Assembly: GCA_032986305.1 (NCBI GenBank) | Contig: GCA_032986305.1_3672.1 | Reading direction: 5' to 3' (one strand) | Source of the DNA: a phage | DNA: 64,000 bases | Part shown: piece after piece, positions 1 to 64,000 of the stretch | How the letters are laid out: each line of letters starts with the position of its first letter | Numbering within the stretch: the first letter of the stretch is position 1 | Translations under genes and position numbers: made by a program | The notes under the pieces: model-generated | Told to the model about the DNA's origin: nothing | Database searches by the model: none | What the model saw: the letters and a program-made list of their open reading frames with translations, nothing else

Positions 1-372
1 ACGATCCACAACCCTGTCTGGAACATCATGAATGCTTTTATTACCATGGCGGTTTTCAACCACGATCACGGTATAACTATACCCATGACTGATCGCCATG
101 TCAATATATTCTTGCACATATTTTTCTTTTGTAAACGTATTACTTACCACGATACGGTCGTATCCCATACGCATCATATCTTCTACGTTATCTTTGCACC
201 ATTTTGCTGCAAGTGTTACTTTACTTGCATCCCAGTTATAATTTCCATCATCGTCGTACCAGAACATGTCGTTCTCAAAATGTGGATACAGACCGTCTAA
301 AGATAGCGCATTTGCCAGTGTTGATTTGCCAGACCCTGGCAGACCACGCACGATATATAGCATTTTAGACAT
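1..372 (-). CDS. P-loop kinase, polynucleotide-kinase-like (3' end outside window)
   Basis: Minus-strand ORF starting ATG at 372 with RBS GGAGG; N-terminus MSKMLYIVRGLPGSGKSTLANAL has Walker A; divergent from RNA ligase. Confidence 0.55.
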   Translation of the reverse strand, partial: MSKMLYIVRGLPGSGKSTLANALSLDGLYPHFENDMFWYDDDGNYNWDASKVTLAAKWCKDNVEDMMRMGYDRIVVSNTFTKEKYVQEYIDMAISHGYSYTVIVVENRHGNKSIHDVPDRVVDR

Positions 373-472
373 AGTAATCCTCCGTTTTAATTTCAACGAT
401 AGTATACCTGACTGTTTTGTTAATTTCAAGTGTTGACACTAGGTTATTTGTGTGGCAGGATAGGCTGACAAA

Positions 473-1408
473 ATGACAAATGAGGAACGTATGATGAAGT
501 ATTTTAATGCAGATGACCTAGTAGACAAAGGTCTTGTAACCAGTCGGTATTATCCAGATCTTGGATTAAAGATCTATAAATATGCCAGAAAAGTATTCTA
601 CAACAATCTGTGGCATTTGTCTCCGCGTTTACTGGAGTGCCGAGGTATTGTTGTTGGCAATGAGGGGAATGTTGTGGCATGGCCTTTCACAAAAGTATTC
701 AACTTAGGAGAAAACTCCACCAACCTACCGGACAGTAAACTTGTTACTGCGGTAGAGAAAAAGAACGGATTCCTTGGTGTGGTATCATCTCATAAAGGTG
801 AACTATTGTTCTCAACAACCGGATCTCTTGATTCTCCATATTGTAACCTCACAAAGGAAACCATCCAAGAGCAATGTGGTAATTTAGATCTTATCAAGAA
901 GGTTATGGGCAATGAAAACATGACATTCATGTTTGAAATTTGTCACCCTTCAGATCCGCATATTGTTCAGGAAGATCATGGCGCATATTTGATAGGTTGC
1001 AGATATAATGATTCTGGAATAATGCTGCCAGAAGCAGCTTTAGATGGGATTGCCAAATACCTTGGCGCAAAACGTCCTCACACTGTGCGTGAAATTCCGT
1101 TCAGCTATGCAAAAGAATTGGCTGCAGAAACAAGAGGTGAAGGGTATATGATTCGTAAGCCTTACTACCCTTATGATCTGCAGCTGAAGATCAAGTCTCC
1201 ATACTATCTGGCACGGAAGGCCGTAATGAGGGGTAAAGCTTGGAAGATTTGGGATGATGATATCTTTAAACGTGTTGACGAAGAGTTTTACGGCATGGTA
1301 AACTTCATTCGTAGCAATTACACAGAAGATGTGTGGAACTGCCTACTGGAGCAGGAACGCAGGGAGATACTCGACCACTATTTCCACAACGAGGACTATA
1401 TGCAATGA
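473..1408 (+). CDS. RNA ligase (T4 Rnl1-like)
   Basis: 311 aa; LECRGIVV segment matches recalled T4 RnlA ALECRGIMF region. Confidence 0.7.
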   Translation: MTNEERMMKYFNADDLVDKGLVTSRYYPDLGLKIYKYARKVFYNNLWHLSPRLLECRGIVVGNEGNVVAWPFTKVFNLGENSTNLPDSKLVTAVEKKNGFLGVVSSHKGELLFSTTGSLDSPYCNLTKETIQEQCGNLDLIKKVMGNENMTFMFEICHPSDPHIVQEDHGAYLIGCRYNDSGIMLPEAALDGIAKYLGAKRPHTVREIPFSYAKELAAETRGEGYMIRKPYYPYDLQLKIKSPYYLARKAVMRGKAWKIWDDDIFKRVDEEFYGMVNFIRSNYTEDVWNCLLEQERREILDHYFHNEDYMQ

Positions 1409-1755
1409 AGAAGTTGATTGTGTGGCTGGATGATTTGAGAGATCCGTCAAATTATGGACTCCCAGACGCTGTTTGGCTGAAGAATTCCTCCGAGTTTATG
1501 GATTTTATTAACGATAATGGAAAGCTCTACAGACGCGTTTCTGAGTGGCATATGGACAACGACTTAGGAGAAGTATTCGAAGGATATGATTGCCTATCCA
1601 TGTTGGAGGAAAAATTTGTATTCGGTAAGCCTCCCGTGGTTGACAACGTGAAGATTTTCGTACATACTTCTAATCCATCAGCGGCTCGTAAATTCATGCT
1701 TGCAGCTGACTCGTTTAAAAAGTTTGGAATAGAGATTAAACAAAACATCTACTGA
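1405..1755 (+). CDS. hypothetical protein
   Basis: ATGA overlap with RNA ligase stop; 116 aa MKKLIVWLDDLRDP...; no family recognised. Confidence 0.5.
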   Translation: MKKLIVWLDDLRDPSNYGLPDAVWLKNSSEFMDFINDNGKLYRRVSEWHMDNDLGEVFEGYDCLSMLEEKFVFGKPPVVDNVKIFVHTSNPSAARKFMLAADSFKKFGIEIKQNIY

Positions 1756-1763
1756 GGACACTT

Positions 1764-2525
1764 ATGCGACGACTGATTATTATCTCCGGTGCTGGTTTGA
1801 GCGCTGAATCTGGTATTCCCACTTTCCGATCTGGTAGCACTGCAATGTGGGAGAATTTCAGCATCGATGAGGTGTGCAACATCCACACCTTTGCCAAGAA
1901 CTACTATAAGGTGCATGACTTTTACAATGCACGTCGTGTAGCTCTGGGCAGTGTTGATCCTAACCTTGCACATCTTCGGATCGCTGAGTGGTATTCCCGC
2001 TGGTCTGGTCGTGTGATCAACCTTACCACCAATGTAGATGATTTGCTGGAGCGTGCTGGTGTAAAACATGAAGATATTTTACATGTCCACGGGTATTTGC
2101 CTGAAATCACCTACGAAGATGCTGAAGGTAATGATGTAATTAAAAATATCGGATACACGGAGGTAGATACAGGTAAGTATACCTGGGTTAAGCCCAATGT
2201 AGTGTTCTTCGGTGAGGTTGCTCCTAAGTATACAGACATGTATGACCTGTTGACATCTCTCACAAGCAATGATATGGTGATCCTGGTAGGTTGTTCTAAC
2301 ACAGTTATTAATTTTAACTGGGAATTGTTTCCTGCTACTTGTAAAGGCACAAAACTGCTGATTGTAAACAAGTATGATTCGCAGAGTGCAGATGGAAGTG
2401 GCATTTCACGTAGCGACCTTTATCAATATGAGGATCGCGGGATCCCTGTATGGTTTAACGGTGCTGTTGACGCTTTCTCTGATAAAGTATTTATTGAAAC
2501 TGTAGAAAACTTTATGGAACTTTAA
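1764..2525 (+). CDS. Sir2-family NAD-dependent protein (sirtuin-like, zinc ribbon absent)
   Basis: GAGLSAESGIPTFR NAD-binding motif, TTNVDDLLERAG, catalytic HG (HVHGYL); no CxxC pairs where sirtuin Zn ribbon normally sits. Confidence 0.8.
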   Translation: MRRLIIISGAGLSAESGIPTFRSGSTAMWENFSIDEVCNIHTFAKNYYKVHDFYNARRVALGSVDPNLAHLRIAEWYSRWSGRVINLTTNVDDLLERAGVKHEDILHVHGYLPEITYEDAEGNDVIKNIGYTEVDTGKYTWVKPNVVFFGEVAPKYTDMYDLLTSLTSNDMVILVGCSNTVINFNWELFPATCKGTKLLIVNKYDSQSADGSGISRSDLYQYEDRGIPVWFNGAVDAFSDKVFIETVENFMEL

Positions 2526-2538
2526 AAGGAGACCTTTA

Positions 2539-3252
2539 ATGCTGAATACTAAACTGATCGACAACCTGGAAAAACTGTCTCAGCCTGAAAACTACCTTTG
2601 GTCTGCCAACTGGGTGGAAAACTGGAACCGTGTGGCAGCTAAGGTGAAAAAATCATACACACCATTCGAATTACAGCTTAGCTTCATTGAGGAAGAGTTC
2701 AATGAAGTTTTGGAAGAGCTGGAGAAAGGTGATGGTGGAGATCACTTGCTAAAAGAGGCCTGCGATCTTCATGTTGTCACAAGTTATGCCGCTTATCTTG
2801 TTAATGACAATCACGAAAAGTGGTCAAACCTGTTTGATAATCCACGAGGTATTAAGTTCAAGATTGGTGAGTTCTATGATACACTGATCGCTGCGAAAAA
2901 CACCTCTAAGCAAAGAGCGTCTGCTTACCGCTTAGCAGAGTTGTCAACAGCTTTGCTGTTCCAGCTTCGCGGAGATGTGTGCGGGATGATGCGTAAGGTT
3001 CTCAAATCGAATGACAGCAAGTTTGCACGGGTCAACCATCTACGGTATTCACACGGTGCCAGTGCAGATATGCCTGCTGAACAACTCATCGAGTTGGAGA
3101 TTAAAGATCTTGAGCGACGCTTTGATGGTCGATATGAAGGTTTTGTTGCTAAGGAAGAATTCTACAACGGTAATAAAGTTATCATATTCCTTGACAGTAA
3201 AGGTAAGATCATGAAGCCTTCAAGCTTCAAGGATGTAACAGGGTATATTTAA
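2539..3252 (+). CDS. MazG-like nucleotide pyrophosphohydrolase (putative)
   Basis: EEEFNEVLEELEKGDGGDHLLKEACDL resembles MazG E-x2-E ... E-x2-D motif. Confidence 0.5.
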   Translation: MLNTKLIDNLEKLSQPENYLWSANWVENWNRVAAKVKKSYTPFELQLSFIEEEFNEVLEELEKGDGGDHLLKEACDLHVVTSYAAYLVNDNHEKWSNLFDNPRGIKFKIGEFYDTLIAAKNTSKQRASAYRLAELSTALLFQLRGDVCGMMRKVLKSNDSKFARVNHLRYSHGASADMPAEQLIELEIKDLERRFDGRYEGFVAKEEFYNGNKVIIFLDSKGKIMKPSSFKDVTGYI

Positions 3253-3258
3253 CAACAT

Positions 3259-3285
3259 AGCCGGGATCACCCGGCTTTACTTGTT
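3259..3285 (+). terminator. intrinsic terminator
   Basis: AGCCGGG-atca-CCCGGCT hairpin followed by T-rich tail. Confidence 0.5.
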
Positions 3286-3624
3286 GTGGAAAGTATGCAA
3301 GTGAGGCAGATAGTTATGTACAAGCACTCTAGAGATCTTGAAAACGATGCTGTGTTTGGGGATCAGATGAAAGAGTTGGTTAAACTCATAGGCAGGATAG
3401 AGGATAAGTTTGACACTAAGATCTACATCGACAGCAAAGTATTCAACCACAAAATATGGACAAATCTGTGTGTTGGACTACATGGAGATAAAGATGTTGT
3501 AAATTTAGTTGTAATTAAGTTCATAGTGTGGCAGAATAAGACTATACGTTATTCCGATCCACACTTACTTGTTTATCCTATAAAAGACCTACTACAGAAA
3601 GAGGACTGCAATGCCGTTATTTAA
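3286..3624 (+). CDS. hypothetical protein
   Basis: 112 aa ORF, co-oriented. Confidence 0.4.
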   Translation: MESMQVRQIVMYKHSRDLENDAVFGDQMKELVKLIGRIEDKFDTKIYIDSKVFNHKIWTNLCVGLHGDKDVVNLVVIKFIVWQNKTIRYSDPHLLVYPIKDLLQKEDCNAVI

Positions 3625-3880
3625 TCTTGCTAAACCTGTAGAAGCCCACCAGTTTGACGGAAGCTCTTCATCAGTATCTGATCTGCAACGGTGGATTGAT
3701 ACAGGTGTGTTTACATCGTCACCTGTTCGGACCAGAGATCTTCGTCGCATGTGTGAGCTTGTCGAGCCTTTTGGTAACCTTGTCTTGTACCAAGGAGATT
3801 GGCTAGTTGACTTTATGGGAGACTGGTTGGTAATGAGTAAAGAAGAGATGTTTAAAATTTTTAAGGAAGAGGCCGAGTAA
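3611..3880 (+). CDS. hypothetical protein
   Basis: 89 aa ORF; stop overlaps ligase start (TAATG). Confidence 0.4.
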   Translation: MPLFNLAKPVEAHQFDGSSSSVSDLQRWIDTGVFTSSPVRTRDLRRMCELVEPFGNLVLYQGDWLVDFMGDWLVMSKEEMFKIFKEEAE

Positions 3881-5163
3881 TGCATCAAATCAAAACAACA
3901 CTGTACGCACTGAACAAAGATGGCAGCTACCAACAGTGGAAAGTATTCACTGATGGCGAAAAGGTTATCGTAGAGTTTGGCAAGCTTGACGGTAAATTGC
4001 AGTACAAAGAGACGGTATGCACACCTAAGAACGTAGGTCGTGCCAATGAGACTACAGCTGAGCAACAGGCCGAGCTTGAGGCTATCAGCAAGTGGGAAAA
4101 ACAAGTCCGTCTGGGGTATGTTGAAAACATGGAAGATTGCGAGCAGGGTGTTGATCTTTTACCCATGCTGGTGCATGACTACCTGAAGCGTGGCAAGGCA
4201 CTTAAACTACCTTGCTGGATCTTGCGTAAGTTAGATGGCCTTCGTCTGCTTGTTGTTTTCCAAAATGGTGAGCCTAAATTTATTTCCCGTGGTAATAAGT
4301 CCTACCCTATTCAAGGAAAGCTTTTAGAGCAACTTCGTTCTTTCCATTCTACCACTGGGATTAAACAACTTGATGGGGAACTATACATTCATGGTCTTCC
4401 TTTGCAGAAAATAGTGTCTCTTGCTAAACGGTGGCGAACACAGGAAGAGATTCAGGCCGAGATCGATAAAGACTATGAGGCAGATAAAAAACGCCGTCAT
4501 ACCGCAATTAAGGCAGGCTTATCAACATACAAAAACTTCAACAAGGTAGATATTCCTGTCGATGTTGAGCCTGTTCGTGATGATTTGCGTTACGGTGGGT
4601 ACTGTAGCTACGATCTTGAGTATCACATTTTTGATATTCCTAGCGACAAGGTGTGGTGGGATCCAGAAACAGAGTCTGGACGCTGCAAGGATCTTATGGA
4701 TGCAGAGGATACCGTTACCACTCTGATGCTTGACCATATCAAGGTTGTTGACGCAGAGCTTGCGTACACAGTTGATCATTGCGAAGAATCTGTTGGTATA
4801 TTCATGTCCGAAGGATATGAAGGTACTATCATGCGTAATTTCTGCGGTAAATATGAGTATGGTCAGAGAACATCTGAAGCATTGAAATGGAAAAAGTTCA
4901 ACGACGCAGAGGTGAAAGTTATTGACGTTGAGAAAGATAAGAATGATGAAGGTGTTCTTATCTGTGTTGACAAGGAAGGTGTTGTTGTTAAAATGAAGAT
5001 GAAAGGCACGCACGAGGAGCGTAGCTATGACAGGATGCAGGAAATGATCGGCAAGTTTGTCACCTTCAAATATCAAGCAAGGACAGAAGACAACAACTAC
5101 CAATTCCCTGTCGGTATCTGCGTCCGAAATGTTAACCCAGACACTTGGGAGGTGCTGGAATAA
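3880..5163 (+). CDS. ATP-dependent DNA ligase
   Basis: 427 aa; nucleotidyltransferase motif I KLDGLR; EGTIMRN motif; resembles recalled T7 gp1.3 layout. Confidence 0.7.
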   Translation: MHQIKTTLYALNKDGSYQQWKVFTDGEKVIVEFGKLDGKLQYKETVCTPKNVGRANETTAEQQAELEAISKWEKQVRLGYVENMEDCEQGVDLLPMLVHDYLKRGKALKLPCWILRKLDGLRLLVVFQNGEPKFISRGNKSYPIQGKLLEQLRSFHSTTGIKQLDGELYIHGLPLQKIVSLAKRWRTQEEIQAEIDKDYEADKKRRHTAIKAGLSTYKNFNKVDIPVDVEPVRDDLRYGGYCSYDLEYHIFDIPSDKVWWDPETESGRCKDLMDAEDTVTTLMLDHIKVVDAELAYTVDHCEESVGIFMSEGYEGTIMRNFCGKYEYGQRTSEALKWKKFNDAEVKVIDVEKDKNDEGVLICVDKEGVVVKMKMKGTHEERSYDRMQEMIGKFVTFKYQARTEDNNYQFPVGICVRNVNPDTWEVLE

Positions 5164-5316
5164 TTTAGGTATGCTTAGTAGATAACGGTAGCCAATTGAA
5201 TAAGTGTTTTCAATTTGCACCTACATATACCCTGATGTATGCACTGTGCAACCTAGCCACACCACACAGTGGTGCTGATCGGGGCCTCGTTATGAGTGAA
5301 CTGGAGAGTATGAAAA

Positions 5317-5787
5317 ATGAAACTTGATAAAAATGTTCAACGAAAAGCTTTCTTGGATATGATCGCATATTCGGAAGGCACAGATAATGGTAGACAACCA
5401 ACTAAGGATCGGGGATACGATGTCATAGTTGGTGGCAAGCTGTTTAGCGATTACAGCAAGCATCCAGGTGTGTACGTTAAGCTAAATGCTAAACTTACCT
5501 CCTCCGCTGCTGGGCGTTACCAGGTTTTGGAGAAGTTTGCTAAACACTACATGGAACAGTTAGGATTGCCAGATTTTGGCCCTGCCAGTCAGGACAAGAT
5601 TGCGTTGCAACTGATCCGTGAGTGCAAGGCTCTCTCCGACATTGACGAAGGGCGTATCCACGAGGCTATCCATAAATGCCGTTCCCGCTGGGCTTCGTTA
5701 CCTGGTGCTGGATATGGTCAGCATGAACAGAAGATCGAGAAGTTGATCGAGGTGTTTAAAAAGGCAGGCGGTGTTGTCCTTGATTGA
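5317..5787 (+). CDS. endolysin, lambda R-type lytic transglycosylase
   Basis: QRKAFLDMIAYSEGTDNGRQ...GYDVIVGG...RWASLPGAGYGQ closely matches recalled lambda R. Confidence 0.85.
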   Translation: MKLDKNVQRKAFLDMIAYSEGTDNGRQPTKDRGYDVIVGGKLFSDYSKHPGVYVKLNAKLTSSAAGRYQVLEKFAKHYMEQLGLPDFGPASQDKIALQLIRECKALSDIDEGRIHEAIHKCRSRWASLPGAGYGQHEQKIEKLIEVFKKAGGVVLD

Positions 5788-5850
5788 TCATTGACATAAC
5801 CACACGGACGTGGTATTGTTACCTCATAAAATGTTTAGCAGGGTTTAACC

Positions 5851-6057
5851 ATGAAAGATTTTCTGTTGGCAATTTTGTTCATGGCAGCATGTCTGGCCTG
5901 TGGTGTCGTGTTTGCAGGTGAAACAGCGTATCTTGTCGATGTATATCGGGACAATGGTAAACGTATTTGCCTTTATGAGACAAGTCAAGGTGAGCTCTAC
6001 GAGCTTGTGAAACAAGGCGAGGCTGGATCTTGTCCTCGCACCCATTTCTTTGAATGA
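5851..6057 (+). CDS. small secreted or lipoprotein (possible spanin-like)
   Basis: 68 aa; hydrophobic N-terminus with lipobox-like LAC; immediately downstream of endolysin. Confidence 0.4.
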   Translation: MKDFLLAILFMAACLACGVVFAGETAYLVDVYRDNGKRICLYETSQGELYELVKQGEAGSCPRTHFFE

Positions 6058-6066
6058 GGAGAATAC

Positions 6067-6531
6067 GTGGAAGACGGACGTTTAATGAAGTCTGAACGCA
6101 GGCTTATTGTGCAACTGATCCCAGAAACAGCTTGGTATAATAACCTCCGAAACGCTGTGAAGAAGAGTGAGTGGGATAAGATCCGTAAGAAGTGCTACAG
6201 AGAAGCCAACTACACTTGTGAGGTGTGCGGAGGCAAAGGCAGCAAACACCCTGTGGAGTGTCATGAACTTTACACTTTCGAAGAGGGAGTGATCCGGCTT
6301 GTCGGACTGATAGCGTTGTGCCCGGATTGTCACACATCGGTGCATCCTGGGTTAGCAAATATCCGTGGGAAGTATGCTCAGGCAGTTAGTCAGTTAGCTA
6401 AGGTGAATAAGATCACCAAGGGTATGGCGGAGGCCTATTACCGAGACTGCTTTGCAGAGTGGCGTGAGCTTAGTAAAGTTCCAGAATGGAAGACTGACTT
6501 TTCGTGGATAGAGGGTTACCTTGATGGCTAA
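6067..6531 (+). CDS. HNH-like nuclease domain protein (putative)
   Basis: CEVCGG...H...CPDCH metal-finger pattern; GTG start at 6067 or ATG at 6085. Confidence 0.4.
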   Translation: MEDGRLMKSERRLIVQLIPETAWYNNLRNAVKKSEWDKIRKKCYREANYTCEVCGGKGSKHPVECHELYTFEEGVIRLVGLIALCPDCHTSVHPGLANIRGKYAQAVSQLAKVNKITKGMAEAYYRDCFAEWRELSKVPEWKTDFSWIEGYLDG

Positions 6532-6814
6532 GAAACCTGTAAAAGAGAAATTTGATAAGACAGCTTTTGTATTCGATACACCTTTGGACGATATCATCAG
6601 AGGTATGCAAGACTTGTATCGGAAGGCTGAATCTGAGCAGCTGTCAGAATCAGAGCTTTACTGGTTGGGTTGGTGGGAGCTTAATCTACCTAAAGCTGAA
6701 AGATCTGATCTAAAAACCGTTAAAACGTGTGCCCAAGAAAATGCTGCACTTGGAATTTACCACAAAAGAAAAAGATCAACAAAAAGCTCTCCAAGAAAGA
6801 CTAAAAAGTCTTGA
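6521..6814 (+). CDS. hypothetical protein
   Basis: 97 aa ORF, basic C-terminus. Confidence 0.4.
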   Translation: MMAKKPVKEKFDKTAFVFDTPLDDIIRGMQDLYRKAESEQLSESELYWLGWWELNLPKAERSDLKTVKTCAQENAALGIYHKRKRSTKSSPRKTKKS

Positions 6815-6840
6815 CAAATGAGTCTCTGATCTGATATTAT
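6811..6840 (+). promoter_or_regulatory. sigma70-like promoter
   Basis: TTGACA - 18 nt - TATTAT. Confidence 0.4.
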
Positions 6841-6873
6841 CAGTTAACTATTTATTAACTAGGAGAACTAGGT

Positions 6874-7182
6874 ATGCTTAAAATTTTTATTGTTGAAGAT
6901 AAAGATATCGTCCAGTTGTATGCAAATGAGAATCACAAAGGTATGATTCTGAAGAAGGCAAAAAACCTTCATGAAAACACAATTCAACCGGGTGATGTAA
7001 TTAAGATCTGTGGTTATATGATACCAGACTCCTTGATGAAAATAACCCACCACTGGGGGTCTAATCCGTTCCTTTTTGAAAAGTATTGGGATGTTGAGTC
7101 ACTTATTGCAGAGAGTGATGATGCATTTCATTACAGCATCCAACCATCTTGCAGAATAACTAACAGGAGGGGCTTTGAGTAG
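6874..7182 (+). CDS. hypothetical protein
   Basis: 102 aa ORF with RBS AGGAGAA. Confidence 0.45.
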   Translation: MLKIFIVEDKDIVQLYANENHKGMILKKAKNLHENTIQPGDVIKICGYMIPDSLMKITHHWGSNPFLFEKYWDVESLIAESDDAFHYSIQPSCRITNRRGFE

Positions 7183-8314
7183 AGAATATCCACTTATTGA
7201 ATCTGTAGATTGTCTTGCTGATCTTCTCGAACCTGACGCTATAGTTTATTATGACTTCGACCAGGTTGCATATCAAGCTGCGGCAAGTTGTGAAAAAAGG
7301 ACAATTGAGGTAACACACAAAGCCTCCGGACGCAAGAAGATGTTTAAAACACGAACAGAGTTCTGGGGGCGGCAGAAAAACACCGTTGGTGGTTGGTTAA
7401 AAGCTGAGAATACCAACCGTGAAGCCGCATGTAAAAAGGCTGGAAAGGAGTTTATTCCGTGGACACGCGAAGATTTCGATGTCTTGGATATCCAAACCCC
7501 TGATCCTGTAGAGAACTGCTTACACACAATTAAGTGTAAAGCTAATGCAGTTCTTAACTATCTTGGTATTCCGGAAGAGCGATGTGTCGGGGTGTTGGGA
7601 GGCACAGGTAACTTCAGACTAGATCTTCCAATGCCGGAAAGATACAAAGCCAACCGTAACAATACTCTTCGACCACTGCTGCTTGGAGATGCAAGACAGT
7701 ATCTCCAAAAGCAGTATAATGCTCAAGTGATCAACGGTATCGAGGCTGACGACTGGTTAGCTATCCAGCAATTTGAAGGTTGGAACCACTACCAAAAAAC
7801 AGGAAAGTTCAACAAGTTTATTATCTCTATTGATAAGGACCAAAGAACACTACCGGGGCTTGTGTTCGATCCTATGCGAAACGATAAGGGAGATTTTGTA
7901 AGGGAAACCCCTATGCTGATCGATAACGGTATGGGGAACATCTTCATGAAGCCTAATGGAGAGGTTGGTGGTTACGGAATGCTGTTCTTCGGATACCAAA
8001 TGCTGTGTGGTGACTCTGCTGACAATATCAAGCCGTATCAAGGACTTATCGGTAAGGGTAAGTTCGGGGATGCCTCAGCATTCTACCTACTGTCTCAGTG
8101 CAGCACTCCAAAGGAGATGTGGGTGGCTATTATTGATCAGTACAAGAAGTGGTTCCCGAAAGGTGTTGTTAAGTACACTGATTTCAATGGTATTGATCGT
8201 AGAATTTCCGTAGGTCAATGGATGAGTATAATTTTTGACTGTTTGTATATGAAGCGAACATTCAATGATCAGACAAAACTTGTTAACGTTCTTAGAAATG
8301 TTGGAGCAATTTGA
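7175..8314 (+). CDS. 5'-3' exonuclease / flap endonuclease
   Basis: IEADD and GDSADNIKP motifs typical of FEN/Pol I 5' nuclease family. Confidence 0.7.
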   Translation: MSREYPLIESVDCLADLLEPDAIVYYDFDQVAYQAAASCEKRTIEVTHKASGRKKMFKTRTEFWGRQKNTVGGWLKAENTNREAACKKAGKEFIPWTREDFDVLDIQTPDPVENCLHTIKCKANAVLNYLGIPEERCVGVLGGTGNFRLDLPMPERYKANRNNTLRPLLLGDARQYLQKQYNAQVINGIEADDWLAIQQFEGWNHYQKTGKFNKFIISIDKDQRTLPGLVFDPMRNDKGDFVRETPMLIDNGMGNIFMKPNGEVGGYGMLFFGYQMLCGDSADNIKPYQGLIGKGKFGDASAFYLLSQCSTPKEMWVAIIDQYKKWFPKGVVKYTDFNGIDRRISVGQWMSIIFDCLYMKRTFNDQTKLVNVLRNVGAI

Positions 8315-8646
8315 TGACTAAAAATTCTGTAGATAGTGCAATTATGGAAGCTGTTTTTGAGGATGATCATACAACAGGGACCATTAAAACAAAAAATACA
8401 TTTATTGTTGCCACAGGTATGTGGCGGTTGTATGAAGATGACACTATTGCATACATCTTGTATACTGATGATTACGCAGATGATCGTGTATGGTCTGCTG
8501 TTTTAAAAGAGGATTGTGAGCTGATTGAGGGCGAGCGGTTATGCATGTTCACCAGTGTGGAAACAGATGTTAAGCTTTGCTCTCTCGTCTTGTTCAAAGA
8601 TAAGGCTTATGCTCCTGATGAAGGAGAGGAGGATGAGGAAGCATGA
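8311..8646 (+). CDS. hypothetical acidic protein
   Basis: 111 aa, ATGA overlap with upstream gene. Confidence 0.45.
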   Translation: MMTKNSVDSAIMEAVFEDDHTTGTIKTKNTFIVATGMWRLYEDDTIAYILYTDDYADDRVWSAVLKEDCELIEGERLCMFTSVETDVKLCSLVLFKDKAYAPDEGEEDEEA

Positions 8647-9272
8647 GAGAGCGCCTATTATCCATAGACCAGTCGTTGACACACACAGCTTGCGTTGTAT
8701 GGGACGATGGAAAGCCTGTTCATAAGGTTGTGTTACGAACTCAAAGCTCATCTGCAAAAGAGAAGAAACCAGGGACGGTTTCTTTTGCAACAGCTGCTGA
8801 GCGTATTGACTGGATCTGCAAACAGGTCAGATATTATATCCACACGCACGGAGTTGACACCGTGGTTATGGAAGGGCTTTCCTTTGGATCACGCGGAGAT
8901 GCCACACGTGAACTGGCCGGGTTGTTTTACGGTCTTGAAATTATGCTTTGGGATGCCTTAGCTGATTGTGAAAATGACGGCCTGTTTAAGGTCCACACAG
9001 TGACACCAACAACTGCCAAAAAGTTTGCTCGCAGTCATCTTCCTGAAGAACTTGCTTTTGAGGAGAAGAAAAAGCTTGACAAAAAGACAGGTAAAGAGCA
9101 TACTGTGAAGAAACCTGTTACAATGGATAAAAAGTTGATGGTTAAGGCCTGCGAAGTATCTGAACCGGGGTTCCTAGACGGGATCAATTTGGTACAAGGT
9201 AAGGCCGATCTCGCAGATGCTTATTGGATAGGCAGGGCTCATCTGGAGGGATTATCGCAAAGCGTAAAATAA
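8643..9272 (+). CDS. RuvC-like Holliday junction resolvase (putative)
   Basis: N-terminal LSIDQSLTHTACVV and VVMEGLSFGSRGDA resemble RNase H-fold resolvase acidic motifs. Confidence 0.5.
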   Translation: MRERLLSIDQSLTHTACVVWDDGKPVHKVVLRTQSSSAKEKKPGTVSFATAAERIDWICKQVRYYIHTHGVDTVVMEGLSFGSRGDATRELAGLFYGLEIMLWDALADCENDGLFKVHTVTPTTAKKFARSHLPEELAFEEKKKLDKKTGKEHTVKKPVTMDKKLMVKACEVSEPGFLDGINLVQGKADLADAYWIGRAHLEGLSQSVK

Positions 9273-9829
9273 GAAAGAAAGCTGTCAAAGCCCCAGTTCA
9301 TAACGGGTGGTTAAAAGATTCTAAGGACATAGCCAACTTTCGAAAAGAATTGTCAGAGGAGCAGGATGGTCTTGATCCGATCTTGTGCGAGCCACTTCGT
9401 AAGCCTTGTTTAGATCATGATCATCTGACTGGTCGTTGCAGGGGTGTTTTGTCTCAGTGCACTAATACCTTTGAGGGGTATGTGCTTAAATACTGGATGA
9501 AATACTGTAACGAGTATACAGATTGCAGTTTATCAGAGGCGTTGCGCCGGATGGCTGACTATTTGGAGAAAGACTACAGCGACTTCCCGCTCCACAAAAA
9601 CTACAGAGATGATATGACAAAGTTCTTGAGGAGATGCTCTAAAGCTACGATTATTGCACGAGCAGAATCAGATCTCAATCTTGTCATTAATCCGGAGTGC
9701 ACCAAGCATGAGGCTATTGAGTTCTACATGCAGGAGTTTATAAAGAAAACTGAGGAGAGAGATTTCTATGGGGATGAAAAAGGTATTCAATCCTTGCGAC
9801 TCAGTCCTGATCAGGATGAAATACCGTAA
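9224..9829 (+). CDS. endonuclease VII-like HNH protein
   Basis: CLDHDHLTGRCRGVLSQCTN matches recalled T4 endo VII CVDHCHKTGKVRGLLCNRCN; exact start uncertain. Confidence 0.6.
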   Translation: MDRQGSSGGIIAKRKIRKKAVKAPVHNGWLKDSKDIANFRKELSEEQDGLDPILCEPLRKPCLDHDHLTGRCRGVLSQCTNTFEGYVLKYWMKYCNEYTDCSLSEALRRMADYLEKDYSDFPLHKNYRDDMTKFLRRCSKATIIARAESDLNLVINPECTKHEAIEFYMQEFIKKTEERDFYGDEKGIQSLRLSPDQDEIP

Positions 9830-9989
9830 CTGGAAAGGTGTTGTTGCAGATCGCTGCGTTACTGAGCCTAATTTATGGTTTGGCTCTACAGAGTATCATA
9901 AAGAAGAGCAGTGGTTGATGCGTGCCTTCGATGTAGACAAGGGCGAATATCGTGACTTCGCTTTAAAAGACATTCTTCAGTTTTACTAA
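9768..9989 (+). CDS. hypothetical protein
   Basis: 73 aa ORF overlapping end of previous gene. Confidence 0.3.
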   Translation: MGMKKVFNPCDSVLIRMKYRNWKGVVADRCVTEPNLWFGSTEYHKEEQWLMRAFDVDKGEYRDFALKDILQFY

Positions 9990-10001
9990 GGAATCTTAAC
10001 G

Positions 10002-10985
10002 ATGATGACAAAGTTAACTCTTGAGCAAATTTTAACACTAAAGCAACAGGGATACACTAATAGACAAATTGCTCGTGAATTTTTAGGCCGTGAGTCACGT
10101 GAGAGCTGGATCCGACTACAGCTTAAACGTGCACAAGAGAATATGTCAGAGATTGTAGGAGAAGCAACGGAGCGCTTCCTTGAAGAGCACAAAGGTGCTA
10201 AAGTTTGGGTGTATGATACAGAGACATCCCCAACAAACGGCTGGTTCTTTGGGCACTATAAGACCAACATTCAAACCTGTGGTATTGAAGTTATGCCTTA
10301 TATGCTAACTTTCGCAGGTAAGTGGTTAGACAGCCCTAGTGTGGTTGACTGCGCTCTTCCAGATTACAAAATGTGGGATGAGGATATTCACAATGATCTC
10401 GAATTGATTCAGGATTTGTGGTATTATCTGGATAAATGCGATGTCGCAGTAGCCCACAATTCAGGTTTTGACTGCGGGTGGGCCAACCAACGATTTGCAT
10501 TTCACGGGTTGCCTCCAACAAGCCCCTACAAAGATGTTGACACCCTTAAAATGATCAAAAAGGCATTCCGTTTGAATGCAAACACTTTGGAGTATGCATG
10601 CAAATACTTCCAACTGGCCCGACAGAAACTGATTGATCACACATTTGAAATGTGGATCAAGTGTGTCCATGGCGATCTTGAGGCATTTAAACAGATGCGG
10701 GAGTATAATGTTGGTGATATCCTGTCTCTGGAAGGACTGTATTTGCTGGCTCGCCCGTTTGCTAAGCAGCACCCAAACATGTCATTGTACTACCAGGACG
10801 AGGAGCCAAAGGTTCGTTGCCCACGCTGTGGTGGAGAACACTTTCACGAGGAAGAAGCTTTGGCATATACTCAGCTGAGTGCATTTAAAACATACCGCTG
10901 CGAAGGTTGTGGATCTGTTGTTCGTGACCGTAACAACATCCGTACCAGAGAAGAAATGAAAAACACCCTGATTCAGATAATCTAA
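10002..10985 (+). CDS. DEDDy-type 3'-5' exonuclease with N-terminal HTH
   Basis: Exo motifs YDTETS, HNSGFD, YNVGD; C-terminal CxxC...CxxC. Confidence 0.55.
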   Translation: MMTKLTLEQILTLKQQGYTNRQIAREFLGRESRESWIRLQLKRAQENMSEIVGEATERFLEEHKGAKVWVYDTETSPTNGWFFGHYKTNIQTCGIEVMPYMLTFAGKWLDSPSVVDCALPDYKMWDEDIHNDLELIQDLWYYLDKCDVAVAHNSGFDCGWANQRFAFHGLPPTSPYKDVDTLKMIKKAFRLNANTLEYACKYFQLARQKLIDHTFEMWIKCVHGDLEAFKQMREYNVGDILSLEGLYLLARPFAKQHPNMSLYYQDEEPKVRCPRCGGEHFHEEEALAYTQLSAFKTYRCEGCGSVVRDRNNIRTREEMKNTLIQII

Positions 10986-10992
10986 CAATTAT

Positions 10993-11022
10993 AGGGAGGC
11001 TTGCGCCTCCCTTTTCCTTTTG
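10993..11022 (+). terminator. intrinsic terminator
   Basis: GGGAGGC-ttgc-GCCTCCC then TTTTCCTTTT. Confidence 0.55.
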
Positions 11023-11030
11023 GAGGCACT

Positions 11031-11849
11031 TTGAGCAAGAAAGAGTCCAACGACAAATATTACACAAACCCTGAGTATGCAGAATATCTTGTTGGTAAAG
11101 TAAAAGACAAGTATGGGAATTGTGCATACGTTGAGCCTTCTGCTGGAAGGGGTTCTTTTTCAAAACTATTTTCAAAGATACTGTCGTACGATCTAGTACC
11201 AGATCCTGAATTTGAAGGACCAACACAGTGCATTCAGGCAAACTTCTTGGAGGTGCATCCCAAGGCAGATGTCTTCATAGGTAACCCACCATTTGGCAAG
11301 AATTCATCTTTAGCTTGCAAATTCTTTAACCATTGTGCATCATTGCTAGAGCTTGGCGGGGCTATAGCCTTCATATTGCCACGGACATTTGAAAAAATAT
11401 TTTTTGCAAACAAACTGGACATGTCTATGCACCTTGTCTACAGCGAAAGGTGCCCTAAGAACTCGTTTTTACTTAATGGCAAACCTTACGACGTGCCATG
11501 TGTTTTCCAAATTTGGGAGAAAAAGGCGTGCAATAGGGATCCTGTAGAGATTGGAGAGAATAAGTTATTTTCTTTTAGCACTCCAGATGACTACGACTTC
11601 TGTGTAAGACGTGTTGGGTATAATGCTGGAAAAGTATTGGGGGATGATGACCCAAAATCTGAAGAATCGACATATTTCATAAAATCTTTAGTTGACGGTG
11701 TTGACAGAGTGTTTGCCGAATGCTATTCTTCTTTTCAAGAAGAAGCAGGTAAGACTGCTGGAATGAAGAGTATAGGCAAGAAAGAACTACAATACATTTT
11801 GGAGACCCGGTATGATCAAAAGCATAGACTTGACCAAAGAACTTACTGA
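11031..11849 (+). CDS. DNA N6-adenine methyltransferase (putative)
   Basis: Motif I VEPSAGRGSF and motif IV GNPPFG; probable TTG start after RBS GGAGG. Confidence 0.6.
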   Translation: MSKKESNDKYYTNPEYAEYLVGKVKDKYGNCAYVEPSAGRGSFSKLFSKILSYDLVPDPEFEGPTQCIQANFLEVHPKADVFIGNPPFGKNSSLACKFFNHCASLLELGGAIAFILPRTFEKIFFANKLDMSMHLVYSERCPKNSFLLNGKPYDVPCVFQIWEKKACNRDPVEIGENKLFSFSTPDDYDFCVRRVGYNAGKVLGDDDPKSEESTYFIKSLVDGVDRVFAECYSSFQEEAGKTAGMKSIGKKELQYILETRYDQKHRLDQRTY

Positions 11850-12270
11850 TGCAAAAGCTTTTGGTGAGACAGCGGTACAAAGAGGCCAGGCGATGGGACT
11901 GGCACTACCTTTCGTCTTAAAAGAGCACTTTACAGATTTTCAACTTATCAAAGGTGATAAGGGAATGCTTATCCTGGAGCATAAGTTGAGTAAGAAACGC
12001 TACAAAGTTGTTTTTAATTCTAAAGCCCCAACAAAACTTGGATTCAGAACTTACAATCTCAACCCATCCTATACTAAGGGTGTTGGAAGGGTAGAACAAC
12101 AGCATTTCAGTGCTAGAGCTTCTTTAGCCCCTTTGATGCTAAATTTCTCAGGGGTGGCTTTAGGATACCTTGATAAGAAAAGAGTTCTTCATGTCCGTTT
12201 CACAGACTTTGTAACGCTTTTAGCTAACAACGAAGTTGATGAAAAGGGACGTGTAAAAACAAACTTCTAA
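11812..12270 (+). CDS. hypothetical protein
   Basis: 152 aa ORF. Confidence 0.4.
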   Translation: MIKSIDLTKELTDAKAFGETAVQRGQAMGLALPFVLKEHFTDFQLIKGDKGMLILEHKLSKKRYKVVFNSKAPTKLGFRTYNLNPSYTKGVGRVEQQHFSARASLAPLMLNFSGVALGYLDKKRVLHVRFTDFVTLLANNEVDEKGRVKTNF

Positions 12271-12285
12271 TAACGCATAGTATGA

Positions 12286-12489
12286 TTGGAGACCGCAATG
12301 ACACTAAAGTTAACAATTACAGACAGCTTTTCAGAAAACTTTATCCCAGAAATGATGGGTAAGATGCGATCATTGCTTGATCAGATTGAGGAAGCTGTTT
12401 GGGAAGACGATGCTGTAGTGGCTAACGAGCTAGTAGATAAGTGTAAAAGTATTATTGATGCAGTTGAAGAATATCACGGAGGTTTTTGA
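12286..12489 (+). CDS. hypothetical protein
   Basis: 67 aa acidic ORF. Confidence 0.35.
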   Translation: METAMTLKLTITDSFSENFIPEMMGKMRSLLDQIEEAVWEDDAVVANELVDKCKSIIDAVEEYHGGF

Positions 12490-13103
12490 TGGATATTATT
12501 GTTCTTAACGCCCCACCTAGCAGCGGCAAGGATCACATTGCAGATCTCTTGTTGGAAGCTATTCCTAACTCACACCACCGTGAGGTTAAGGAGATGCTCT
12601 TCAGTGTGGCAATTAAGGCAGCTGGTGTAACTCCTCAACTCTGGAATGCACTTTATGACCGCCACTACAAAGAAGAGCCTTGCCCTTTCTTAATGATAGA
12701 CGGCAAGCATGTTTCTCCGCGAGAGTGGATGATCCATTGTAGTGAAAATCTGATTAAACCTATCTTTGGTGAAGATGCTTTCGGTAAGGCCGCAGTCACA
12801 TCCTTGAAGAAAGATTTCCCTAAAGGTAAAGGGGTTGTTGTTTACTCCGATGGTGGATTCAAAGAGGAGCTGGCATGCCTTAGTGAGTACGCATACAGCA
12901 CAGGTGGAGATCTGTTGTTGTTCCGTATTCACCGTGTCGGATATGACTGGGGAAATGATTCCAGAACCTATCTAAGCCTGGAAAAGAACGGAATAAAAGG
13001 GATTGAGTTCGATGTTGTAAATCCTGAAGGTGCACCTTGGGAATGTGCATCGGAGATTGTGTGCAAGTATATTGATGCTAAAGAGGCCCAAGAAGAATGT
13101 TAA
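12486..13103 (+). CDS. P-loop kinase, dNMP-kinase-like (putative)
   Basis: NAPPSSGKD Walker A-like; ATGA overlap with upstream gene. Confidence 0.45.
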   Translation: MMDIIVLNAPPSSGKDHIADLLLEAIPNSHHREVKEMLFSVAIKAAGVTPQLWNALYDRHYKEEPCPFLMIDGKHVSPREWMIHCSENLIKPIFGEDAFGKAAVTSLKKDFPKGKGVVVYSDGGFKEELACLSEYAYSTGGDLLLFRIHRVGYDWGNDSRTYLSLEKNGIKGIEFDVVNPEGAPWECASEIVCKYIDAKEAQEEC

Positions 13104-13690
13104 TCGGAATTGATGTAGATTTGACACTGGTAGATTCAGGAACAGCATGGTGGGAGTGGTTGGAGCGTTTGTATGGTCCAGCCAGTAAGACAGTCGTTAA
13201 ACCTTCTAATGGGCTGATGTATTACGATCTGTCAAAGTATTGGCCTGATCGCCCCAAAGAAAACATCATAGGACCTTTTGATTTCTGGAGTGATCCGTTC
13301 CTCTACGACTTTCTTAAGCCTGAAGAGGGGGCTATTGAGGTTATGAAAGATTTGGTGGCTCGCGGTCACAAGCTCGCATTTATCTCGGTATGCAAGAAAG
13401 GTCACCTTGCATCTAAATCAAGGTTCTTAAAGCGCTGGACCAGTGATTTTATGGATCTGGATGATCACACCCAGGGTCACGGCTTCTACGCCACACATTT
13501 CAAAGGTAATGTGGCTGTAGATGTTATAATTGATGACAGGCATGAATACCTGAACCAATTCGCTTCACGACCTGAAGTTATTAAAATCCTAAAAGACACG
13601 CCTTATGAGCAATTCGAAGAGTTAAAGGTCAGTGTTGACTATACCGCTAATAGCTGGTATAAAATAGGAAAGTTTTTAGAAGGTATTTGA
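13097..13690 (+). CDS. HAD-family 5'-nucleotidase-like hydrolase (putative)
   Basis: N-terminal GIDVDLTL (DxDxT) and downstream IIDD. Confidence 0.45.
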   Translation: MLIGIDVDLTLVDSGTAWWEWLERLYGPASKTVVKPSNGLMYYDLSKYWPDRPKENIIGPFDFWSDPFLYDFLKPEEGAIEVMKDLVARGHKLAFISVCKKGHLASKSRFLKRWTSDFMDLDDHTQGHGFYATHFKGNVAVDVIIDDRHEYLNQFASRPEVIKILKDTPYEQFEELKVSVDYTANSWYKIGKFLEGI

Positions 13691-13691
13691 A

Positions 13692-13892
13692 ATGGGCAGA
13701 TGTTCTAAAGGTGGCGATCCTGTAGTCAGATACGGTGACTGGCTAGAGGTGTATGATCTGGGAGGTAAGCTGGTGTATGCCTCCAGGATCACCCAAGACA
13801 TGTGCTCCGATATGTTCAACAGATACCTTGCATTTAAGGCTAACATAAACCCAGACGAAATTTCCAAAATTAAAACAAGGAGAGCTAAATAA
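13692..13892 (+). CDS. hypothetical protein
   Basis: 66 aa ORF. Confidence 0.35.
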   Translation: MGRCSKGGDPVVRYGDWLEVYDLGGKLVYASRITQDMCSDMFNRYLAFKANINPDEISKIKTRRAK

Positions 13893-14875
13893 TGCTAAAA
13901 CTGTGCACTGCAAAGATCATTGCTGACAGCATTTCCGAGAAAGGTAAGCGTATCACCACTTTTGAGCTAGAGTATCCTCGAATTATTCACTCAGAGCTTA
14001 TGACACATCGAGTGTTCAGCCGAAACGCCATGTCTTCCCGTGCAGTGCCTGTAGGCAAGATGCTACAACAGATTGTGGAGAATCCGGCAATGCCAGTTCG
14101 CTTCGGTGTAAATAAGCGAGGGATGGAAGATGGTGGGAAGCACGATCAAAAGATCCGTGTAGAGTACACCGACATGGAGCTAACTCCTGAAGAGTTTTGG
14201 AAAGAAGCTGCAAAAAACGCCGCTTGGCATGCAGAGAAGTTCGCCCTTGCTGGTTACCATAAGCAAGTATGTAACCGCTTAGTGGAGCCGTTTCAGCGCA
14301 TGAAAACAGTTGTAACAAGCACAGAGTGGAATAATTTCTTCCATCTCCGTTGTTGGCACGATGCTGACCCTACTATTCAGATGTTGGCTAATTGCATGTG
14401 GGAGGCTCTTATGAATAGCACTCCTGAAATCCTTAAACCGGGTCAATGGCACACTCCATATGTAGAGCACGTTTATTTGGACGGAGAGTTTAACTACGCT
14501 GTACGTGACACAGAAGGAAAGCTCTGTATTCTCGATACTAAAGAAGCTCTGTCTATTAGTGCTAGTTGCTGTGCACAAGTATCTTATCGAAATATTGACA
14601 GCACGTTTGAAAAGGCAGATAGTGTGGCTAAAAAATTGATTGGTGGGGATCGTATTCATGCAAGCCCTTACGAGCACCAGGCAACACCTATGGATCACGA
14701 TAACGCAATGGAACGTTTAAACTACTATCTATCTTCATGTGAAATCACACAAGACAGCTGTGTTTGGCAGGAAGGTGTAACCCATCAAGACCGTGATGGT
14801 AAATTCTGGTCTGCCAACTTTTGTGGGTGGGTTCAGCACAGACAACTGCTTAATAACCACTTTGTGAAAGGTTAA
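13892..14875 (+). CDS. thyX: flavin-dependent thymidylate synthase ThyX (putative)
   Basis: SELMTHRVFSRNAMSSR resembles ThyX RHR-x7-S signature; RBS AAGGAG. Confidence 0.65.
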   Translation: MLKLCTAKIIADSISEKGKRITTFELEYPRIIHSELMTHRVFSRNAMSSRAVPVGKMLQQIVENPAMPVRFGVNKRGMEDGGKHDQKIRVEYTDMELTPEEFWKEAAKNAAWHAEKFALAGYHKQVCNRLVEPFQRMKTVVTSTEWNNFFHLRCWHDADPTIQMLANCMWEALMNSTPEILKPGQWHTPYVEHVYLDGEFNYAVRDTEGKLCILDTKEALSISASCCAQVSYRNIDSTFEKADSVAKKLIGGDRIHASPYEHQATPMDHDNAMERLNYYLSSCEITQDSCVWQEGVTHQDRDGKFWSANFCGWVQHRQLLNNHFVKG

Positions 14876-14904
14876 TCCTATCACAGCGATAGGTAACTTT
14901 TGTG

Positions 14905-14933
14905 TTGACTAATAGTATCAGATAGTCTATAAT
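14905..14933 (+). promoter_or_regulatory. sigma70 promoter (near consensus)
   Basis: TTGACT - 17 nt - TATAAT. Confidence 0.55.
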
Positions 14934-14973
14934 AATGGCTCACTTTGTTGGTGAGCCAGAAATGGAGACAGAT

Positions 14974-15435
14974 ATGAGTAATGTTATGATTCCTAAAAAG
15001 ACATTTATTTCAGTTACTTTAGATTTCCTAGCTACCGTCCCTGGGTTTAACGTTCGCACACGAAACGGTCTCCGAGCTGCACTCTTCACCGTAGGGTTTG
15101 ATTTAAAAAATATTGATGTTCTTCGTGGAAAAAACGTTAGATGCAAAAATAAGCCAACCCATTATCGAAAGGCAGATGTATTTGCTGGTGTCATGCGTGC
15201 AGACTTTAGATACCCACAAATGTATAACGGTGTAGATATTTTAGATGTAGATAAAGCACCTGGTGAGGCAATGCTTGTTCAAGATCTTCCGTATGATATC
15301 TCTGTAGAGGATCGTGTTAATGTAAGAAAGTATACAAAACAATCTGAAAAGGCTGAAGATATTCATATTGTTGATGAACCTTTCAATTTTGAAGATCTGC
15401 ATCGCCTGGAAAAATTATTCGGTATTGAAAGCTAA
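14974..15435 (+). CDS. hypothetical protein
   Basis: Start moved to ATG with RBS GGAGA because the promoter -10 lies upstream of the tracked start. Confidence 0.4.
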   Translation: MSNVMIPKKTFISVTLDFLATVPGFNVRTRNGLRAALFTVGFDLKNIDVLRGKNVRCKNKPTHYRKADVFAGVMRADFRYPQMYNGVDILDVDKAPGEAMLVQDLPYDISVEDRVNVRKYTKQSEKAEDIHIVDEPFNFEDLHRLEKLFGIES

Positions 15436-15445
15436 GGTGGTGAAG

Positions 15446-15676
15446 ATGAGTCATAACTCCAAGTGGAAGGATCTTGGTTTTGCAAGTCGGGCAGAATATG
15501 TTGGTTGGCTTTGGTTCAACGGCCTGACAAACGATATTAAAATGTATGATGATGTTTATTATGATGAGTATACAGGTAAAATTATAAATATCTCTGTAGA
15601 AGAGGATACCTTTATTCAGCAAGATACTGATACCTGCCTTGATAAATACGTTAATGAAGTGGAGGAAGCAAATTGA
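15446..15676 (+). CDS. hypothetical protein
   Basis: ATG after RBS AAGGTGG; 76 aa. Confidence 0.4.
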   Translation: MSHNSKWKDLGFASRAEYVGWLWFNGLTNDIKMYDDVYYDEYTGKIINISVEEDTFIQQDTDTCLDKYVNEVEEAN

Positions 15677-17988
15677 TCACCAAGGTAATTAAAAGCAACG
15701 GATGTGAAGTGGCATTCGACCCAGAACGTTTAAATAAGGCAGCTATTTTCGGTGACGACGGTAACGGCAATTGGTCACACATTGCACTGGATGCATACAA
15801 ACGACTGTATGATGGATGTACAACCAAAGAAGTTAACCAAGCTATCATAGACTCCTGTGTTAGCCGTAAAGACGAAGCACATTCCCGTATGGCTGGTCGT
15901 GTTCTTATTGGTCAGATTTATAAAGAGGCTTTTGGAGGGTTTACAAAGATCCCTTCCTTACCATCATTTTACAACGACATGGTTGAGAAAGGGTATTGGG
16001 AGGATATGGGTTATAGCTTTACCGAGCTAAATACTTTAGACGCTGTTATTGACCACAGCAAAGATCTCGGTTACGGCTATGCAGTCCTTAAACAGTTTCG
16101 CGACAAATACGGGATCAAGGATACTCTTAAAGACACCCTGTTTGAATCTCCCCAGATGATGTTTATGGGGATAGCAATGGCTGTCATGAAGAATATGCCG
16201 AAAGAACGTCGTATCAACGATGTTGTAAAATTATACACTTATCTGTCCGACTTAAAGATCAATGCTCCGACACCGTACTTAAACGGGCTGCGCACAGGTA
16301 AGACAGGGTATGCATCTTGTTGTGTAATAAAAGCGGATGATACAGCAAAATCTATTGGTGTGGCACGTGAAGTTGCGTACACAATGACGGTTAACCAAGC
16401 AGGTATCGGCTACTATTTATCATCAAGATCTGCAGGCGATGGTGTTCGTGGTAACACTATTAAACACATGGGTAAGATTCCATATTATCGAGGTATTGAT
16501 GCTGGGGTTAAGGAGAACAGACAACAATCGCGTGGCGGTTCTGCAACAGTATCATTCCTTGCACTAGACCCGCAGATTGATGAGCTAATCCGTTTGAGAA
16601 ACCCTATGACTGTTGCTTCAAAAAGAATCAACACCATGGACTACTCTATAGGTATTAATAGGTCGTTTATCAACCGTGTGGCTAAGAATTTAGATTGGAT
16701 GCTTGTTTCTTATAAGCACGCTCCTCAACTGCATGAAGGTATCTTCACCATGTCTATGGAGGAGTTTGATGCAGAGGTTGATCGTATCGCTAAAGATGAC
16801 AGTATTCCTAAAACATGGATCCGAGCTAGAGATCTTGCTGTTGAGCTGATCACGCAGCGTACCGAAGTGGGGAGGCTGTACGTATACTGGACAGATGAGA
16901 TGAATAGACATACACCTTTTAAAGATGTGATCTACTCAAGTAACCTGTGTGCAGAAATAGCCCTCCCGACAAAAGGCTATTCAGATATGCGTAATATCTT
17001 CAAGTACGATGCTGATGATGGCGAGGTTGCATTGTGCTTCCTGTCATCTCTTGTAGCTGGAAGGGTTACCCCAGAGGAGTATGAGGATGTTGCATACTAC
17101 ACGGTGCTTATGATTGACAATGTTATGGAAATCATGACATATCCGTATGAAAATATGGAGAGCACTGTTAAAAAACGCAGATCCATCGGGGTTGGCCTTA
17201 CCAATGTTGCACATTTTATTGCCAGCCACAAGGTTACTTACGGATCTCCTGAAAGTAAACAGCTTGTTCACGATCTTGCAGAACTTCACAGCTACAGCTT
17301 GCATAAGGCAAGTTTACGGTTGGCAAAAGAGCGTGGTGTCTGCGAGTGGATGCATAAAACAAAATATCCAGAAGGTTGGTTACCAATCGACACCTATAAC
17401 AAAGAGGTAGATAGCGTGGTGAAAGATCCTTCTCTTAAACAGGATTGGGAAGGGTTACGTAAAGAAATCATTGAAAATGGTGGGCTACGTAATAGCGTTC
17501 TTGAAGCATATATGCCTAATGAAAGCTCTTCGCTGGCAACAAACACCACTAATGGGGTTTATCCTGTCCGTGAGCACATTATCTTTAAAAAATCGCCACA
17601 AGGGCAGGTGCTGTTTATCGTTCCTGACTATGATGAGTTGAAAGAGTATTACACCTCGGCTTGGGACGTTGATACTAACGACATGATCGATATGTATGCT
17701 GTGATTCAAAAATTCACAGGTCAGGCAATCAGCGCGGATTTATACATAGACTACACCAAGTTGAAAGATGGTAAAATTTCAATGAAGGAGCAGCTAGGGT
17801 ACCTTATCCGTGCCACTAAATTCGGGATGAAGACATGGTATTATTTAAACTCTAGGGTTGGTGCTGGTGACTCCTTGGCAGAGGAACTTCATGCCAAGAA
17901 ACAGGCTGAAGATGAAACCAGAAAGAACTACCCTTTGATTGCAGATAGTTCAGTTGAAGATCCGTATTGCGAAAGCTGTGCACTATAA
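15673..17988 (+). CDS. nrdA: ribonucleotide reductase class Ia large subunit
   Basis: 771 aa; N-terminal ATP-cone-like; SSNLCAEIALPT active-site motif; apparent TTG start. Confidence 0.9.
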   Translation: MITKVIKSNGCEVAFDPERLNKAAIFGDDGNGNWSHIALDAYKRLYDGCTTKEVNQAIIDSCVSRKDEAHSRMAGRVLIGQIYKEAFGGFTKIPSLPSFYNDMVEKGYWEDMGYSFTELNTLDAVIDHSKDLGYGYAVLKQFRDKYGIKDTLKDTLFESPQMMFMGIAMAVMKNMPKERRINDVVKLYTYLSDLKINAPTPYLNGLRTGKTGYASCCVIKADDTAKSIGVAREVAYTMTVNQAGIGYYLSSRSAGDGVRGNTIKHMGKIPYYRGIDAGVKENRQQSRGGSATVSFLALDPQIDELIRLRNPMTVASKRINTMDYSIGINRSFINRVAKNLDWMLVSYKHAPQLHEGIFTMSMEEFDAEVDRIAKDDSIPKTWIRARDLAVELITQRTEVGRLYVYWTDEMNRHTPFKDVIYSSNLCAEIALPTKGYSDMRNIFKYDADDGEVALCFLSSLVAGRVTPEEYEDVAYYTVLMIDNVMEIMTYPYENMESTVKKRRSIGVGLTNVAHFIASHKVTYGSPESKQLVHDLAELHSYSLHKASLRLAKERGVCEWMHKTKYPEGWLPIDTYNKEVDSVVKDPSLKQDWEGLRKEIIENGGLRNSVLEAYMPNESSSLATNTTNGVYPVREHIIFKKSPQGQVLFIVPDYDELKEYYTSAWDVDTNDMIDMYAVIQKFTGQAISADLYIDYTKLKDGKISMKEQLGYLIRATKFGMKTWYYLNSRVGAGDSLAEELHAKKQAEDETRKNYPLIADSSVEDPYCESCAL

Positions 17989-17992
17989 TTTT

Positions 17993-18016
17993 AAAGGGGC
18001 TTCGGCCCCATTTTAG
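17993..18016 (+). promoter_or_regulatory. hairpin between nrdA and nrdB (attenuator or partial terminator)
   Basis: GGGGC-ttcg-GCCCC then ATTTTA, 10 nt before nrdB RBS. Confidence 0.35.
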
Positions 18017-18026
18017 AGGTAGAATA

Positions 18027-19115
18027 ATGGCTGTATTTAATGCTGAGAACACCGCTCATAAAACTGGTGACTATCCGCTGTTTCTGGGACAGCAAATGGG
18101 TATGTACGACTCTATCAACAAAAAATATCCACAACTGTTCGAACTGTACAAAAAACAAAAAGAACAAGACTGGGCAGAGGATGAAGTGGATTTGTCGCAA
18201 TCTATTTCAGATTTTGTAACATGCTCCAAGTCAACTTATGATGTGATGGTGCAGACCTTGATGTGGCAATGGGAGGCTGATAGCGTTGCGGCAAGATCGA
18301 TCATCTGCCTCTTTTCACCATTCATCACTAATAGTGAGCTTTTCACTCTATTGATGAAACAGTCAGAGATTGAAGTTCTTCACGCGCTAACTTACTCAGA
18401 GATTGTTAGACAATGCCTCCCCAATGCCCGTGAGATTATAGAAGAGATTCAGGAAAACCAAAACGTTCTGAGCAGATCTGGCGTTATTGTCAAATACATG
18501 CAAGAGCTTGAGGTTATTGGTGCAAAATACCGACTGGATCCTTCTAGTGTTGAAGAAGATATTGTGCGGAAATGCATTCTTAGAGCGCTTTTTGCACTTT
18601 TAGCCCTGGAAAGTATTGAGTTTATTGCAAGTTTTGCATGCACTTTCGCAGTAGCTGAACAGGGTATTTTTGTTCAGGTGGCGCAGCTTGTTCAAAAAAT
18701 CATGCTTGACGAAATGCTACATTCGAAAGGTGATTTTGCCATCATTGATATCCTGCTTAATGATCCGGCATGGGAGAAAAGCTTCCTTGAGATAAAAGGG
18801 GAGTTAAAAGAGATTCTTGATGAAGTACGAACCAAAGAGTACGGTTGGAGTGACTATATTTTCAGCGAAGGAAGAGCGATTATAGGTCTTAACTCACCAT
18901 TGCTTAAAGAATGGGTTGACTATAACTGCTCACCGATTTATGATTACTACGGCATCGACAAAGACTTTGTGCCGCCAACAAAGGACCCTCTACCGTTTAT
19001 GCAGGTGTGGATGAAACCTTCATTGCAACAGACGGCGAACCAAGAAATGTCGAACACTGACTACCGCGTCAACACAACTGTTAATGACGCTGAAGAAGAA
19101 ATTTGGGAGTTTTAA
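18027..19115 (+). CDS. nrdB: ribonucleotide reductase small subunit
   Basis: ATG at 18027 after RBS AGAGGT; sits directly after nrdA. Confidence 0.85.
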   Translation: MAVFNAENTAHKTGDYPLFLGQQMGMYDSINKKYPQLFELYKKQKEQDWAEDEVDLSQSISDFVTCSKSTYDVMVQTLMWQWEADSVAARSIICLFSPFITNSELFTLLMKQSEIEVLHALTYSEIVRQCLPNAREIIEEIQENQNVLSRSGVIVKYMQELEVIGAKYRLDPSSVEEDIVRKCILRALFALLALESIEFIASFACTFAVAEQGIFVQVAQLVQKIMLDEMLHSKGDFAIIDILLNDPAWEKSFLEIKGELKEILDEVRTKEYGWSDYIFSEGRAIIGLNSPLLKEWVDYNCSPIYDYYGIDKDFVPPTKDPLPFMQVWMKPSLQQTANQEMSNTDYRVNTTVNDAEEEIWEF

Positions 19116-19118
19116 TAC

Positions 19119-19397
19119 ATGAGCTGTGAAAAATCTTTTTTCTTTATTATTTACGGTAAAGATAACTGCCCACATTGTGTAAGAGCAAAAGAATTTGCAG
19201 TCAGTAAAGGTCTGCCTTTTGTATATAAGACACTTGGCGAGGGTTACACAAAAGAAGAGCTTATTGAGAAGTGCAGTCCAATCGTACCCAGAACGTTGCC
19301 GCAGATCTTCTTAGAAAGCAATCTTGAAAGTGCCCATATAGGCGGTGCCGACGATTTCATCTCTTTTGTTAAGAATGGTTTTGGAGAGAAAAAGTGA
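19119..19397 (+). CDS. glutaredoxin/NrdH-like redoxin
   Basis: 92 aa; CPHC redox motif; between nrdB and nrdD. Confidence 0.7.
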   Translation: MSCEKSFFFIIYGKDNCPHCVRAKEFAVSKGLPFVYKTLGEGYTKEELIEKCSPIVPRTLPQIFLESNLESAHIGGADDFISFVKNGFGEKK

Positions 19398-20254
19398 AAG
19401 TTGTAAAACGGGACGGTAGAGAAGAGGTCTATAACGGAATTAAGGTGATCAAGGCGGCAGAGTCCGCCTTACTTGAGTCTGGACATACTGAAGAAGAAGC
19501 TTACCGGATCGCCTGCGCGGTTAATGAAGTTGTTGCTAACAATCTACCAACCGACCAGTGCACGATCTCTGTAAAAAATATCCATATCCTTGTTGAAGAC
19601 GCTCTTATGGATATGGGTTTAAAATGTGCAGCCAGAGAATACATCCAGTATAGGCAGACAAGAGATAATAACAGAGAGGCAGGTGGAAAACTGCTTGCAG
19701 ATATTAGTGGCTTCTTGGATCGCACTTGTGATGAATTTACAAAAGAAAACGCAAATAAGCCTACCAATCATGTACACACTCATCGTGACCTGCTTGCAGG
19801 CATCCTTAGCAAACACCTTGCATCAACACAGATCCTGCCAGACCGTGTCTCAGAAGAGCACAATAAAGGCTTCATCCATGTGCATGATCTTGACTACTTG
19901 ATCAGTCCGTTAACAAACTGTTGTTTGGTAAATTATCCAGATATGTTGGAAAACGGATTCAACATTGGTAACGCCCATGTCAGTAAGCCGAAGTCAATAG
20001 GGGTTGCAACAACAATCCTTAGCCAAATTTCTAGTGCAGTAGCTAGTGCTCAGTATGGGGGTCAGACTATGAGCCATATTGATCATTATCTGGCACAGTA
20101 TGCTGAGGCGACCTATGAGAAGAATCTTAAATTTTGCCAGGAACACTGGTTGCCAGATGCTGAGACTGTTGCAATGCAAATGACAGATAAAGACGTATTT
20201 GACAGCATGCAGACTTTGCTCTATCAAATCAATACGTTAACCTCTGTCAACGGT
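19394..20254 (+). CDS. nrdD: anaerobic ribonucleotide reductase NrdD, exon 1
   Basis: GFIHVHDLDY...TNCCLV...GNAHVSKPKSIGVATT matches recalled T4 NrdD; ends ...NTLTSVNG then in-frame stop. Confidence 0.8.
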
Positions 20255-20511
20255 TAACAAACTGGCCGTTTTAAAACTCTGCTAACCTCAGTATGAGGGG
20301 TCAGCTGATCGCTGGCTAACGGGGAACGCTAAGGCGAAAGCTATGCCAATCCCGTGACTAGCTTCACAAGGAGTGAGGCGGTTGTAACGACTAACCTTTT
20401 GGTGTAGGGATTATGGAAGATTCCGAAACGCAGAGGTCTGATTAAGAATCACACGGTGTGATTTCAGGCAAGAGATAGTCTGGCCTTGTGGAAACATAAG
20501 GGTGGGGACCG
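20255..20511 (+). mobile_element. group I-type intron 1 in nrdD (ORF-less, 257 nt)
   Basis: Interrupts NrdD between SVNG and QTPF; upstream exon ends in U, intron ends in G. Confidence 0.6.
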
Positions 20512-20811
20512 CAAACCCCTTTTATCACATTAAGTTTAGGTCTGGACACCTCAGTATTTGGTAGAATGATTACCAAAAACTACTTGAAAGTCCACAAAAT
20601 GGGTCTTGGTGAAGAATGTATCACACCTGTGTTCCCTAAAGTGCTGTTCTTCCTAGAAGAGGGTGTCAACATGAACCCTGGAGATCCTAACTATGATTTG
20701 AAACGTTTAGCTCTGGAATGCTCTGCAGAGCGGATTTATCCTGACTTTGTTTCTGTTCCACTAAATCGTAAAGTGACAGGCTCGACAGATGGCAAAGTAA
20801 CGAGCATGGGT
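20512..20811 (+). CDS. nrdD: NrdD exon 2
   Basis: QTPFITLSLG...ITPVFPKVLFFLEEGVN...DPNYDLKRLALEC continues the T4 NrdD alignment. Confidence 0.7.
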
Positions 20812-21573
20812 AAACTATAACTGCTCATGTAAAATCTATCTAAACGGGGAAACTCCAGAACGGACAATCCCGTGCTAAACGTAACAGAACTCCTGACCAA
20901 GAGGAGTCCTGAAATGAGAAAACAAATTCGTGATTTTGAAGGTTATGAAATTGACGAGATGGGCAATGTTTATTGCACCCGCTACGAAAATGAAAGAATT
21001 ATTCATTCGTGGGAAGAGATAAACACAGGTTACCGTCTTGTTAGGATACGCAAGAACAAAAAGACTGTTTGCCTAAGGGTTCACAGACTTGTTGCTGAAG
21101 CGTTCTTACCAAATCCAGACAATTTACCCTATGTTAAGCACAAAGGGGACAACAGGAAAGATAACAGTGTATACAACCTTGAGTGGGGAGCTTGCCCAGA
21201 CAATACGCAAGAAGGATACAACAACAACTGTTATGCTTTTTACACAAGATGCCACGGTGTGAAAGCCACCAACAAATTAACTGGTGAGGTTTTCCACTTT
21301 AAAAGTCTGAGATGTTGTGCTGATGTTTTAGGAGTGGATAGAAAAAGAATATCTGCTATCCTGAAACGTGGTGCGCCTAATAACTATGATTACGAGTTCT
21401 GTTACGAAATGCCTAACGACTAACCGTGATGAATGTAGCGGTGTAGGGTGTAAGCCGATGACACTCGAAATGGTAGACACACTAAGTGTGAAGATATAGT
21501 CTGATCTGCATGGGAACATGCAGCAGCACGTAAAGGTGCGGGGGTGGACTTGCGAACCACCCTGAACATAATG
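20812..21573 (+). mobile_element. group I-type intron 2 in nrdD carrying HNH endonuclease ORF (762 nt)
   Basis: Exon 2 ends ...TSMG (last nt U); exon 3 resumes CRSFLS; intron ends in G. Confidence 0.6.
20914..21423 (+). CDS. HNH homing endonuclease (intron-encoded)
   Basis: RBS AGGAG 7 nt before ATG; VHRLVAEAFLPNP...HKGDNRKDNSVYNLEW typical of phage HNH endonucleases. Confidence 0.7.
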   Translation: MRKQIRDFEGYEIDEMGNVYCTRYENERIIHSWEEINTGYRLVRIRKNKKTVCLRVHRLVAEAFLPNPDNLPYVKHKGDNRKDNSVYNLEWGACPDNTQEGYNNNCYAFYTRCHGVKATNKLTGEVFHFKSLRCCADVLGVDRKRISAILKRGAPNNYDYEFCYEMPND

Positions 21574-22536
21574 TGTAGAAGTTTCTTATCGAAATATAGC
21601 GACCCTGTAACAGGCGAGGAGAAATACCTTGGCAGATTTAACTTAGGCGTTGTTAGCCTTAACCTGCCAATGATTGCGGCAAAAGCCAAGACGGAAGGTG
21701 TTGATTTCTTTGCAGTTCTTGACGAATACTTGGATCTTGCATACGAGGCTCACCTTGTAAGGGTTAATCGTCTAAAAGGAACAAAGGCAGGGCAGAACCC
21801 CATCATGTGGTGTGAAGGCGCTCTTGCTCGCCTGGATCCTGAAGAGAGTGTTGATAAACTCTTCTATGACGGGTACGCTTCCATCAGTATTGGGTATATT
21901 GGTGTGTATGAAACCTGTCAGATTTTGGGTAGAGAGGGTGACAAGGCTTTAGCTCTTGGAATCCTTCAGCACATGAGAGATGCTTGTGAGCGATACAAGA
22001 AGGAAAGTAGACTAGCGTTTAGCTTGTACGGCACTCCTTCTGAGAGTCTATGCTATAAAGCTGCAACCTGTCTGGATCGTGAATATCCGGAAGTGTTGAA
22101 GCACGAGCATGAATATCTCACCAACAGTTTCCATCAGCCAGTATGGATAAATAGCTCTCCTTTTGATAAGTGGGAGTATGAGGAAGGTTTTGCTATGATC
22201 TCCTCTGGTGGCAACATCGGATACGTAGAAACACCTAACCTGAAAAACAACCTGGATGCTTTAGAGGCTCTTGTTGACTTCGGGTATAAACATATTATGT
22301 ACTTCGGTATAAACCAGCCTGTTGACCAATGCTTCAAGTGCGGTTTCCAGGGAGAATTTAAAGCCTCTCCAAGAGGTTTTATATGCCCTTGTTGTGGAAA
22401 CCATGAGGAGGGAACGATCAGTGTAATTAGACGTGTGTCTGGATACCTTTCCAGTCCTAACTCCCGTCCTTACAATAAAGGTAAGCAAGCGGAAGTTATA
22501 GAACGGGTTAAGCACTATGGAAGTTGTAGTTGCTGA
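21574..22536 (+). CDS. nrdD: NrdD exon 3 (glycyl-radical domain)
   Basis: C-terminal Zn site CPCCG and glycyl radical motif RRVSGYL. Confidence 0.8.
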   Translation, partial: CRSFLSKYSDPVTGEEKYLGRFNLGVVSLNLPMIAAKAKTEGVDFFAVLDEYLDLAYEAHLVRVNRLKGTKAGQNPIMWCEGALARLDPEESVDKLFYDGYASISIGYIGVYETCQILGREGDKALALGILQHMRDACERYKKESRLAFSLYGTPSESLCYKAATCLDREYPEVLKHEHEYLTNSFHQPVWINSSPFDKWEYEEGFAMISSGGNIGYVETPNLKNNLDALEALVDFGYKHIMYFGINQPVDQCFKCGFQGEFKASPRGFICPCCGNHEEGTISVIRRVSGYLSSPNSRPYNKGKQAEVIERVKHYGSCSC

Positions 22537-22602
22537 TACTTGACAGAAGCCACAAGGATGTGGCATACTTGGCTAATCTATGAGAACCAAGAGGGATCAA
22601 AG

Positions 22603-23559
22603 ATGCCTAGAGGAAAACAACTTACAACTGAAGAATTTACAAAAAGAGCTAGAGAAGTACATGGCGATAAATATGACTATTCAAAAACCGTATATAAAAC
22701 TGCTAAAAGTAAGGTTGTAATTGTATGCCCTGTTCATGGTGAGTTTACGCAGATCGCTGGACATCATATCCTTGACGGTAGTGGGTGTCCTAAGTGTGGT
22801 AGAGTGCCAGTAGGCAATAAGCTTAGAAACGATTCTAGTGATATTATCAAAAAATTTGTAAAAATCCACGGTGACACCTATGATTATTCTAAGGTTGAAT
22901 ATGTTAACTATAAAACTCCTGTAAAAATTGTATGCCCTGAGCACGGAGTGTTCTTGCAATCCCCATCTAACCATTTGAAAGGCCAAGGGTGCCCTGAGTG
23001 TAGTAAACTCATTAGCGCAGCAAAAAGGAATAAAGGCCCTGAATTCATAGAAAGAGCCAAAGAAATCCATGGCGATAAATATGACTACTCTTTTGTAGAT
23101 TATATGACTTGCGAAGATAAGGTAGAGATAATCTGCAACACTTGTGGAAATCACTTCACCCAGACACCTTCTTGCCACCTGTCTGGTCGTGGATGCCCTA
23201 AATGTGCCAAAAACGGTTTCTTATCTCACAACTATGGGAAGCTTTACCTCATGGTTGATAACTTAGAAGCGCCAACACTTATGAAGATTGGTGTGAGCGT
23301 CAATGTAGAAGCGAGGAAGGGAAGGATATTAAGAGCATCCAAGAAGGCTGGTGCAGGTATTTATGATCTCCACATAGTAAAAACATGGGGCGGATCGACT
23401 GAAAACATGCTGAGTGTAGAAAAATCTGTGCATGAAGCCTTCAATAAGTATAAAATAAACTTCTCTAAAGTATTTAGTGGAAGCACTGAATTCTTTCACT
23501 ACAGACCTGAAGTGTTTAGCATAGTGGAAGCAGTATACAAAGAGATCTGTGGTAAATGA
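22603..23559 (+). CDS. T5orf172/GIY-YIG-like protein with three tandem Zn-binding modules (free-standing homing endonuclease candidate)
   Basis: Three repeats of HGDxYDYS...C..HG.F.Q....HL.G.GCP.C, then KLYLMVDN...KIGVS...R core. Confidence 0.55.
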   Translation: MPRGKQLTTEEFTKRAREVHGDKYDYSKTVYKTAKSKVVIVCPVHGEFTQIAGHHILDGSGCPKCGRVPVGNKLRNDSSDIIKKFVKIHGDTYDYSKVEYVNYKTPVKIVCPEHGVFLQSPSNHLKGQGCPECSKLISAAKRNKGPEFIERAKEIHGDKYDYSFVDYMTCEDKVEIICNTCGNHFTQTPSCHLSGRGCPKCAKNGFLSHNYGKLYLMVDNLEAPTLMKIGVSVNVEARKGRILRASKKAGAGIYDLHIVKTWGGSTENMLSVEKSVHEAFNKYKINFSKVFSGSTEFFHYRPEVFSIVEAVYKEICGK

Positions 23560-23611
23560 TCGTAGAAAGATACACATGTCTTAAATATGCTATTAACTAA
23601 GGAGGTGCAGT

Positions 23612-23728
23612 ATGTCATCGGGTATCTATAAAATCTGCAAGTGCGGTTGTCATTGTAATCTTCGTTGGTGCAAGGCACTGGACGATTTTATTTGGCATTG
23701 CCCTAAATGTGATGCGGAGTATCTATGA
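23612..23728 (+). CDS. small Cys-rich protein (zinc-ribbon-like)
   Basis: 38 aa with RBS AAGGAGGT; CKCGCHC...CPKC; ATGA overlap with nrdG. Confidence 0.3.
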   Translation: MSSGIYKICKCGCHCNLRWCKALDDFIWHCPKCDAEYL

Positions 23729-24198
23729 ATATTGCCGGATACACAGAAATATCTTACACCGAAGGGCCAGGTATTAGAACTGCCTTATGGGTATCTGGGT
23801 GCCCACACGCTTGCCCTGGTTGCTTTAATCAGGCATTTTGGTCAAAAGATAAGGGGAGAGAGTTTACTGAAGAAGACTTGCAAAAAATCTTGTCAGATTT
23901 AGATAACCCGTCTGTGTGCGGTATCTCTCTGCTGGGTGGAGAACCCTTAGCATACTATAATGAGCCAGATATTATTAGCCTGATGGAGAAAATTAAGGAA
24001 AAATTTGGTGACAAGAAAACTATTCTTGTATATACTGGGTTCACATTTGACCATATCTCTAGTGATGTTCTTAAACTGGCTGATATCATCATTGACGGTA
24101 AGTATGTAAAAGATTTACCAACCAAGAAACCGTTCCGAGGTAGTGATAACCAAAGAATGTTTAAAAAAGTATCAGGCGGTTGGGTTCAGGTAGACTAG
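23725..24198 (+). CDS. nrdG: anaerobic RNR activating protein (radical SAM)
   Basis: CPHACPGC cluster; directly downstream of nrdD. Confidence 0.75.
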   Translation: MNIAGYTEISYTEGPGIRTALWVSGCPHACPGCFNQAFWSKDKGREFTEEDLQKILSDLDNPSVCGISLLGGEPLAYYNEPDIISLMEKIKEKFGDKKTILVYTGFTFDHISSDVLKLADIIIDGKYVKDLPTKKPFRGSDNQRMFKKVSGGWVQVD

Positions 24199-24201
24199 TT
24201 G

Positions 24202-24231
24202 TTGACAAAGCTTTGTTAAGTTGGTTATAAT
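24202..24231 (+). promoter_or_regulatory. sigma70-like promoter
   Basis: TTGACA - 17/18 nt - TATAAT. Confidence 0.45.
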
Positions 24232-24260
24232 TGTCGTAATGAAAGCAGAGGAGGTGCCAA

Positions 24261-24374
24261 ATGGCTAAAAAAGCCTTGAAGAAGGCGTACAAGAAAGAGA
24301 TTGCGCTTGAGCTTAAGAAAAAACACAAGCGTGAAAAGAAACATCATGAGGATGAAGAGGGGGTGCAACAGTGA
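24261..24374 (+). CDS. small Lys-rich protein
   Basis: 37 aa with RBS GAGGAGG. Confidence 0.3.
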   Translation: MAKKALKKAYKKEIALELKKKHKREKKHHEDEEGVQQ

Positions 24375-24721
24375 CACAAGAACGTATCGATTTGGCTAAT
24401 AAGTTTGTAGATCTCATTTTGCCACGGTTAGTTACTCAACATGCAGACGCTATTTCTACTAATCTTGATGGCTTACGCCTAATGCTGAATCGCACAGATG
24501 ACCCTCGTATTCGGGCTGATTTAGAAGCCTCTGCCAACAAACTGGAAAAGTTCTTGCAAGTAGATACGCAAGAGGCCTTACACAAGATTATGGTGGAAGG
24601 TTTCTCTAAAGAATTTACCATTAAAGAGCTTAAGGAGCTGATCCACCAAGAAGAGATGAATATCCGAGTTCAGGCTGTTGCAAGCAGCATGGAAGCGGCT
24701 ATTGAAAAACTGTTGCAGTAA
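24371..24721 (+). CDS. hypothetical protein
   Basis: 116 aa, GTG start overlapping upstream stop. Confidence 0.4.
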   Translation: MTQERIDLANKFVDLILPRLVTQHADAISTNLDGLRLMLNRTDDPRIRADLEASANKLEKFLQVDTQEALHKIMVEGFSKEFTIKELKELIHQEEMNIRVQAVASSMEAAIEKLLQ

Positions 24722-24759
24722 AAGTGCTTGGTACATCTCAATCTGAAAGGAGTCCCAAC

Positions 24760-25548
24760 ATGGGTCGAGCTAAAGAAACAAAACGCATGCGTGATGAAGC
24801 TAGAGAGGCTCGCAAATCTGATCGCCTGCGTAAGGCTGCTGAGAAATTTGCTGACGAACGAGAGCACACCGCTCCAGCTCTCCGACCAATGAATAAGAAG
24901 CAGCAAAAGTATCTTGATTATCTAGGGTCACGTAAGATTATTATTGTAAACGGTGTGTTTGGATCCGGTAAGACATTCATGGCATCTGCATATGCAGGTG
25001 ATCTTCTGCGTAAGAACGAGATTGATAAGATCATTGTTGCACGTCCTTATGTACAGACCGGAAAATCAAGCGGATACAAACCGGGAACGTCAATGCAGAA
25101 GCTTTGGCCTTACCTTCGTAGTATGATGGACACTATTTGTCGTCGTGTTGGCAAAGGTGCTTTTGCCGCAATGCTAGGAGACGGTCAGAACAGCCGTATC
25201 GAGATTTGTGAAGTTGAAAGCATTCGTGGTCGTAGTTTCGATGAGCGATGCTTTGTCCTGATTGACGAGGCACAGCAAACTAACCCTGAAGAAATGTTGT
25301 CAATTATCACAAGGATCTCTGATCAGGCAACCCTTGTAATTATGGGCGATAATAGCCAACGTGACATCCCTGGTAAATCTGGCCTTGCATGGGTGACGGA
25401 TTTCTTTACTCGTCATCCAGATCCTGAGGTTGGAATGATCAGCTTTGATAGTCCAGACGATGTCGTTCGTTCCGGGTTGGGTCGTCAGATTGCACTCAAT
25501 CTTATTGAGGATCGTGCAAATCATATTTGGACCCCTGTTTCCGAGTAA
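24760..25548 (+). CDS. phoH: PhoH-like ATPase
   Basis: GVFGSGKT Walker A, LIDEAQ Walker B; start set at ATG after RBS AAAGGAG. Confidence 0.85.
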   Translation: MGRAKETKRMRDEAREARKSDRLRKAAEKFADEREHTAPALRPMNKKQQKYLDYLGSRKIIIVNGVFGSGKTFMASAYAGDLLRKNEIDKIIVARPYVQTGKSSGYKPGTSMQKLWPYLRSMMDTICRRVGKGAFAAMLGDGQNSRIEICEVESIRGRSFDERCFVLIDEAQQTNPEEMLSIITRISDQATLVIMGDNSQRDIPGKSGLAWVTDFFTRHPDPEVGMISFDSPDDVVRSGLGRQIALNLIEDRANHIWTPVSE

Positions 25549-25592
25549 TACAGAAGGGTGGTTATTCCACCCTTAAATATCTAAAACAGTTG

Positions 25593-25621
25593 TTGACAAA
25601 TAGGCAAGCTTTAGATATTAT
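25593..25621 (+). promoter_or_regulatory. sigma70-like promoter
   Basis: TTGACA - 17 nt - TATTAT. Confidence 0.4.
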
Positions 25622-25649
25622 TATCGGACAAAACAAGGAGGAGGACAGT

Positions 25650-25961
25650 ATGGCTACAATACAAGAGAAACTGAATAAAATATACTGCCTGTTTGTCTAT
25701 AACGGCGAGACAATTTTGGCAAATAAAGGATCCAAGAATGTGTGGATCAAGGACAGTGGTGGTAATATAATCAACTTAGCGTTGCTACGTGAGCGCCGAC
25801 ACAGATTCTTTATCGAGTCTCGGATTATTGAAAGCAGCACCTGCTACAGAACAGGCGATAAAGTAATTGTTGACAATGATACGTGGTATGTGGTAGACTG
25901 GCAATCATTGAGTTGTGATGCTTCTGACAATCGTAAGTATTCCATAGTGATTGCTAAATAA
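25650..25961 (+). CDS. hypothetical protein
   Basis: ATG after RBS AAGGAGGAGG. Confidence 0.45.
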   Translation: MATIQEKLNKIYCLFVYNGETILANKGSKNVWIKDSGGNIINLALLRERRHRFFIESRIIESSTCYRTGDKVIVDNDTWYVVDWQSLSCDASDNRKYSIVIAK

Positions 25962-26021
25962 AGGTAAATGTGAATCAGGTTTAAATAAATAGCTTTCAAC
26001 TTCCAATATTAAGGATTTCTC

Positions 26022-27071
26022 ATGAATTTAACACCTCGCAGCACCATGGTACACGGCATGAAAGAAAAACAGAACGGTTTCGAACCTATGAGTAATAAAA
26101 TGTTTGGTATGCCGGGCGGTATCATGGAAACATACAGCTACCCAACACCTGTTGTTGACCACGTTCTTTATATCGACGATTTGGAAGACCTACAGGATCA
26201 TATGTCTCGTCTGCAGACGATCCGTATGGCTCAGCCGGAAGAAAGCATTCGGGTAATCATCAATAGCCCTGGGGGTTGCGTGCACATTGCAATGGCTTAT
26301 CTGCAGGCATTCCGCGAGTCTCAGGCAAGCGTTGTTGCACATGCTGAAGGGATGTGCTGCTCTGCTGGAACAATCCTATGGCTGGGTTGCAAAGAACGCA
26401 CCGTGGCTCCGGACACAGAGTTTATGTTCCACTACTATCAAGGCGGCACTTATGGTAACGGTGTGAACATGAATACTCAGGTCAGCTACTGGAAAAAACG
26501 TTTCGAACGCCTGATCGAAAAATACTACGGTGGGGTGCTTACAGAAGATGAGATCGCATCCATCACAGCTGGTGGCGAAGTGTGGTTGGACGGAGAAGAG
26601 CTGGCAGCACGCACTGGAGCTATTATTCTGGATGAAGGCAACATACAACGCATCCAGAACGGACAAAAACCGAAAAAGCTTCTGGCAAAAGGTGATGAAG
26701 AAGGCGTGTTAGGTGAAGCAGGTCTTCCGGAGATTCACCAGTGCACATCTTTAGATGAGTTAGTTCATGCTGTTGAATCTGCAAAAGCGGGTGGTTCGAA
26801 AGGTGATGTTCACACTGTGTTCCTGAATCTGCAGATGGAGAGTGGCGAGACCGTCAGAATTGCCCTGGGTGAGATTACTTCAGAAGATCTGCAGAGATTC
26901 TCTGTCGTTGAACTTCAGGATATTCTGTCTCAATTGAAGACTACTCTGAACGGCGGTGAAGAGGTTAAGGTGAAAGATAAGACTCGCAAGCGTCTGGTGG
27001 ACAATATTATTAAAACAGCAAAAGAGCTCAATGAAAAAATCCTGGGTGCAGGAATTGTCGAAGAAGCTTAA
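26022..27071 (+). CDS. ClpP-like serine peptidase with C-terminal extension
   Basis: INSPGG, GMCCSAGT (Ser), MFHYYQ (His) in ClpP order; about 150 aa extra acidic tail. Confidence 0.6.
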   Translation: MNLTPRSTMVHGMKEKQNGFEPMSNKMFGMPGGIMETYSYPTPVVDHVLYIDDLEDLQDHMSRLQTIRMAQPEESIRVIINSPGGCVHIAMAYLQAFRESQASVVAHAEGMCCSAGTILWLGCKERTVAPDTEFMFHYYQGGTYGNGVNMNTQVSYWKKRFERLIEKYYGGVLTEDEIASITAGGEVWLDGEELAARTGAIILDEGNIQRIQNGQKPKKLLAKGDEEGVLGEAGLPEIHQCTSLDELVHAVESAKAGGSKGDVHTVFLNLQMESGETVRIALGEITSEDLQRFSVVELQDILSQLKTTLNGGEEVKVKDKTRKRLVDNIIKTAKELNEKILGAGIVEEA

Positions 27072-27083
27072 ACATTAATTCTA

Positions 27084-27108
27084 AAGCCCTCTTCGGAGGG
27101 CTTTTATG
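27084..27108 (+). terminator. intrinsic terminator
   Basis: AAGCCCTC-ttcg-GAGGGCTT then TTAT. Confidence 0.5.
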
Positions 27109-27122
27109 ATCTGGAGATTTGC

Positions 27123-27656
27123 ATGACTTGTGCTAGAAAACCTGATGAACAACGTAACGCCTACGATGAGTATGTGACACCGGAGTGGTGTGCAGAAGGG
27201 CTGTATGACCTTATTCCGTTCCCAGAAGACTGGACCTACTTAGAGCCTTGCAGGAATAGTGCCTCAGGTGTGTTCTACTCCCGTATGCCGTTAGGATCTG
27301 CATGGGGAGAAATCCAAGAAGGTGTTGACTATCTGAATACAGAATACAACCATGTTGACTGTATTATCACCAACCCACCATACAGCCTGGCTCGTGAGTT
27401 TGTAGACAAGGCGTTGAAAGATGCTGACGTAGTTATTATGCTTTTGCGTCTTAATTTTCTGGAAAGCAAAACCAGATTCGAATGGTGGCTTGATAATGCA
27501 CCTACCACTGTGATCACAATATCTAAGCGCCCGTCATTCCAATCCAATGGTAGAACGGATGGGCAGGCATATGCATATTTTGTATGGGACAAGAAAAACC
27601 GTCTAGACTTGCCGCCATTTATGTGGTTGGCACCACCAGAGGCAGACTTGAAATGA
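27123..27656 (+). CDS. DNA N6-adenine methyltransferase, small phage Dam-like (putative)
   Basis: YVTPEW and IITNPPYS motifs. Confidence 0.55.
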   Translation: MTCARKPDEQRNAYDEYVTPEWCAEGLYDLIPFPEDWTYLEPCRNSASGVFYSRMPLGSAWGEIQEGVDYLNTEYNHVDCIITNPPYSLAREFVDKALKDADVVIMLLRLNFLESKTRFEWWLDNAPTTVITISKRPSFQSNGRTDGQAYAYFVWDKKNRLDLPPFMWLAPPEADLK

Positions 27657-27937
27657 AAATGAGTGCTAAGGACAAGTTGCACCAGTTAGCGCTAAAACGT
27701 CCTGTAACGCTCCCTGACGAGCTTAACTCCATTTATGATGCGATTGTAGGGGAGATACAAAATAAAGCGTTAGCAGGCTTTCTGGGATGCGGATTTTCGA
27801 TAAATCTACCCTCACATCTCTCAGATTACTTCCCACACATTGTTGGGGATTTGAGGGCAGGAGGTCTGCAGGTGGATGTTGTTGGCATCTCTCCGGAGAA
27901 AAATAACACAGTTGCCTACTTGACAGTGACCTGGTAG
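27653..27937 (+). CDS. hypothetical protein
   Basis: ATGA overlap with MTase stop. Confidence 0.4.
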   Translation: MKMSAKDKLHQLALKRPVTLPDELNSIYDAIVGEIQNKALAGFLGCGFSINLPSHLSDYFPHIVGDLRAGGLQVDVVGISPEKNNTVAYLTVTW

Positions 27938-27974
27938 TAGTGTATTTTGTTTTCAACAAGAGGGGGGGTCATCC

Positions 27975-28214
27975 ATGTATAAGTCATTTTCAATTTACTC
28001 AAGACAGGCAAAACACTACACAGAGATTCTGATCACTCAGAAAAAATCTGTAGAAGGTGAGTGGGAATATCATCATAAAATGTTGCGTCCAGACTGGGTT
28101 TTTGATAGACTTATTGCTATGATCCCTCTTGGAGAAGTATACCCTATGACAGGCCATAGGGATGCTTGGGATTTAATTGACTATATAGATTCATTTAAGG
28201 AGCCCAGTGTATGA
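27975..28214 (+). CDS. hypothetical protein
   Basis: 79 aa ORF. Confidence 0.4.
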   Translation: MYKSFSIYSRQAKHYTEILITQKKSVEGEWEYHHKMLRPDWVFDRLIAMIPLGEVYPMTGHRDAWDLIDYIDSFKEPSV

Positions 28215-28609
28215 AGATTGAGATCACTAAAGAAGGTAAGAAAGTGTCTGGAGACTATGCAACAGTAATTCGAGATTTAATGTTTGAAACCACCAAGTTC
28301 GGCACATCTAAAGTTGGTCAAACTGTTAGTGTGCAAGGTAATATCGTCTCAGGAGAGAAGATAATCATCGTAATAAAAGGCCAGGACCCTGTAGAAGGGA
28401 CAGTGGGCCGAGGAGGCTACCTGTGTATCTCTGAAGAGCCTCGTATGCTAGTTGCTGATAACTCTACAGGTAAAAAGCGGGTATGTAACACGGACGAGGT
28501 GATGATTATCTATCCAGTCAACCCAGATGATCCGGCAACATGGATTGTGGGAAATGAAATCTTCTCTTTAGAAGAGTTATCCTTCCCAGCTCCGCGCTCT
28601 GTTCAGTAA
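28211..28609 (+). CDS. hypothetical protein (MKIEIT-type small paralog family)
   Basis: 132 aa, begins MKIEITKEG. Confidence 0.45.
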   Translation: MKIEITKEGKKVSGDYATVIRDLMFETTKFGTSKVGQTVSVQGNIVSGEKIIIVIKGQDPVEGTVGRGGYLCISEEPRMLVADNSTGKKRVCNTDEVMIIYPVNPDDPATWIVGNEIFSLEELSFPAPRSVQ

Positions 28610-28648
28610 TAATTTATCTTACCAGGGACGGTAGAAGTAGGAGGTAGC

Positions 28649-28882
28649 ATGAAAGTTAAATTTCTTACAGATTTAGGGTACCCTTCCTTGGTTGACTGCA
28701 TTGGTAAAATTGTGGAAGCAAAACGGCTATCTGCAAACGATAATGTTGTCATGGTTAAGGGAAAAGATTTATTAGCTGCAGGTGCAGAGTCTGGCAGGAT
28801 CTCTCCTGACTATACATATTACCTATCTTTAAGTAATCTACCAGAACGAGGTGGCAAAGGCCTTGAAGTTGTGGAGGAGTGA
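28649..28882 (+). CDS. hypothetical protein (small paralog family)
   Basis: MKVKFLTDLGYPS...LLAAGAESG shares motifs with ORFs at 32323 and 32537. Confidence 0.45.
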   Translation: MKVKFLTDLGYPSLVDCIGKIVEAKRLSANDNVVMVKGKDLLAAGAESGRISPDYTYYLSLSNLPERGGKGLEVVEE

Positions 28883-28887
28883 CAGGT

Positions 28888-29412
28888 ATGCTTCTTATTA
28901 ACTGGGAAGACCTCTATGGGGACAAAGACCCTGTTGCGTTTGTTGATCGTAGATGGAGATATACTGAAGAACAACTGGCTGCAAAAAATTTAACTGCGAA
29001 ACGCAGAAAGATCATCCAGTGCAAGTATAAATACGCACAGTTTGCTGCAAAAGTGTCTCCACAAATCGAGAGCTTTGTGCTTAAATTGTATGACGAGTAC
29101 CTCAAATTCAGATTGGATTTTGTACAGGTATACCGTACACAGTTGCGCCCAGATACTAGCATTTGTAGATGGAAGGTTGTTTGTGACGGTAAAGATTTGC
29201 CGCTCAGCTTGACAATTGAGCAGCGTTGTGGGTATCATGAGTGCGGTCTGTATGAGACTTGGGATGTCATTGTAGATCCTGCTAAGTACCTGAACACGGA
29301 GGAGCTGGAATATATCAATAAGGTTATTCTAGATATGTTTTTCAGCTACACCTGTGAAAACTCCAAGAAAGAACGGGATACTTTTCTTGACACCATAAGC
29401 AACCATCTGTAG
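28888..29412 (+). CDS. hypothetical protein
   Basis: ATG after RBS GGAGGAG. Confidence 0.4.
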   Translation: MLLINWEDLYGDKDPVAFVDRRWRYTEEQLAAKNLTAKRRKIIQCKYKYAQFAAKVSPQIESFVLKLYDEYLKFRLDFVQVYRTQLRPDTSICRWKVVCDGKDLPLSLTIEQRCGYHECGLYETWDVIVDPAKYLNTEELEYINKVILDMFFSYTCENSKKERDTFLDTISNHL

Positions 29413-29442
29413 TATACAATTTAACCTACAAAGGGAGGGCTA

Positions 29443-29679
29443 ATGAGTATAAATGTTGTGTTAATAGGTTACCTGGTAATATCCGTTATAACAGCGGTAT
29501 TCTTGACAGGTATATGCATCGTGTCCAGACGAAGGGTGAAGTTTGATGATTTTATCACCATCATCACTGCTGCACCTTTTTGGCCTGTTGTTATCTTCAT
29601 AGTGATAATGTGTCTGGTTGATTACTACAAGAATATCCGTAAGGAGAAAAAGGAGAGTAGAGATGGATACCGCACCTAA
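29443..29679 (+). CDS. small membrane protein
   Basis: Two hydrophobic helices, basic C-terminus. Confidence 0.4.
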   Translation: MSINVVLIGYLVISVITAVFLTGICIVSRRRVKFDDFITIITAAPFWPVVIFIVIMCLVDYYKNIRKEKKESRDGYRT

Positions 29680-29815
29680 AACTATCTATGCTGTTCTTAA
29701 AGAGATTGCGTTCTACGCAGATCTTAGCAAGGCACCTTTATGGGAAAAGAGCATGTATTTAAAATGGTGCGTTAATTTAGGGAGACCTTCTAGTGTTTCA
29801 AGCCATGTTTATTGA
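29663..29815 (+). CDS. hypothetical protein
   Basis: ATG after RBS AGGAGAG. Confidence 0.3.
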   Translation: MDTAPKTIYAVLKEIAFYADLSKAPLWEKSMYLKWCVNLGRPSSVSSHVY

Positions 29816-29898
29816 GATGCTATCCGGGGTATTGTTACTGGTAGCCATCTTAGGTGGTGCAGTTCTGATGTATAACTATCTTGAAAAAGGAGACAGCA

Positions 29899-30084
29899 AT
29901 GGTAAAAAATAAATCTTTAGAGCAGGCTGAAAACCTTCTCCACGAGCTGGTAAAGGAGTGGAAAGTTGAATACTCAGATTTTAATGCACGAGAGGGTGAA
30001 GATTATTGGCCTACGGAGCGCTCAGAGGGAGAGTGGTATCAAGATTTTATAGAATGGCTATATCAGACGTGTGATGAGGGGTGA
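29899..30084 (+). CDS. hypothetical protein
   Basis: ATG after RBS AAAGGAGA. Confidence 0.4.
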   Translation: MVKNKSLEQAENLLHELVKEWKVEYSDFNAREGEDYWPTERSEGEWYQDFIEWLYQTCDEG

Positions 30085-30086
30085 CG

Positions 30087-30542
30087 ATGTTTGTTAAATA
30101 TGTAAAAACGTGCCTCAACAATCTTGGTAGAGAGCATTGGTACACCTTGCTTGAAAAAGGAGAAATTTTAACAAAATCTGGAAAGATAACTTTGATACCC
30201 TTGGACGATAAAGATCCGTCACTACTTATCATAGATGATTACGTTACAGGTGTGTCGTACGAGGTCTCTGTGGAGAGGTTAATACGTAGATCTGGAGGTC
30301 CTTATGACCGAAGAGAGTATGTTTTCGATTCTGTTACAGAGAAGGAAGATCCGTCTCTAATGTTTAGGATGGTAATCAGGGATATGAAATCATCTATAAA
30401 TAGGATCGTAAAGGACATTAAGGAGCCTTTTAGGGTAAAAGTTAAGAAGTTTTTTGATTCTAAGATTAACATACTTGCCGTTGTGCTAGGCGTAATTCAA
30501 CTTCTGTTAATTTTGCACTATCTTGAACTGTTGTTTAAGTAG
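30087..30542 (+). CDS. hypothetical protein with C-terminal TM helix
   Basis: 151 aa; C-terminal ILAVVLGVIQLLLIL. Confidence 0.4.
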   Translation: MFVKYVKTCLNNLGREHWYTLLEKGEILTKSGKITLIPLDDKDPSLLIIDDYVTGVSYEVSVERLIRRSGGPYDRREYVFDSVTEKEDPSLMFRMVIRDMKSSINRIVKDIKEPFRVKVKKFFDSKINILAVVLGVIQLLLILHYLELLFK

Positions 30543-30602
30543 CGTGCAATAAGGCACAAAGGATGTGCCATAATTAAATAGGTTAAGAAAGAGGTAGAGA
30601 GA

Positions 30603-30968
30603 ATGACAAATATTAAATCGATATTAAAATGGGTAGCTGCTATGGGGCTGGTAACCGTCGTGGCTTTTATAGGGTACTGGGTTTGGGAAACTGAATTAAA
30701 AGATATCGGATATACCAGTCTTGAGAGCAAGGCGTGTATTGGCATAACCGATGCATTCAGGCAAAATGCCATGGATCACGAATGTGTCGATGCAGATATA
30801 GATGAGAAACTGTCTAAGGACAAAGATTTTTACCATGGTCATGCCTTGCTTGATAGTGGTGACACTGTAGAATTCTGGTCGTGGTTCCGTGAAGATGGAA
30901 CAATAAAGACAGCAGTAAAGATTTCCAACAAAGAGTTAATGCTGTTGCAGCAGAAGGAGGTGCAATGA
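30603..30968 (+). CDS. hypothetical protein with N-terminal signal anchor
   Basis: RBS GAGGTAGAGAG; hydrophobic N-terminus. Confidence 0.45.
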   Translation: MTNIKSILKWVAAMGLVTVVAFIGYWVWETELKDIGYTSLESKACIGITDAFRQNAMDHECVDADIDEKLSKDKDFYHGHALLDSGDTVEFWSWFREDGTIKTAVKISNKELMLLQQKEVQ

Positions 30969-31252
30969 TTTGGATATCCTACACTGATGGCACCATGCTG
31001 TATACTGCAGGTACTAGGTATGAAGTCCAGGAGGACGATAAAAAATTTATCGTAAAAACATTTGACAAGGACGACAACCTTTTGTTAGAATTGACTTACA
31101 AGGTTGGGGAGGTATCTAGCATCCAATTGGATTGCGGTCATAAAGATAACCCGCTCAAGAAACCTGGGGTAGGTAAAGCTTCAGAAGAACGCCTGTCTCG
31201 TATTGCAGAAAGCGTTTCTGCACAAAAATCTAAGAAGGGGACTAGAAAATGA
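30965..31252 (+). CDS. hypothetical protein
   Basis: ATGA overlap, 95 aa. Confidence 0.4.
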   Translation: MIWISYTDGTMLYTAGTRYEVQEDDKKFIVKTFDKDDNLLLELTYKVGEVSSIQLDCGHKDNPLKKPGVGKASEERLSRIAESVSAQKSKKGTRK

Positions 31253-31443
31253 AAAACTTACGTTTTAACACTTATTACTACAACACTTTGAATGATTTGT
31301 ATTATATTATTCGAAGTAAAAGTCCTGAAACAGTCCTATTCTGCCGCGAACCTTTCAAAGGAGAGGAAGTAGAGTCTGAGATGAATGTTAGCCATATTAC
31401 CTCTTTGTTGCTCTCAGGTGCAATGGAAGAAGCAATATTCTAA
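31249..31443 (+). CDS. hypothetical protein
   Basis: ATGA overlap, 64 aa. Confidence 0.35.
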   Translation: MKNLRFNTYYYNTLNDLYYIIRSKSPETVLFCREPFKGEEVESEMNVSHITSLLLSGAMEEAIF

Positions 31444-31460
31444 ACCGGGCGGGAGGGTTT

Positions 31461-31646
31461 ATGAAGCACTATTGCCTGTTTGGTAGGATGGGTGTAGAGT
31501 GTGATTGGGTTTTCTTAAAACTTGTCAGCATCCGAGAGTCAATCCCAGAGGAAGAGCAAGAAAGTGAGCTGATGTCATGGATCAACTATTACGGCAACAC
31601 TTTCCGGTATGTCAAAATGGAAGGGCTGCCAAGCGAGGATGATTGA
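31461..31646 (+). CDS. hypothetical protein
   Basis: 61 aa after RBS GGGAGGG. Confidence 0.35.
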   Translation: MKHYCLFGRMGVECDWVFLKLVSIRESIPEEEQESELMSWINYYGNTFRYVKMEGLPSEDD

Positions 31647-31741
31647 TTATGATTGCATCAATATTAACGTTTATGGGTGGCGTGGCAGTCGGATTCATTA
31701 TTTGCCTGTTTATAGTGATTATGTCTATGCGAGGCTGACTT

Positions 31742-32026
31742 ATGAAACTGTTCGAGTGGTTTAAAAAGTTTAAATATCGGGCCGTTGCTGTATCGAAATG
31801 GACCGTCCGCTGGGTGGACAATGATGGAACACAAATTCCCGGTGATCAGGATACCGGATACTGGGTTATGATGGAGAACGGATTTGGGAAAAGGAAGTTT
31901 AAATGTGTTGGTGCTCCTACTCTTTTAAATGTTAGAAGTGTGCCAGGGTACAGCACTATGGTTGTTTGGGAGCTATCCGGTGTTCCTCCTGCCAATGTGC
32001 AATATCTGCCAAACCCAGAAAAATAA
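31742..32026 (+). CDS. hypothetical protein
   Basis: 94 aa ORF. Confidence 0.4.
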   Translation: MKLFEWFKKFKYRAVAVSKWTVRWVDNDGTQIPGDQDTGYWVMMENGFGKRKFKCVGAPTLLNVRSVPGYSTMVVWELSGVPPANVQYLPNPEK

Positions 32027-32038
32027 AAGGAGAAGATA

Positions 32039-32323
32039 ATGAGCAATGGTGTTAGCAATAGTGCTGCAGAGTTTAAAGTGATCTGTGAAGGAACTTATTG
32101 GATAGTGAAACAGAAAGTGTACCTATTCGGTTTCATACCGTTTTGGCAGAGATTTTGCTGGGGAGCTAACGAGCTTAAAAGATACGCCACCAAGTCTATG
32201 GCACTTATTGGTATAGCTGAATACATTGCTGCCAGAGACAGAGAGGGGAAAACTTGTTACTACACTGCTGACGAGATTCGTAACAGTGTTTACGTTCCAC
32301 AGCCGCCCGATGGAGACCGCTGA
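32039..32323 (+). CDS. hypothetical protein
   Basis: RBS AAGGAGAAG; 94 aa. Confidence 0.4.
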   Translation: MSNGVSNSAAEFKVICEGTYWIVKQKVYLFGFIPFWQRFCWGANELKRYATKSMALIGIAEYIAARDREGKTCYYTADEIRNSVYVPQPPDGDR

Positions 32324-32547
32324 TGAAAGTGAAAGTTTTAGATTCAAACTTCTATATTGGTCAAGAGCCTTTAGTTGGAAAAGTGTTTACCGCTATCCCT
32401 AACGAAGATTATCCTGACCTTTTAAAAATAAAAGGGGCAGATCTTATTGCCGCTGGCGCGTCTCAGGAATGCTTTGACAGTCAGTGGGCCTACAACTTTG
32501 CCCTAGGGGAGGATGTGGAGATAGTGGAGGACGATTATGAAGGTTAA
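32323..32547 (+). CDS. hypothetical protein (MKVK paralog)
   Basis: MKVKVLDSNFYIGQ...DLIAAGASQ; paralog of 32537 gene. Confidence 0.5.
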   Translation: MKVKVLDSNFYIGQEPLVGKVFTAIPNEDYPDLLKIKGADLIAAGASQECFDSQWAYNFALGEDVEIVEDDYEG

Positions 32548-32791
32548 AATTCTTGACTCTAACGTCTACTTGGGACAATCATTCCTGAAGGGAAAGGTAG
32601 TACCTGCTGTATACTTCGAAGGGTTGCCGTGGGATGATCCTGTGCGGCAAAATCACAGCTATGTAGGCCACAATGTGGTGTTCATTTTGGGATCAGACCT
32701 GATCGCGGCTGGTGCTCCGGAATATTATTTCGGAGAGGACTCGTATTATGCCTTTGGGGTAGGGTCAGATGCAGATATTTTAGAGCCGTGA
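32537..32791 (+). CDS. hypothetical protein (MKVK paralog)
   Basis: MKVKILDSNVYLGQ...DLIAAGAPE; tandem paralog. Confidence 0.5.
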   Translation: MKVKILDSNVYLGQSFLKGKVVPAVYFEGLPWDDPVRQNHSYVGHNVVFILGSDLIAAGAPEYYFGEDSYYAFGVGSDADILEP

Positions 32792-33202
32792 TTGGGGACT
32801 GTTGTGAAAAATAAACTGTTCAAAGTTACAATGAAAATTCGCGGAGCTTGGAGCGTAAAGCAAGGGCGTATCCCAGAGTTTGAGAAAGACTTCTACGTAG
32901 TCTCCACCTCTAAAGAGGCTGCATGCTGGCAGGCTGGATATGCCTATGCAAGAACCTGGTACGAAGGATACCAGACTGGAGGCTATGACGGAGAAATTGT
33001 CAGCAAGGGTGTGGAAGAAATTAATGTGTTGACAAGTGAAAAAGTTTTTGTTATAGTGCATCCTGATTCCAGAGTGAAGCATTACTGGAATGCCAGAACA
33101 AAAACTTGGACACCGTTTGCAGATTCTGCTACACCACTTTTAAACCAAAAAGCTCTTGACTCTGCCCCGAGCTATGGGGTTGTTGAAGAAAAGCTAGACT
33201 GA
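32792..33202 (+). CDS. hypothetical protein (paralog of 35012 gene)
   Basis: Shares VxHPxSxxxYW...WTP C-terminal motif with 35012..35407; start uncertain (TTG/GTG/ATG). Confidence 0.4.
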   Translation: MGTVVKNKLFKVTMKIRGAWSVKQGRIPEFEKDFYVVSTSKEAACWQAGYAYARTWYEGYQTGGYDGEIVSKGVEEINVLTSEKVFVIVHPDSRVKHYWNARTKTWTPFADSATPLLNQKALDSAPSYGVVEEKLD

Positions 33203-33219
33203 AACAGTGAGGTGCCACT

Positions 33220-33510
33220 ATGATGGATTTAGTTCTGAATATTGATAACGCAGGAGAGGTTAAAGACGATGGTGTAACAAGCATGGACCAACCATGCCCT
33301 GCCAAGATTGACTCAAAATGGACATATAAGTTTGACGGAGAGATCTTTGCAAATGATGAAAAGGTTGTAGATGCTGCAGCCATTTTGAACGCTCTAGGGT
33401 ACGACCCTGTGAATTCTTTGATCAAGGATCCTGTTGAGTTTGCAGAGTATGTTCGAAAAATGGCAGATCTTGCTGTAGATATTTTAGATACTATCGACAA
33501 CAATCTGTAA
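33220..33510 (+). CDS. hypothetical acidic protein
   Basis: 96 aa after RBS GAGGTG. Confidence 0.4.
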   Translation: MMDLVLNIDNAGEVKDDGVTSMDQPCPAKIDSKWTYKFDGEIFANDEKVVDAAAILNALGYDPVNSLIKDPVEFAEYVRKMADLAVDILDTIDNNL

Positions 33511-33516
33511 AAACTG

Positions 33517-33545
33517 TTGACACAACGCTTCAGCTATAGTATTAT
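33517..33545 (+). promoter_or_regulatory. sigma70-like promoter upstream of HPF homolog
   Basis: TTGACA - 17 nt - TATTAT. Confidence 0.5.
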
Positions 33546-33592
33546 TGTTTTCAAAGAGGGTTTGGTTCCCTCTTCTTTAAAAGGAGCACGTT

Positions 33593-33910
33593 ATGCAAAT
33601 TGAAATCACTGGCAACGTAGAAATCACTGAAGGCATGGTGTCTTTCATTTCCCACAAAATGTCAAAACTGGAGCGTCTACATCCTTCTGTAAATCATGCA
33701 CGTGTAAGTGTAAAAGTTGAAAATGACCACCAGGAAGTTATGGCGTTCATTTTTGACAATTCTGGAAAAGAAGTTATTGCCAAAGCTAAAGGTAGTGATG
33801 CTTACGAGGCAACTGACCGTATGGTAGATGTTGCAGCACGTCAGCTGGCTAAGTGCGGTGGAAAGAAAGGTAAGGGGAAAGGCAAAGTAAAGATTGACTT
33901 TGGAGAATGA
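33593..33910 (+). CDS. ribosome hibernation promoting factor homolog (HPF/RaiA, S30AE family)
   Basis: MQIEITGNVEITEGM...KLERL...VSVKVE...GSDAYEATDRMVDVAARQLAK aligns along length with recalled E. coli HPF. Confidence 0.7.
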   Translation: MQIEITGNVEITEGMVSFISHKMSKLERLHPSVNHARVSVKVENDHQEVMAFIFDNSGKEVIAKAKGSDAYEATDRMVDVAARQLAKCGGKKGKGKGKVKIDFGE

Positions 33911-34047
33911 GGTGCTATAATGGGAGTGATTAAGAAATTAGTCCCAAATGTAGAGATTGCATGCTTTGAAATTATGTTTGCAATCGCAGTTGTAGTTAAT
34001 GTGTTAGGTTACGGCTATTAATATCAAATAATTGAGGAGACCTCTAA

Positions 34048-34317
34048 ATGAAAATTAAATTATTCAAAACTGAGCTGGCAGACAAAAACTGTGGACTGGT
34101 TGAAGGCATGATTGTTGAAGCACAACCAGTGGACTATATGAAGGTGGTTCGTGATGCACTGGGTGAAGGCTTTGATCTGATGGAGCCAGCTCTGCGAGAA
34201 GATGTTATCGAGATGGCTAAAAAGCACACACCTGAAGGCTTGGTGGTGTTTGTTGCACCAGGTAACGGAGAAGAGTTGATTGTAACTCCTGATGTGTATG
34301 AGATTGTAGAAGGGTAA
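34048..34317 (+). CDS. hypothetical protein (small paralog family)
   Basis: MKIKLFKTEL..., RBS GAGGAGA. Confidence 0.45.
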   Translation: MKIKLFKTELADKNCGLVEGMIVEAQPVDYMKVVRDALGEGFDLMEPALREDVIEMAKKHTPEGLVVFVAPGNGEELIVTPDVYEIVEG

Positions 34318-34411
34318 TCCTGCTTGGATTAGCATACTCCCTCAATAAAAAGAAAAGTTTGTAATTATTTGTGGGAAAGGAATCCCCATCTCTTGCCAGA
34401 GGTGATACTAT

Positions 34412-34675
34412 ATGATTGTTTATTTTAAAACTTCAGGTGGATACCCTGATTCTCAAAGCTTGATCGGAAAAACGTGCACAGCATACTCACCTCTTGATGA
34501 GGAGGTAAGCGATATCCTACGAGATATGTATCGGATTGATCCCCAAGAAGCTTTTGATCAAAACCTTGTATTTGTCAAGGGCTCAGACATGAAGTCTTTG
34601 GGAGCATTTCCTGAAGCAGATGATGATGCCGTTTATTCGTTCATGACCCCTTTTGAAGCTATGGTTGTTGGGTGA
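34412..34675 (+). CDS. hypothetical protein (small paralog family)
   Basis: 87 aa, acidic. Confidence 0.4.
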   Translation: MIVYFKTSGGYPDSQSLIGKTCTAYSPLDEEVSDILRDMYRIDPQEAFDQNLVFVKGSDMKSLGAFPEADDDAVYSFMTPFEAMVVG

Positions 34676-34679
34676 GAAT

Positions 34680-35012
34680 ATGAAAGTACGATTTATTGGT
34701 GAAACAATTCCTGTGCATCTCCGGTCTCCTGAAGATTCTGCAGATCTTGCATCTCAGAAGGCGAGAGGTTATGATAAGAAAGTAATCTCAACCGATGTAG
34801 AACTTGAGGCTACTAGTTTACCTGACCCTGCTGCATTCTTTAATCATTATGGATACTATTTCAGCAATCTTATGAATATCGGTGAGCTTGTGTTTATTAG
34901 TGGTGGAGAAATTGTTAGCAAGCTTGGCGGCGATCCGGATATCTTTCATGAAACCTGTCCTTTTGCATTTGTGGTGGGTTCAGATGTGGAAGTTATTGAG
35001 GAGGTGCGGTAA
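34680..35012 (+). CDS. hypothetical protein (small paralog family)
   Basis: MKVRFIGET...; ends ATGA-type overlap at 35012. Confidence 0.4.
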   Translation: MKVRFIGETIPVHLRSPEDSADLASQKARGYDKKVISTDVELEATSLPDPAAFFNHYGYYFSNLMNIGELVFISGGEIVSKLGGDPDIFHETCPFAFVVGSDVEVIEEVR

Positions 35013-35407
35013 TGGTAAGCCTATACCGTGTTGAGTATAGCTCAGATACTGTATACAACGTAAGAAGCAAAGATCGCAGCGACAGAGTGCAAGAAATGTA
35101 TGTTCTTGCCGACAGTCCGTTATCTGCAGCGTTCAAGGCAGGGGCTCTTGCATCTCGTTGGAAATTTGAAGGCGGATCTTTCTATGAAGAAACCCTTGAA
35201 GATTCTGTTGTTATTTCTTCTGTAGAGGTTTCAGATGACTACGAAGGGAAAAAGTTCGTAATGCGGCACCCACACAGCAACATTGCGTACTACTGGGATG
35301 TTCTGAACAACGAGTGGACCCCAGATCTTCAGAAGGCTACTGTGCTAACACCGTTTTTGGCAGATAAGTTTCCACCAGAAGGTAATTTATCCGCACTGTT
35401 TCAGTAA
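35012..35407 (+). CDS. hypothetical protein (paralog of 32792 gene)
   Basis: MRHPHSNIAYYWDVLNNEWTP matches VIVHPDSRVKHYWNARTKTWTP. Confidence 0.45.
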   Translation: MVSLYRVEYSSDTVYNVRSKDRSDRVQEMYVLADSPLSAAFKAGALASRWKFEGGSFYEETLEDSVVISSVEVSDDYEGKKFVMRHPHSNIAYYWDVLNNEWTPDLQKATVLTPFLADKFPPEGNLSALFQ

Positions 35408-35425
35408 TTTTCTTGCACACAGGTG

Positions 35426-35454
35426 TTGACAACGCCAACCCTGTGTGAAATAAT
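35426..35454 (+). promoter_or_regulatory. sigma70-like promoter
   Basis: TTGACA - 17 nt - AATAAT. Confidence 0.4.
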
Positions 35455-35486
35455 ACCTTCATCTTAACAAGACAGGAGACCGATTG

Positions 35487-35744
35487 ATGAAGATTAAATT
35501 GAAAAACCTTGAAACGGCAGAGATTCAGGACGGTGTGGATTTCCGTTCTAAAGATGGTGACATCTTAGAGGTAAATATTCCAACCTACGAGCTGATCAAA
35601 GGTTTTGGCAACGTCCCCGAGGAAGGTATCGCAGACGTTCTTCTAATGTTAATCGTTAGTGGGACAGTGTTCTTGGGGGAAGGTGAGAACGCTATTGCAA
35701 TCCCAAGCCATTTTTATGAAGTAGTTGACGAAGAGGTGCTGTAA
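35487..35744 (+). CDS. hypothetical protein (small paralog family)
   Basis: MKIKLKNLE..., RBS AGGAGA. Confidence 0.45.
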   Translation: MKIKLKNLETAEIQDGVDFRSKDGDILEVNIPTYELIKGFGNVPEEGIADVLLMLIVSGTVFLGEGENAIAIPSHFYEVVDEEVL

Positions 35745-36095
35745 ATGAAAGTAGAAATTACTGGTTTTGATGTGAATGTGGTTCCGGAAGATATTTTAGC
35801 TAAACTCCCGGAAGGTTTTGGTAACGGTGTTGTGGTGGATGCTGTTCCTCCTACCAAAGACATTCTGCTGCAGTATGGTGTAGCAGAGGAAGATGTTGAT
35901 AAAGTTCTTACAATGATGGCAATCGATCGTGTTGTCGTTGTTAAGGGTCTCGATAATTTTGAGAGTGATCCCCTGATTATTCGTGGAGATGACTACAAAG
36001 TCATCGATAATGAAGGCCAAGAGTTCTATGAGCCTTGTGCAGAAGATATTCTTAACTTATTACTGGAAGCAGGCACCGAAGAGGAGGACGAATAA
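35745..36095 (+). CDS. hypothetical protein (small paralog family)
   Basis: MKVEITGFD..., acidic tail. Confidence 0.45.
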   Translation: MKVEITGFDVNVVPEDILAKLPEGFGNGVVVDAVPPTKDILLQYGVAEEDVDKVLTMMAIDRVVVVKGLDNFESDPLIIRGDDYKVIDNEGQEFYEPCAEDILNLLLEAGTEEEDE

Positions 36096-36424
36096 TGAAG
36101 ATTGACCAGTTACTGAAGGCTCGTGCAGAAAAAGCTTACACCATTAAGCTTACCAACCTGGTCCCTACTTGTCATCCGGATGTAGGTTGGCCCGAAGGTT
36201 TGGTGGAGGGAACTGTAACAGCTGCATACCTTCCTAACATCAAATACCTCATGGAGATCTTAGAGATGGATGAGGAAACTGCAGAACAGTTCCAGTTGGA
36301 TATGAAACAGAGTGGGACTCTGGTTATTCACGGGTGGTATAATACTAAAGATGCAGAAGACCCTCTGGTAACTTCTAATCTGGCATATGAAATCTTAGGG
36401 CCTTTGAACCTGGAGGAAGACTAA
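36095..36424 (+). CDS. hypothetical protein
   Basis: ATGA-coupled, 109 aa. Confidence 0.4.
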   Translation: MKIDQLLKARAEKAYTIKLTNLVPTCHPDVGWPEGLVEGTVTAAYLPNIKYLMEILEMDEETAEQFQLDMKQSGTLVIHGWYNTKDAEDPLVTSNLAYEILGPLNLEED

Positions 36425-36711
36425 TGAAAGATCTGGTTAAGATTAAGATTAAAGATACCAATGGGGAGCTCAGCCATTTTGGAATTAATGATGGTGACGA
36501 GCTGATCGCACACCTGCCTACCAAGGAGGTTGTAAGCAAAGCAGTTGCCGGAGAAGAAGCTGCAATGCAGGCTGCAGGTGTGGATGAAAACTATGTAGCT
36601 ATGTGCATGTGCCGAGATCAGGTTGTTCTGTATAAAGCGTATCGACCAAGCGGAGCCACGGAGTGGCTTGTATTCCGACCCGAAGGGTATGAAATCTTAG
36701 AGGCACTATGA
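36424..36711 (+). CDS. hypothetical protein
   Basis: 95 aa, coupled to upstream gene. Confidence 0.4.
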   Translation: MKDLVKIKIKDTNGELSHFGINDGDELIAHLPTKEVVSKAVAGEEAAMQAAGVDENYVAMCMCRDQVVLYKAYRPSGATEWLVFRPEGYEILEAL

Positions 36712-36800
36712 TAAATCTTGCCAAGGTTGCAACGGCACTGCTAATTATTTGCTGGTCAGTAACCTTAACACTGTGTCTTGTATTTCAGTGAGGTGCTTGT

Positions 36801-37064
36801 ATGAACATCCTGATGTGGGTTATAGCAGTGGCGTTTGTTGCATGTTTTTGCTGCTGGGTTGCGGTGAGGATTTCTGTAGCTACCCTTCGGAAGTTAGGGT
36901 TCTCAGAATGGGATATTAATATCCTTTCTTTTCGCAATGAGACAATATCAGCCGCCCTGCTTTGTAAGAAATTCAAGTGGGAACCTTGTGAGGTCATGAA
37001 CTATCTAAGAACTGGAGATATCCCTGAAAGATTTAAAAAAGTTCTTGACGGTAAGGATAAATGA
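36801..37064 (+). CDS. small membrane protein
   Basis: N-terminal hydrophobic helix ILMWVIAVAFVACFCCWVAV. Confidence 0.4.
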   Translation: MNILMWVIAVAFVACFCCWVAVRISVATLRKLGFSEWDINILSFRNETISAALLCKKFKWEPCEVMNYLRTGDIPERFKKVLDGKDK

Positions 37065-37219
37065 TAGTATAGTGACTAACAAGAGGTGAGGAATGACAGA
37101 TTTTACTGAAGCTTTAATGATGGCCTTGTCTGTTTTAGCGCTATCGGTGTGTTTTGGGGCGTTATTCACATCTCTGGTTAAAGTTTTACATACAGTATTA
37201 TTACCCAAGGAGCGCAGTA

Positions 37220-37471
37220 ATGACGAAGATTGACTTGAATGCTGGCGACCATGTTGTTGTCAAATGCATCGGAGATTATCTTGGATTCACAATCGGCAAT
37301 ACTTACGAGGCGGTAGTGGCGAAGGTTTATCATGATAAAGTCCTCAGTCTTGTATTTGACTGCGATGATGATGGGGATGACCGATACGTTTGTGAGGTGC
37401 TGGCACGAGACGATAGTGAAGACCAGAAATTCCTGGTTATTGAACTGAACGGTATTTTTGTAGAACGTTAA
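37220..37471 (+). CDS. hypothetical protein
   Basis: MTKIDLNAGD..., 83 aa. Confidence 0.4.
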   Translation: MTKIDLNAGDHVVVKCIGDYLGFTIGNTYEAVVAKVYHDKVLSLVFDCDDDGDDRYVCEVLARDDSEDQKFLVIELNGIFVER

Positions 37472-37499
37472 TTTAAAACAACATAAGGAGACTCTTACT

Positions 37500-37805
37500 A
37501 TGGCTAAATCTAAAGTTGAACTGTTCACCTCTCTTCCTTCTGACACTGCAGAGCGTGATCGCCTTCGCAAGACAATCGAAGAACTGGTTGAACTCCAACT
37601 TCAGATTAAAGATCTGAAAGATGCCATTAAGGATATCATTCTCGTTGAGAAGCAGGATCATCTGTATTCTCCTAAATTCATCAAATCTCTGGTGGCTACC
37701 GAGTTCGATATTCGCTATGAGGCTGAAAAACGTCGAGCTAAAATCGAAGAAGAGGTTGAGCACATGTCTGAGGCAGACATTCTGTTCAAACGCTCTGTAG
37801 AATAA
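37500..37805 (+). CDS. hypothetical coiled-coil protein
   Basis: RBS AAGGAGA; charged heptad-like sequence. Confidence 0.45.
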   Translation: MAKSKVELFTSLPSDTAERDRLRKTIEELVELQLQIKDLKDAIKDIILVEKQDHLYSPKFIKSLVATEFDIRYEAEKRRAKIEEEVEHMSEADILFKRSVE

Positions 37806-37811
37806 TGACAA

Positions 37812-37838
37812 AGAGGGGCTTTGACCCCTCTTTTTACT
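37812..37838 (+). terminator. intrinsic terminator
   Basis: AGAGGGG-ctttga-CCCCTCT then TTTTAC. Confidence 0.55.
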
Positions 37839-37858
37839 ATCTATGAAGGAGATTTGAG

Positions 37859-38185
37859 ATGGGTATACCGGTCACTGTAAAAGAATTGAATGAACGTGAT
37901 GCAGGTGGTCTATGGCCTGCACGAAAAATACGCTGCGTCTACATGAAAGAGAACCTTGAACATCTTGATCAACAGATCAAGGTCGGTGATATTTTCGAGG
38001 TCTTCTATTCCAATCGTCGCAACTGGGAAACCATTCAGCCTTCTGGTTTTGTTCTTGCCAAACTTGACACTGGAGAAGTGATTATTCCAGGGTTGGATAT
38101 TGTCTTCGAAATTATCCAGGAGTGGGATCCGGATAAGATTAGATACGAAGAGTTATTCGGTAAAGGTATTATCAAACCTGTGTGA
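37859..38185 (+). CDS. hypothetical protein
   Basis: RBS GGAGA; 108 aa. Confidence 0.4.
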   Translation: MGIPVTVKELNERDAGGLWPARKIRCVYMKENLEHLDQQIKVGDIFEVFYSNRRNWETIQPSGFVLAKLDTGEVIIPGLDIVFEIIQEWDPDKIRYEELFGKGIIKPV

Positions 38186-38193
38186 GGTGGATT

Positions 38194-38493
38194 ATGTCTA
38201 CAAAGGCGGCTAAATACTCTTACATGCCATCAACCTCTGCAGAGGTAGACTTTAGTTTTGATGTGTTTCCACTGTTCGAGGTGGTTCTGGCATACCCAAC
38301 AATACTATCTACCCCTGAATCACTTGTGCCTGTTAAGTTGCAGAACGCTATGCATTCTATGCATTACAACAATAAATGTAGGCACAGATGGTGTCAGGAC
38401 GAGGAAAAGGATCTGGACAGTTTGAGAGATTTTGACAATCACCTTTTGACACCTTTCAGCTACTCCAACCTTGATAAGCCCTCATGGATATAG
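38194..38493 (+). CDS. hypothetical protein
   Basis: ATG after RBS GAGGTGG. Confidence 0.4.
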   Translation: MSTKAAKYSYMPSTSAEVDFSFDVFPLFEVVLAYPTILSTPESLVPVKLQNAMHSMHYNNKCRHRWCQDEEKDLDSLRDFDNHLLTPFSYSNLDKPSWI

Positions 38494-38517
38494 CAAAATA
38501 TCAAATTTAAGACACCT

Positions 38518-38550
38518 AGGACGCTCTGTGGCGTCCTTTTCTTTATTTAG
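38518..38550 (+). terminator. intrinsic terminator
   Basis: AGGACGC-tctgtg-GCGTCCT then TTTTCTTTATTT. Confidence 0.6.
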
Positions 38551-38706
38551 TGCACGATTGCATACCTTGGACAGATAATCTCATTACAGAGCGTTTAAGA
38601 GCTTCCTGCAAACAACTCCATATTTCGAGCGTAGCGAGAACGCACGTCCGTTTTGACCAAAATCACCATACGCTCGGATTTTAACCAAACCCTCGCGGCG
38701 TTTATG

Positions 38707-38735
38707 TTGACACATTACCGCTCTCGTGATAGTAT
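38707..38735 (+). promoter_or_regulatory. sigma70-like promoter
   Basis: TTGACA - 17 nt - TAGTAT. Confidence 0.5.
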
Positions 38736-38853
38736 CCACACATAGTTTGTAGAATATGGAATACACAATGAAAACATTGTCCGAAGTTTTGGTAGTGATC
38801 CTGATGATCATTACGTCCATAGCAGCTGTTGCCGGAATACTCACGGGTGGAAC

Positions 38854-39066
38854 ATGATCAACACACATGTATCTGAAGAGACATCCAAAGGGGTGACCAT
38901 CTGTCACTTGGCTGAGCCAGTGCAAGAGGAAAACTTCGATTCTGAAGATTCTCCATCTTCGCTACAGGTAGATCCTGAGGCTGATGACCTGACGTGGGAG
39001 GACATCGTAGATATCTGGTTCTCTATTATGCCTGAGCACGAAGAGTTCAGGGGTGGTAGACTATGA
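38854..39066 (+). CDS. hypothetical acidic protein
   Basis: 70 aa; preferred over antisense ORF 38584..38925. Confidence 0.35.
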   Translation: MINTHVSEETSKGVTICHLAEPVQEENFDSEDSPSSLQVDPEADDLTWEDIVDIWFSIMPEHEEFRGGRL

Positions 39067-39187
39067 AGCACCGAGCCCACACAGGTTCCTCATGCTAAAG
39101 CATGGCCTGAAGAGGCAAACGTGCATAATTCCTGTGCATTGGAACGTATGAAACCCTGTTCACACTCTCATTTCCAGAGGAGATTTC

Positions 39188-39403
39188 ATGAAGATAGAAA
39201 TATTTGGTGGAGCTGACAACACTCGTGGCCTGATTTACCTTGAATTCGATGAATCATACCTGCCAGAGGTGTTAAATATAAACTCTGTTGCTGAGGCTTT
39301 GGGAGTAAACCCTAAAGAACTCCACTCTTGTGCTGAGATCGATGGTTGGGAAGAGACCATGAACATTGATTTCAGTGAAGTAGAGGATGAACCGCTGGAC
39401 TGA
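39188..39403 (+). CDS. hypothetical protein (MKIEI small paralog family)
   Basis: MKIEIFGGADNT..., RBS AGAGGAGA. Confidence 0.45.
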   Translation: MKIEIFGGADNTRGLIYLEFDESYLPEVLNINSVAEALGVNPKELHSCAEIDGWEETMNIDFSEVEDEPLD

Positions 39404-40985
39404 CACACAATTAGCTGCCCGGCTAAAGTGCTGGAAGCACCTATAACACATCTTTCAACTAAATTTCCCACCACCACAATCACTTACCTCCCACACATGA
39501 CTGTTTGCTTGTTTAGTGAGCAGTCATGCCTTGACATTCTTGCCTATCCTGATAAAATTAAGTTCTTCTCTTTTCTTTTACCGAGTAATTCGGGTTTTCT
39601 GTTCTCTTCGGTTTGAAGAGGTATGGAGATACACCTGAGTGAACAGGGTGAACAACCGAACCATTGGCTATGGCATTAGCATGGCGAAGCGGACGGGTGA
39701 CGAAAGAGGGGCCGGAGGACACCAGTCACTGCCATATGATATACGGGTGATAACCTGAAGAGTCTGAATAAGTGTTTAAGTACCAGTCAGAGGAAAAGGT
39801 GAATGGTAGCCGAAGGGGGAGGGGGGTTTCTTGTATCTTTAATTTGTATATTATGTATACACTTGTAAACCAATCTCATCTGAATCTGTTTACTACACAA
39901 AGCTGATAGGGACAAATATTACCTATTAAACTTGAATTATTTATAGAAAATACCACAACACAACTTAAGTCTTTGATTTTACACACAAATCCTGCAGATA
40001 TTCACCCTCCATATTTAACATACTTGTAACATATTCCATACTCTACCTACCTGATCAATTTACCCACCAACATCCTCCATATTTTCCCTGTCTGTACCAC
40101 CCCTGCCCCGCCGGGAGTCCCGTCATATCTGGCTTTCCAGCAAATATCACACCCACAAATATCATTGCCTGAAGAGGATTTCATCTCATAATACATGCCT
40201 TGCCTGAAGAGCGCTTCATACACCACGTAAATTTTTTAATTGACCCCCTCCCCGCCGCCGGAGAGGTTGGCTTTTCCCACACAGACCTGAAGAGTCAGCC
40301 AGAAATATCTGAATGGACCCAATTCTGCCCTGTTATGAGCCGTAGCTACTGGAGTGCTGCCAGGCGGACGAAATGGGAATACTTCTCATTCTTATAACAA
40401 TTCTCAAATATCAAGGCAGTGAGTCAAATTAATAGGCGAGGCCGTTCACACAGTGGCACAACATTTGCAACCTATCTTGTGGGGGTGAATGAGAATACCT
40501 ATCATTGTGAGAATAGTTATCATTACGGGCAATTTAACATAATACCCATTATGCGCACCACTGGCGATACATACAGGGATTGATAACATGAGTTACTGTT
40601 TACGCATATAACAATTATATTTCTTACTATTTGTGTGGGATATAGTTAGCAGCCAATAGATTAGATATTGACCTGTAGACTTCCAACCGTCTAGACGTCT
40701 AAACGCCCACACAGCAAGGGTTATACATACACTTCTGAATGTAAACAGGGCCGCAAAAATGCTACCATACCAGTTTGTAAATTTTTCATGCAGCACTTGA
40801 CAAAGAGGAGAAAAACTTGTCTGACACTTTAGACACAATAGTGACATACTATGACACCTTTGACACTTTTGCATACCTGATTGTTTGCATGTCTAATAGT
40901 TTACATGGATAACTGTTCACATACTTATCATTTACATGATTGACTGTTTACACAAATATGATAAGCCATGACATTCGTTTGCATG

Positions 40986-41045
40986 AAAACAATTAACAAG
41001 ATAACAATTGACAAGCTAACAGCCAACAAGCTGACAATTAACAGG
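40986..41045. repeat. four tandem 15-bp iteron-like direct repeats
   Basis: AACAATTAACAAG / ATAACAATTGACAAG / CTAACAGCCAACAAG / CTGACAATTAACAGG. Confidence 0.6.
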
Positions 41046-41056
41046 TTAATAATATA

Positions 41057-41229
41057 TGACATAATATAAAAGCAGGGCAACTATTAGCAGATCTATAGTT
41101 GCCTTGCTTGTTATGTCATGATTAACTAAATACAAGGCAACTATGATCTGATTAATAGTTTGCAGACAAACTATCACGGGGGTGATTGTTACTGCTTTTA
41201 TATTATGTCGCGACTCCGTCGCGACATGT
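41057..41229. repeat. nested inverted repeats (cruciform-capable locus)
   Basis: 19-bp arms TGACATAATATAAAAGCAG and CTGCTTTTATATTATGTCA; inner hairpin GGCAACTAT...ATAGTTGCC; 10-bp palindrome ATGTCGCGAC..GTCGCGACAT. Confidence 0.6.
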
Positions 41230-41854
41230 CATTCGTTTGCATAGTTGCCTTATTGTTACGGATAAAATAATTGTATTGTTAATTATTTCTTATCTTTCTC
41301 TTAGTCATCTAATGATTCCAGTCAGTATAGTAATGTACAGTAAACATTAGACGACTAAATATTTCTCTGATTATAGTAACCTATCGTGACAATTTCGGAC
41401 TGTTTACGAAAAATGTTGACACCTGGGCAGGTTTATGTTATGCAGTTTGTACGAATAATTATTTTATACAGGTATTGACTATTCCGTTATTCTGTGGTTG
41501 GAATAAATACTTTGCAGGCTATAGAATGATGTTCGTACGTGAATTCTGAGATCTGTCGGCTATAGTTACACCCGATTTTTCACGTAGGACACGCTTTTTG
41601 GTTTGTGTAAGTGTATGACTTATAAGGGTTTTTAATTGTTGACAGTATGCTGAAAATGTGCATCAGGTTAAATTTTGTGCAATAGCTGCATTACGTGCGT
41701 TTTTGGAAGGAAAAACGTGTAAAAATGACCCTGCTACCACAAGATGAAAGATTATGCAATAGTTATTTTATATGTATATTTGTACAGTGTGCGGGATTAA
41801 TGGCTCGTCAATTATTCCACTTGCCAGGTAGGGCCGTTTATGGTAGGAAAAGAG

Positions 41855-41883
41855 CAAACAAAAAGAAAGGGGCCTAAGCCCCT
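41855..41883 (-). terminator. intrinsic terminator for leftward gene block
   Basis: AGGGGC-cuaa-GCCCCU hairpin; on minus strand followed by UUCUUUUUGUUUG. Confidence 0.6.
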
Positions 41884-41895
41884 TGATAATGTTTA

Positions 41896-42243
41896 TTATT
41901 TGTTTCTCATCCAGCTTTCCCAAGCTGCCTGATAATCTGCCTCACTGCGGCGGATCTCTTCTTGCTCTTCAAGCCGGATCTCTTCTTCCAGGTACCCCAG
42001 GATATCAGCCTTTTTGGTCTGGCGTAACATCCAATCATCTTTTTTACGAGTAAAGATCTTGTACGCTTTCTCGCAAACCTCCTTTTTACTACCTTTTTGG
42101 ACTTCAATAACTTTGTAGGCCATGTACTGAACTAGTTTGAGCTGATCAAGGCGTTTCATGATGTTTTCCTCTTTATGGGGTTCTGGTTTGGTGGGCCTTT
42201 TGGCCCGTGTCATTATCTTATTACTTACGGCGGCAAAATTCAA
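41896..42243 (-). CDS. hypothetical protein
   Basis: 115 aa, basic/charged. Confidence 0.45.
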   Translation of the reverse strand: MNFAAVSNKIMTRAKRPTKPEPHKEENIMKRLDQLKLVQYMAYKVIEVQKGSKKEVCEKAYKIFTRKKDDWMLRQTKKADILGYLEEEIRLEEQEEIRRSEADYQAAWESWMRNK

Positions 42244-42493
42244 GTGTTTTTAATTGATAATCTTCTTCAGCCTGAAGTACAACCGCTTCAATCATTTCGT
42301 TGGCATTGTTGAAGCCATACCCTTGAGCGAACTCATCCGCGCCACCTTTGTGATCATGTTCTGCGTTCATCGCTTCCACAAAATGGAATTCAAGATTATT
42401 GAGGTAAGGGCTTGATGTTCCGTCCTCTTTTTCGATGAGATCCCAGATAGCATTAAAACGTGATTCAACTTTTTGATTAATCCAGCTTGACAT
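42221..42493 (-). CDS. hypothetical protein
   Basis: 90 aa; own promoter and RBS AGAGGAAA. Confidence 0.45.
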   Translation of the reverse strand: MSSWINQKVESRFNAIWDLIEKEDGTSSPYLNNLEFHFVEAMNAEHDHKGGADEFAQGYGFNNANEMIEAVVLQAEEDYQLKTLEFCRRK

Positions 42494-42547
42494 AATGTTT
42501 TCCTCTCTTCTGGTTGTTGTGTGGGCACTTTTGCCCCTTCAAGATAA

Positions 42548-42576
42548 ATGTTACCTAACCACCTGGCAGATGTCAA
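42548..42576 (-). promoter_or_regulatory. sigma70-like promoter (minus strand)
   Basis: Minus-strand TTGACA - 17 nt - TAACAT, followed by GC hairpin then RBS. Confidence 0.45.
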
Positions 42577-42696
42577 CTGTTTTTATAGTTTTTATATAAC
42601 GGGCACCCCCGGTGATTGTCTCCCCCCCGTCGCCAGGTGCCACCCGTGAGATAAGTATAACAAAAAACAGGACCATTGCAAGCCCTGTTTATTATC

Positions 42697-42831
42697 TTAA
42701 AACCAGTTGCCAACCGTTTCCAATAGATCACTGACTATCAGGACAATACTGATCAGCACATACCTAACCATAAAGGGAAAGATCGCCAACATTGCCGCCA
42801 CGATCCCTATGGTGATAATTATCTTTCTCAT
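42697..42831 (-). CDS. small membrane peptide (44 aa)
   Basis: MRKIIITIGIVAAMLAIFPFMV...; co-oriented, below ORF-track cut-off. Confidence 0.3.
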   Translation of the reverse strand: MRKIIITIGIVAAMLAIFPFMVRYVLISIVLIVSDLLETVGNWF

Positions 42832-42921
42832 GTTTTTGTATTCTCTTTCTGTTGCGTTCAAGGCGGTCACCGCCGCCTGCTTATGCTTTGTTAGTTAATG
42901 GGGCGTACGGTATAGATTAAA

Positions 42922-43146
42922 CTATGCTGTACGCTCAACTATAACAACGGCTTGAGGGATCTCACCTTCCACCACTATCAAGGCTTTTTTCTGCGTGATA
43001 GATATCTTTACCCGCTTCAGCGTGGCGGTAAAATCTTTCATTTCGTCACGTGGTGTTTTAGTGCAATACCAGATCTCAGGCTTACCTATTTGCAAGCCGC
43101 GTAAAAATTCCGTTTTGCCTGTTTTGTTCGTGATCATTTGTTTCAC
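42922..43146 (-). CDS. hypothetical protein
   Basis: 74 aa ORF. Confidence 0.4.
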   Translation of the reverse strand: MKQMITNKTGKTEFLRGLQIGKPEIWYCTKTPRDEMKDFTATLKRVKISITQKKALIVVEGEIPQAVVIVERTA

Positions 43147-43324
43147 CTTACCCGATACCGTGGGGAGATAGGATCATGTTAGCCATAGTTGCAACCACTC
43201 CAACCGATAATGCCATGCCAACTACTACAACCGTGAAAATTTTTTCTAACATGATTCCACCCTCATTAATGGGCGTTGCCTTATTGCCCCGCCCTATGTC
43301 GTACACTTTTCTTCTGATCCTCTG

Positions 43325-43588
43325 TTAGCATACGATAGCGATCACGCCGCCACAAATAAAAGGTAAATCAAAACGGTCTACCTTGCAAGCTATTTTTAAA
43401 CGAAAGGCAACATAAAAGAAAAGTTGCAAACAATCGATCATTGTGTTAGCTGTTGAAACACTGCCAGCATTAAACACCACCCCGCCCACGGCGTTAAACG
43501 TTGCGTTACTCACGAAAGCGAAAAGGCAAGCGATCACGGTGGCGATCATGATGTTGCGTTTTGTCAATCTGTAAATGATGTTTTTCAT
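43325..43588 (-). CDS. small membrane protein
   Basis: 87 aa with hydrophobic segments. Confidence 0.4.
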   Translation of the reverse strand: MKNIIYRLTKRNIMIATVIACLFAFVSNATFNAVGGVVFNAGSVSTANTMIDCLQLFFYVAFRLKIACKVDRFDLPFICGGVIAIVC

Positions 43589-43658
43589 TCTGTCATGTTG
43601 GCGGCATCGCTGCCGCCTTATGTATTATGCTTTGTAAGATGGCTGTTGTCAAACTATT

Positions 43659-43838
43659 TTAACGATAATCATCGTACGCTTTATTAACCTGGCGGATATA
43701 ACATTCAAAAGCCAGATCAATGGATTTATATTCACGGGTATATTCACCATAGGAAACTACATACATTTCTATAGCTTCCTCATATGCGAGGAGAATAGAA
43801 TCCAAGCCTACGATCTCAGTCTTTGCAATAATAGCCAT
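43659..43838 (-). CDS. hypothetical protein (59 aa)
   Basis: MAIIAKTEIVGLD...; N-terminus resembles that of 44203..44487 product. Confidence 0.35.
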   Translation of the reverse strand: MAIIAKTEIVGLDSILLAYEEAIEMYVVSYGEYTREYKSIDLAFECYIRQVNKAYDDYR

Positions 43839-43913
43839 GATTTTTTATCCTCTTTGTGGTTGGTGGGGCTTGTTGCCCCCTTGATTTATATATTACAGTC
43901 TTATATGGTCATG

Positions 43914-44147
43914 TCAACTATTTTCAAAAAATTTTTCTGCTGTGATATTCTTCCCGGTAGGGTTCGCTACTTTCAAAATTTTATCATGCACTGGACGCCC
44001 AAAAGAATAAGCGCCGTACACAGTAAACCAATAATCGCCGTCAGGTTGTACTATTACTGCCGCATATGGTACGCCTTTTTCGTTTTTGCTGACAGAATAG
44101 ATCACGTTGCCATTAATAGCCTCGGCGCGTTTAATTTGTTCCATCAT
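43914..44147 (-). CDS. hypothetical protein
   Basis: 77 aa ORF. Confidence 0.4.
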   Translation of the reverse strand: MMEQIKRAEAINGNVIYSVSKNEKGVPYAAVIVQPDGDYWFTVYGAYSFGRPVHDKILKVANPTGKNITAEKFFENS

Positions 44148-44202
44148 GATGATTTGCCTCTCTTTATTTTCATAATTGGGGGCCTTTTCGGCCCCGCCAG
44201 GT

Positions 44203-44487
44203 TTATTTATTGATAGCGTGCAGCGGGAAAGGTACGCCAGGTTGATAGATAACTTTTACAACCTCATCAGGGCAAAAGAAGTTGCAGAACTCACCGCAAT
44301 AGGCCTCATCCTCTTTCAACTCTTCATCAACATACTCAAAAAAGTAGTCGATGCTTGGATAATCTTGCCCTGGGTTATAGTCAACCATTGTCAGGACTAG
44401 TTCAAGATCGTTGCGTAGGATATGCATACCCGCTTTTAAGTATTTTGCTTCCATTTCTACTACATCGCCAACGGTAACAATAGCCAT
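44203..44487 (-). CDS. hypothetical protein
   Basis: 94 aa acidic, MAIVTVGDVVEM... Confidence 0.4.
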   Translation of the reverse strand: MAIVTVGDVVEMEAKYLKAGMHILRNDLELVLTMVDYNPGQDYPSIDYFFEYVDEELKEDEAYCGEFCNFFCPDEVVKVIYQPGVPFPLHAINK

Positions 44488-44712
44488 GATTTTAACTCCT
44501 ATCTATCCGGTTAATGATTGGGGGCCGCCCCCCTGACACGTCCTATTATCCATATTGTAGGGCTTGATGCAAGTACTTCTTTAAAAATTTTTTAAGCGCC
44601 TTGGGGGCCGCTGTAGCGCCAAAATAATAAAGGCCATGCAACCGCATAGCCTTTATGTGATTATATCGCTGCAGGCCCTGCCATGGGCCTTATTTTGCAT
44701 CATTTGCTGGAA

Positions 44713-45012
44713 TTATTCAGAGAAAACATCGTTCACAATAGCGATCACAATGCCGCCCACCTTGTCACGGTCAACAATGCACAAATCACCATAGATCATG
44801 TGGTAGTCTGGATGATCTTTCACGGAATAGTCAATGAGTGTTTTCTTATCGTCCAGCTTCGTAACTTCCATTCTCATAACGATATGAGAATCATCAAAGG
44901 CATTATTGCGAAAAGTCATAGCCTGACCGCCAGGGCACCCGGTGATCTCCACTTCCACACCGTCTACGATCTGACCATCAAAGAAATAAAGATTATTGGC
45001 GGGTATAAACAT
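44713..45012 (-). CDS. hypothetical protein
   Basis: Start set to downstream ATG because upstream codons AAAGGAG read as the RBS. Confidence 0.4.
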   Translation of the reverse strand: MFIPANNLYFFDGQIVDGVEVEITGCPGGQAMTFRNNAFDDSHIVMRMEVTKLDDKKTLIDYSVKDHPDYHMIYGDLCIVDRDKVGGIVIAIVNDVFSE

Positions 45013-45060
45013 GATCATTACTCCTTTTTGCACTGATTATTTTAACAGGGTTTAAATTTA

Positions 45061-45101
45061 CTTTATTGATGGCCTTGGAGTCAAGGCCATCTAAAAATAA
45101 A
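45061..45101 (-). promoter_or_regulatory. 45-bp repeated promoter/operator element, copy 1
   Basis: Minus strand: AT-rich, GATGGCCTTGACTCCAAGGCCATC palindrome containing TTGACT, then TAAACT; near-identical copies at 48780 and 49371. Confidence 0.5.
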
Positions 45102-45103
45102 TT

Positions 45104-45304
45104 TTACAGGCCTACAATCTCTTTGATTCGTTTTACTGCTGCCTCAGCGCCTTGAGGGTAGAAATTATGATAACCAATCACGCGGGTAATACTGATCGCC
45201 GCTTGGTGGTCCTCGTAGTCGCCTTTGAATATTTCTTGACCATCAACCAGCACAGCAATTTTTTCTTCTTTTTTGAAGTTAATAACGCGGATATTGTTGC
45301 TCAT
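45104..45304 (-). CDS. hypothetical protein
   Basis: 66 aa ORF. Confidence 0.4.
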   Translation of the reverse strand: MSNNIRVINFKKEEKIAVLVDGQEIFKGDYEDHQAAISITRVIGYHNFYPQGAEAAVKRIKEIVGL

Positions 45305-45361
45305 TTTGTTTCTCCTTTGGAACTTTGTCTGTGTGGTGGGGAGTGTCTCCCCGTTGATTGT

Positions 45362-45390
45362 TATTATCCATATTCAGGACCGGATTGCAA
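45362..45390 (-). promoter_or_regulatory. sigma70-like promoter (minus strand)
   Basis: TTGCAA - 17 nt - ATAATA, then hairpin GGGGAGACACTCCCC and RBS. Confidence 0.4.
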
Positions 45391-45589
45391 CACCCCGGAA
45401 GAAAAATTTTTTTGAAAAAAGTTAGGCCCCCAGGGATCGGGGGCCGTTATCAGGTGCGTACAGCGATAAAATACATCCCTACGCCTAACAATATTTCAAG
45501 GGCGATAATCTCCAGCCATACCATAACACGGCGCGCCTTATCGGTGCGGGGCTTATCCTTGGGTGTCATCGTCTCCCCCTTTCCTCCTG

Positions 45590-45811
45590 TTAGTAGTGAC
45601 GTGGTTTACAATGGTCCCCAGGAGTACTATCGCCACGCACATTACGAGAAAAATTATTTCTTCCGTTGTTCGGTCCATTGTTATAAAACCTCTCAAGATC
45701 AGGTCTAAAAGTAAATCTTTCGTTATTGAATCCGTCACGCCAGGCGGCTGGCTTCAAATCTTCACTAAATGGATTAATTAACGTGGCATTATTTAAACGG
45801 TTGGCCCACAT
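45590..45811 (-). CDS. hypothetical Asn-rich protein
   Basis: ATG after RBS GAGGA; 73 aa. Confidence 0.3.
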   Translation of the reverse strand: MWANRLNNATLINPFSEDLKPAAWRDGFNNERFTFRPDLERFYNNGPNNGRNNFSRNVRGDSTPGDHCKPRHY

Positions 45812-46160
45812 ATTTTCTATTCCTCTCAAATAGGCGATCCGCCTCAGTTAAACATATCTCATGGGCGTGATCTCTGGTTTTAGCTTCATCGAAAACCTGT
45901 TGTGCAAGGCTGCAACGTAGGGAGACTGGAAGATCACTATAATAGGCGTTGACAAACGTTTGAGCGTCGTACAGGTCTGAAAATACTTTACCCTTTCTAT
46001 TATTTCCCTTGTCAACAATTGCAAGGATAACCAATACAATAGTTGCAACCACCCCCAGGAAAATAGATATAATAAACCATAAAAAGGCGGATCTCCCCAT
46101 CTTGCCAGCGATCCAGGCGTTAAACAAGGCAACCAATATAGCCAAAATAATAAATTCCAT
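45789..46160 (-). CDS. membrane protein (two TM helices)
   Basis: MEFIILAILVALFNAWIAG...FLWFIISIFLGVVATIVLVILAIV. Confidence 0.45.
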   Translation of the reverse strand: MEFIILAILVALFNAWIAGKMGRSAFLWFIISIFLGVVATIVLVILAIVDKGNNRKGKVFSDLYDAQTFVNAYYSDLPVSLRCSLAQQVFDEAKTRDHAHEICLTEADRLFERNRKYVGQPFK

Positions 46161-46224
46161 TCTATGTACCTCTTTTACAGTTCTGATTAACAATAAGGCG
46201 GCAAATATGCCGCCTGTTACCTGA

Positions 46225-46605
46225 TTAAAAATTATCGCCGTAAATCTTTCCGCTTTCTACCCATACCACCACGCGAGGCATACTATCCCACACGTCTTGT
46301 TTTAGATTGAGCGCGTGCAATTCTTCGGTGGTGCTCATACCGGGCACGGGCTGATTGTATACTGCAAAACGACCGCCTGCATAATCATAGGCCAGGGTTA
46401 AATCACACTGGATCATCTTTTTGATCATGGCATTAAGCATGGCGTTAGCCGCATATTGATCACGTTTTAAAGGCAACTCTTTGATTAGTTTGCGATAGTT
46501 TTCGATATGGTCGCACACTGTTTCACGAGGAAGATCTTTCATATCCTCGCGAAAGGTAACCAGGTTAAACATAACGGTGTCAATGGCCTTGGTAGTGTTT
46601 TTCAT
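46225..46605 (-). CDS. hypothetical protein
   Basis: Start at ATG after RBS AGAGGA. Confidence 0.4.
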   Translation of the reverse strand: MKNTTKAIDTVMFNLVTFREDMKDLPRETVCDHIENYRKLIKELPLKRDQYAANAMLNAMIKKMIQCDLTLAYDYAGGRFAVYNQPVPGMSTTEELHALNLKQDVWDSMPRVVVWVESGKIYGDNF

Positions 46606-46694
46606 AATGTTATCCTCTCTGTTTTGTGTTGGGCAAGTCATCTCGCCCCTTGAGTTTTAATATAGCAGGTTTTTAGATTATTGCAACACTTTAT

Positions 46695-47318
46695 TTATGA
46701 AAAACTCATCTCCCCATATTCATCCACATCAAACCGCCAATCATTGGCTTCAATAAGGCCGATCAGGTTTTCGGTAGTAAACTGTTCAAGATAGGCCCCC
46801 TCCAGGTCTACGTAAACCTTGCGGGATAGCTCCCGTACCGTCTCGGTGATCAGCTCTTCCAGCTCTTCAACTTTATCCTCTTGCTTGGTGGTCAGGTCTA
46901 GCCAATTAGTATCGATGCACCCTCCTATTGTGTTTTCGTGGTGATAATGGCTAAACGGGATACGTTCAACACTAGCTGATAACTCGCCATCGTGCATTGT
47001 GCCGAACAAGTGACGAATTGATCGGAACTTGGTCAGGGCCTTGACTTTACGCAAGAATTTTTCTAAATCCACGTTTTCAGCACTGATTGACGCGCCATCG
47101 CCTTGACACCAAAAGCCGGACCAACGTACTTCGGTATCTTCAAGGCCGTACTCTGGAAAGACATATTCTTTATAGTGTTCAATTACGCTTTCTGCAAAAA
47201 AATTATCCCCGCTGTGTTCTTCTCTTTCGCGTACCATTTCAATGGCTTTTTCTTTTTGTTCGTCGGTCAGCACATCGAAAGATAAATTGTAACCTGTGGT
47301 AATGTTAACGGTGGTCAT
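46695..47318 (-). CDS. hypothetical acidic protein
   Basis: 207 aa, strongly acidic; consensus promoter upstream. Confidence 0.5.
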   Translation of the reverse strand: MTTVNITTGYNLSFDVLTDEQKEKAIEMVREREEHSGDNFFAESVIEHYKEYVFPEYGLEDTEVRWSGFWCQGDGASISAENVDLEKFLRKVKALTKFRSIRHLFGTMHDGELSASVERIPFSHYHHENTIGGCIDTNWLDLTTKQEDKVEELEELITETVRELSRKVYVDLEGAYLEQFTTENLIGLIEANDWRFDVDEYGEMSFS

Positions 47319-47346
47319 GATATTTTCTCCTGTTTTCTTTGTTAGT

Positions 47347-47365
47347 GGCGGGAAGTTTTCCCGCC
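47347..47365 (-). promoter_or_regulatory. 5' UTR stem-loop
   Basis: GGCGGGAA-gtt-TTCCCGCC between promoter and RBS of 46695..47318. Confidence 0.45.
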
Positions 47366-47375
47366 TGTGTGTTTA

Positions 47376-47403
47376 ATTATACTTATTGAGATTTACTTGT
47401 CAA
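47376..47403 (-). promoter_or_regulatory. sigma70 consensus promoter (minus strand)
   Basis: TTGACA - 16 nt - TATAAT; -35 abuts stop of upstream gene. Confidence 0.6.
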
Positions 47404-47653
47404 CACTATTTTTTAAATTATTGTGGCGCAAAATGTTTAAAATCTCTTCAACGTCATCAACACGGCGGCAATTTTTAAACGCTACCAATTGCCCCATGAT
47501 TTTAATCACTGGGCGGCCTTGCCAGTGCCCTTGGAGAAAGCGCGCCTTGACTTTATCGGTGGAACTATCACGCCACCAAATAGCCTTGTTGTTGCAGTAG
47601 TAAAAATTATTCAGGATAACATCAACTTTATCAAAATTTTTTAATTTACGCAT
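47393..47653 (-). CDS. hypothetical protein
   Basis: 86 aa ORF. Confidence 0.4.
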   Translation of the reverse strand: MRKLKNFDKVDVILNNFYYCNNKAIWWRDSSTDKVKARFLQGHWQGRPVIKIMGQLVAFKNCRRVDDVEEILNILRHNNLKNSVDK

Positions 47654-47871
47654 GGCGTTTACTCCTTCCTCTCTTTGATGTGGTTAGTATAGCTAACCTG
47701 TTGACGATGTCAATGATATTTTTAACGCCATAAAACGGCCCTGGGCGATGTTTTCAGGTTAAAGGGGGCGATTGCATAGGTGGGGGCCTTTTTGGCGCTT
47801 ACAGGGCCAACCAGGGGCGCTATTCGTATGATAGAAATAAAAAGCCCCGCACAATGGCGGGGCGTTGGTTG

Positions 47872-48069
47872 TTATTTGTCTTTATGGCGGTATCGTTCTG
47901 CCTGTCGTTCACGTTCCAAAAGTAGGCCGGGCAATTTACGATCATAATGATTACGCCAGATCTTCCCAAACCTTTTTGGCTTATTCAGTTTATTGTTACG
48001 CTGGCGGCGTTCTGGCAGCTCTTCGGAATCATGAGGGCGCTTTACAATTTTCTCGAAATTAATTTTCAT
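47872..48069 (-). CDS. hypothetical basic protein
   Basis: 65 aa, Arg/Lys-rich. Confidence 0.35.
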   Translation of the reverse strand: MKINFEKIVKRPHDSEELPERRQRNNKLNKPKRFGKIWRNHYDRKLPGLLLERERQAERYRHKDK

Positions 48070-48413
48070 ATATTCCCCCCCTTGCTAACTTCAATATTGG
48101 CCTGAATAGCTCGGATACGGCGCTTTATAACTTCCTGATCTGTGTGGTCGTATCCCCAAAAGTCTACAATTTTTGCGCCCCCCGCCTCCAGGCGGTATAG
48201 TGTTTCCTGCATTTTGTAAGCCGGGATCGGGCGCGGTGTTACTTGGTCACCTTCTTTATTTTTATACTTTATAATATAATCTTCGTTATCGTTGAATGCC
48301 CAAAATGGATATTCTGCAAGGGCGGTACTTCCTCTTTCCTTTTTATCCTGGATCTTATTTACAATTAAAGCCGTAGCAATAGCGCCAATAATAAAACTAG
48401 CCCCGCTAATCAT
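48066..48413 (-). CDS. hypothetical protein with N-terminal TM helix
   Basis: MISGASFIIGAIATALIV... Confidence 0.4.
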   Translation of the reverse strand: MISGASFIIGAIATALIVNKIQDKKERGSTALAEYPFWAFNDNEDYIIKYKNKEGDQVTPRPIPAYKMQETLYRLEAGGAKIVDFWGYDHTDQEVIKRRIRAIQANIEVSKGGNI

Positions 48414-48489
48414 GTGTACTTTCTCCTTTCATGGTGTTAATAAATTATCTTTATAGATGGCCCTGCAACCAGGACCACCGAAAAAATAA

Positions 48490-48735
48490 CTATTTCACAA
48501 TGCCTACAAAACAGATCCCGCCTTCACCTATGTAAGCAATATCGGTAACTTTATAATTTGTCAAGATCTGTTTATTTAGTTCATTAATAAAATCGGTCAT
48601 TGCGTTGGTGTAGTTGTCTTCCATATCTAAGGCATAATCCCAGGCGTAAACCTTTTTACGTCCGAAGCCTTTTACCATGATACGGGCGCTTTTGGTGTTG
48701 GTGGGCGCATAATATTTTGTGATTAGTGCTGCCAT
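48490..48735 (-). CDS. hypothetical protein
   Basis: 81 aa; RBS GAGGAG; preceded by 45-bp element copy 2. Confidence 0.4.
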   Translation of the reverse strand: MAALITKYYAPTNTKSARIMVKGFGRKKVYAWDYALDMEDNYTNAMTDFINELNKQILTNYKVTDIAYIGEGGICFVGIVK

Positions 48736-48779
48736 GGTTTTAACTCCTCATTAGTTCAGTGTTAACAGTGTAAAGTTTA

Positions 48780-48820
48780 CTTTATTGATGGCCCTGGAGT
48801 CAAGGCCATCTAAAAATAAA
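48780..48820 (-). promoter_or_regulatory. 45-bp repeated promoter/operator element, copy 2
   Basis: Near-identical to 45061..45101. Confidence 0.5.
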
Positions 48821-48822
48821 TT

Positions 48823-49134
48823 TTACTCGTTTTCTTCCAGCTCTGTCTGCAATTCCTGGTATTCTTCATCGTCCTCAATATCCAGGCTGTCGATGTAGTC
48901 GCTAAATCCGCAGCGGTAAGCGATAGGATCTAACTCCTTGAGGATACGCGACGGAAGAAAAGAAATGTTTCCGATCATAATTTCGCCGTAGATCTCGTCT
49001 AGCCATTCGTCATAGTTTTCGTCGTACTTGTCCTCGTCGATTTCAAAGTTATCGATCTTGTTCTCAAGGTCTGCGATCTGTTTTTTCAGCGCGGCGATCT
49101 GCATAGCTTTTTCTGCGGCGGTCATAGTAGTCAT
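48823..49134 (-). CDS. hypothetical acidic protein
   Basis: 103 aa, coiled-coil-like N-terminus. Confidence 0.4.
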   Translation of the reverse strand: MTTMTAAEKAMQIAALKKQIADLENKIDNFEIDEDKYDENYDEWLDEIYGEIMIGNISFLPSRILKELDPIAYRCGFSDYIDSLDIEDDEEYQELQTELEENE

Positions 49135-49370
49135 GGTGTTTTCTCCTTTTGTGTGTTCTGGGAAGTTTTCCCGTTTACGTGTTTAAGTATACCGATTTGG
49201 GTTAGCTTGTCAATTAAAAATTTAAGAAAAATTTTGCAAAACTGTTGGCGCTACTCATTAACATTTGCGCCAGGATGTAACCGACAACGCAAACGATAAT
49301 AGTTACCTTTGTGTATTGGCGTGTAGTGCTCATCTTAAAGCCCCCTTTTCGCTTAGTTGAGACTAGTTTA

Positions 49371-49411
49371 CTTTATTGATGGCCCTGGAGTCAAGGCCAT
49401 CTAAAAATAAA
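49371..49411 (-). promoter_or_regulatory. 45-bp repeated promoter/operator element, copy 3
   Basis: Near-identical to 45061..45101; upstream of a 39-aa membrane ORF. Confidence 0.5.
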
Positions 49412-49412
49412 C

Positions 49413-49817
49413 TTAATAAGTTTTCAGTACTTTACCGTCCAACCTGTCAAGCTGGATCTCAATAGCTGCAGAAAACCTATTGTACACCACGTCGCCCATA
49501 GAATCCAACCAATCTATGACGTTATATACCTGCTCTTTATTCTTACAGGTCCGGATCCGTTTCATGATGTAAGCCGGATCAATATTGGTACTCTCGTTGG
49601 TGTTCCCCTGTACCTGGTTTGCCGTATTAGTTACATCTTTAATGGCCTTTACCACCACCTGGAATGGCTTTAAGGTGCCTTTTGCGTTCATCTCACGCGC
49701 TTTTGCGGCGCGGTTGTTATATGTTACACAACGGCGGCAAATATTGATCAAATGCATGTCAATAATTTTTTCATCGTTTGCCAACTCGTTCATGATGCGG
49801 CGTACGTTCTTATTCAT
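49413..49817 (-). CDS. hypothetical protein
   Basis: 134 aa ORF. Confidence 0.4.
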   Translation of the reverse strand: MNKNVRRIMNELANDEKIIDMHLINICRRCVTYNNRAAKAREMNAKGTLKPFQVVVKAIKDVTNTANQVQGNTNESTNIDPAYIMKRIRTCKNKEQVYNVIDWLDSMGDVVYNRFSAAIEIQLDRLDGKVLKTY

Positions 49818-49899
49818 GGTCTTTTTCCTTTATGTTGGCGGGAAACATTCCCGCCTTTTGTGCCCAGTTTACTTGAATTTTGCAGCGTGTCAACAATTT

Positions 49900-50298
49900 T
49901 TATTCATGGGCGCATGTTACAATGTGCTTTTTATAGCCCAGGCGGTCAGCAAGTGCCGACAAAAACTCTTCTTCGTAGATCCAGCCGTCGGCAGTGATCC
50001 CCATAGTATTTAATGCGCTCTCAAGTGCTGCGTTGGCCTTATCATAACCGTGACCGCTCGCCTTGCCGCCAGTATAGCCGTACTTATTGTTCTTGTTGTC
50101 GTGTATCCAAAAAACGCAGTAGTAAGTGTTCCCGCTGGCGGCGGCATAGTACCGGATCTCCGCTACTTCGTGCAAATTATTATCATCGTCCAGGCCAACC
50201 AGATTATAAGCCTTGTAAAATCCACGATCACGGCGGCAATTTTTAACATCAGAAAAAGAGAAGTCGGCATTGTCAAAATTAAAGGTTGTGGTTTTCAT
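49900..50298 (-). CDS. hypothetical protein
   Basis: 132 aa ORF. Confidence 0.4.
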   Translation of the reverse strand: MKTTTFNFDNADFSFSDVKNCRRDRGFYKAYNLVGLDDDNNLHEVAEIRYYAAASGNTYYCVFWIHDNKNNKYGYTGGKASGHGYDKANAALESALNTMGITADGWIYEEEFLSALADRLGYKKHIVTCAHE

Positions 50299-50362
50299 GA
50301 TTTTATCCTCTCAGTGTCTTTTTTGATTTCAGTATATTTTGTGTCAGGCCATATGTCAATAC

Positions 50363-50560
50363 TTATTTTTTATTAAACCAGTGGTTGATCTGGCCTTTTG
50401 TCAGGGCGCAACGATTAAGTTGGTGCCGTGTATAGCTCTGACCGCGACGGAATTTATAAAGGCCTTGCCCGTTGTTGATGGTTACATCCACCCGGCAAAC
50501 CATTTGATCGGTGACCACCTGGCGAGTGTTGCGACGTACTTTGATTCCGTAGGCGTTCAT
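50363..50560 (-). CDS. hypothetical protein
   Basis: 65 aa ORF. Confidence 0.35.
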   Translation of the reverse strand: MNAYGIKVRRNTRQVVTDQMVCRVDVTINNGQGLYKFRRGQSYTRHQLNRCALTKGQINHWFNKK

Positions 50561-50645
50561 GATTTTTTATCCTCTCTGTTAATTGGTGTGGTGTTGTTCA
50601 CCTTGCGAGGATAAGAATAACAATAACTGTACGAGCTGTCAACCA

Positions 50646-50822
50646 TCAGTTAAAATTATTTTTTGGGTAGAATTCTCCAGCCGCCGCCCCTGCCAGGTTA
50701 ACCATCATTTTTTCGTACTCTTCTTTATGTTCCAACGCTCCCGCCATAGCCTTTTCAACCAGGGCGATAGCCTCAGCGTCATTAATAGCTACATTTTCCA
50801 GGGGGATCATGTTACCTTTCAT
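50646..50822 (-). CDS. hypothetical protein (58 aa)
   Basis: RBS GGAGGT then ATG; MKGNMIPLENVAIND... Confidence 0.35.
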   Translation of the reverse strand: MKGNMIPLENVAINDAEAIALVEKAMAGALEHKEEYEKMMVNLAGAAAGEFYPKNNFN

Positions 50823-50869
50823 TTTTGTACCTCCTCTTCAATTGTTACCTATCCTATAGCATAGGCCCA

Positions 50870-51838
50870 CCAGGTTTGCAAGCCTTCATTCTCTCCTACC
50901 TGGTCAGTTAGGTCCTACCAGGCTGGCCCCGCCAGGTTGCAGCGGTTAGCGCATCAGGTTAGAAAATTTTTTTGAAAAGTGTTGACAGCGGCCCAGCCAG
51001 GTGGCACAATATACCTATCGAAAGGACGGCAGGCACCGGTGACGGGGGAGACAACCACCGGGGATGGGCGCTGCATAAAATGAGAACGGTTATCATTATC
51101 CTTTAAAAATTTATGCAAAAATCCTTGCTTTCTTTGTCCTGTGTGATACTATAATAACAAGCCGGGGCAACAGGGGCCGGGAGACAATCACCGGGCCTGC
51201 CCGTTATTCTGCAAACGAGAATGATTATCATTCAAAATTCTAAATGAGAACTCCTCGCATTTAATAAATTTAATTAGCATGCTAATTACCCTCCGTAACA
51301 ATTTCCTATAAAACAGTATCCCATAAAATATTCCCATACAGAAATTTTAAAAATCCATTTCTGAAAACGAAAAATCGATTTCGTCCCCAAAAATTTCAGG
51401 TCGAGATCCGGAACGATTTCTAGAAAATCCGATTTAGAAAACGAAAAACAGATCGAGTACTGAGAAATTTATCGAGAAAAATTTTCAGAAAATTCAATCT
51501 TTGAAACGAAAAACAGATCGAGTACCTGGAAAGCTGCACTGCAACTTCAAGATAGTGGTTAGATTATTACCATAGAAGGTCAAGGGTAAGTGGAGGAAGT
51601 TCTAGTAGAAGGATGTGAGCATGTGTGGGAAATCTGTAATGGTGGCCTGAAATATGGTGCAAACGATAGGATGAGTGATTCAGCTTGTCGCGCCTACTCT
51701 GAAAAAATCCATTTTAGTTTTCGATCCATTTTCTGATTTTCTAAGGATTTTAAAATATCCGGCCCGGTGAAATATCAAAAGGAGGAAATCCATTTTAGAA
51801 ATCCCCCTTATACTTGATATGCCAGGAATTTTCAAGTA
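50870..51838. other. non-coding repeat-rich region
   Basis: No ORF of 60 aa or more; two paralogous promoter-hairpin units at about 50980-51240; direct repeats AAATCCATTT (x5) and GAAAACGAAAAACAGATCGAGTAC (x2). Confidence 0.5.
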
Positions 51839-52168
51839 TCAGCTGTCTTTGTTTTTAGGTTTGTACATGCGCAGAGGTATGGTCTTTGTAACATTCCATT
51901 TCCTCAACCCTTCCCAGCTCCAGTTGTGGGCGTGATACCCGGTTATGCATGCACTGCTGGCGTGATCATAAGCATAAGAGAACGCTATGTGCACCAGGTG
52001 GGGCCAGTCCTTCCACGGCTGTGGACCGTAAGCCTTTCTCCAACACCGACACAAACTAATTGTCTCAAGAATAGGGAGAATAACAATTCCATATACCACC
52101 ACCAGAATGGTCAGTGCAATGATTGTCAGGAACACATACCCTGCAGTTGAAATGATGATCTCTGTCAT
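51839..52168 (-). CDS. membrane protein
   Basis: N-terminal long hydrophobic helix. Confidence 0.4.
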   Translation of the reverse strand: MTEIIISTAGYVFLTIIALTILVVVYGIVILPILETISLCRCWRKAYGPQPWKDWPHLVHIAFSYAYDHASSACITGYHAHNWSWEGLRKWNVTKTIPLRMYKPKNKDS

Positions 52169-52368
52169 TTGTCGTCCCCTTTCTTACGAATATAGATGTG
52201 AGAGCCTGCCTGTATATAAATTTCTCGACCATCCTCTGCAAAGATATGAAATACACGATCACCTTCGTACTCGATACGAGATATCTTCATAATGGTCTTT
52301 CCACCTGGGGTACGGATCTCGTCCCCCACAGCGATGTTCCATGCAGATTTAAGCTTAAACATCTGCAC
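52165..52368 (-). CDS. hypothetical protein
   Basis: 67 aa, ATGA overlap. Confidence 0.4.
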   Translation of the reverse strand: MQMFKLKSAWNIAVGDEIRTPGGKTIMKISRIEYEGDRVFHIFAEDGREIYIQAGSHIYIRKKGDDK

Positions 52369-52600
52369 CCTCCTTTGGGAACTTGAACTCTGGCATAGCC
52401 ATATACGCTACAACAGGGTTGTGATCAAAGTAGAACTGACCGTTAATTATCCCGGTTTTGTCCACATAGTTACCAGATCCTGCAAGAACAACCTCACAAG
52501 CTCCGAAATCTACATTGCCATCCTCATCAGCCATGGCTACGATATACTTTCCAAGAGGCATGTTTTTAACGCCGTCTACAAATGTCCACCCTTTGCTCAT
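52355..52600 (-). CDS. hypothetical protein
   Basis: 81 aa ORF. Confidence 0.4.
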   Translation of the reverse strand: MSKGWTFVDGVKNMPLGKYIVAMADEDGNVDFGACEVVLAGSGNYVDKTGIINGQFYFDHNPVVAYMAMPEFKFPKEGADV

Positions 52601-52620
52601 ACTTTATCTCCTGCGCTTTC

Positions 52621-52953
52621 TTAAGGTAACCAGTAAACAATCTCGCCTTTCAGCTTCATGTCGTTTCCAACATAAATTTCCCAGCCATCCATCTTAGCAA
52701 CTGTAGGCCCAAAGTCATCCGCACCCCTTACCTCTTTCCAGGCTCCGTAGTCAGGTTGCCAGATATAGAATCCACCTTCTTTGTCCCATGCTCCGTACAC
52801 TACGTTTAACAGGTTTCCCATTGCAACAATGGTGGGCCGTGGGAATAATACATCTACAGATGCGCCACAATTTCGAGTATCTTTTAAGTTGCAATCCCAA
52901 AAGATGTCTGCCAGTGTGGCGGCAATAGCTTTACGTCTTTCCAATGTTACCAT
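52621..52953 (-). CDS. hypothetical protein
   Basis: 110 aa ORF. Confidence 0.4.
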   Translation of the reverse strand: MVTLERRKAIAATLADIFWDCNLKDTRNCGASVDVLFPRPTIVAMGNLLNVVYGAWDKEGGFYIWQPDYGAWKEVRGADDFGPTVAKMDGWEIYVGNDMKLKGEIVYWLP

Positions 52954-52963
52954 GGCACGATAC

Positions 52964-53155
52964 TCACTTGTTGTTAATAAGTTCTAAAACTTTCTGTCTT
53001 ACTTTGTCAAGGTCTGTTGATTCAAAAACTGTGCGATATCCCCAACTTTGCCCATAAGAGTGACTGCAATCCCCGTAGCACCATTGCTCAATTTGATAGT
53101 ATTCAAGGAATGGGTGCTGCCTGACTATGATACCGTCTCGATTAAAAATTACCAT
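52964..53155 (-). CDS. hypothetical protein
   Basis: 63 aa ORF. Confidence 0.35.
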   Translation of the reverse strand: MVIFNRDGIIVRQHPFLEYYQIEQWCYGDCSHSYGQSWGYRTVFESTDLDKVRQKVLELINNK

Positions 53156-53218
53156 AATATATCCCTCTCTGCTAGTTTATGTTTGTACTATACCCCGCAG
53201 TTTTCAGATGTCAACCTC

Positions 53219-53413
53219 TTACAGATTGCTCCAGTACAATCGGCATTTACATTTTGGGCAATGAGGTTCTTTTATGTAATAACCGTCAGTCTTTGGAACA
53301 CTTTTTGGTGCAGTTTTAAGATTGTACCTGGTAAAACATCGGAAGCAGGTTACCTCTCCCACCTGTTGATCGTTGATCCACTCACCAGAGTAAAGCTCTT
53401 TCTTGTTTCTCAT
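53219..53413 (-). CDS. small Cys-rich (zinc-ribbon-like) protein
   Basis: CFRC...CPKCKC; start set at internal ATG with RBS GGGAGAG. Confidence 0.35.
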   Translation of the reverse strand: MRNKKELYSGEWINDQQVGEVTCFRCFTRYNLKTAPKSVPKTDGYYIKEPHCPKCKCRLYWSNL

Positions 53414-53664
53414 AATTCTCTCCCAAATCCTCTGCAATCTTATACCAAAATCTCCAGCCAGAAAGCACACGGGAACACCTTGAGGATTGAATCTTTACTT
53501 GGCTCGGAAGTTCTTTTTCCGTATGGTAGGTAGAAATACCCCCCTGCAGATTCGAATATAGCTCCTTCGGTTGTATCTACCACAGCAAGAATTAAGATTT
53601 TAGTCTCCACAGTGCTCTCCTCTCTTAGTTGTTGTGGAAACTATATCACCTCAGAAGATGGTCG

Positions 53665-54129
53665 TCAACACTTTTTGTACTCTACTACAACCACATCAAT
53701 ATCTGTGGTTGCAAGATTAATTACATCTTCTACATGTTCCCACTTTAGACCGCCAATACCGCATCCAATTTTAGGAATGTAGAACGGCAATGACACACCT
53801 TTGAATACCTCGTTGACTCGCTCAAAACCTTTCATTATTGAGAAGTATTCAGCATTGGGCCCTGGGTAGAACTGGGTATACAGGTTGATTCCATATACGA
53901 CCCTGTTCTTGGCAAAATGCTCCCAACAAGAAAACATACCCAGCTTGTCCAGATTACCATAGGCAGTCTCTTTGTCGGCTGCCAGTGCTTGAGGGAACTC
54001 ACGGGCAATATCTTTCGCTATGCCTGCACCCATTGTATGAAAGCAGTTACAACCGTGGATCAGGTGACCAGCACCGCTCTTAAAAAGGGAGATTAAATCT
54101 CCCGCTACAGTATCAATAATCGCGGTATG
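53665..54129 (-). CDS. macrodomain protein, TARG1/OARD1-like ADP-ribosyl hydrolase (start codon unclear)
   Basis: GDLISLFKSGAGHLIHGCNCFHTMGAGIA...PKIGCGIGGLKWE resembles recalled TARG1/DarG macrodomain; reading frame opens at 54129 without ATG, first ATG is internal (54033). Confidence 0.6.
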   Translation of the reverse strand, partial: HTAIIDTVAGDLISLFKSGAGHLIHGCNCFHTMGAGIAKDIAREFPQALAADKETAYGNLDKLGMFSCWEHFAKNRVVYGINLYTQFYPGPNAEYFSIMKGFERVNEVFKGVSLPFYIPKIGCGIGGLKWEHVEDVINLATTDIDVVVVEYKKC

Positions 54130-54538
54130 TCAGCTCCTCTTCCGCAATTTCAAAAAACTCATCCCAACCTTGTGGCATATTTGAGTTGCCGAAGTGGCTT
54201 TCATAGTAAAGGTTCTCACCACTTGGGAGATAGAAATCTGTTACCTCGTAGAATCCACAATCGTCGCACTCGCCTTCTTCAAACTTGGCCTCAACCTTAA
54301 TACCTAGGAAGGTGAAAAGTTTATGGATATCTTCAGTTTCGAACTCCCAGCAGATATTGTTTTCCGCATCGGTGTAGAACTGGATCAGCAGACCATTATC
54401 CAGTTTACCAAAATATTCTGTGAAGTAACTACCTTCCCAGAAATCTTTATGACAAATAATATCCATGCGCTTGCCCATGATAAAGGTGTGGGCGTTTTGG
54501 GCATCGTCACGAATCAGTTTTGGCATTTCATAGATCAT
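54113..54538 (-). CDS. hypothetical protein
   Basis: 141 aa; 3' end overlaps open frame of macrodomain gene. Confidence 0.4.
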   Translation of the reverse strand: MIYEMPKLIRDDAQNAHTFIMGKRMDIICHKDFWEGSYFTEYFGKLDNGLLIQFYTDAENNICWEFETEDIHKLFTFLGIKVEAKFEEGECDDCGFYEVTDFYLPSGENLYYESHFGNSNMPQGWDEFFEIAEEELTYRDY

Positions 54539-54606
54539 CTTAGTTCTCCGGGTTCAACAGGTGGTGGTGCTACAGGAAGATCATAAAACATAGCTATCAC
54601 AGTCTC

Positions 54607-54804
54607 TTACACAGGAATTGCTTCAAACAGGCCGTTATCTATACCGTCCTTCAGATAGAGATTATATTCTATGTCGGTATCTGTATAAAGGGCAGCATCC
54701 AGCATTCTATCTGTGAGTCCATCCATTGGGTGGAGAAACCACCACCCACGCCAGTCAAAGTAACAGCCTGGTGCATCTTCTCTTACACGGATTCGATAAA
54801 TCAT
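54607..54804 (-). CDS. hypothetical protein
   Basis: 65 aa ORF. Confidence 0.35.
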   Translation of the reverse strand: MIYRIRVREDAPGCYFDWRGWWFLHPMDGLTDRMLDAALYTDTDIEYNLYLKDGIDNGLFEAIPV

Positions 54805-54900
54805 GGGCAGTGGCCTCCTGTTAGTTATACATCCCAGTTTTCTTCGTTCATCACGTCCTCCCGTTCTATGAAGTTATAATTGCACACCTTTCCACCTGTG

Positions 54901-55317
54901 TCAACAGAAAACTTCAACAAACTCTTCCACAGTTTTAATGTCGTGGGAAAAAGGTTTACGGCTATAACGGGCAATAGCACTATCAACCACCGCCCGGTAC
55001 TCCAAATCTTCAGAATATTTCATGAAGCATTGCAGCGTCTCTGGGCAGATAGCTAAATAGCTCCACCACCCTTCTTCAGATTGGTAGTCGAATCCCATAC
55101 TTTCCAACCATGAAGCATATACTCCTGCACCCTCAAGCCAGTGAGTATTTTCATCCAGAAACTTGTTAATAGACATGTGAGCTTCTAAGCATTTATCCAG
55201 CTCTTTTCCGTTAACCAGCCACGCACTGACCGTGGCGCATCCAAGGTCTACAGATTGAGTTGACAGGTTGTATTGGTCATAGTTCTCAGGTTTAACAATG
55301 ATATCTTCTAATGTCAT
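54901..55317 (-). CDS. hypothetical protein
   Basis: 138 aa ORF. Confidence 0.4.
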   Translation of the reverse strand: MTLEDIIVKPENYDQYNLSTQSVDLGCATVSAWLVNGKELDKCLEAHMSINKFLDENTHWLEGAGVYASWLESMGFDYQSEEGWWSYLAICPETLQCFMKYSEDLEYRAVVDSAIARYSRKPFSHDIKTVEEFVEVFC

Positions 55318-55328
55318 TTTTCAGATCT

Positions 55329-55364
55329 CCTTATACAAAAATGCCCCACCCTTTCGGGCAGGGC
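55329..55364 (-). terminator. intrinsic terminator downstream of SSB-like gene
   Basis: Minus strand GCCCUGCCC-gaaa-GGGUGGGGC then AUUUUUGUAUAA. Confidence 0.55.
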
Positions 55365-55379
55365 TATGTTAACTAATTG

Positions 55380-56606
55380 TTAAAAAGGGATGTCATCATC
55401 AAAGGAGTACTGTGCTGGATTCTGATCCATCGGGTCATCTTCCCCATCATTTACAGGAGGAGCGTCTACAGTGTTTTGCTGTGGAGCTGCTTCCTGTTTG
55501 GCAGCCTTAGGTTCTTGATGGTCAGTTGACCCAGCACCGTTCTTGATCCAATCGTACAACGGCTCAGCCAGATTAGTCAAGACATCTTTTGCTTCTGCAG
55601 TAATTGCCGCTGCAAAATCATCAACTTTCGTTTTCTTGTCAATACGGCGACAAGCGTTCAACACCGCATTACCGACACTGGCACCTACTTCATCTTCAGT
55701 TCGGTTGGTGGCTTGAGCATACTCTTTCTTAAGCTCAATGGTGACTACGTGCAGTGTTTTAGCCACGCCCAGTGGGTCGTCTACCTTAAACCCGCGATCC
55801 AGGATGATCTGCAACGCATTGATGCTATGCCCCGTTTCCACACCGATAGGGTCGTAAGAGGATTTACGCTTGCCACCAGAGCCTTGAGTGCCGTTCTCTG
55901 CCTTAGGAGGATAGGCCTTGAAACCACTGATAATGTTTCCGGTGTCTTTGTCAACAATGGCTGCAACACGACCACCTACCACCAGGTCTTTAAGCTGCTC
56001 ATCAGTTACAACCATAGCACCTTCGCCAATCTTGTGGTCATTAACAGTAACCACGTTGCCAACAATCTGAGTCACATCACCATAGATGCGTAAAACGTCC
56101 TGATTGGCATTCTGCTGAGGTTTCTGCTTCTGGCCTTGTGATTGTGCACCTTGTTGCTGTTTTTGCTGCTGAGTCGCTGCTGGAGCCTCTCCTGCACCCA
56201 GCTTGACCATCTTAGCCAGTGAGCCTTTGTAATAGGTCTTACCGTTATGCTCGTTTGCCTTCAAAGGAATATTTACGATCCATCCCGGCGTTACGGTTTC
56301 CCACTTGTCATCAATTTTAACAGAGACAGAGTCTTGATGACCAGGTTTAAGCAGCTTATCACCCATGCTGATCCAAACTTCTTCACCACCTTGAAGCAGG
56401 TTATCAGAGGAATCCAGTTCAGAAATCAGTAAAGAGATGGTGTGGCTGGATTCAATTTTCTTACCTTGCCACACAGTGGTTTTAATACCTGTTGTAGGAT
56501 CAGCACCTTTGATAGGCTTGATGCTGACACGTTTAATCATGCCGTGAGCCAGTAAAACAGTTTCACGCGGATTCATCGGGTTAGCGAATTGTTGAATAAC
56601 GCTCAT
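55380..56606 (-). CDS. SSB-like protein with host-SSB-type C-terminal tip
   Basis: 408 aa; Gln-rich linker; C-terminus ...YSFDDDIPF identical to E. coli SSB tip DDDIPF. Confidence 0.55.
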   Translation of the reverse strand: MSVIQQFANPMNPRETVLLAHGMIKRVSIKPIKGADPTTGIKTTVWQGKKIESSHTISLLISELDSSDNLLQGGEEVWISMGDKLLKPGHQDSVSVKIDDKWETVTPGWIVNIPLKANEHNGKTYYKGSLAKMVKLGAGEAPAATQQQKQQQGAQSQGQKQKPQQNANQDVLRIYGDVTQIVGNVVTVNDHKIGEGAMVVTDEQLKDLVVGGRVAAIVDKDTGNIISGFKAYPPKAENGTQGSGGKRKSSYDPIGVETGHSINALQIILDRGFKVDDPLGVAKTLHVVTIELKKEYAQATNRTEDEVGASVGNAVLNACRRIDKKTKVDDFAAAITAEAKDVLTNLAEPLYDWIKNGAGSTDHQEPKAAKQEAAPQQNTVDAPPVNDGEDDPMDQNPAQYSFDDDIPF

Positions 56607-56971
56607 TATTTGTCTCCTTGTTCTTCGTTAGTGTTTGCCGTGTGTGCAAACCCTGCTTGAATTAATTTGTCCTGAACTTGAGCCAACAGCCCCATTGCAA
56701 AACTTGTGGTCCCAGAGAGGGCCATCAGCATATCTCGTTGTTGAGCTACCCAACCTAAGGCATAGTCCAAACGACGATATTTTTCTTCTTCACGCAGAGC
56801 TTGAAATAATTGTTCAGCCTCTGGTTGTTGTGTGAGCTCCTGAAGTCTTCCCATGAAAGAAGAAAGCACTAGTAGAAGAGACACTTGATCTTTACTTAAC
56901 CCTAAGAAAAATTCTTGAGGTTGTTCTTGCTCGTTCATCGCAACCGACGCTTGATCGTTCATTTGTTCCAT
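56606..56971 (-). CDS. hypothetical protein
   Basis: 121 aa; stop overlaps SSB-like start. Confidence 0.4.
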   Translation of the reverse strand: MEQMNDQASVAMNEQEQPQEFFLGLSKDQVSLLLVLSSFMGRLQELTQQPEAEQLFQALREEEKYRRLDYALGWVAQQRDMLMALSGTTSFAMGLLAQVQDKLIQAGFAHTANTNEEQGDK

Positions 56972-57054
56972 TATGGAATCTCCGATTTTATTTGAACAAC
57001 ATAGAAGGAGACACTATTTTAGCATCCCCTTCTGCAAATTACAATAGGTATTTG

Positions 57055-57300
57055 TTAGCCAATCACTTCGAAAGTTCCCCAATTCCCGTCCAGCAGGCAG
57101 GTGATCGGATCCCCATCGTCGTCAAAGATTTCAAAGTTTTCAGCATCCAGGATGTGGCCCTCGAACACAATACTTTCGTCGCCACCACCAGAAATAACAG
57201 CGTATTCCTTACCTTCAGTCAAGTTTTGACACCCTTTGCCACCAAAACCTACTTCAACACAACGTACTTTCTGTCCTGCGCGAGCAACTACTTCAGTCAT
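57055..57300 (-). CDS. hypothetical protein
   Basis: 81 aa ORF. Confidence 0.4.
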   Translation of the reverse strand: MTEVVARAGQKVRCVEVGFGGKGCQNLTEGKEYAVISGGGDESIVFEGHILDAENFEIFDDDGDPITCLLDGNWGTFEVIG

Positions 57301-57317
57301 CTTAAGGTCTCCTGATA

Positions 57318-57638
57318 TTAATCGTCAAGTTCAAAATAGATTTTAACAGCTTCATCAAAGATTGGAATCCCAATGTTGTTGATAAGCTGCCAAACTACCA
57401 TATCTTTACCTGGATCTGGGAGAATGTCAACCTTTCTCCATGCGCTGTATATCCAGTTCGGACCACCTTCTGCACTAACTGGCAGATTTTCACCAGCCTC
57501 CTGCAGATACTTATACAGCAAAAGATATTCTGGATACTCTAGAACACTGTCCTCTGTAGTATATAGCAGTTCACGGTATACTTTTAAGAACCCTGCTGGG
57601 GTAATGTTTTCAGTCTTCATTTGCCGCTTCTCCTGCAT
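57318..57638 (-). CDS. hypothetical protein
   Basis: 106 aa ORF. Confidence 0.4.
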   Translation of the reverse strand: MQEKRQMKTENITPAGFLKVYRELLYTTEDSVLEYPEYLLLYKYLQEAGENLPVSAEGGPNWIYSAWRKVDILPDPGKDMVVWQLINNIGIPIFDEAVKIYFELDD

Positions 57639-58002
57639 TCATCAGGTCTGCCATAGCGTCACCTACGAAGAGAACAACCACATCGTTGACAGCGTCAGCA
57701 TCATCTTTATTGACGTTGCTGAATTTAGGACACACCGCAATGATCATATAGACACCGTTACCAACCTGAACTGTCCGTGTGGTGCACATCATGGCGGTAT
57801 TTGTGCCTTCTTTGAAGGCGAAGCCTTGAAGACGCTCCTCTAAAGTGTTACCGGTAGATTTCAGAAGCGCCAGCTCGTCCAAGGCATAGATGATATCTCC
57901 GGAAGTTAGTGTTGCCTTGCCATCAGACACCATAATAACTCCATCAGCACCGTCAAGCTTAGAGGCTTCAAAGATATCAATATCCCAAATATTTTTCATC
58001 AC
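57610..58002 (-). CDS. hypothetical protein
   Basis: 130 aa ORF. Confidence 0.4.
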   Translation of the reverse strand: MMKNIWDIDIFEASKLDGADGVIMVSDGKATLTSGDIIYALDELALLKSTGNTLEERLQGFAFKEGTNTAMMCTTRTVQVGNGVYMIIAVCPKFSNVNKDDADAVNDVVVLFVGDAMADLMNAGEAANED

Positions 58003-58319
58003 GCTTCCTCGTCGTCTAAAGAGTTGAAGATTTCACCGAAGTATTCTAAGACTTCTAGCTCCCGTGTGGTGCAGAAAACACAGTCACCGTTGTCATCCTC
58101 GATAACGGCCTCTTTACCCAGCACATCTACTTCAAGTTTATCGTTCAACAGGACAGCCCCTGTGTAAACTTTGTCGGCTGTGCAGTCCCGAAAAGCAGAG
58201 TCTTTCTCCAGATAGTCTGGCTTAACCTTGGCTTTAATTCGTTGGTATTGTTTGGTCATTGCTGTGGTCCCCTTTCGTTTTGATAGGGCCATTATATTAG
58301 GCCCCATCACTGTTGTCAA
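57999..58319 (-). CDS. hypothetical protein (paralog of 58323 gene)
   Basis: KPDYLEKDSAFRDCTADKVY...DDNGDCVFCTT parallels 58323 product. Confidence 0.4.
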   Translation of the reverse strand: MTTVMGPNIMALSKRKGTTAMTKQYQRIKAKVKPDYLEKDSAFRDCTADKVYTGAVLLNDKLEVDVLGKEAVIEDDNGDCVFCTTRELEVLEYFGEIFNSLDDEEA

Positions 58320-58322
58320 GTA

Positions 58323-58577
58323 TTAATGTTCAGGTTTTACAAAAACTACTTCATTAACAGTGCACCAGACAGAGTCTCCTTCATCATCTTTAAAGGTAAG
58401 GCACTGTGCTGAGTTTTCCAGCTCATCAATCTCTTCTTGTGATAAAGGGGCCCCTTCTTCCAAAAGGGCTTTTACCAAAGGGTTCTCACAAAACTCTGCT
58501 TCATAAATAGTGCCAAGTGTGCAATCTTTAAAAGCTCGGTCGTTTGCAACGCATTCTGGTTTCAACATGATTTTCAT
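58323..58577 (-). CDS. hypothetical protein (paralog of 57999 gene)
   Basis: KPECVANDRAFKDCTLGTIY...DDEGDSVWCTV. Confidence 0.4.
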   Translation of the reverse strand: MKIMLKPECVANDRAFKDCTLGTIYEAEFCENPLVKALLEEGAPLSQEEIDELENSAQCLTFKDDEGDSVWCTVNEVVFVKPEH

Positions 58578-58653
58578 CTTGGAGGTCTCCTTAATTATTT
58601 AACAATCAATACTCTGTTTGTGGGGAGTATCTTACATCTAACCTTACTTCTTG

Positions 58654-59052
58654 TCAACGACTATTTTCAATCATCCACCAAGGATCAAGGTAGGTTTGTT
58701 GACTTTTTGCCCACTGGCAAACATCTTCGTACATCTGAACTTCGTTTTCAGTCAGTTCACGAATAGGCTCATCTATACCCTCATTTTTGTGGTAATCCCA
58801 GTCGGCATCGATCTCCCACAACCACGACTTGTTGTCACCACGCTTACGCACACAGAAGTCACCGGGACGGCCTGCCAATGCATTTAAGAACTCGTTCTCC
58901 GCTCGCTCCTGAAGAATACTAAGGAGCAAAACGTTGGAGCATGACCGTAAAATATGCTTCAGCTCACAATCATCAATCTCAACTTCAATACGTTGTTTGA
59001 CTGTGTGGGTACCTTTTACTAACATCCTACCTCCTCTAAACGAACTCTGCAA
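58654..59052 (-). CDS. hypothetical protein
   Basis: 132 aa ORF. Confidence 0.4.
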   Translation of the reverse strand: MQSSFRGGRMLVKGTHTVKQRIEVEIDDCELKHILRSCSNVLLLSILQERAENEFLNALAGRPGDFCVRKRGDNKSWLWEIDADWDYHKNEGIDEPIRELTENEVQMYEDVCQWAKSQQTYLDPWWMIENSR

Positions 59053-59230
59053 GAGTTGTGTTGTTCACTGCACCGCAGTAAATGGAGTATCCCAGCCCAT
59101 TAGAGTGCAGAAACCACGGCGTGCCGAAATTATCTTTCACGTAGACATCGCCGTTGTTTGTAAAGGGCCAATATTCTTCACCAAGGGTAAAATACCTATT
59201 CATATCTTCAGCAAGATACTTTACTTTCAT
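59036..59230 (-). CDS. hypothetical protein
   Basis: 64 aa ORF. Confidence 0.35.
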   Translation of the reverse strand: MKVKYLAEDMNRYFTLGEEYWPFTNNGDVYVKDNFGTPWFLHSNGLGYSIYCGAVNNTTLAEFV

Positions 59231-59454
59231 AGGTCCTCTTCAACAACTACAAACTTGGCAAGCAAAGTGGTTCCGTAGATATGATACTCACCGTTTGCCA
59301 GGTGAGAGATATACCAGGCAACCCCTTCCTCGTCTTTAATCATTTTGTTTGCACGAGCTTTATCGTAATAAACCTCGTAGGTCTTTCCTTCTTTAAAGAA
59401 GGACAGGTCTGTCATCTTTTCTTCTACAAAAGTAGCTTTAACCAAAGTTGTCAT
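59227..59454 (-). CDS. hypothetical protein
   Basis: 75 aa ORF. Confidence 0.35.
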   Translation of the reverse strand: MTTLVKATFVEEKMTDLSFFKEGKTYEVYYDKARANKMIKDEEGVAWYISHLANGEYHIYGTTLLAKFVVVEEDL

Positions 59455-59768
59455 TGATCGGTCTCCTTCTTGTTAAGTCTGAATACTGCAATAATAGCAT
59501 TCCCAAGGTGCAGTGTCAAATCATTTCCAAGATACCACAACATTCCACGGTCATCTTTAATGAAAGGGTAACAATCTGGTGCCTTCCAGACATTGTACAC
59601 TTTCCCAACCTGAAAGAAATCAGGCCCTGTTGGGATTTTGGTGCCAGGCCACACTTGAGATACCTGAACACACTCCACCTGCATAATAACAGGAATGGTC
59701 ATGGATGTAAATGTTTTTGTTGGCTCTACTACCATAAAAGTCTCCTCTTTGCTCAACAACACTTCCAT
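59451..59768 (-). CDS. hypothetical protein
   Basis: Start set at MEVLL... to avoid overlapping polymerase exon. Confidence 0.35.
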   Translation of the reverse strand: MEVLLSKEETFMVVEPTKTFTSMTIPVIMQVECVQVSQVWPGTKIPTGPDFFQVGKVYNVWKAPDCYPFIKDDRGMLWYLGNDLTLHLGNAIIAVFRLNKKETDQ

Positions 59769-59784
59769 GTGTTGATAGTTTACA

Positions 59785-60138
59785 TTAGTGACAATCACCC
59801 CAGTTACGACCACACAAGTATTCACCTGTGATCTGGAACGGGACTCCCATCATTTTAGAAGCTTGCCAGAAGCAATGCACCACCATTTCACCCACAGGGC
59901 TCCAGATAAGTTCAAGCTTTCCGTCATCGTTCAGGATAGGATCGTACACCGTGTTTCCGTCTCTGTCAACCACCTCGTTTCCGTTTTCATCCTTGCGTGC
60001 CTTTTTGTACTTATGACCGTCGAACACATGAAGTTTGGCTTCCTGCTCTGCCTTAAATGCTTCCAGTTCTTCAATTGTGTCGAAGGTGTACACAGTCTTA
60101 TACTTAGGTGTGTCAGGGACCTGAAGTTGGTACTCATC
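59785..60138 (-). CDS. DNA polymerase (family A, T7 gp5-like), exon 2
   Basis: Begins at motif C (H)DEYQLQV; ends ...GRNWGDCH resembling recalled T7 gp5 C-terminus GPNWAICH. Confidence 0.6.
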   Translation of the reverse strand, partial: DEYQLQVPDTPKYKTVYTFDTIEELEAFKAEQEAKLHVFDGHKYKKARKDENGNEVVDRDGNTVYDPILNDDGKLELIWSPVGEMVVHCFWQASKMMGVPFQITGEYLCGRNWGDCH

Positions 60139-60414
60139 CAATAGTTCAGGTAGGTCGTTAAGCTACCCCGCACCATTACGTGCATAGCCATACGTTTTCA
60201 CGTAGGATCGGACCATCTCATATTCCTATGATAAGCAACCACAGGAATCCTCCCATTTCGACCGCACTTGCTGGTCTACTTCCTTTCGGAATGGCCTCTG
60301 AGCGTTCGCTCTTTTGAGCGCTTCGTTGCGGATTACCTTGCCATAAGGTTTAGGCTTCCCGCAGTTAAAGAGGTTATTCGACATAGATTACTCTATGAAG
60401 CCACAATGTTATTT
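60139..60414 (-). mobile_element. group I-type intron in DNA polymerase gene (ORF-less, about 276 nt)
   Basis: Separates ...IIYYH from DEYQLQV at motif C; exon 1 ends in U, intron ends in G. Confidence 0.5.
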
Positions 60415-62838
60415 ATGGTAATAAATAATACGACGAACACCTTCATCGTACCACCCACGCTTCACCATTTGGTGGTGCATGAGTATCCCAACTAAGTCAC
60501 ACAGCGATGCACCACCATTCTGTTGGTATGCATTAAGTAAAGAGTGTTTAGATCGGGTCCAGATGGCATGACCATCAAAAGAGTAGATAAACTTCTTACC
60601 CGTTGCTTCCCAGAATTTCTCCAGATCCTCTTTACGCCCCTTAAGACCAGGGTTGGCATCCCAAAGTGCATCGATTACCCTTTGTCCCAACTCTGGAGAG
60701 ATGTCCAGCATATCTGCAACTTTATCTTTTTGTGCCCCGTACATAACCCCATACGTGATAGGTTTACCGTCGTTACGGGACACCTCTCTGCCTGCTACTT
60801 TTGTATATGCCTCAGCATTGTTTTGGTGTGCGTCTCCGTTACTTACAACATCGTAATACAGGCCGTTGTCGAACTCAAAGGCACCCCAAGCCCCGATAAG
60901 CTGCTCTAAGTTGGACCCGTCGATACCGATCTCAAAGTATCCTGGAGGAACACCCCACAAGCTACGCATCTCTTTACCCATAACCACTTTAGGAGAGGGT
61001 TTAGGCATGTTTGCACAAATACTGTGTTTCTGTCTGGAAGTGTTTGTTAATCCAGAGCTTTTAGCAGGAAGCTTATGGTCAATCTTCAAGCGTGGGTGAT
61101 TAAGAAGACCAGTATCAACCTTATCCTCCTTGATCGGATCAAGGACCGATCTGCGGTTTCGCAATGATAACCACAAGACGATATCTTTAGCCATCTCTCC
61201 GTTCAATTTTTCAAGATTCGGACATAGGTGTCCAAACGTATCTTTCAGTTGCGGAGAAGTAATAAGTGCCCTAGCTTTTCTACGTATTTTCCTGAATACT
61301 TCCTTTTTAATCCTTTCGGAGTTAGGAAAGCTTCGGAACTTGTGCACAGTTGTCTGGAACTTAGCATCAGTTTTGTTCCAGAAGTTGATAATTAGGTCAC
61401 AATACTCTGACTCCAAAAGCTCGTCCATATATGCATATACTCGTGCATCAACATCTGCATCAGGTAAAGCTTTCTTCTTGCTGTCTTTAGTTACATCCTT
61501 AGTTCTCCACATTGTCGGAAGCCAGCCAGCACTGATCAGGTATCGCTTAATGTCGTCCTGGTTGCTGATTTTCATAGGTATCTTGCAGTCCGGCATTCGC
61601 TTCTGCTGTAGATCACTTATTGCCTGATCCATCAACTCTTTAGGTAAAGGGTGTGGTGTGGAAGTGCCCTTAATATAGCCTCTCAAGAAATCAGCCATCT
61701 TATCGGGGTCTTTGCATCCCATCTCTTCACACCATTTTATCCCCATCTTGCTGACATCTCCTGTAGAGGTAAATGCTCTCTTAGGCGGGGCTTTGAACTC
61801 TAAAGCGCTCATGTCTACAGGATATCCAAGCTTATCTTTTAACCATTTCCAACCATTATTAGAGATTGTCCCGTCTTGGTTAAACGGCTTTTCAGGGAAC
61901 TTGGGCCGCTGAGACATTGACAGCTCTTTTAAAGGCAGTTGTGGTTCAACACGATCAGCGATTTCTTTCATCCACGCATCGCAACGGTCACGTAAAGCAA
62001 TAGCTCCATCTATGTCGAAATATACGCCCTGACGGGCCTGCAGCTCCATCAGGAAGTGCTGCAGCATACCTCGGCGCAATGCGTTCTTCCAGGTGATCTT
62101 CTTGAACCCTTTTGGCTTCTCTTTGGCAGGATCGTACATAAAGTTCTGCATGTCAGATTTGCCGTAGAATACACCTTTTGATTCCGCTACCAGCTCTTTC
62201 CAGAGCAACTCCTGGATGATAACGTCCTCGAATACACGATCCACATACTTCCACAACGGAAGATCGCGCCAGTCATCAATTTGAACTTTCTGGTTACCAA
62301 GGGCGTAGCCCCATGCCATAAGGCCGTGAGGACCAACAGGCTGCATTTTCTTAGTAACCGGGTTGAATACAGCGTCCGGACAACCTTTTGGTAAAGGGCG
62401 ATCAGGCCACAAGATTCGGCTCATCGCCAACGTATCAAACAGGTTAACCTGGTGGTCGTTGATAGTCCCCATACATTTAGGATCACGGAACATATCAAAA
62501 TGAATACCGGATAATCTCTCCATCAGCATAAAGTCATAACTATAGCAGTTATGGCAGTTCAAAGCTGTTGGTGACCAGTCGGAATTGCCTGTAAGCCAAC
62601 CTTCCAACTCCGAAAAATCTGCTATGCGAACTTCAAAATCTTTATAAAGAGCTTTCTTTGCCAGAATAAAGTTCTTAGCCTTCTCTATATCCTCCTCGGA
62701 GTAGTGTGTGCGGTCATTTAGAGGGAGGAACAGCATAAAACGGTTCTTATTCAGCTCTTTAAACAGGCCGCAGTGATAATAAAGATCTGGGTCTTCCAAA
62801 AGCCCGGAGGCCTCAAAATCGAAGCTATACATGCTCAT
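60415..62838 (-). CDS. DNA polymerase (family A, T7 gp5-like), exon 1
   Basis: N-terminal exo FDFEASGLLEDPDLYYHCG like T7 VSDIEANALLESVTKFHCG; motif A GIDGSNLEQL; motif B RNDGKPITYGVMYG. Confidence 0.8.
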
Positions 62839-62896
62839 AAAGTGTTCTCCTTAAAGGGGAGGCGGTTGTACTACCCCTCCCACTCTTGGTTAAACA

Positions 62897-64000
62897 TTAA
62901 AAAGGCGTTTCATCATCCTCAAAACCAGGGACAGGGTCAGAGGACGGATCATCGTACTGGAGGTCTTCCTGCGTGTCAACAGGCTTAACAGTAGGAGTTA
63001 CAACCTTATCAGCCACAACCTTGCCCATAGGTGTTTCTACAACTGCATGCTCCTGATCCTCAAACATAGCCTGAGGTCTCCAAACAACCTCCCCACCTTC
63101 TCCATCTGTAAACATTTGCATTTCTTTGTCCCAGTACCAATTACTGGCATCATGGAACTTACCTGTATGTGGGTCCATAACCAAAGTGTCTGCAATACCC
63201 AATGTTTTTGCTGGGCGGTTTTTAAGACCTACTAAACGGACACGCCCACGAGAACGATCCACCATTTCTTCGGCCTCAACACCTATGACTACCCAACTCA
63301 ACTGTTCAAGCCCAGCCGATCCTCGCAAATTCTCTTTTCGCACAGGATACCAGAAAGGTAATGGGTTACCATCCTTGTCCTTAGGAGGCACAATCTCTGT
63401 ACGTTTGAGGTGAGCGATCACCAAGATAAACACGTTAAACTGCTTACAAAACGCAGCCAGCTGAGTCATAGCCATGTCCAGTTCTTTTCGCTCATCTTTA
63501 ACATTAAGCCCTGAAATTACCATAGACAGGTGATCCAGCACAATATAGCGACAATGATACAGGCAGACCATTTGCTTAAGCTTGGTAATCAACTCGTCCA
63601 CTGGAATAGACCCGAAATGTTTGAACACTTTGATTTTTCCAGCTTTTGCCCATGATTGGTGAATCTCTGCGTGTTCTTGATCAGTTAAAAACTGGCTAGG
63701 ATCTTCAACAAACTCTTTAACATCAAACCCTAGCTGGTTTGCATACAAGGAGTTAATTGCTTCCTCTGGGTCCTCCTCAAGATGGATCATGCATAGACGA
63801 TCATCCTCTTCATAGTCATCGGCCTTCGGGCATGTCGGGTCCATCAAGTATCTTGCAATACAATGTTCCAGTTTTTTAGCTACAGTTGTTTTACCGCCCC
63901 CTGATGGCCCTGTAAGCATTACGAGTGTCCCTTTGTGCAAGCCTTTTAGCATTTTTTGCAGTTTTGGAAACTCTGCGCTGATATCTACCCCGTTGGAAGT
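62897..64000 (-). CDS. primase-helicase, helicase domain (T7 gp4-like; 5' end outside window)
   Basis: Walker A GPSGGGKT; acidic C-terminal tail ending ...FEDDETPF; frame stays open to window edge. Confidence 0.7.
   Translation of the reverse strand, partial: TSNGVDISAEFPKLQKMLKGLHKGTLVMLTGPSGGGKTTVAKKLEHCIARYLMDPTCPKADDYEEDDRLCMIHLEEDPEEAINSLYANQLGFDVKEFVEDPSQFLTDQEHAEIHQSWAKAGKIKVFKHFGSIPVDELITKLKQMVCLYHCRYIVLDHLSMVISGLNVKDERKELDMAMTQLAAFCKQFNVFILVIAHLKRTEIVPPKDKDGNPLPFWYPVRKENLRGSAGLEQLSWVVIGVEAEEMVDRSRGRVRLVGLKNRPAKTLGIADTLVMDPHTGKFHDASNWYWDKEMQMFTDGEGGEVVWRPQAMFEDQEHAVVETPMGKVVADKVVTPTVKPVDTQEDLQYDDPSSDPVPGFEDDETPF

Follow-up and report, generated by a model that had tools for sequence, protein, structure and literature searches.

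The nrdE gene of Staphylococcus phage Twort contains two group I introns, one of them encoding the HNH enzyme I-TwoI, and SPbeta and Brochothrix A9 likewise have multi-intron ribonucleotide reductase (RNR) genes (PMC3653736). The nrdD (sunY) intron of T4 carries I-TevII, a GIY-YIG enzyme placed in P9.1. In phi92 and SD2 an intron interrupts nrdD at an MG^C site (a caret marks a junction); the phi92 copy is without an ORF and is annotated as a 'spliced variant'. The GenBank records of phi92 and of the BASEL Vequintaviruses AlexBoehm and WalterGehring already give nrdD as a joined CDS, the latter two across a different intron.

We analysed a 64,000-nt stretch of phage DNA (GCA_032986305.1, contig GCA_032986305.1_3672.1; hereafter the window), which belongs to an rV5-like coliphage (Vequintavirus). 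Its nrdD, encoding a class III anaerobic RNR, very probably carries two group I introns, mobile and independent of each other, whose splicing, as judged from the sequence, would yield a 707-aa NrdD. The host gene is that of the T4 intron. Intron 1 is the one across which the BASEL records join the exons, and intron 2 lies at the site used in phi92 and SD2 (84-89% identity); each of these four phages has one nrdD intron, whereas the window has two. As in Twort, several introns occupy one RNR gene at conserved functional residues, one ORF-less and one with an HNH gene (PMC3653736), although Twort, SPbeta and A9 are phages of Gram-positive hosts whose introns lie in class Ib nrdE at unrelated sites. 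The locus is laid out as follows.

19394-20254, + strand: nrdD exon 1, encoding the ATP-cone and the N-terminal part of NrdD, 3' end ...AACGGU (from the ORF listing and domain matches)
20255-20511, + strand: intron 1, group I, 257 nt, without ORF, 3' G (precisely missing in phiWec191; RF00028 local match; helix set)
20512-20811, + strand: nrdD exon 2, 100 codons, QTPF...TSMG
20812-21573, + strand: intron 2, group I of the T4 sunY/nrdD type, 762 nt, 3' G (precisely missing in AlexBoehm; RF00028; helices)
20914-21423, + strand: I-HmuI-like HNH homing endonuclease ORF, 169 aa, within the P6 loop of intron 2 (PDB 1U3E, phrog_59)
21574-22536, + strand: nrdD exon 3, first codon Cys388, with the RVSGY glycyl-radical motif and a C-terminal Cys cluster
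23725-24198: nrdG-type ORF (ORF listing and annotation)

The five segments from exon 1 to exon 3 measure 861, 257, 300, 762 and 963 nt. Joined in silico, the three exons encode exactly 707 residues, where the first-pass annotation had proposed roughly that number, with a single stop at the end and the junction peptides SVNG^QTPF and TSMG^CRSFLS. The product matches Pfam NRDD over profile positions 1-562 of 562 (534 bits) as well as Gly_radical, with RRVSGYL found in the sequence; the full NRDD domain, RVxGY, the catalytic Cys of the finger loop and the nearby NrdG-type ORF identify it as a class III NrdD. The Pfam ATP-cone match, at residues 2-91, favours 19394 as the start, where a GTG overlaps the glutaredoxin stop. 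Pipelines often start nrdD at a downstream ATG, giving a truncated ATP-cone. The class I genes nrdAB lie directly upstream of nrdD. In all five Vequintavirus genomes compared (5/5), the spliced nrdD CDS is 2124 nt long with a single stop, whatever their intron content. The resemblance to T4 NrdD first noted across both junctions holds at Cys388, the first residue after intron 2, which aligns with the catalytic Cys290 of T4, so that intron 2 is inserted immediately 5' of the catalytic Cys codon. It does not extend to intron position: neither intron is at the T4 nrdD intron site (AYEY^EVNTL), which lies ~29 nt upstream of the intron 1 site and ~110 codons upstream of the intron 2 site.

The boundaries of the inserts read ...GGT^TAAC...ACCG^CAA... 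for intron 1 and ...GGT^AAAC...AATG^TGT... for intron 2, so that, as first noted, each upstream exon has U as its last base and each insert has G (the omega G: G20511 and G21573). Uninterrupted alleles of relatives contain the predicted spliced junctions, AACGGG^CAAACC in phiWec191, which is without intron 1, and ATGGGT^TGCCGG in AlexBoehm, which is without intron 2, and bear out the proposed exon and intron coordinates to the base. For intron 1, comparison alone leaves a 1-nt ambiguity (20254-20510 or 20255-20511); since the group I rule wants a U at position -1 and a terminal G, we place it at 20255-20511. Nothing beyond the interruption itself would suggest inteins, translational bypass elements or assembly artefacts, whose probability we regard as vanishingly small: an in-frame TAA opens intron 1 and exon-frame stops occur in both inserts, their lengths are not both multiples of three, and the same inserts recur in dozens of independently sequenced genomes.

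Intron 2 has the following elements.

20804-20830, + strand: P1, exon GCAUGGGU (20804-20811) with guide GCUCAUGU (20823-20830), U20811•G20823
20835-20887, + strand: 5' core, comprising P3 UCUAUC (pairing with GGUAGA, 21472-21477), P4/P5, P6 and the P6a 5' strand CGUAACAG
20890-20906, + strand: hairpin CUCCU/AGGAG, the counterpart of P6b in phi92, with the Shine-Dalgarno sequence for the endonuclease ORF inside it
21399-21562, + strand: 3' core, comprising P6a', P6', P7, P7.1, P7.2, P3', P8, P9, P9.1 and P9.2

All eight pairs of P1 form, the U•G included, and P10 joins CUAUA (20815-20819) to UGUAG of the 3' exon (21574-21578). Helices P1, P3-P6, P6a, P7 (GACUA 21418-21422/UAGUC 21497-21501), P7.1, P7.2, P8, P9, P9.1, P9.2 and P10 follow in canonical order. 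Across the introns of the window, phi92, Vibrio F95 and T4, helix pairing is 97-100%, and the four sequences differ in P3, P4, P6a, P7.1, P7.2, P8, P9.1, P9.2 and P10. These helices were checked singly by script; MAFFT of the four ORF-deleted introns misregistered P5, P6a, P8, P9.1 and P9.2. With its ORF removed, intron 2 is 89% identical to the phi92 copy, 68% to the T4 nrdD intron and 50% to intron 1. Like the T4 intron it has no P2, a P7.1 with the conserved loop UGAUGAAUGUA, a P7.2, the J8/7 sequence GAAGAUA, a P9-P9.1-P9.2 3' domain with the end UGAACAxAUUG, and the identical guide GCUCAUGU. By sequence and predicted fold, intron 2 and the T4 nrdD (sunY) intron are one lineage, although the T4 intron has its GIY-YIG enzyme in P9.1 and intron 2 an HNH enzyme in P6.

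The ORF of intron 2 aligns end to end with I-HmuI, the HNH nicking enzyme of the SPO1 DNA polymerase intron (PDB 1U3E; E 1.8e-7, residues 3-166 against 4-172), and matches phrog_59 ('HNH endonuclease'; PHROG 59) at E 2.8e-32. Its Pfam HNH_3 match scores 19.7 bits, under the curated cutoff of 24.8, and a match to the NUMOD-like Pfam family of I-HmuI is likewise below cutoff. The HNH motif is nevertheless recognisable: HKGDNRKDNSVYNLEW aligns with DHKDGNKDNNLSTNLRW of I-HmuI, the H..N..N catalytic residues are retained (HKGDNRKDN...NLEW), and so is the C-terminal NUMOD-like region for DNA binding, although identity is low and the putative window enzyme has a different target gene. The ORF has its own ribosome-binding site, as first proposed, an AGGAG at 20902-20906, 7 nt ahead of the ATG. 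Its final 8 codons and TAA also encode P6a', P6', J6/7 and P7 of the intron; sequestration of the site in the CUCCU/AGGAG hairpin, or the overlap of the stop codon with P7, may control translation of the ORF.

Intron 1, which is 257 nt long and ORF-less as the first reading had it, has these elements.

20249-20270, + strand: P1, exon AACGGU (20249-20254) with guide GCCGUU (20265-20270), U20254•G20265 at the 5' splice site
20277-20282, + strand: P3 5' strand CUCUGC, pairing with GCAGAG (20430-20435)
20286-20315, + strand: two extra hairpins, CCUCA-GUA-UGAGG and UCAGC-UGAUC-GCUGG, between P3 and P4
20319-20378, + strand: P4-P5-P6 domain, with P4 ACGGGG/UCCCGU, P5a with a GAAA loop, and P6a CUUCAC/GUGAGG
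20389-20480, + strand: P7, GACUA (20389-20393)/UAGUC (20476-20480), enclosing P7.1, P7.2, P3' and P8
20484-20519, + strand: P9 CCUUGUG-GAAA-CAUAAGG (20484-20501) and the 3' end, terminal G 20511

P1 is paired at 6/6 positions including the U•G, and a further hairpin spans the 3' splice site (GGGG 20504-20507 with exon CCCC 20516-20519). The P3/P7 pseudoknot forms, with CAAGAGA as J8/7, and the unconstrained minimum free energy (MFE) fold consists of the same helices. In other Vequintaviruses, homologues of intron 1 have an HNH gene in the P8 loop. One such variant (540-nt ORF) is 87% identical and shows compensatory changes in P3 (CUCUCC/GGAGAG), the second extra hairpin, P9 (CCCUGUG/CACAGGG) and the 3' splice-site hairpin (GGAG/CUCC). 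The second extra hairpin reads UCGG/CCGG in L005 and UCGGC/GCUGG in L008; the covariation of intron 1 comprises three distinct sequences only. The variant was compared by BLAST segments and anchoring motifs, a global MAFFT alignment having misaligned the 3' half around the 540-nt ORF. The window intron 1 is an ORF-less form of an HNH-carrying Vequintavirus intron. A scan of IMG/VR with a degenerate P4-P5 pattern returned L008, one further copy of intron 1 from a Vequintavirus, and L009 and L010, an unrelated intron whose J3/4 is canonical, and no distant relatives of intron 1.

Both introns have a P3-P8 core that includes the P3/P7 pseudoknot, together with a P4-P6 domain, all in helices that are fully or nearly fully paired, and share the P7 pairing GACUA/UAGUC with the T4 nrdD intron; these complete, ordered helix sets with covariation uphold the group I assignment of the first-pass annotation. 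The suggested comparison with Rfam RF00028 gave a divided answer. A scan of the whole window at the gathering score (50 bits) found no group I match in nrdD. In local scans intron 1 scored 29.2 bits (E 4e-5) and intron 2 35.3 bits, the latter in its 3' half only; the phi92 homologue of intron 2, which has no ORF, reached 70.6 bits, and 105.3 bits were obtained for the T4 nrdD intron. We attribute the low score of intron 2 to the 510-nt ORF dividing its core, and that of intron 1 to misplacement of P3 by the model, owing to an insertion in J3/4. The P3 that RF00028 proposes (CGCUG.../...CAGAG beside P4) is mismatched and impossible in the ORF-carrying variant, whereas the upstream CUCUGC/GCAGAG covaries, and we rejected the former. 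Both introns are more stable than shuffled sequences (MFE z = -3.9 for intron 1 and -3.8 for intron 2), with 0/200 shuffles as stable.

J3/4 of group I introns is normally about 3 nt long. In intron 1 it holds an unusual 33-nt insertion comprising the two extra hairpins, flanked by GCUAAC direct repeats at 20281 and 20315, and P10 has only 2 bp, which makes the catalytic competence of intron 1 less certain than that of intron 2. Together with the sub-threshold Rfam scores, this insertion and weak P10 could indicate that one or both introns, most plausibly intron 1, have decayed and splice inefficiently, leaving nrdD non-functional or poorly expressed; with nrdAB directly upstream, a poor nrdD could be tolerated since class I NrdAB is also encoded. 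We nevertheless consider decay very unlikely. The exons are intact in all intron configurations compared, the ORF-less intron 1 is conserved at >=99% in 14 phages from various countries, and its helices stay paired via compensatory changes, while intron 2 matches the T4 nrdD intron, which self-splices, almost exactly in P7, J8/7, the P7.1 loop and P9.

Beyond two functional introns, the reading we favour, we consider two further ideas possible rather than probable: that the sunY-type lineage took a second nrdD site with its guide unchanged, and that the intron 1 core tolerates a J3/4 module. At the T4 site the partner of the guide GCUCAUGU is UUAUGAGU; at the MG^C site it is GCAUGGGU. An unchanged guide at two sites would fit RNA-guided ectopic transposition (reverse splicing, or selection of guide-matching sites) rather than endonuclease homing; the lineage would later have swapped the P9.1 GIY-YIG gene for the P6 HNH gene. 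If intron 1 splices, the group I core accepts more at J3/4 than is usually assumed.

Automatic annotation lists three separate nrdD CDSs, and this might be read literally, as unspliced inserts and an NrdD of three polypeptides assembling into an active enzyme. Precedents exist in NrdA of Aeromonas phage Aeh1, split by the mobE endonuclease gene, and in an HNH insert of the related Vequintavirinae phage CB7 that does not splice, although HNH-containing introns of CB7 do splice, as seen by RT-PCR (PMC7344957). Start codons are at hand as well, in an in-frame ATG formed by the last 3 bases of intron 2 (21571-21573) and an internal ATG opening an ORF at 20566 in exon 2. The ORF from 20566, though, would lack 18 conserved residues, QTPF among them, and no ribosome-binding site is evident for it. 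The breaks would fall inside conserved motifs (NG^QTPF, MG^CRSF) beside the catalytic Cys, an ORF-less 257-nt insert has no purpose in such an arrangement, and both inserts have full group I cores with covariation. Taken together, these points make a three-part NrdD highly improbable. RNA or cDNA reports on this phage or on any Vequintavirus nrdD intron were not found in the searchable literature. Under the two-intron reading, each transcribed intron would fold as a ribozyme along the established group I pathway. An external guanosine in P7 would attack the phosphodiester 3' of the uridine in the P1 U•G pair (U20254, U20811), the freed exon 3'-OH would then attack after the terminal G (G20511, G21573), and ligation of the three exons would produce the mRNA for NrdD. 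The practical value is in annotation: pipelines split nrdD into three fragments, and the correct product would be one spliced 707-aa protein.

A two-intron nrdD is an ordinary phage feature, already annotated in near-identical phages, and leaves the understanding of group I introns unchanged; it adds a further case of phage genes for nucleotide metabolism with homing introns at their most conserved codons, in nrdD including the position just ahead of the thiyl-radical Cys codon. Of 59 evenly sampled relatives, 31 (rV5 among them) have no intron, 17 have intron 1 only, 8 intron 2 only and 3 both, the last state, seen for example in 241Ecol014PP and A147, thus amounting to about 5%. Intron 1 was found in 43 phage records. 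With all intron combinations (none, either, both, with or without ORF) present among them, Vequintaviruses lend themselves to the study of how introns are gained and lost in nature and how their ORFs turn over. By analogy with I-HmuI, the predicted endonuclease probably nicks or cuts intron-less nrdD in co-infection, with repair copying the intron and flanking exon. Indirect support comes from the patchy distribution of the introns and from a 3' exon flank whose divergence follows intron presence: the 60 nt 3' of intron 2 are identical at 59-60/60 positions in intron-plus relatives, where the exon flank reads TGTAGAAGT, as against 44-45/60 in intron-minus relatives.

The nrdD region contains three collinear reading frames on the plus strand, separated by stretches of 257 and 762 nt. 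Joined together, segments 19394-20254, 20512-20811 and 21574-22536 form a 2124-nt frame with one terminal stop, encoding 707 amino acids, as anticipated in the first-pass annotation, which had proposed three in-frame segments giving an NrdD (class III anaerobic ribonucleotide reductase) of about 707 residues. In Pfam the joined protein matches NRDD across the whole profile (534 bits) and also Gly_radical; a further match to ATP-cone spans residues 2-91 and, by beginning at residue 2, supports the GTG start at 19394, which overlaps the glutaredoxin stop. The genes nrdA, nrdB and grx lie on the upstream side and nrdG downstream. Several deposited annotations place the nrdD start at a later ATG (locus position 1714, window 19607), with the consequence that most of the ATP-cone is lost from the annotated protein.

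The window shares 93-98% identity with Vequintavirus (rV5-like) coliphages, and because insert content varies among these relatives, they provide natural deletion controls. Aligned with the window, phiWec191, which lacks the first insert, reads ...GTCAACGGG|CAAACCCC... at the junction, and AlexBoehm, a BASEL collection phage without the second insert, reads ...AGCATGGGT|TGCCGGAG..., both exactly matching the predicted junctions. For intron 1, comparison alone permits a 1-nt shift of the boundary, and the group I rule (U at -1, terminal G) fixes it at 20255-20511. Each of the two upstream segments ends in GGT and each insert in G, the pattern previously described for both junctions. Inteins and bypass elements were ruled out by in-frame stops and insert lengths. 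The spliced coding sequence is intact at 2124 nt in 5/5 Vequintavirus genomes examined, irrespective of intron content.

Searching the whole window with the Rfam group I intron model (RF00028) at its gathering score of 50 bits gave no match in nrdD, the sole group I match being a third intron. This intron and two endonuclease-type genes are as follows:

Additional elements of the window (coordinates, strand, description)
20914-21423, plus strand, endonuclease ORF of intron 2, 169 aa, with AGGAG 7 nt before the ATG
22540-23559, plus strand, free-standing endonuclease-like gene, 339 aa, between nrdD and nrdG (phrog_681, E 8e-68)
60189-60424, minus strand, third group I intron, ORF-less (RF00028 64.7 bits, above the gathering score)

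Local RF00028 scans returned sub-threshold full-model matches for intron 1 (20245-20501, 29.2 bits, E 4e-5) and for the P7-P9 part of intron 2 (21418-21523, 35.3 bits, E 6e-7). For calibration, RF00028 gives 105.3 bits for the T4 nrdD intron and 70.6 bits for a 279-nt ORF-less intron of phi92, which occupies the TSMG|CRSF site of intron 2 and shares 89% identity with ORF-removed intron 2. Intron 2 therefore falls below threshold only because its 510-nt ORF divides the core, while the low score of intron 1 arises partly because Rfam imposes a different, mismatched P3. In the comparison with RF00028 suggested earlier, neither nrdD intron reaches the gathering score; complete P1-P9 helix sets were found by script.

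For intron 2 (20812-21573), ORF-deleted constructs were made from the window, phi92/SD2, Vibrio phage F95 and T4, and each helix was script-checked. Exon GCAUGGGU pairs with guide GCUCAUGU as P1, with U•G at the splice site, and the helices run in canonical order (P1, P3, P4, P5, P6, P6a, P7, P7.1, P7.2, P8, P9, P9.1, P9.2, P10), including the P3/P7 pseudoknot. Helix pairing is 97-100% in all four introns and is kept despite sequence change in P3 (window UCUAUC/GGUAGA; F95 CAUCCU/GGGAUG; T4 UCUGCC/GGCAGA), P4, P6a, P7.1, P7.2, P8, P9.1, P9.2 and P10. The last of these (CUAUA/UGUAG in the window, GGCA/UGCC in F95) follows synonymous differences in the Cys-Arg codons. The ORF-deleted form folds with an MFE z of -3.8. 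The 762-nt insert is group I-type, as first proposed. Like the T4 sunY/nrdD intron it lacks P2 and has P7.1, P7.2 and an extended P9.1/P9.2 3' domain; identity to the T4 nrdD intron is 68%, compared with ~50% to intron 1 or an unrelated phage intron, and the guide sequences are identical. The insertion site differs from that in T4, which is AYEY|EVNTL; intron 2 is placed immediately before Cys388. This residue aligns with T4 Cys290 (SPMGCRSF), the thiyl-radical cysteine in T4 NrdD structural work. The MG|C site is common to intron 2, phi92, SD2 and F95, and a guide shared by T4-site and MG|C-site introns is a point of modest interest. The F95 nrdD (L012 200-2700) likewise has two HNH-containing interruptions, one at MG|C with a sunY-type core and the other at QYG|GQT, bringing the distinct nrdD insertion sites to four.

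The proposal that intron 2 encodes an HNH endonuclease with its own ribosome-binding site is upheld. The 169-aa ORF aligns end-to-end with I-HmuI (PDB 1U3E, E 1.8e-7), retaining the H..N..N residues, and matches PHROG 59 'HNH endonuclease' (2.8e-32); in Pfam, HNH_3 and I-HmuI NUMOD-like fell below cutoffs. It occupies the P6 loop. Its Shine-Dalgarno sequence is the 3' strand of a CUCCU/AGGAG hairpin, the counterpart of phi92 P6b, and its final codons and TAA stop encode P6a', P6', J6/7 and P7. ORF translation may compete with ribozyme folding, as for T4 intron endonucleases.

Fourteen phage records contain intron 1 at 99% identity or more, and 29 further records match its first 141 nt at ~87% identity. 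In the two examined of these 29 (phita32 and WalterGehring), the intron is 797 nt long and its P8 loop holds a 177-aa HNH ORF (L005 2586-3119 in WalterGehring). In both phages the ATG and last codons of this gene overlap the two P8 strands (CUCUA/UAGAG). The P7.1/P7.2 region is unrelated in sequence between ORF-carrying and ORF-less forms. Script checking gave P1 (AACGGU/GCCGUU with U•G), P3, P4, P5a, P6a, P7, P7.1, P7.2, P8, P8a and P9, with compensatory changes between variants in P3 (CUCUGC/GCAGAG vs CUCUCC/GGAGAG), P9 (CCUUGUG/CAUAAGG vs CCCUGUG/CACAGGG) and an extra hairpin B (UCAGC/GCUGG vs UCGG/CCGG). A 3' splice-site hairpin (window 20504-20519; L005 3148-3166) pairs intron GGGG with exon CCCC, or GGAG with CUCC, at synonymous sites of exon 2; as both sides are changed in the ORF-carrying variant, exon wobble positions covary with intron 1. 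The unconstrained MFE fold contains the same helices (z = -3.9, 0/200 shuffles as stable). Together, these data corroborate the description of intron 1 as a 257-nt, ORF-less group I-type intron. Unusually, two small hairpins follow the covarying P3 5' strand, placing 33 nt where T4 and intron 2 have the J3/4 'UAA'. This module (window 20281-20320) sits between GCUAAC direct repeats at 20281 and 20315 and looks like an insertion with target-site duplication; the J3/4 insertion is of modest interest.

Splicing could have decayed, in intron 1 especially, but this reading is improbable, as exon conservation and maintained intron helix pairing speak against it. Production of NrdD as three polypeptides without splicing would have a precedent in Aeh1 NrdA/mobE, as cited in PMC7344957, but is unlikely, since the ribozyme core is complete in both inserts, one insert carries no ORF and the fragments are without proper starts. 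Spliced group I introns remain our reading, and both the original observation and its interpretation are right. The feature is ordinary, and near-identical genomes already carry the annotation: in BASEL Vequintavirus records the nrdD exons are joined across intron 1, and the phi92 record annotates a 'spliced variant'. Phage split nrdD and multi-intron ribonucleotide reductase genes are well documented (PMC3653736; PMC2988022), BASEL intron boundaries were annotated via comparative genomics (PMC8594841), and RT-PCR shows splicing of HNH introns in CB7, a related phage (PMC7344957). Our literature search found no paper describing or testing Vequintavirus nrdD introns specifically.

Of the 119 Vequintavirus-type records, 59 were sampled evenly: nrdD is uninterrupted in 31, rV5 among them, and contains intron 1 only in 17, intron 2 only in 8 and both in 3. 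The rV5 paper reports introns in terL only, consistent with its uninterrupted nrdD. The 60-nt exon flank 3' of intron 2 matches the window at 59-60/60 in intron-plus and 44-45/60 in intron-minus relatives (background identity ~92-98%), a sequence pattern that would be expected from co-conversion or target-site divergence.

The gene interrupted by the third intron encodes a family-A DNA polymerase; an 809-aa ORF (60409-62838, minus strand) ends inside the intron and the frame resumes in ORF 59785-60141 (minus strand). Relatives have 'DNA polymerase' annotated once or twice in this region. For the 339-aa gene, Pfam gives T5orf172/MUG113, DUF723 and zinc-finger repeats. 241Ecol014PP and AlexBoehm do not have this gene, WalterGehring does (as 'putative homing endonuclease'), and it parallels T4 mobC, sited between nrdD and nrdG. 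Some 20 GenBank records (MG0656xx) bear the name 'Campylobacter phage' and give C. jejuni as host; over nrdD and the polymerase region they share 96-100% identity with E. coli Vequintaviruses, and their host label looks doubtful.

Follow-up and report, generated by a model that had tools for sequence, protein, structure and literature searches.

A probable T5orf172-type homing endonuclease gene with three predicted zinc-finger modules between nrdD and nrdG of a Vequintavirus

Introduction

To our knowledge, no T5orf172 enzyme has so far been shown to home, and nuclease activity has been demonstrated for Odn only. Genes of this type were described as homing endonuclease genes (HEGs) in ICP1 and other phages by Barth, Dunham and Seed (2023; PMC10448857), who reported that 87% of T5orf172 HEGs carry CapR, DUF723 or DUF4379 fingers, often repeated, that ribonucleotide reductase (RNR) genes occur in 33% of T5orf172 HEG neighbourhoods and that the HEGs lie at boundaries of genetic exchange. 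Module shuffling was described in the same work for ICP1 gp174 and for genes of phage Helene. ICP1 gp174 and gp165, Vibrio phage Helene and T5-like phages provide examples of an N-terminal zinc-finger array joined to a C-terminal T5orf172 domain, which is also the arrangement of the protein described here. A related zinc-finger module is found in the PLE protein CapR, a capsid-operon repressor that consists of a single module without a nuclease domain and in which the four zinc-ligand cysteines are needed for DNA binding (Netter et al.; PMC8096241). In Odn (ICP1 gp88), the substitution E180A abolishes cleavage and leaves the protein dead both in vitro and in vivo (PMC8263062). The main text of Barth, Dunham and Seed (2023; PMC10448857) makes no mention of Vequintavirus, and we likewise found none of such genes in the Vequintavirus-related literature examined.

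We analysed a 64,000-nt stretch of DNA (the window) from a Vequintavirus (an rV5-like coliphage), in which an ORF on the plus strand (22603..23559) had been predicted to encode a free-standing homing endonuclease with a triplicated zinc-binding module. The gene is probably a free-standing HEG of the T5orf172 branch of the GIY-YIG superfamily. It fits the description given by Barth, Dunham and Seed (2023) in every tested respect and, since the gene type was described in 2023, represents a clear example rather than a discovery and no new kind of system. The present gene and the published HEGs are alike in being free-standing beside essential genes, in lying at exchange boundaries and in gaining or losing modules by recombination between repeats (PMC10448857). 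They differ in lineage, which here is Vequintavirus, and in location, as the present gene has a site of its own between an nrdD-proximal promoter and a 38-aa ORF.

Gene and genomic setting

The ORF is intact, with 318 codons, and its 318-aa product (allele A) shows 100% amino-acid identity over 318 aa to BDU13544 of phage phiWec189. The start codon is likely to be ATG 22603, which is favoured because the homologues begin at an aligned M-x-(R/K)-L-T-T-E-E-F. Two longer starts (TTG 22540 and ATG 22558) were rejected because they fall within the promoter described below and M1 aligns with the first residue of the homologues; a longer version of 333 aa, annotated in phiWec189 and P0001, likewise has its start inside the promoter. 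The original placement of the gene between nrdD and nrdG is borne out, and the genes described here are all on the plus strand. Upstream is the last exon of nrdD (21544..22536; Pfam NRDD and Gly_radical), with its stop codon ending at 22536. Downstream, the insert is followed by a conserved Cys-rich ORF of 38 aa (23612..23728; PHROG 20137, 4.6e-30), the 3' end of which overlaps the start of nrdG (23725..24198; Pfam Fer4_12 and Radical_SAM), the gene of the anaerobic RNR activase. The sequence of the 38-aa product is MSSGIYKICKCGCHCNLRWCKALDDFIWHCPKCDAEYL; PHROG 20137 is labelled 'ribonucleotide reductase', and the ORF is annotated in relatives, in which it is also often left out.

A σ70-like promoter (22540..22569, plus strand; TTGACA-N18-CATACT with an upstream TG), which matches at 10/12 positions in a promoter scan, is located just 3' of the nrdD stop codon. 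This promoter is resident: TTGACA-N18-CATAYT is kept in all of the empty-site relatives compared, and the same site is annotated as a predicted promoter in the record of phage Gotham. It now stands directly 5' of the inserted gene, and a search for terminator-like sites from the gene to the ORFs that follow gave none, so that the insert would be read from this promoter and transcription could run on into nrdG. Three minus-strand ORFs (22681..23178, 23329..23577 and 22261..22566) have no significant family match and were set aside as chance ORFs. No paralogue of the gene was found elsewhere in the 64,000-nt window.

Two group I introns (20254–20510 and 20812–21581) divide nrdD itself into three parts; they match Rfam RF00028 with E values of 1.6e-4 and 2.4e-6, both under the gathering score. 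The second intron holds an HNH/NUMOD homing endonuclease ORF (20872..21423). Among relatives, phiWec189 has neither intron, AlexBoehm has the first only and navn has both.

Zinc-finger modules

The N-terminal part of the protein contains three tandem modules: module 1 (residues 6–69; 22618..22809), module 2 (residues 75–138; 22825..23016) and module 3 (residues 142–205; 23026..23217). Each contains four predicted zinc ligands in two pairs with the pattern C-x2-[H/C]-x16-17-C-x2-C: Cys42, His45, Cys62 and Cys65 in module 1, Cys111, His114, Cys130 and Cys133 in module 2 and Cys178, Cys181, Cys198 and Cys201 in module 3. The modules are 45–53% identical in pairs at the amino-acid level, with local alignment scores of 147–153 compared with ∼24 ± 5 for shuffled sequences (z = 26–29), and the repeat is therefore real. 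Its period is 67–69 aa (an α-helix followed by a zinc knuckle) rather than the approximately 50 aa first proposed. The motif HGDxYDYS recurs as predicted, at residues 20, 89 and 156, and the expected CxxH pair is present in the first two modules; the third has CxxC instead. Since the modules are only 51–58% identical to each other at the DNA level, the triplication is ancient. In the AlphaFold2 model, which was built on an alignment of 12 sequences, module 1 has a pLDDT of ∼85–88.

Pfam assigns the modules to three entries. DUF723 (4.7e-10; 39.7 bits against a cut-off of 20.9) matches best in module 2 (residues 97–134) and DUF4379, a 'probable treble clef zinc finger' (2.3e-9; 37.8 bits against a cut-off of 24.5), matches best in module 3 (residues 170–203), while CapR (7e-5; 23.3 bits) is recognized in module 1 (residues 18–66) slightly under its cut-off of 24.2. 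Together, the Pfam matches, the four-ligand sets and the repeat statistics speak for zinc-binding modules, as had been suggested, and all three are predicted to bind both zinc and DNA. The further suggestion that the repeats could form a modular DNA-recognition array agrees with published work on such fingers (PMC8096241, PMC10448857) and, by analogy, is likely to apply here. CapR was described with CxxC…CxC (PMC8096241), whereas the two fullest modules of the present protein have CxxH…CxxC.

Module 3 of allele A appears, from sequence comparison, to be a chimera. This reading as a fusion is based on the absence from allele A of one module of ∼204 nt that is found in allele C before the nuclease domain; between module 3 and the nuclease domain the alignment of the two alleles contains a gap, with blastn offsets of 25 nt versus 229 nt.

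Many metagenomic proteins (among P0002–P0120) have long arrays of the same DUF723/DUF4379 module but lack a T5orf172 domain. Some of them have a Vsr-like domain (PF04480) instead, and the module array is thus joined to other nuclease types as well.

Nuclease domain

The C-terminal domain (residues 211–316; 23233..23550, plus strand) belongs to the T5orf172/MUG113 group of the GIY-YIG superfamily. Profile searches gave matches above the gathering cut-offs over residues 215–304 for both MUG113 (PF13455; 2e-6; 28.6 bits against 22.3) and T5orf172 (PF10544; 9e-6; 26.6 bits against 20; clan GIY-YIG), and PHROG 681 ('endonuclease') matches the protein end to end (1e-67). The core KLYLMVDN…KIGVS…R that had been singled out as T5orf172-like is located at residues 213–238. 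In the AlphaFold2 model (mean pLDDT 82.8), the C-terminal domain has a pLDDT of ∼90 and displays the β–β–α–β–α topology of the GIY-YIG core; the low pTM of 0.41 is no surprise in a beads-on-a-string arrangement of domains. A phmmer search against PDB sequences gave no match, and when the nuclease domain by itself was used in a word-indexed protein search, only two matches were obtained, too few to deepen the alignment.

The present domain is homologous to that of Odn, with 29% identity over the aligned C-terminal region. Tyr215, Lys228, Gly230, Arg238 and Glu273 align with Tyr125, Lys138, Gly140, Arg148 and Glu180 of Odn, so that the Tyr, the Lys-x-Gly, the Arg and the position of the inactivating E180A substitution are all conserved. 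These five residues are invariant across all of the alleles examined, in which His277 and Glu296 are also kept. Tyr215 (codon 23245–23247), Arg238 (23314–23316) and Glu273 (23419–23421) are candidate catalytic residues on the basis of this alignment. The canonical YIG is replaced by Lys228-Ile-Gly230, and there is no His/Tyr in helix 1 after Arg238. Substitution of Lys for the second Tyr and the absence of the helix-1 His/Tyr are typical of T5orf172 proteins and are common to the active nuclease Odn (PMC8263062); the deviations thus argue against canonical GIY-YIG membership and not against the T5orf172 branch. The T4-type enzymes SegA–G and I-TevI have the opposite domain order to the present protein, in which the nuclease is C-terminal, and they bind DNA by NUMOD or helix–turn–helix elements, whereas the present protein has tandem zinc fingers and a Lys in place of the YIG Tyr.

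Insertion site

Comparison with the BASEL phage AlexBoehm (blastn break points and junction alignments) delimits an inserted segment of 1032 bp (22568..23599, plus strand), which stands in place of ∼20 bp of the empty site (AlexBoehm L002, 4307–4326). The left junction is at the −10 element of the promoter and the right junction is just 5' of the Shine–Dalgarno sequence of the 38-aa ORF. The site was surveyed in 60 Vequintavirus records, a sample spread over the 121 that match the empty-site region, with spot checks of individual loci. Two of the 60 were uninformative; among the remaining 58 the site is empty in 47 (35 with a plain span and 12 with another segment of ∼390 bp before nrdG) and filled in 11. 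At a fixed position between conserved genes, the insert is thus present in some close relatives and absent from others, a polymorphism characteristic of HEGs. Lack of any T5orf172 similarity and universal presence in relatives had been named beforehand as the findings that would count against the original prediction; the protein has this similarity and the gene is far from universal. Carrier-specific flank SNPs that might mark the target or confer immunity were sought and none were found other than two promoter positions unique to allele A; the other flank variants of the carriers occur in empty-site phages as well. No iteron-like repeats were found in the empty site.

The ∼390-bp segment is located between the 38-aa ORF and nrdG in 16 of the 58 sampled relatives and is not present in the window. 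In phage ime (L006, 1357–1740) it contains a 78-aa ORF annotated as a 'putative minor capsid protein'. It constitutes a second polymorphic insertion in the nrdD–nrdG operon.

Alleles at the site

Allele A is rare, which weighs against homing: besides the window, it is carried by one GenBank phage (phiWec189, in the record of which its product is named 'hypothetical protein') and by one Logan metagenome contig (L014). Each of the three copies has an intact reading frame. The same site is occupied by at least four diverged alleles, overall 47–52% identical to allele A at the amino-acid level. Allele B (navn type; ∼52% identical) is found in about 20 relatives and alleles C and C2 (nom, WalterGehring, SophiaRose and O157 typing phage 14; ∼47% identical) in a few. 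The homologues in this intergenic site include navn_83, nom_106, ECTP14_02315 and the genes of SophiaRose and WalterGehring, the last two of which are labelled in GenBank as 'putative GIY-YIG nuclease family protein' and 'putative homing endonuclease', respectively. Alleles A, C and C2 have the left junction in common; that of allele B (navn) lies inside a replaced 3' end of nrdD, which alters the C-terminus of NrdD.

Between alleles, the gene alone is 68–79% identical at the DNA level in a patchy manner, compared with ∼90–97% for the flanking phage genes, and the alleles thus did not diverge in place. The nuclease domains are 56–68% identical in amino-acid sequence between alleles, with dN/dS values of 0.08–0.24 at saturated dS (≥1), and this domain is under purifying selection. 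An apparent DNA identity of ∼90% for the nuclease domain between alleles was discarded as inflated by downstream nrdG sequence, the value being 68–76% when the comparison is restricted to the gene. The zinc modules vary between alleles in both number (three to four) and type, some being of a second type.

About 20 GenBank records of 'Campylobacter phage' (MG0656xx), the host labels of which look doubtful, are ∼95% identical to E. coli rV5-like phages over the region and have these homing endonuclease alleles as well.

Shared tract

The window and phiWec189 have in common a tract of 1751 bp (22393..24143), which comprises the gene with 210 bp upstream and 584 bp downstream and contains a single mismatch, which is synonymous (position 23289). 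To the left of the tract the two phages diverge by 14% and to its right by 2.3%; outside it on either side of the gene there are 2–27 differences per 100 bp. Their backbones also differ in nrdD, which is uninterrupted in phiWec189 and contains the two introns in the window. The third carrier, L014, matches the window over 22435–23858 (1424 bp) with three mismatches, and just to the left of this stretch the two differ at ∼50 positions within a 140-bp block (∼36% divergent). The flank comparison also took in empty-site phages and carriers of other alleles; these other sampled relatives have 7–18 differences from the window on the left (168 bp) and 10–59 on the right (501 bp).

The near-identical tracts of the three carriers are thus embedded in flanks that are 2–36% divergent, as expected for co-conversion. 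The occurrence of one such tract in three backbones indicates that the gene travels with a few hundred base pairs of flank into different backgrounds. This pattern is consistent with homing with co-conversion and is what homing predicts; it could also have arisen by ordinary recombination between phages rather than by nuclease-driven conversion. Together with the presence/absence polymorphism at a fixed site, a near-identical tract that travels with the gene supports the prediction that it is likely to be a free-standing homing endonuclease gene.

The C-terminal zinc ribbon of NrdD is encoded by a block (22293–22434) that occurs in at least three haplotypes with up to ∼36% DNA divergence. In a comparison of 14 sequences, no other has the version found in the window, VDQCFKCGFQGEFKASPRGFICPCCGNHEEGT. 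This block adjoins the left edge of the gene-linked tract and might represent either a target region or a boundary of recombination.

Functional interpretation

We propose that transcription of the gene would start at the resident promoter in the nrdD–nrdG interval and that the three N-terminal CapR/DUF723/DUF4379-type modules, arranged like beads on a string, may jointly recognize a long DNA site. This site would be in or beside the nrdD–nrdG junction of gene-free relatives infecting the same cell, and the C-terminal T5orf172 domain, with Tyr215, Arg238 and Glu273 as its candidate catalytic residues, would cut nearby. Recombinational repair from the HEG-carrying genome would then copy the gene, together with a few hundred base pairs of nrdD/nrdG flank, into the cut genome. 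As ∼20 bp at the insertion point are replaced by the insert, a carrier would plausibly be protected from its own cutting. Cleavage, the target site and the homing event are what we infer from sequence; the computed support consists of the architecture, the GIY-YIG fold, the catalytic positions, the site polymorphism, the alleles, the purifying selection and the linked tract.

The protein might instead be a nuclease of competition or exclusion that resembles Odn and cuts the DNA of competitors (phage, satellite or host), the gene itself not homing, but we consider this improbable. Odn, a T5orf172 enzyme with demonstrated activity, does work as a competition nuclease (PMC8263062), its catalytic residues align with the present protein, and the modular T5orf172 family has been co-opted repeatedly in phage–satellite conflicts (PMC10448857). 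However, Odn is targeted by a satellite-derived RepA_N domain and destroys the satellite replication origin, whereas the present protein has three zinc fingers, of the CapR/DUF723 types typical of putative HEGs, and behaves like a mobile insert. The fixed site, the several alleles and the linked tract are predictions of homing that are not needed for defence. Neither PADLOC nor NCBIfam gave a meaningful match, and the reading as a defence system was therefore dropped.

Similarly little weight attaches to the view that the element is domesticated or decaying, in which case it would no longer cut and would only bind DNA to regulate targets such as the adjacent promoter and nrdG, or would persist as a neutral remnant. 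The gene is directly 3' of a promoter that also serves the 38-aa ORF and nrdG, CapR demonstrates that a zinc finger of this kind can repress (PMC8096241), with autorepression by I-TevI as a named parallel, and allele A is one module short of allele C. This view is nevertheless at odds with the intact reading frame of the three copies, the retention of Tyr215, Lys228, Gly230, Arg238, Glu273, His277 and Glu296 in all alleles, the low dN/dS of the nuclease domain and the very presence of this domain, which CapR lacks. Finally, a role as an accessory of the anaerobic RNR, for example as a zinc-dependent NrdD/NrdG cofactor, for which only the position between nrdD and nrdG and the Cys/His-rich modules speak, is effectively refuted by the presence/absence data, as the gene is missing from ∼80% of the sampled close relatives with intact nrdD and nrdG; its homologues moreover occur in many unrelated phage contexts and its domains are of nuclease and DNA-binding types.

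Implications

If the gene is a homing endonuclease gene, the nrdD–nrdG junction of Vequintaviruses could, as a possible but rather unlikely extension, be a site of HEG competition and re-targeting. The basis for this is that the alleles, of which there are at least four and which diverged long ago, combine one nuclease domain with reshuffled zinc-finger arrays; they may replace each other or follow changes in the target sequence, for which the hypervariable nrdD block (22293–22434) is a candidate. In a variant of this proposal, binding at the adjacent promoter would also regulate nrdG. If competition and re-targeting do take place, the module array would be a naturally reprogrammable DNA-recognition code.

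For the annotation of these phages, the present result is an improvement, as allele A is a 'hypothetical protein' in phiWec189. The locus provides a well delimited example of a T5orf172 HEG in a common group of E. coli phages. Since isolates with an empty site (such as the BASEL phage AlexBoehm) and several alleles exist, homing by a T5orf172 enzyme is directly testable here, and the allelic series, in which one nuclease domain is combined with different finger arrays, could reveal how tandem modules read DNA.

Follow-up and report, generated by a model that had tools for sequence, protein, structure and literature searches.

The peptidase gene, its surroundings and its annotation

The DNA analysed here, called the window, is a stretch of 64,000 nucleotides (NCBI GenBank assembly GCA_032986305.1, contig GCA_032986305.1_3672.1), and it is a portion of the genome of an rV5-like myovirus (Vequintavirus). 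The genes and signals around the peptidase gene are listed in Table 1. An earlier reading of the window from its letters (the sequence-only reading) had proposed an ORF for a ClpP-like peptidase at 26022–27071, placed among nucleotide-metabolism genes. The ORF is real, with exactly these coordinates on the plus strand; it starts with ATG, and a Shine-Dalgarno sequence (AAGGA) is located 7 nt 5' of the start. The proposed setting was also found: the NrdD exons, NrdG and PhoH precede the ORF, and a DNA methyltransferase gene follows it. A PADLOC search gave no match that would connect the locus with defence or anti-defence.

Table 1. Features of the peptidase gene and its flanking regions (positions in the window)
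Feature	Position	Strand	Basis or remarks
PhoH-like P-loop ATPase gene	24724..25548	+	Pfam PhoH 7.4e-47; phrog_170 1.3e-75
Sigma-70-type promoter-like site, TTGACA-N17-TATTAT	25593..25621	+	Prediction; 11/12 consensus positions
Small ORF, 103 aa, phrog_5456	25650..25961	+	Strong GGAGG ribosome-binding site
ClpP-like peptidase gene	26022..27071	+	349 aa plus stop; corresponds to rV5 gp122 and JES2013 ORF114
N-terminal segment, residues 1-44	26022..26153	+	Low confidence in the monomer model; conserved motifs
ClpP-fold protease domain, residues 45-215	26154..26666	+	Pfam, alignments, AF2, Foldseek
Ser114 codon	26361-26363	+	In the protease domain
His137 codon	26430-26432	+	In the protease domain
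Glu186 codon (ClpP Asp171 position)	26577-26579	+	In the protease domain
Variable linker, residues 216-264	26667..26813	+	Poor conservation; partly disordered
Conserved lineage-specific C-terminal module, residues 265-345	26814..27056	+	Alignments, AF2
Intrinsic-terminator-like hairpin	27083..27108	+	GC-rich AGCCCUCUUCGGAGGGCU followed by UUUAU, directly 3' of the stop codon

The region 25000–28000 matched 122 phage records with identities of 90–99%, and the closest DNA matches were "Campylobacter phage D1" (98.6%) and Escherichia phage JES2013 (97.4%). The 349-aa product is 100% identical to JES2013 ORF114, which is annotated as "ATP-dependent protease". The corresponding rV5 gp122, also of 349 aa, has carried the name "ClpP (ATP-dependent) protease subunit" since 2013. 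These two proteins and the "ClpP-like protease" of the BASEL collection (PHROG 5410) are the same protein, with 96–100% identity, and the rV5 and JES2013 loci have PhoH, the small ORF, the methyltransferase and the predicted promoter and terminator as here, with no material difference. The phrog_5410 profile matched the protein with an E-value of 4.9e-155 over residues 24–345 (profile positions 4–322 of 323), and phrog_1827 matched the protease domain (2.6e-40). As far as annotation goes, the gene is thus known already, from over 100 rV5-like genomes, and it has a PHROG family of its own. A full-text literature search on the ClpP-like phage protease returned annotations only, with no functional study among them. 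The words "ATP-dependent" and "ClpP subunit" in the public records were deduced from the Pfam match.

Fold and active site of the protease domain

The resemblance to ClpP proposed by the sequence-only reading was supported by both the HMM search and the structure prediction. Pfam CLP_protease matched the 349-aa protein with an E-value of 2.1e-12 (47.7 bits, above the cut-off of 20.2), and the best matches in a sequence search of the PDB were ClpPs (7.5e-8). The AF2 model, which was made from 40 homologues, had a pLDDT of about 90 across residues 45–215, and the top 50 Foldseek matches of this model were all ClpP, with TM to target of 0.54–0.72.

Neither Ser114 (within CCSAG) nor His137 (within MFHYY) varies among the 40 homologues or across seven distant lineages, and the two align with Ser97 and His122 of E. 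coli ClpP at the canonical positions. The NSPGG sequence of the oxyanion region is invariant in the 40 homologues, and its GG is invariant over the seven distant lineages. The position of ClpP Asp171 is occupied by Glu186 in this protein, by Gln in most of the close homologues, and by E, D or Q over the seven lineages. The earlier statement that the catalytic residues are present in order was therefore right for Ser and His, but the third position is not strictly kept.

These features bear on whether the protein is an enzyme. A ClpP-fold protein without catalytic activity that acts as a scaffold, a decoy or an inhibitor, with the host Clp system as one conceivable target, would fit with the Glu/Gln variation at the third triad position and with the remodelling of the pocket positions described below. 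However, Ser114, His137 and NSPGG do not vary among the 40 homologues, and Ser, His and GG are kept in the seven distant lineages; this invariance of Ser, His and the oxyanion motif argues for retained catalysis, and we regard an inactive protein as very improbable.

Docking site for Clp ATPases

In E. coli ClpP, the IGF/LGF loops of ClpX/ClpA dock into a hydrophobic pocket formed by Y60, Y62, F82, I90, M92, F112 and L114. The alignment register to ClpP was anchored on NSPGG and the catalytic Ser and His, and the residues at these positions are, in the same order, R77, I79, E99, H107, E109, T127 and A129. Polar or charged residues (R77, E99, H107, E109 and T127) are invariant at five of these seven positions. 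The F82 position was polar in all of the seven lineages compared. Because hydrophobic pocket residues are replaced by invariant polar ones, docking of host ClpX/ClpA in the canonical way is unlikely.

The profile searches gave the same picture of distance from cellular ClpP. The clpP equivalog model TIGR00493 scored 33.2 bits against its cut-off of 308.6, and all the other ClpP models of NCBIfam were far under their cut-offs with the 349-aa protein. Among the annotated ATPases of the phage there was no Clp-type unfoldase; they comprise a helicase of the DnaB type, a kinase-like protein and a protein with an AAA_14 match below the threshold.

The peptidase might still be a ClpP proteolytic subunit that docks host ClpX/ClpA, on its own or in mixture with host ClpP, and thereby redirects ATP-dependent proteolysis. 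In common with cellular ClpP (E. coli ClpP, MEROPS S14, TIGR00493), it has the fold, the NSPGG sequence, the Ser/His spacing and the Gly-rich handle with the long helix E, and all the top structural matches are cellular ClpPs; the conserved motifs in the N-terminus could make axial loops, and a non-canonical mode of ClpX/ClpA docking is conceivable. On the other hand, the identity to cellular ClpP is about 20%, the acid at the Asp171 position is not kept, the IGF-loop pocket positions are polar, and the scores for the ClpP models are as low as given above. The N-terminal 44 residues are also different from those of ClpP, and a linker and a C-terminal module, about 135 residues together, are added. 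From these differences we consider a partnership with the host Clp ATPases improbable, and the name "ATP-dependent Clp protease subunit" is likely to mislead.

N-terminal segment, linker and C-terminal module

The sequence-only reading had noticed about 150 extra residues, and the extra length is real, with about 135–150 residues on the C-terminal side plus about 44 on the N-terminal side. The extension had also been called long and acidic. It is long, but it is only mildly acidic: residues 201–349 have a pI of 5.06 with a net charge of −7 (D+E 17% versus K+R 13%), as compared with a pI of 4.82 for the protease domain. The conserved motifs in residues 1–44 are N25, F28-G29, P31-G32 and Y40-P41. 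The linker contains one predicted helix (residues 244–257), and the pLDDT is below 50 at residues 222–239 and 258–262.

The C-terminal module is built from a beta-hairpin and three helices, one short and two long, with a pLDDT of 80–93 in the core of the AF2 model, and F293, E297 and R322 are invariant in the alignments. No Pfam family and no fold relative were found for this module. When its profile was searched against 1.84 billion representative proteins, the matches were family members and truncated gene calls only, besides one spurious leucine-rich-repeat protein. The tail of the Certrevirus CR9 protein aligned with the module by hhalign (E = 5.8e-5, probability 66%), and from this alignment the module is probably common to CR9. 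No similarity was detectable by hhalign with the tails of ICP1 gp211 (158 residues) and of the Vibrio phage F99 protein. Short family members of 182–245 aa exist without the C-terminal extension. Since the short forms have no tail and the tails of ICP1 and F99 show no detectable similarity, the extension is a lineage-specific addition to a widespread phage peptidase core.

Transcription unit and expression timing

The promoter-like site upstream of the small ORF was found both by a consensus scan and by direct reading of the sequence; the scan as a whole gave 13 sites, against 10.1 ± 3.2 in shuffled sequence, which is no excess. The site corresponds to the published rV5 promoter prediction P121 (Kropinski 2013, Table S4). 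The hairpin behind the peptidase gene has a folding energy of −14.7 kcal/mol (z = −2.8), and it corresponds to the published rV5 terminator prediction t122 (Kropinski 2013). With these predicted signals, the promoter, the 103-aa ORF, the peptidase gene and the terminator appear to make a small transcription unit of their own, directly downstream of the PhoH-like gene, in which a common transcript is predicted for the small ORF and the protease gene. The small ORF had no Pfam match. It was considered as a conserved partner of the peptidase, and this was rejected, because no significant counterpart was found upstream of the protease in the other lineages.

The ICP1 peptidase gene gp211 belongs to the gp176–gp211 block, which includes the nucleotide-metabolism genes with a peak at 12 min, ahead of the late structural genes (PMC7567579); this timing is stated for the gene range, not for gp211 specifically. 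The predicted signals together with the timing of the ICP1 block suggest that the gene would be expressed in the early/middle phase by the host RNA polymerase.

The prohead protease of rV5-like phages

The head genes of this phage lie outside the window, and JES2013, which has 97% DNA identity, was used as a stand-in. Its head module consists, in this order, of the terminase, the portal (ORF62, phrog_113), ORF61, ORF60 (326 aa, possibly the scaffold), a decoration protein and the MCP. The ClpP-like gene is located about 32 kb from this module, on the opposite strand. ORF61 matched Pfam Peptidase_S78_2, the XkdF-type phage serine protease, with an E-value of 1.1e-17 (64.6 bits versus the cut-off of 24). 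In RefSeq ORF61 carries the label "DNA methyltransferase", while the same gene in other Vequintavirus records is called "prohead protease" or "prohead core protein protease". Homologues of ORF61 are present in the rV5-like records named "Campylobacter phage", which are among the closest relatives of the window. ORF61 is 40% identical to ICP1 ORF125 ("capsid protease"), and gp125 was predicted to be the capsid protease in the transcriptome paper of ICP1 (PMC7567579). Barbavirus has its own peptidase between the portal and capsid genes (PMC6715854), so that in ICP1 and Barbavirus, as in the rV5-like phages, a separate capsid protease is encoded elsewhere.

The sequence-only reading had preferred a regulatory protease to a prohead protease, and had named the synteny in relatives, beside portal and capsid genes, as the test against this preference. 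We inspected twelve annotated phage lineages (rV5-like, Certrevirus, ICP1, Pakpunavirus, Flaumdravirus, a Klebsiella phage, Barbavirus, a T4-like Vibrio phage, Otagovirus, KLEP7, the N4-like Nahantvirus and Vibrio F99), and in none of them was the ClpP-like gene inside the head module, from portal to capsid. In the N4-like Nahantvirus, the ClpP-like gene is divergently oriented and lies three small genes from the terminase. The synteny test thus supports one half of the proposal, that the gene is not for the prohead protease, and does not extend to the other half, a regulatory role. In the mass-spectrometry table of rV5 virions, none of six searched tryptic peptides of gp122 was found; this is weak evidence, as prohead proteases often leave the capsid.

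The family relationship was compared with that of true head-maturation proteases (NF045542; PHROGs 94, 133 and 1684). These are also phage-encoded ClpP-fold peptidases, frequently with C-terminal extensions, and they work without Clp ATPases, but their genes are found directly after the terminase and portal genes and before the capsid gene, or are fused to it. With the NF045542 model of ClpP-related head-maturation proteases, the 349-aa protein gave 2e-16 and 60.4 bits, which is under the family cut-off of 120. The best of the head-maturation PHROGs, phrog_1684, matched residues 70–256 with 8.7e-22, as compared with 4.9e-155 for phrog_5410. Two distant ClpP-like loci served as positive controls, with much stronger matches to head-maturation PHROGs than those to PHROG 5410: in viral contigs, L061 encodes the terminase, the portal and then a 672-aa protease-capsid fusion, and for L034 the best score was to a head-maturation PHROG. 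These results indicate that the ClpP-like gene is not the capsid-maturation protease, and that the separate XkdF/S78-type enzyme of the head module takes that role.

The peptidase could nevertheless be imagined as a second morphogenetic protease whose gene lies apart from the head genes. It would act, for instance, on internal/ejection proteins or on the scaffold and would be targeted to proheads by its C-terminal tail. Prohead proteases typically have targeting tails at the C-terminus, and the extension of this protein resembles the targeting/scaffold tails of head-maturation enzymes. Its own families aside, the best profile matches (NF045542 and phrog_1684, the latter spanning residues 70–256) are ClpP-related head-maturation proteases of phages, which are nearer to it than cellular ClpP. 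However, the head module already has the canonical S78/XkdF protease, the non-structural location is kept and a host-type promoter is predicted, and the counterpart in ICP1 sits in a block of middle-expressed genes. The score is half of the NF045542 cut-off, and the protein was not detected in rV5 virions. A second morphogenetic protease therefore seems a poor candidate explanation.

Conserved linkage to a PhoH-like gene

The PhoH-like gene upstream of the transcription unit has its annotated start in the relatives about 36 nt further in. Of 13 lineages, 9 have PhoH upstream of the ClpP-like gene and on its strand, namely Vequintavirus, Certrevirus, ICP1, Flaumdravirus, Otagovirus, Barbavirus, KLEP7, Vibrio F99 and Alteromonas phage V22. 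In the window, CR9, ICP1, KIL3b, PPSC2, Barba14A, KLEP7 and F99, it lies 0–3 genes upstream on the same strand, as re-checked by HMM; the same order and strand are known for Alteromonas phage V22 (PMC7289586). In KIL3b and PPSC2 there is an 8-bp overlap between the annotated PhoH and peptidase ORFs. Among 79 IMG/VR loci, PhoH was located 0.5–2.0 kb upstream in 18 of the 19 strong family loci, which are mostly Vequintavirinae-like and so are not mutually independent, and in none of the 60 distant ClpP-like loci. The flanking genes vary by lineage, and the PhoH-peptidase pair persists. In the inspected flanks, PhoH was absent for Pakpunavirus EPA1, Klebsiella K7_rec24, the T4-like Vibrio phage, the N4-like phage and Av-05.

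This linkage raises the question of a joint function. PhoH and the ClpP-fold peptidase could together make up a functional module of two genes that is conserved in large virulent phages and in which the PhoH-like ATPase supplies an energy-dependent or targeting step, either as part of a phage-encoded energy-dependent degradation machine or by regulating or loading the peptidase. The same-strand adjacency across lineages, the overlapping ORFs, the contrast between the strong and the distant IMG/VR loci and the persistence of the pair while the flanks change are consistent with such a module, and so is the loss of the canonical Clp-ATPase pocket in the peptidase. Inherited synteny in a shared ancestral nucleotide-metabolism block would, however, be enough to explain the adjacency. 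Between the two genes of this phage lie a predicted promoter and a further ORF, and the five phages named above have the peptidase with no PhoH in its flanks. The PhoH family is also tied to RNA (NCBIfam "RNA 5'-3' helicase PhoH2") and is not known to act in protein unfolding. Coupled action with PhoH is thus a speculative proposal that we judge unlikely, although worth keeping in mind.

Proposed role of the peptidase

The protein belongs to the non-structural PHROG 5410/1827 group, as it matches the profile over the full length and its gene lies in the early/middle block downstream of PhoH. The protease domain is homologous to that of ICP1 gp211, with 36% identity across 145 residues, and gp211 and the short PHROG 1827 proteins of Pakpunavirus, Flaumdravirus, Otagovirus and Barbavirus share the non-structural location, usually beside PhoH. 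We favour, with a probability of roughly 0.6, that the gene encodes a non-structural ClpP-fold serine peptidase of rV5-like phages, which belongs to the early/middle nucleotide-metabolism block, would probably act without ClpX/ClpA, and has a C-terminal module for recognition or assembly. The PhoH-coupled action, the host-Clp partnership, the second morphogenetic protease and the pseudo-enzyme are each less likely than this reading.

According to the favoured reading, the ClpP-like core would assemble into a ring-shaped peptidase with Ser114 and His137 in the active site and Glu186 as an optional third residue. The peptidase would work without docking the host ClpX/ClpA unfoldases, and the C-terminal module, held on a flexible linker, might serve as a domain for recognition of a substrate or a partner, or for assembly. 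The peptidase would degrade or process certain proteins of the host or the phage in the takeover/replication phase.

Since the gene was already annotated, it is ordinary as a discovery, and the modest added value lies in the corrected annotations and in the PhoH linkage. The first correction concerns the Clp-subunit label, given that the unfoldase docking pocket is not conserved, and the second concerns the XkdF/S78-type gene, which is the prohead protease of rV5-like phages under the RefSeq name "DNA methyltransferase". The linkage of the peptidase with PhoH extends over many phage genera. Phage phoH is a widely used environmental marker for which we know of no function, and the module with the peptidase, if true, would give phage PhoH its first mechanistic role. 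A conserved partner gene of phage phoH is a concrete lead, and the same arrangement is present in ICP1, for which good genetics are available.

PhoH and the ClpP-like peptidase genes

Directly upstream of the ClpP-like peptidase gene, on the same strand, a PhoH-like ATPase gene was almost always found: 9 of the 13 lineages of phages show this arrangement, as do 18 of the 19 IMG/VR loci of the family. The observation covers the window (24724-27071) and the loci of other phages or IMG/VR viral contigs designated L004, L006, L007, L009, L011, L012, L014 and L015-L033. In KIL3b and PPSC2 there is an 8-bp overlap between the two ORFs as annotated. No description of this adjacency was found in the literature. 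PhoH is preceded by a 116-aa ORF, and upstream of this ORF is a sequence matching the sigma-70 consensus at 12 of 12 positions (TTGACA-N18-TATAAT; 24202-24231, + strand), the counterpart of the published rV5 promoter P118.

In Pseudomonas phage PPSC2 (NC_073678.1; L011, 2869-4639), the product names are displaced by one gene. An HMM match (E = 1.4e-65) shows that PhoH is the 253-aa ORF named 'Clp protease'; the true ClpP-like gene is orf161, named 'hypothetical protein'.

Head-module protease of the relatives

ORF61 of JES2013 is a prohead protease of the XkdF/Peptidase_S78_2 type, and the ICP1 capsid protease is its homologue. The RefSeq name of this head-module gene in JES2013, FFH2, Murica, CR8 and ESCO13 is 'DNA methyltransferase', a wrong name apparently inherited from the one given to phrog_1530.

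Interrupted nrdD and its neighbor

The coding sequence of nrdD, for the anaerobic ribonucleotide reductase, lies in three separate pieces (19394-22536), with similar splitting in phages JEP1 and 241Ecol014PP, whereas nrdD of JES2013 is uninterrupted. Two group-I-intron-like matches and an HNH/NUMOD-like ORF make up the interruptions. A free-standing ORF between nrdD and nrdG, which JES2013 lacks at this position, probably encodes a homing endonuclease; its CapR-homology match was sub-threshold.

Features in the nrdD region and the JES2013 head module
Feature	Position	Strand	Match
nrdD piece 1	19394-20257		
Group-I-intron-like	20245-20501		RF00028 (Rfam), E = 2.4e-4, below gathering score
nrdD piece 2	20566-20820		
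HNH/NUMOD-like ORF interrupting nrdD	20872-21423		
Group-I-intron-like	21418-21523		RF00028 (Rfam), E = 3.6e-6, below gathering score
nrdD piece 3	21544-22536		
339-aa ORF	22540-23559	+	DUF723/zinc-finger repeats; T5orf172/MUG113 (GIY-YIG-like)
JES2013 ORF61 (outside window)	L002 5646-6218	-	Peptidase_S78_2, Pfam 1.1e-17

Records named 'Campylobacter phage'

About 20 unannotated MG0656xx records bear the name 'Campylobacter phage', with C. jejuni given as the host. Over the ClpP-like gene region they are 94-98.6% identical to rV5-like phages of E. coli, and one of them is the best match of the window. The attribution to C. jejuni looks doubtful.

Follow-up and report, generated by a model that had tools for sequence, protein, structure and literature searches.

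The window (the whole 64,000-nt stretch of phage DNA that was analysed) contains a run of small genes at positions 28211-36711, which raises the question of whether these genes are copies of one another and what they do for the phage. The window phage is a Vequintavirus (rV5-like coliphage), with a DNA identity of 93-95% to over 115 records of this genus. Phages of the genus are isolated widely for possible use in biocontrol and therapy, and the majority of their genes have no annotation beyond hypothetical protein. The region is whole in 115 of 122 related records, at 90-95% identity, and is a portion of a non-essential accessory, presumably early, gene block of the genus. About 25 genes are found in it, and 12 of them belong to three paralog families, A (n = 5), B (n = 2) and C (n = 5), with unrelated genes and a RaiA/HPF homologue interspersed. 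The original prediction was a single family with at least ten neighbouring members. Paralogy was confirmed, though divided over three families, and the genes are not all adjacent since eleven unrelated genes separate 28649 from 32323. The ORFs, named here by their start positions, agree with the GenBank annotation of close relatives and are as follows:

28211..28609 (+): 132 aa, starts MKIEI; outside families A, B and C; own PHROG 5748
28649..28882 (+): family A, 77 aa, MKVKF..., DLLAAGA; solitary copy; phrog_5009 E 6e-36, leave-one-out HMM E 1.6e-10
28879..32323 (+): eleven unrelated small genes between the first A copy and cassette 1; one PHROG each
32323..32547 (+): family A, 74 aa; cassette 1 gene 1; protein modelled; phrog_5009 E 6e-38
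32537..32791 (+): family A, 84 aa; cassette 1 gene 2; 11-nt overlap with 32323; phrog_5009 E 4e-32
32792..33202 (+): family B, 136 aa from TTG 32792; cassette 1 gene 3; phrog_7379 E 3e-73
33593..33910 (+): RaiA/HPF-like ribosome hibernation factor, non-paralog; PF02482
34048..34317 (+): family C, 89 aa, MKIKLF; solitary, upstream of cassette 2; leave-one-out HMM E 7.7e-4, top non-training match
34412..34675 (+): family A, 87 aa; cassette 2 gene 1; leave-one-out HMM E 1.9e-5, phrog_5009 E 1.2e-4
34680..35012 (+): family A, 110 aa, long insertion; cassette 2 gene 2; leave-one-out HMM E 7.3e-7
35012..35407 (+): family B, 131 aa; cassette 2 gene 3; start overlaps the 34680 stop; phrog_7379 E 2e-66
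35487..35744 (+): family C, 85 aa; first in an abutting run of four C genes; protein modelled
35745..36095 (+): family C, 116 aa, net charge about -21, pI 4.05; leave-one-out HMM E 1.8e-8
36095..36424 (+): family C, 109 aa; leave-one-out HMM E 1.5e-3, top non-training match
36424..36711 (+): family C, 95 aa; leave-one-out HMM E 6e-5

The order A-A-B is present twice, in cassette 1 (32323, 32537, 32792) and in cassette 2 (34412, 34680, 35012; 34412-35407). The close packing that had been described was confirmed, as ORFs abut or overlap by 1-11 nt at 28211/27975, 28879/28649, 32323/32039, 32537/32323, 32792/32537, 35012/34680, 35745/35487, 36095/35745 and 36424/36095. The eleven genes of 28879-32323 have no similarity to one another or to the array genes in a shuffle-calibrated comparison. 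This stretch is variable within the genus, and the genes of the corresponding region in phage Bas54 have no blastp match (E<=1e-5) to 30081, 30603, 30965, 31249, 31461 or 31742. The RaiA/HPF gene (33593) matches Pfam PF02482 with an E of 4.2e-13 (50.3 bits against a gathering cut-off of 23.7) and is annotated as a ribosome hibernation factor in relatives too.

Paralogy was tested by blastp, by Smith-Waterman comparison calibrated with composition-preserving shuffles, by leave-one-out HMMs searched against the 227 ORFs of the window, and by PHROG assignment. In every case, the member left out was the top match of the HMM outside its training set, with an E of 1.9e-5 to 1.7e-21 for family A and 1.5e-3 to 1.8e-8 for family C. 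In family A, 32537 and 32323 are 41% identical (E 6e-15) and the profile has the pattern MKVKxL...GK.V.A...G.DLI.AGA...Y.F...E.VE. A full-length match to phrog_5009 is found for 28649, 32323 and 32537, and a weaker one for 34412; 34680 is missed by the phrog_5009 model, yet is recovered by the leave-one-out HMM. The family B pair (32792 and 35012) is 28% identical over 119 aa, with a blastp E of 8e-10 and a shuffle-calibrated p of 7e-10, and both proteins match phrog_7379 over their full length. Relatives in GenBank start 32792 at ATG 32831, and the segment before 32831 aligns with the N-terminus of 35012. No Pfam or PDB relative was found for 35012. Several motifs given in the original prediction needed correction. 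The start MK[IV][KE][IVLF], assigned to at least ten ORFs, is exact in only seven (28211, 28649, 32323, 32537, 34048, 35487, 35745), with three to four near misses (MKVRF, MKIDQ, MKDLV, MIVYF). The motif DLIAAGA occurs in two of the three ORFs named, 32323 and 32537, but not in 28649. The B genes are true paralogs as proposed, with the motif V..HP.S....YW......WTP.

The PHROG database lists family A as phrog_5009, family B as phrog_7379 and the C genes as the single-gene PHROGs 11868, 12359, 12155, 12457 and 12794, all of "unknown function". The matches to these profiles extend over the whole length for three A genes and both B genes, with an E between 1e-32 and 1e-73. PHROGs place 34412 and 34680 in families of their own (13920, 13661) and every C gene in a separate family; therefore, the 5+5 structure found here is absent from PHROGs.

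No DNA-level repeats remain in the array, from which it follows that the duplications are old and the copies individually conserved. Comparison of the window with phage EmilHeitz gives a dN/dS of 0.00-0.12 in all genes of the three families. In a distant sister lineage, whose ClpP is 69% identical, the same five A and five C copies stand in the same order, together with a single B gene rather than two. The array copies are each kept by purifying selection and the copy number is stable. The family had been described as diversifying, which is contradicted by the low dN/dS, by the presence of the whole region in most related records and by the equal number of A and C copies in the sister lineage.

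Structures were modelled for one representative each of family A (32323) and family C (35487). Both families are predicted with high confidence to form five-stranded, partly open SH3-like beta-barrels that can be superimposed on SH3, KOW or PsaE domains. There is an insertion between strands 2 and 3 in family C, where it consists of two helices, and in two A copies (34412, 34680). The pI is 4.0-4.8 in nine of the ten A and C proteins. The models thus describe A and C as small, strongly acidic, probably cytoplasmic SH3-like barrels. The fold-search matches include SH3 domains, PsaE, Spt5/NusG KOW domains, the C-terminal domain of retroviral integrase and ribosomal proteins; sequence identity to the first four is just 5-20%, and A and C differ from known SH3-like barrels in their strong acidity and, for C, in the two-helix insertion. 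The likeness to SH3 is one of fold only and gives no specific clue to function. Neither SH3 nor KOW was matched in Pfam, and no A or C protein has any Pfam match at E<=1. Membership in the KOW or NusG-Spt5 family was rejected since there is neither a KOW motif nor a Pfam KOW match.

It is possible, if somewhat doubtful, that the ten A and C genes are one diverged superfamily that arose from an ancestral SH3-like gene and became an arsenal of specialised inhibitors. The two families have the same predicted fold, a common MK[IV]K[IVLF] first strand and a variable insertion at the same point, and they lie in the same gene block. In addition, the C member 35745 is repeatedly the next-best, though non-significant, match of the family A HMMs. 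However, the sequence likeness between A and C is confined to the first five residues. In the profile-profile comparison (hhalign), P is no better than 0.003-0.011 and the alignment does not extend past residues 25-30, and the signal is lost without the first five columns, when 13 of 150 (local) and 60 of 150 (global) column shuffles score equally high. The 50 best neighbours of the A model in a viral structure library included none that could be recognised as a family C protein; about half of these entries are nameless, which limits this check. Small SH3-like barrels and MK-hydrophobic starts are also common, and the relationship between A and C would depend on the predicted fold. Similarity that ends at the N-terminal residues, named in the original prediction as grounds for refuting it, was found for the A-C link only; the similarity within families stands. 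Gene 28211 has no significant pairwise or HMM similarity to the array genes.

Strong promoter-like sites of the sigma-70 type (TTGACA-N16-18-TAnnnT) number 16 per strand, and 30 of the 32 point in the same direction as the genes. Several lie in intergenic gaps of the array. The RaiA/HPF gene has its own TTGACA promoter at 33517-33545, and 34048 is preceded by a promoter-like site at 33894-33921. These motifs are the grounds for the putative early timing of the array.

The function of the array can be approached through published Tn-seq data for phage Bas54 (HIDEN-SEQ preprint, 2025, Extended Data Table 8; 10.1101/2025.11.20.689424), whose proteins are 89-100% identical to their window counterparts. 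The mapping of array genes to Bas54 genes was checked by blastp (97-99% identity). On K-12, genes bas54_0146 to 0167 are classed as non-essential or intermediate, with slightly reduced insertion saturation (~0.7) in bas54_0151 to 0153 (10.1101/2025.11.20.689424). By contrast, bas54_0150, 0151 and 0152 lose all insertions on isolate '311', with a log2FC of -6.2 to -7.2 and an adjusted p of 0; this isolate, CFE311, is a uropathogenic clinical E. coli (10.1101/2025.11.20.689424). These three genes are the orthologues of cassette 2. The mean insertion count on CFE311 falls from 142 to 0 for 34412 (bas54_0152, 99% identical, log2FC -7.16), from 71 to 0 for 34680 (bas54_0151, 98% identical, log2FC -6.17) and from 108 to 0 for 35012 (bas54_0150, 99% identical, log2FC -6.77). 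The cassette 1 B gene, 32792 (bas54_0157), drops about 4-fold (log2FC -2.14, q<0.05), and the change for 34048 (bas54_0153, log2FC -2.78) is not significant. The orthologue of 28649 (bas54_0166) is non-essential and shows no CFE311 effect. The four-gene C run, the cassette 1 A genes and this solitary A copy have no phenotype on K-12 or CFE311. The pattern expected of host-dependent conditional essentiality is seen in these data for the three cassette 2 genes and partly for 32792, and not for the other A and C genes. The depletion was taken from Tn-seq counts in the supplementary table of the preprint, where sheet S6 is mislabelled, and the signal is undiscussed by its authors (10.1101/2025.11.20.689424). 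A polar effect or translational coupling could make insertions in bas54_0152 and 0151 interfere with 0150, so that the B gene alone would be strictly implicated; the transposon has no terminator, and the preprint argues that polarity is not widespread (10.1101/2025.11.20.689424).

The array seems somewhat more apt than not to encode non-essential early binding proteins for host-strain-specific counter-defence, most likely against anti-phage defence proteins. Host sigma-70 promoters would drive their early production, and the A, B and C proteins may then bind host factors that differ between strains and neutralise them stoichiometrically, with different paralogs serving different hosts. The apparent requirement for cassette 2 solely on the clinical strain fits a counter-defence role, although the strain-specific factor on CFE311 need not be a defence system. 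The same block contains bas54_0140 (window 38194-38493), for which a need against the defence system DS-28 was validated by the authors (10.1101/2025.11.20.689424). Small phage anti-defence clusters (anti-CRISPR loci, T4 accessory early genes, bas54_0140 against DS-28) likewise consist of small, non-essential, promoter-proximal accessory genes, and some of the array genes likewise appear to be needed on a natural isolate. Unlike them, the array showed no sequence similarity to described anti-defence proteins in the libraries searched, and whereas anti-CRISPR loci typically turn over quickly, it is stable in copy number and sequence. Searches of Pfam, NCBIfam, PDB sequences and PDB folds gave no match to known inhibitors, and a PADLOC scan for defence proteins gave no matches. 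The proposed host-takeover or counter-defence locus is supported for part of the array, by the promoters, the dispensability on K-12, the loss of cassette 2 insertions on CFE311 and the decrease for 32792. A run of hypothetical proteins is thereby turned into a testable hypothesis with named genes and a host strain, in which one cassette is tied to an unexploited signal, its apparent need on a single clinical strain. Confirmation would bring a new protein family into the counter-defence repertoire and could aid in predicting or engineering the host range of these phages.

It is rather unlikely that the proteins are general host-takeover factors directed at core machinery. In that case their SH3/KOW-like barrels would bind RNA polymerase, the ribosome or the degradosome of every host, and gene expression would be redirected jointly with the RaiA/HPF homologue, the ClpP-like protease and the PhoH-like ATPase encoded nearby. 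The Spt5 KOW domains and ribosomal proteins among the fold matches, the ribosome hibernation factor mid-array, the sigma-70-type promoters and the slightly lower K-12 saturation in bas54_0151 to 0153 are in keeping with such a role. However, every array gene tolerates insertions on K-12, the strong phenotype is limited to one clinical strain, and neither KOW nor any other Pfam domain is matched. Acidic mimics of nucleic acids of the Ocr/ArdA type, which would soak up DNA-binding defence enzymes (restriction, BREX-type), are less probable still. The very low pI, the large net negative charge (most extreme in 35745), the small size and the likely early block suggest mimicry, but a compact beta-barrel is predicted rather than the elongated, helical, DNA-like form of Ocr, no known mimic is matched in sequence or fold, and the most acidic members (family C) have no CFE311 phenotype. 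That the ORFs are otherwise unrelated and have an N-terminal tetrapeptide in common by chance or composition is extremely improbable: it holds between A and C and for 28211 against all others, but within A, B and C it is refuted by the highly significant similarity in composition-preserving shuffles and leave-one-out profiles and by the independent PHROG grouping of three A genes and both B genes.

The block is now resolved into three defined families, two with a confident predicted fold, and family A extends beyond this phage. An exhaustive HMMER search gave 89 cluster representatives, and all 64 of those scanned match phrog_5009; family A thus belongs to a wide phage domain family of uncharacterised proteins, the phrog_5009 group. 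The homologues include proteins with two to three fused A domains and one DUF3310 fusion, and in an unclassified contig a tandem A pair lies beside portal, capsid and terminase genes. Since this widespread domain tends to recur as adjacent pairs or as two to three fused repeats, the working unit is probably a pair of barrels, and the A copies of a cassette may pair up and act jointly with B. A bolder version of the counter-defence reading is conceivable but unlikely: A-A-B would be a three-part anti-defence module (a two-barrel heterodimer plus B) against the immunity of uropathogenic E. coli, and the ten A and C barrels one ancient modular inhibitor superfamily, each tuned to a different host system, in lytic and temperate phages. 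In E. coli lambdoid prophages, a family A homologue lies between the Q antiterminator and the holin. This protein (P0031, 75 aa, 49% identical to 28649) is found in 35 of 5,426 complete E. coli genomes and occupies exactly the position of the moron or accessory genes between Q and the lysis cassette. The homologue in Proteus phages is in the equivalent place, upstream of the lysis genes. The prophage gene occurs singly and is controlled as a late or lysogenic gene, whereas the array described here is multi-copy and predicted to be early.

The array at 28211-36711 (genes are named by their start coordinate) was predicted to be one tandem family of at least ten ORFs. The paralogy stands, and the related genes fall into three groups instead of one. 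All-against-all blastp and Smith-Waterman comparisons, calibrated with 300 composition-preserving shuffles for each of 528 pairs, give family A (28649, 32323, 32537, 34412 and 34680), family B (32792 and 35012) and family C (34048, 35487, 35745, 36095 and 36424). Four A genes (28649, 32323, 32537 and 34680) are joined by p values of 1e-14 to 4e-5, low enough to survive Bonferroni correction for the 528 pairs, and 34412 is tied to three other A genes at p 2e-4 to 8e-4. The B genes, already proposed as a second paralog pair, are confirmed at p 7e-10. The C pairs are individually weak (p 2e-3 to 2e-2), with seven of the ten possible pairs ranking in the top 28 of 528. Leave-one-out HMMs for A and C, each built from four members and their orthologues, were run on every window ORF of 50 aa or longer (227 in all). 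In 10 of 10 trials no ORF outside the training set scored better than the omitted member (E 1.9e-5 to 1.7e-21 in A, 1.5e-3 to 1.8e-8 in C), and the next ORF had E>0.1. No extra A, B or C member was found elsewhere in the window. PHROGs independently unite three A genes in phrog_5009 and the two B genes in phrog_7379, and place each C gene separately.

The members are not all adjacent as predicted, since the first A copy is separated from the rest by 11 unrelated genes. The exact start MK[IV][KE][IVLF] occurs in seven ORFs rather than at least ten; one of these, 28211, is unrelated to the other array genes. A, B and C had no match in Pfam, NCBIfam or PADLOC, and the family profiles drew only chance-level matches from PDB sequences. 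The 'G.DLI.AGA' stretch of A is weakly similar to adhesin repeats, a likeness that was rejected with the PDB matches at chance level; the giant repeat proteins P0111 and P0152 from the exhaustive database search are probably the same adhesin-like artefact. Scanning 27-42 kb with Rfam gave no match. Of the 20 array proteins put through Pfam, just one has a match above the curated cut-off:

33593-33910, + strand: RaiA/HPF-type ribosome hibernation factor (Pfam S30AE, E 4e-13), in mid-array with its own TTGACA promoter

The original prediction named similarity limited to the N-terminal tetrapeptide as its own refutation. This is what was found between A and C, and not what was found within A, B or C. 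Profile-profile comparison aligns A with C over the first 25-30 residues only (P 0.003-0.011), and A against B gives nothing. When insertion-trimmed A and C cores were scored against 150 column-shuffled controls, the full cores outscored every shuffle; with the first five columns removed, 13 of 150 shuffles scored as high in local and 60 of 150 in global mode. Since the signal is gone after removal of five columns, A and C share only the N-terminal pentapeptide in sequence. A link by hhalign likewise failed with small, ortholog-enriched, insertion-trimmed and diverse 64-sequence A alignments.

The structure prediction proposed for the array proteins was run using AlphaFold2 with family alignments, and confidently models 32323 (A, pLDDT 89.8) and 35487 (C, pLDDT 90.7) as five-strand barrels. 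Between strands 2 and 3 the C model carries a two-helix insertion, and the extra residues of the A genes 34412, 34680 and 32537 fall at the same position. The models establish a common predicted fold for A and C, which is a frequent one and does not by itself establish common descent. A search of a viral structure library with the A model recovered many unnamed small phage proteins, with no family C member or characterised protein recognised among them. Just downstream of the array, two more + strand genes (37220-37471 and 37859-38185) encode small acidic proteins with beta-rich sequences, which might be further SH3-like barrels; 37859 is a marginal match to the family A HMM (E 0.6).

The A-A-B order occurs twice, in cassette 1 (32323-32537-32792) and cassette 2 (34412-34680-35012), and in each the B start abuts or overlaps the stop of the second A gene. 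As claimed, start and stop codons in the array often abut or overlap. A four-gene C run (35487-36711) stands after a TTGACA promoter-like site. A model in which A1-A2-B was copied strictly as a unit was considered; it cannot be demonstrated, as 32323 and 32537 resemble one another more closely than either A gene of cassette 2.

The description of the array as 'diversifying' does not hold. A divergent metagenomic sister lineage (L005), whose ClpP is 69% identical to that of the window and for which no close relative was found among GenBank phages, retains five A and five C genes in the same order, with one B gene versus two. Identity between the window and L005 is 27-74% for array proteins versus 64-85% for annotated enzymes. 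The dN/dS between the window and phage EmilHeitz is 0.00-0.12 for all 12 A, B and C genes, and a search for DNA-level repeats marking recent duplication gave only short chance matches. Given the copy number and order in L005, the dN/dS and the lack of DNA repeats, the families are old, stable and under purifying selection. Judged from these comparisons, A, B and C are faster-evolving than core enzymes but not 'diversifying'. L005 also has an extra 98-aa gene (11092-11388; Pfam PF27050, Phage_P22_Y8K6) between its B gene and C run, and a non-B 96-aa gene at the position of the cassette 1 B.

The part that varies within the genus is the unrelated middle section and not the paralog families. The Bas54 (phage MaxBurger) genes in the region have no blastp match to the unrelated small genes 30081, 30603, 30965, 31249, 31461 and 31742, and the equivalent of window 30081-32026 lies between bas54_0160 and bas54_0161. 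A preprint on Bas54 evolution describes changes at tail-fibre loci and reports none in this block.

Functional evidence comes from the HIDEN-SEQ preprint on transposon-insertion sequencing of Bas54 (MZ501093; 10.1101/2025.11.20.689424). Bas54 genes were assigned to window ORFs by blastp. The C run corresponds to bas54_0146-0149 (three are 96-99% identical and 0149/35487 is 89%), 0150 to 35012 (99%), 0151 to 34680 (98%), 0152 to 34412 (99%), 0153 to 34048 (99%), 0155 to RaiA, 0157 to 32792 (98%), 0158 to 32537 (94%), 0159 to 32323 (92%) and 0166 to 28649 (95%). On K-12 all mapped genes are 'non-essential' or 'intermediate' (Extended Data Table 8; 10.1101/2025.11.20.689424). Between K-12 BW25113 and the clinical isolate CFE311 ('311'), mean counts in the cassette 2 genes 0150, 0151 and 0152 fall to 0 from 108, 71 and 142 (log2FC -6.8, -6.2 and -7.2; adjusted p 0). 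The cassette 1 B gene 0157 drops about 4-fold (adjusted p 0), the drop in 0153 is not significant, and the C run, 0158, 0159 and 0166 show no effect (10.1101/2025.11.20.689424). Sheet S6 ('CFE303') of the table has the same command line and numbers as S7 ('CFE311'; experimental file B54_2_311); since both contain the '311' run, the Bas54 CFE303 resampling is absent from the table.

The transposon is without a terminator, and the authors argue against widespread polarity (10.1101/2025.11.20.689424). With polarity or translational coupling, B alone could be the gene truly required in cassette 2. Strong polarity is mildly argued against by 0157, which has a weaker phenotype without any effect in the upstream A genes 0158 and 0159.

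The main text of the preprint covers only bas54_0063 and bas54_0140, both knock-out-validated as needed against DS-28, a predicted defence system of CFE311 (10.1101/2025.11.20.689424). The second has a homologue in the window:

38194-38493, + strand: homologue of bas54_0140 (97%, blastp), in the same gene block about 1.5 kb past the array end

The most economical reading is that the array is an accessory block of small binding proteins, which would be made early and whose value would depend on the host strain. The evidence for a host-specific requirement is direct if preliminary for cassette 2 and weaker for the first B copy (32792). This requirement and the presence, 3 kb downstream, of a gene validated against DS-28 jointly favour counter-defence, the role originally predicted for the whole locus; for the remaining A and C genes that role is a guess by association. 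The defence systems listed for CFE311 are DS-28 and Gao_Tmn, and nothing links cassette 2 to either. A general host-takeover role, in which the proteins might for instance bind the transcription or translation machinery next to the RaiA homologue, is a live alternative, but it fits poorly with dispensability on K-12. The RaiA orthologue bas54_0155 tolerates insertions on K-12 and CFE311 (10.1101/2025.11.20.689424). The only hint of DNA mimicry is the charge of the proteins (in nine of the ten A and C proteins, pI is 4.0-4.8 and the net charge -6 to -21), and the fold lends it no support.

The early timing in the accessory-block reading comes from promoter-like sites. The strict pattern TTGACA-N16-18-TAnnnT occurs at 16 sites on each strand of the window, against a rough chance estimate of about one per strand, and 30 of the 32 sites are oriented with the coding strand of their arm. 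Sites lie in the intergenic gaps upstream of 27975, 29443, 33593, 34048, 35487 and 37093. Because of this excess and orientation, both arms look to be transcribed by host RNA polymerase, a pattern that suggests early or middle timing. No Vequintavirus transcriptome was found in the literature. The coding strand and GC skew switch at about 39200-41700, with + genes before and - genes after. The Bas54 equivalent is a gene-free gap of about 2.5 kb with zero transposon insertions, and a second preprint places the terminal repeats, the physical genome ends, in it.

Beyond the window, B and C seem restricted to the rV5-like lineage. Word-seeded searching of 5.8 billion proteins recovered no more than 41 clusters for A, 55 for C and 8 for B; every one of the 96 A and C clusters matches one specific window paralog best by blastp. 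A tblastn search of GenBank phages with 32323 found the gene only within the genus; the wider family A surfaced only through profile searches. Exhaustive HMMER against 1.84 billion representatives gave 89 family A proteins at E<=1e-3, mostly stand-alone and of 63-90 aa, and all 64 representatives scanned match phrog_5009. Five database proteins (P0105, P0106, P0136, P0155 and P0171) have two or three A domains fused per chain, and one is fused to DUF3310. E. coli lambdoid prophages carry a family A gene between the Q antiterminator and holin, a segment present in 35 of 5,426 complete E. coli genomes. The family also occurs in Proteus, Aeromonas, Pseudomonas, Pantoea and Klebsiella phages, lying upstream of the lysis genes in two Proteus phages. 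An adjacent A pair is found on an unclassified 8.6-kb contig that also encodes a portal, an SU10-type major capsid protein and a terminase. The recurrence of adjacent or fused A pairs points to two barrels acting together as the functional unit, without proving it.

The sequences and the PHROG grouping of B and part of A are already public. No description was found in the searchable literature of the 5+2+5 families, the predicted SH3-like folds, the wider distribution and fused repeats of family A, the recurring A-A-B order or the Tn-seq link, and searches covering rV5 paralogs, Vequintavirus transcriptomes and SH3-like anti-defence proteins turned up no account of A, B or C. What the array adds is another phage accessory or anti-defence gene block, assembled from uncharacterised families.

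More than 115 GenBank phage records match the full length of 28211-36711 at 93-95% identity, essentially all of them Vequintavirus (rV5-like E. coli myoviruses of about 137 kb). The + strand ORF calls agree with the annotation of EmilHeitz, JohannBauhin and MaxBurger. The relatives annotate every array gene as 'hypothetical protein' except the ribosome hibernation factor and a putative glycosidase (28879 here); a PhoH-like ATPase, a ClpP-like protease and an N6-adenine methyltransferase lie upstream. For the B gene 32792, the GenBank relatives use the ATG at 32831, and the upstream TTG at 32792 stands directly after the 32537 stop. The residues gained from this TTG have counterparts at the N-terminus of paralog 35012 and in the PHROG profile; therefore, the annotated start may be too short. 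Eighteen records (MG0656xx; 'Campylobacter phage D1, C2, A135 ...'), entered as C. jejuni phages, are 92-95% identical to the region. They belong to the same Vequintavirus group and look like mislabelled or contaminant rV5-like coliphages.
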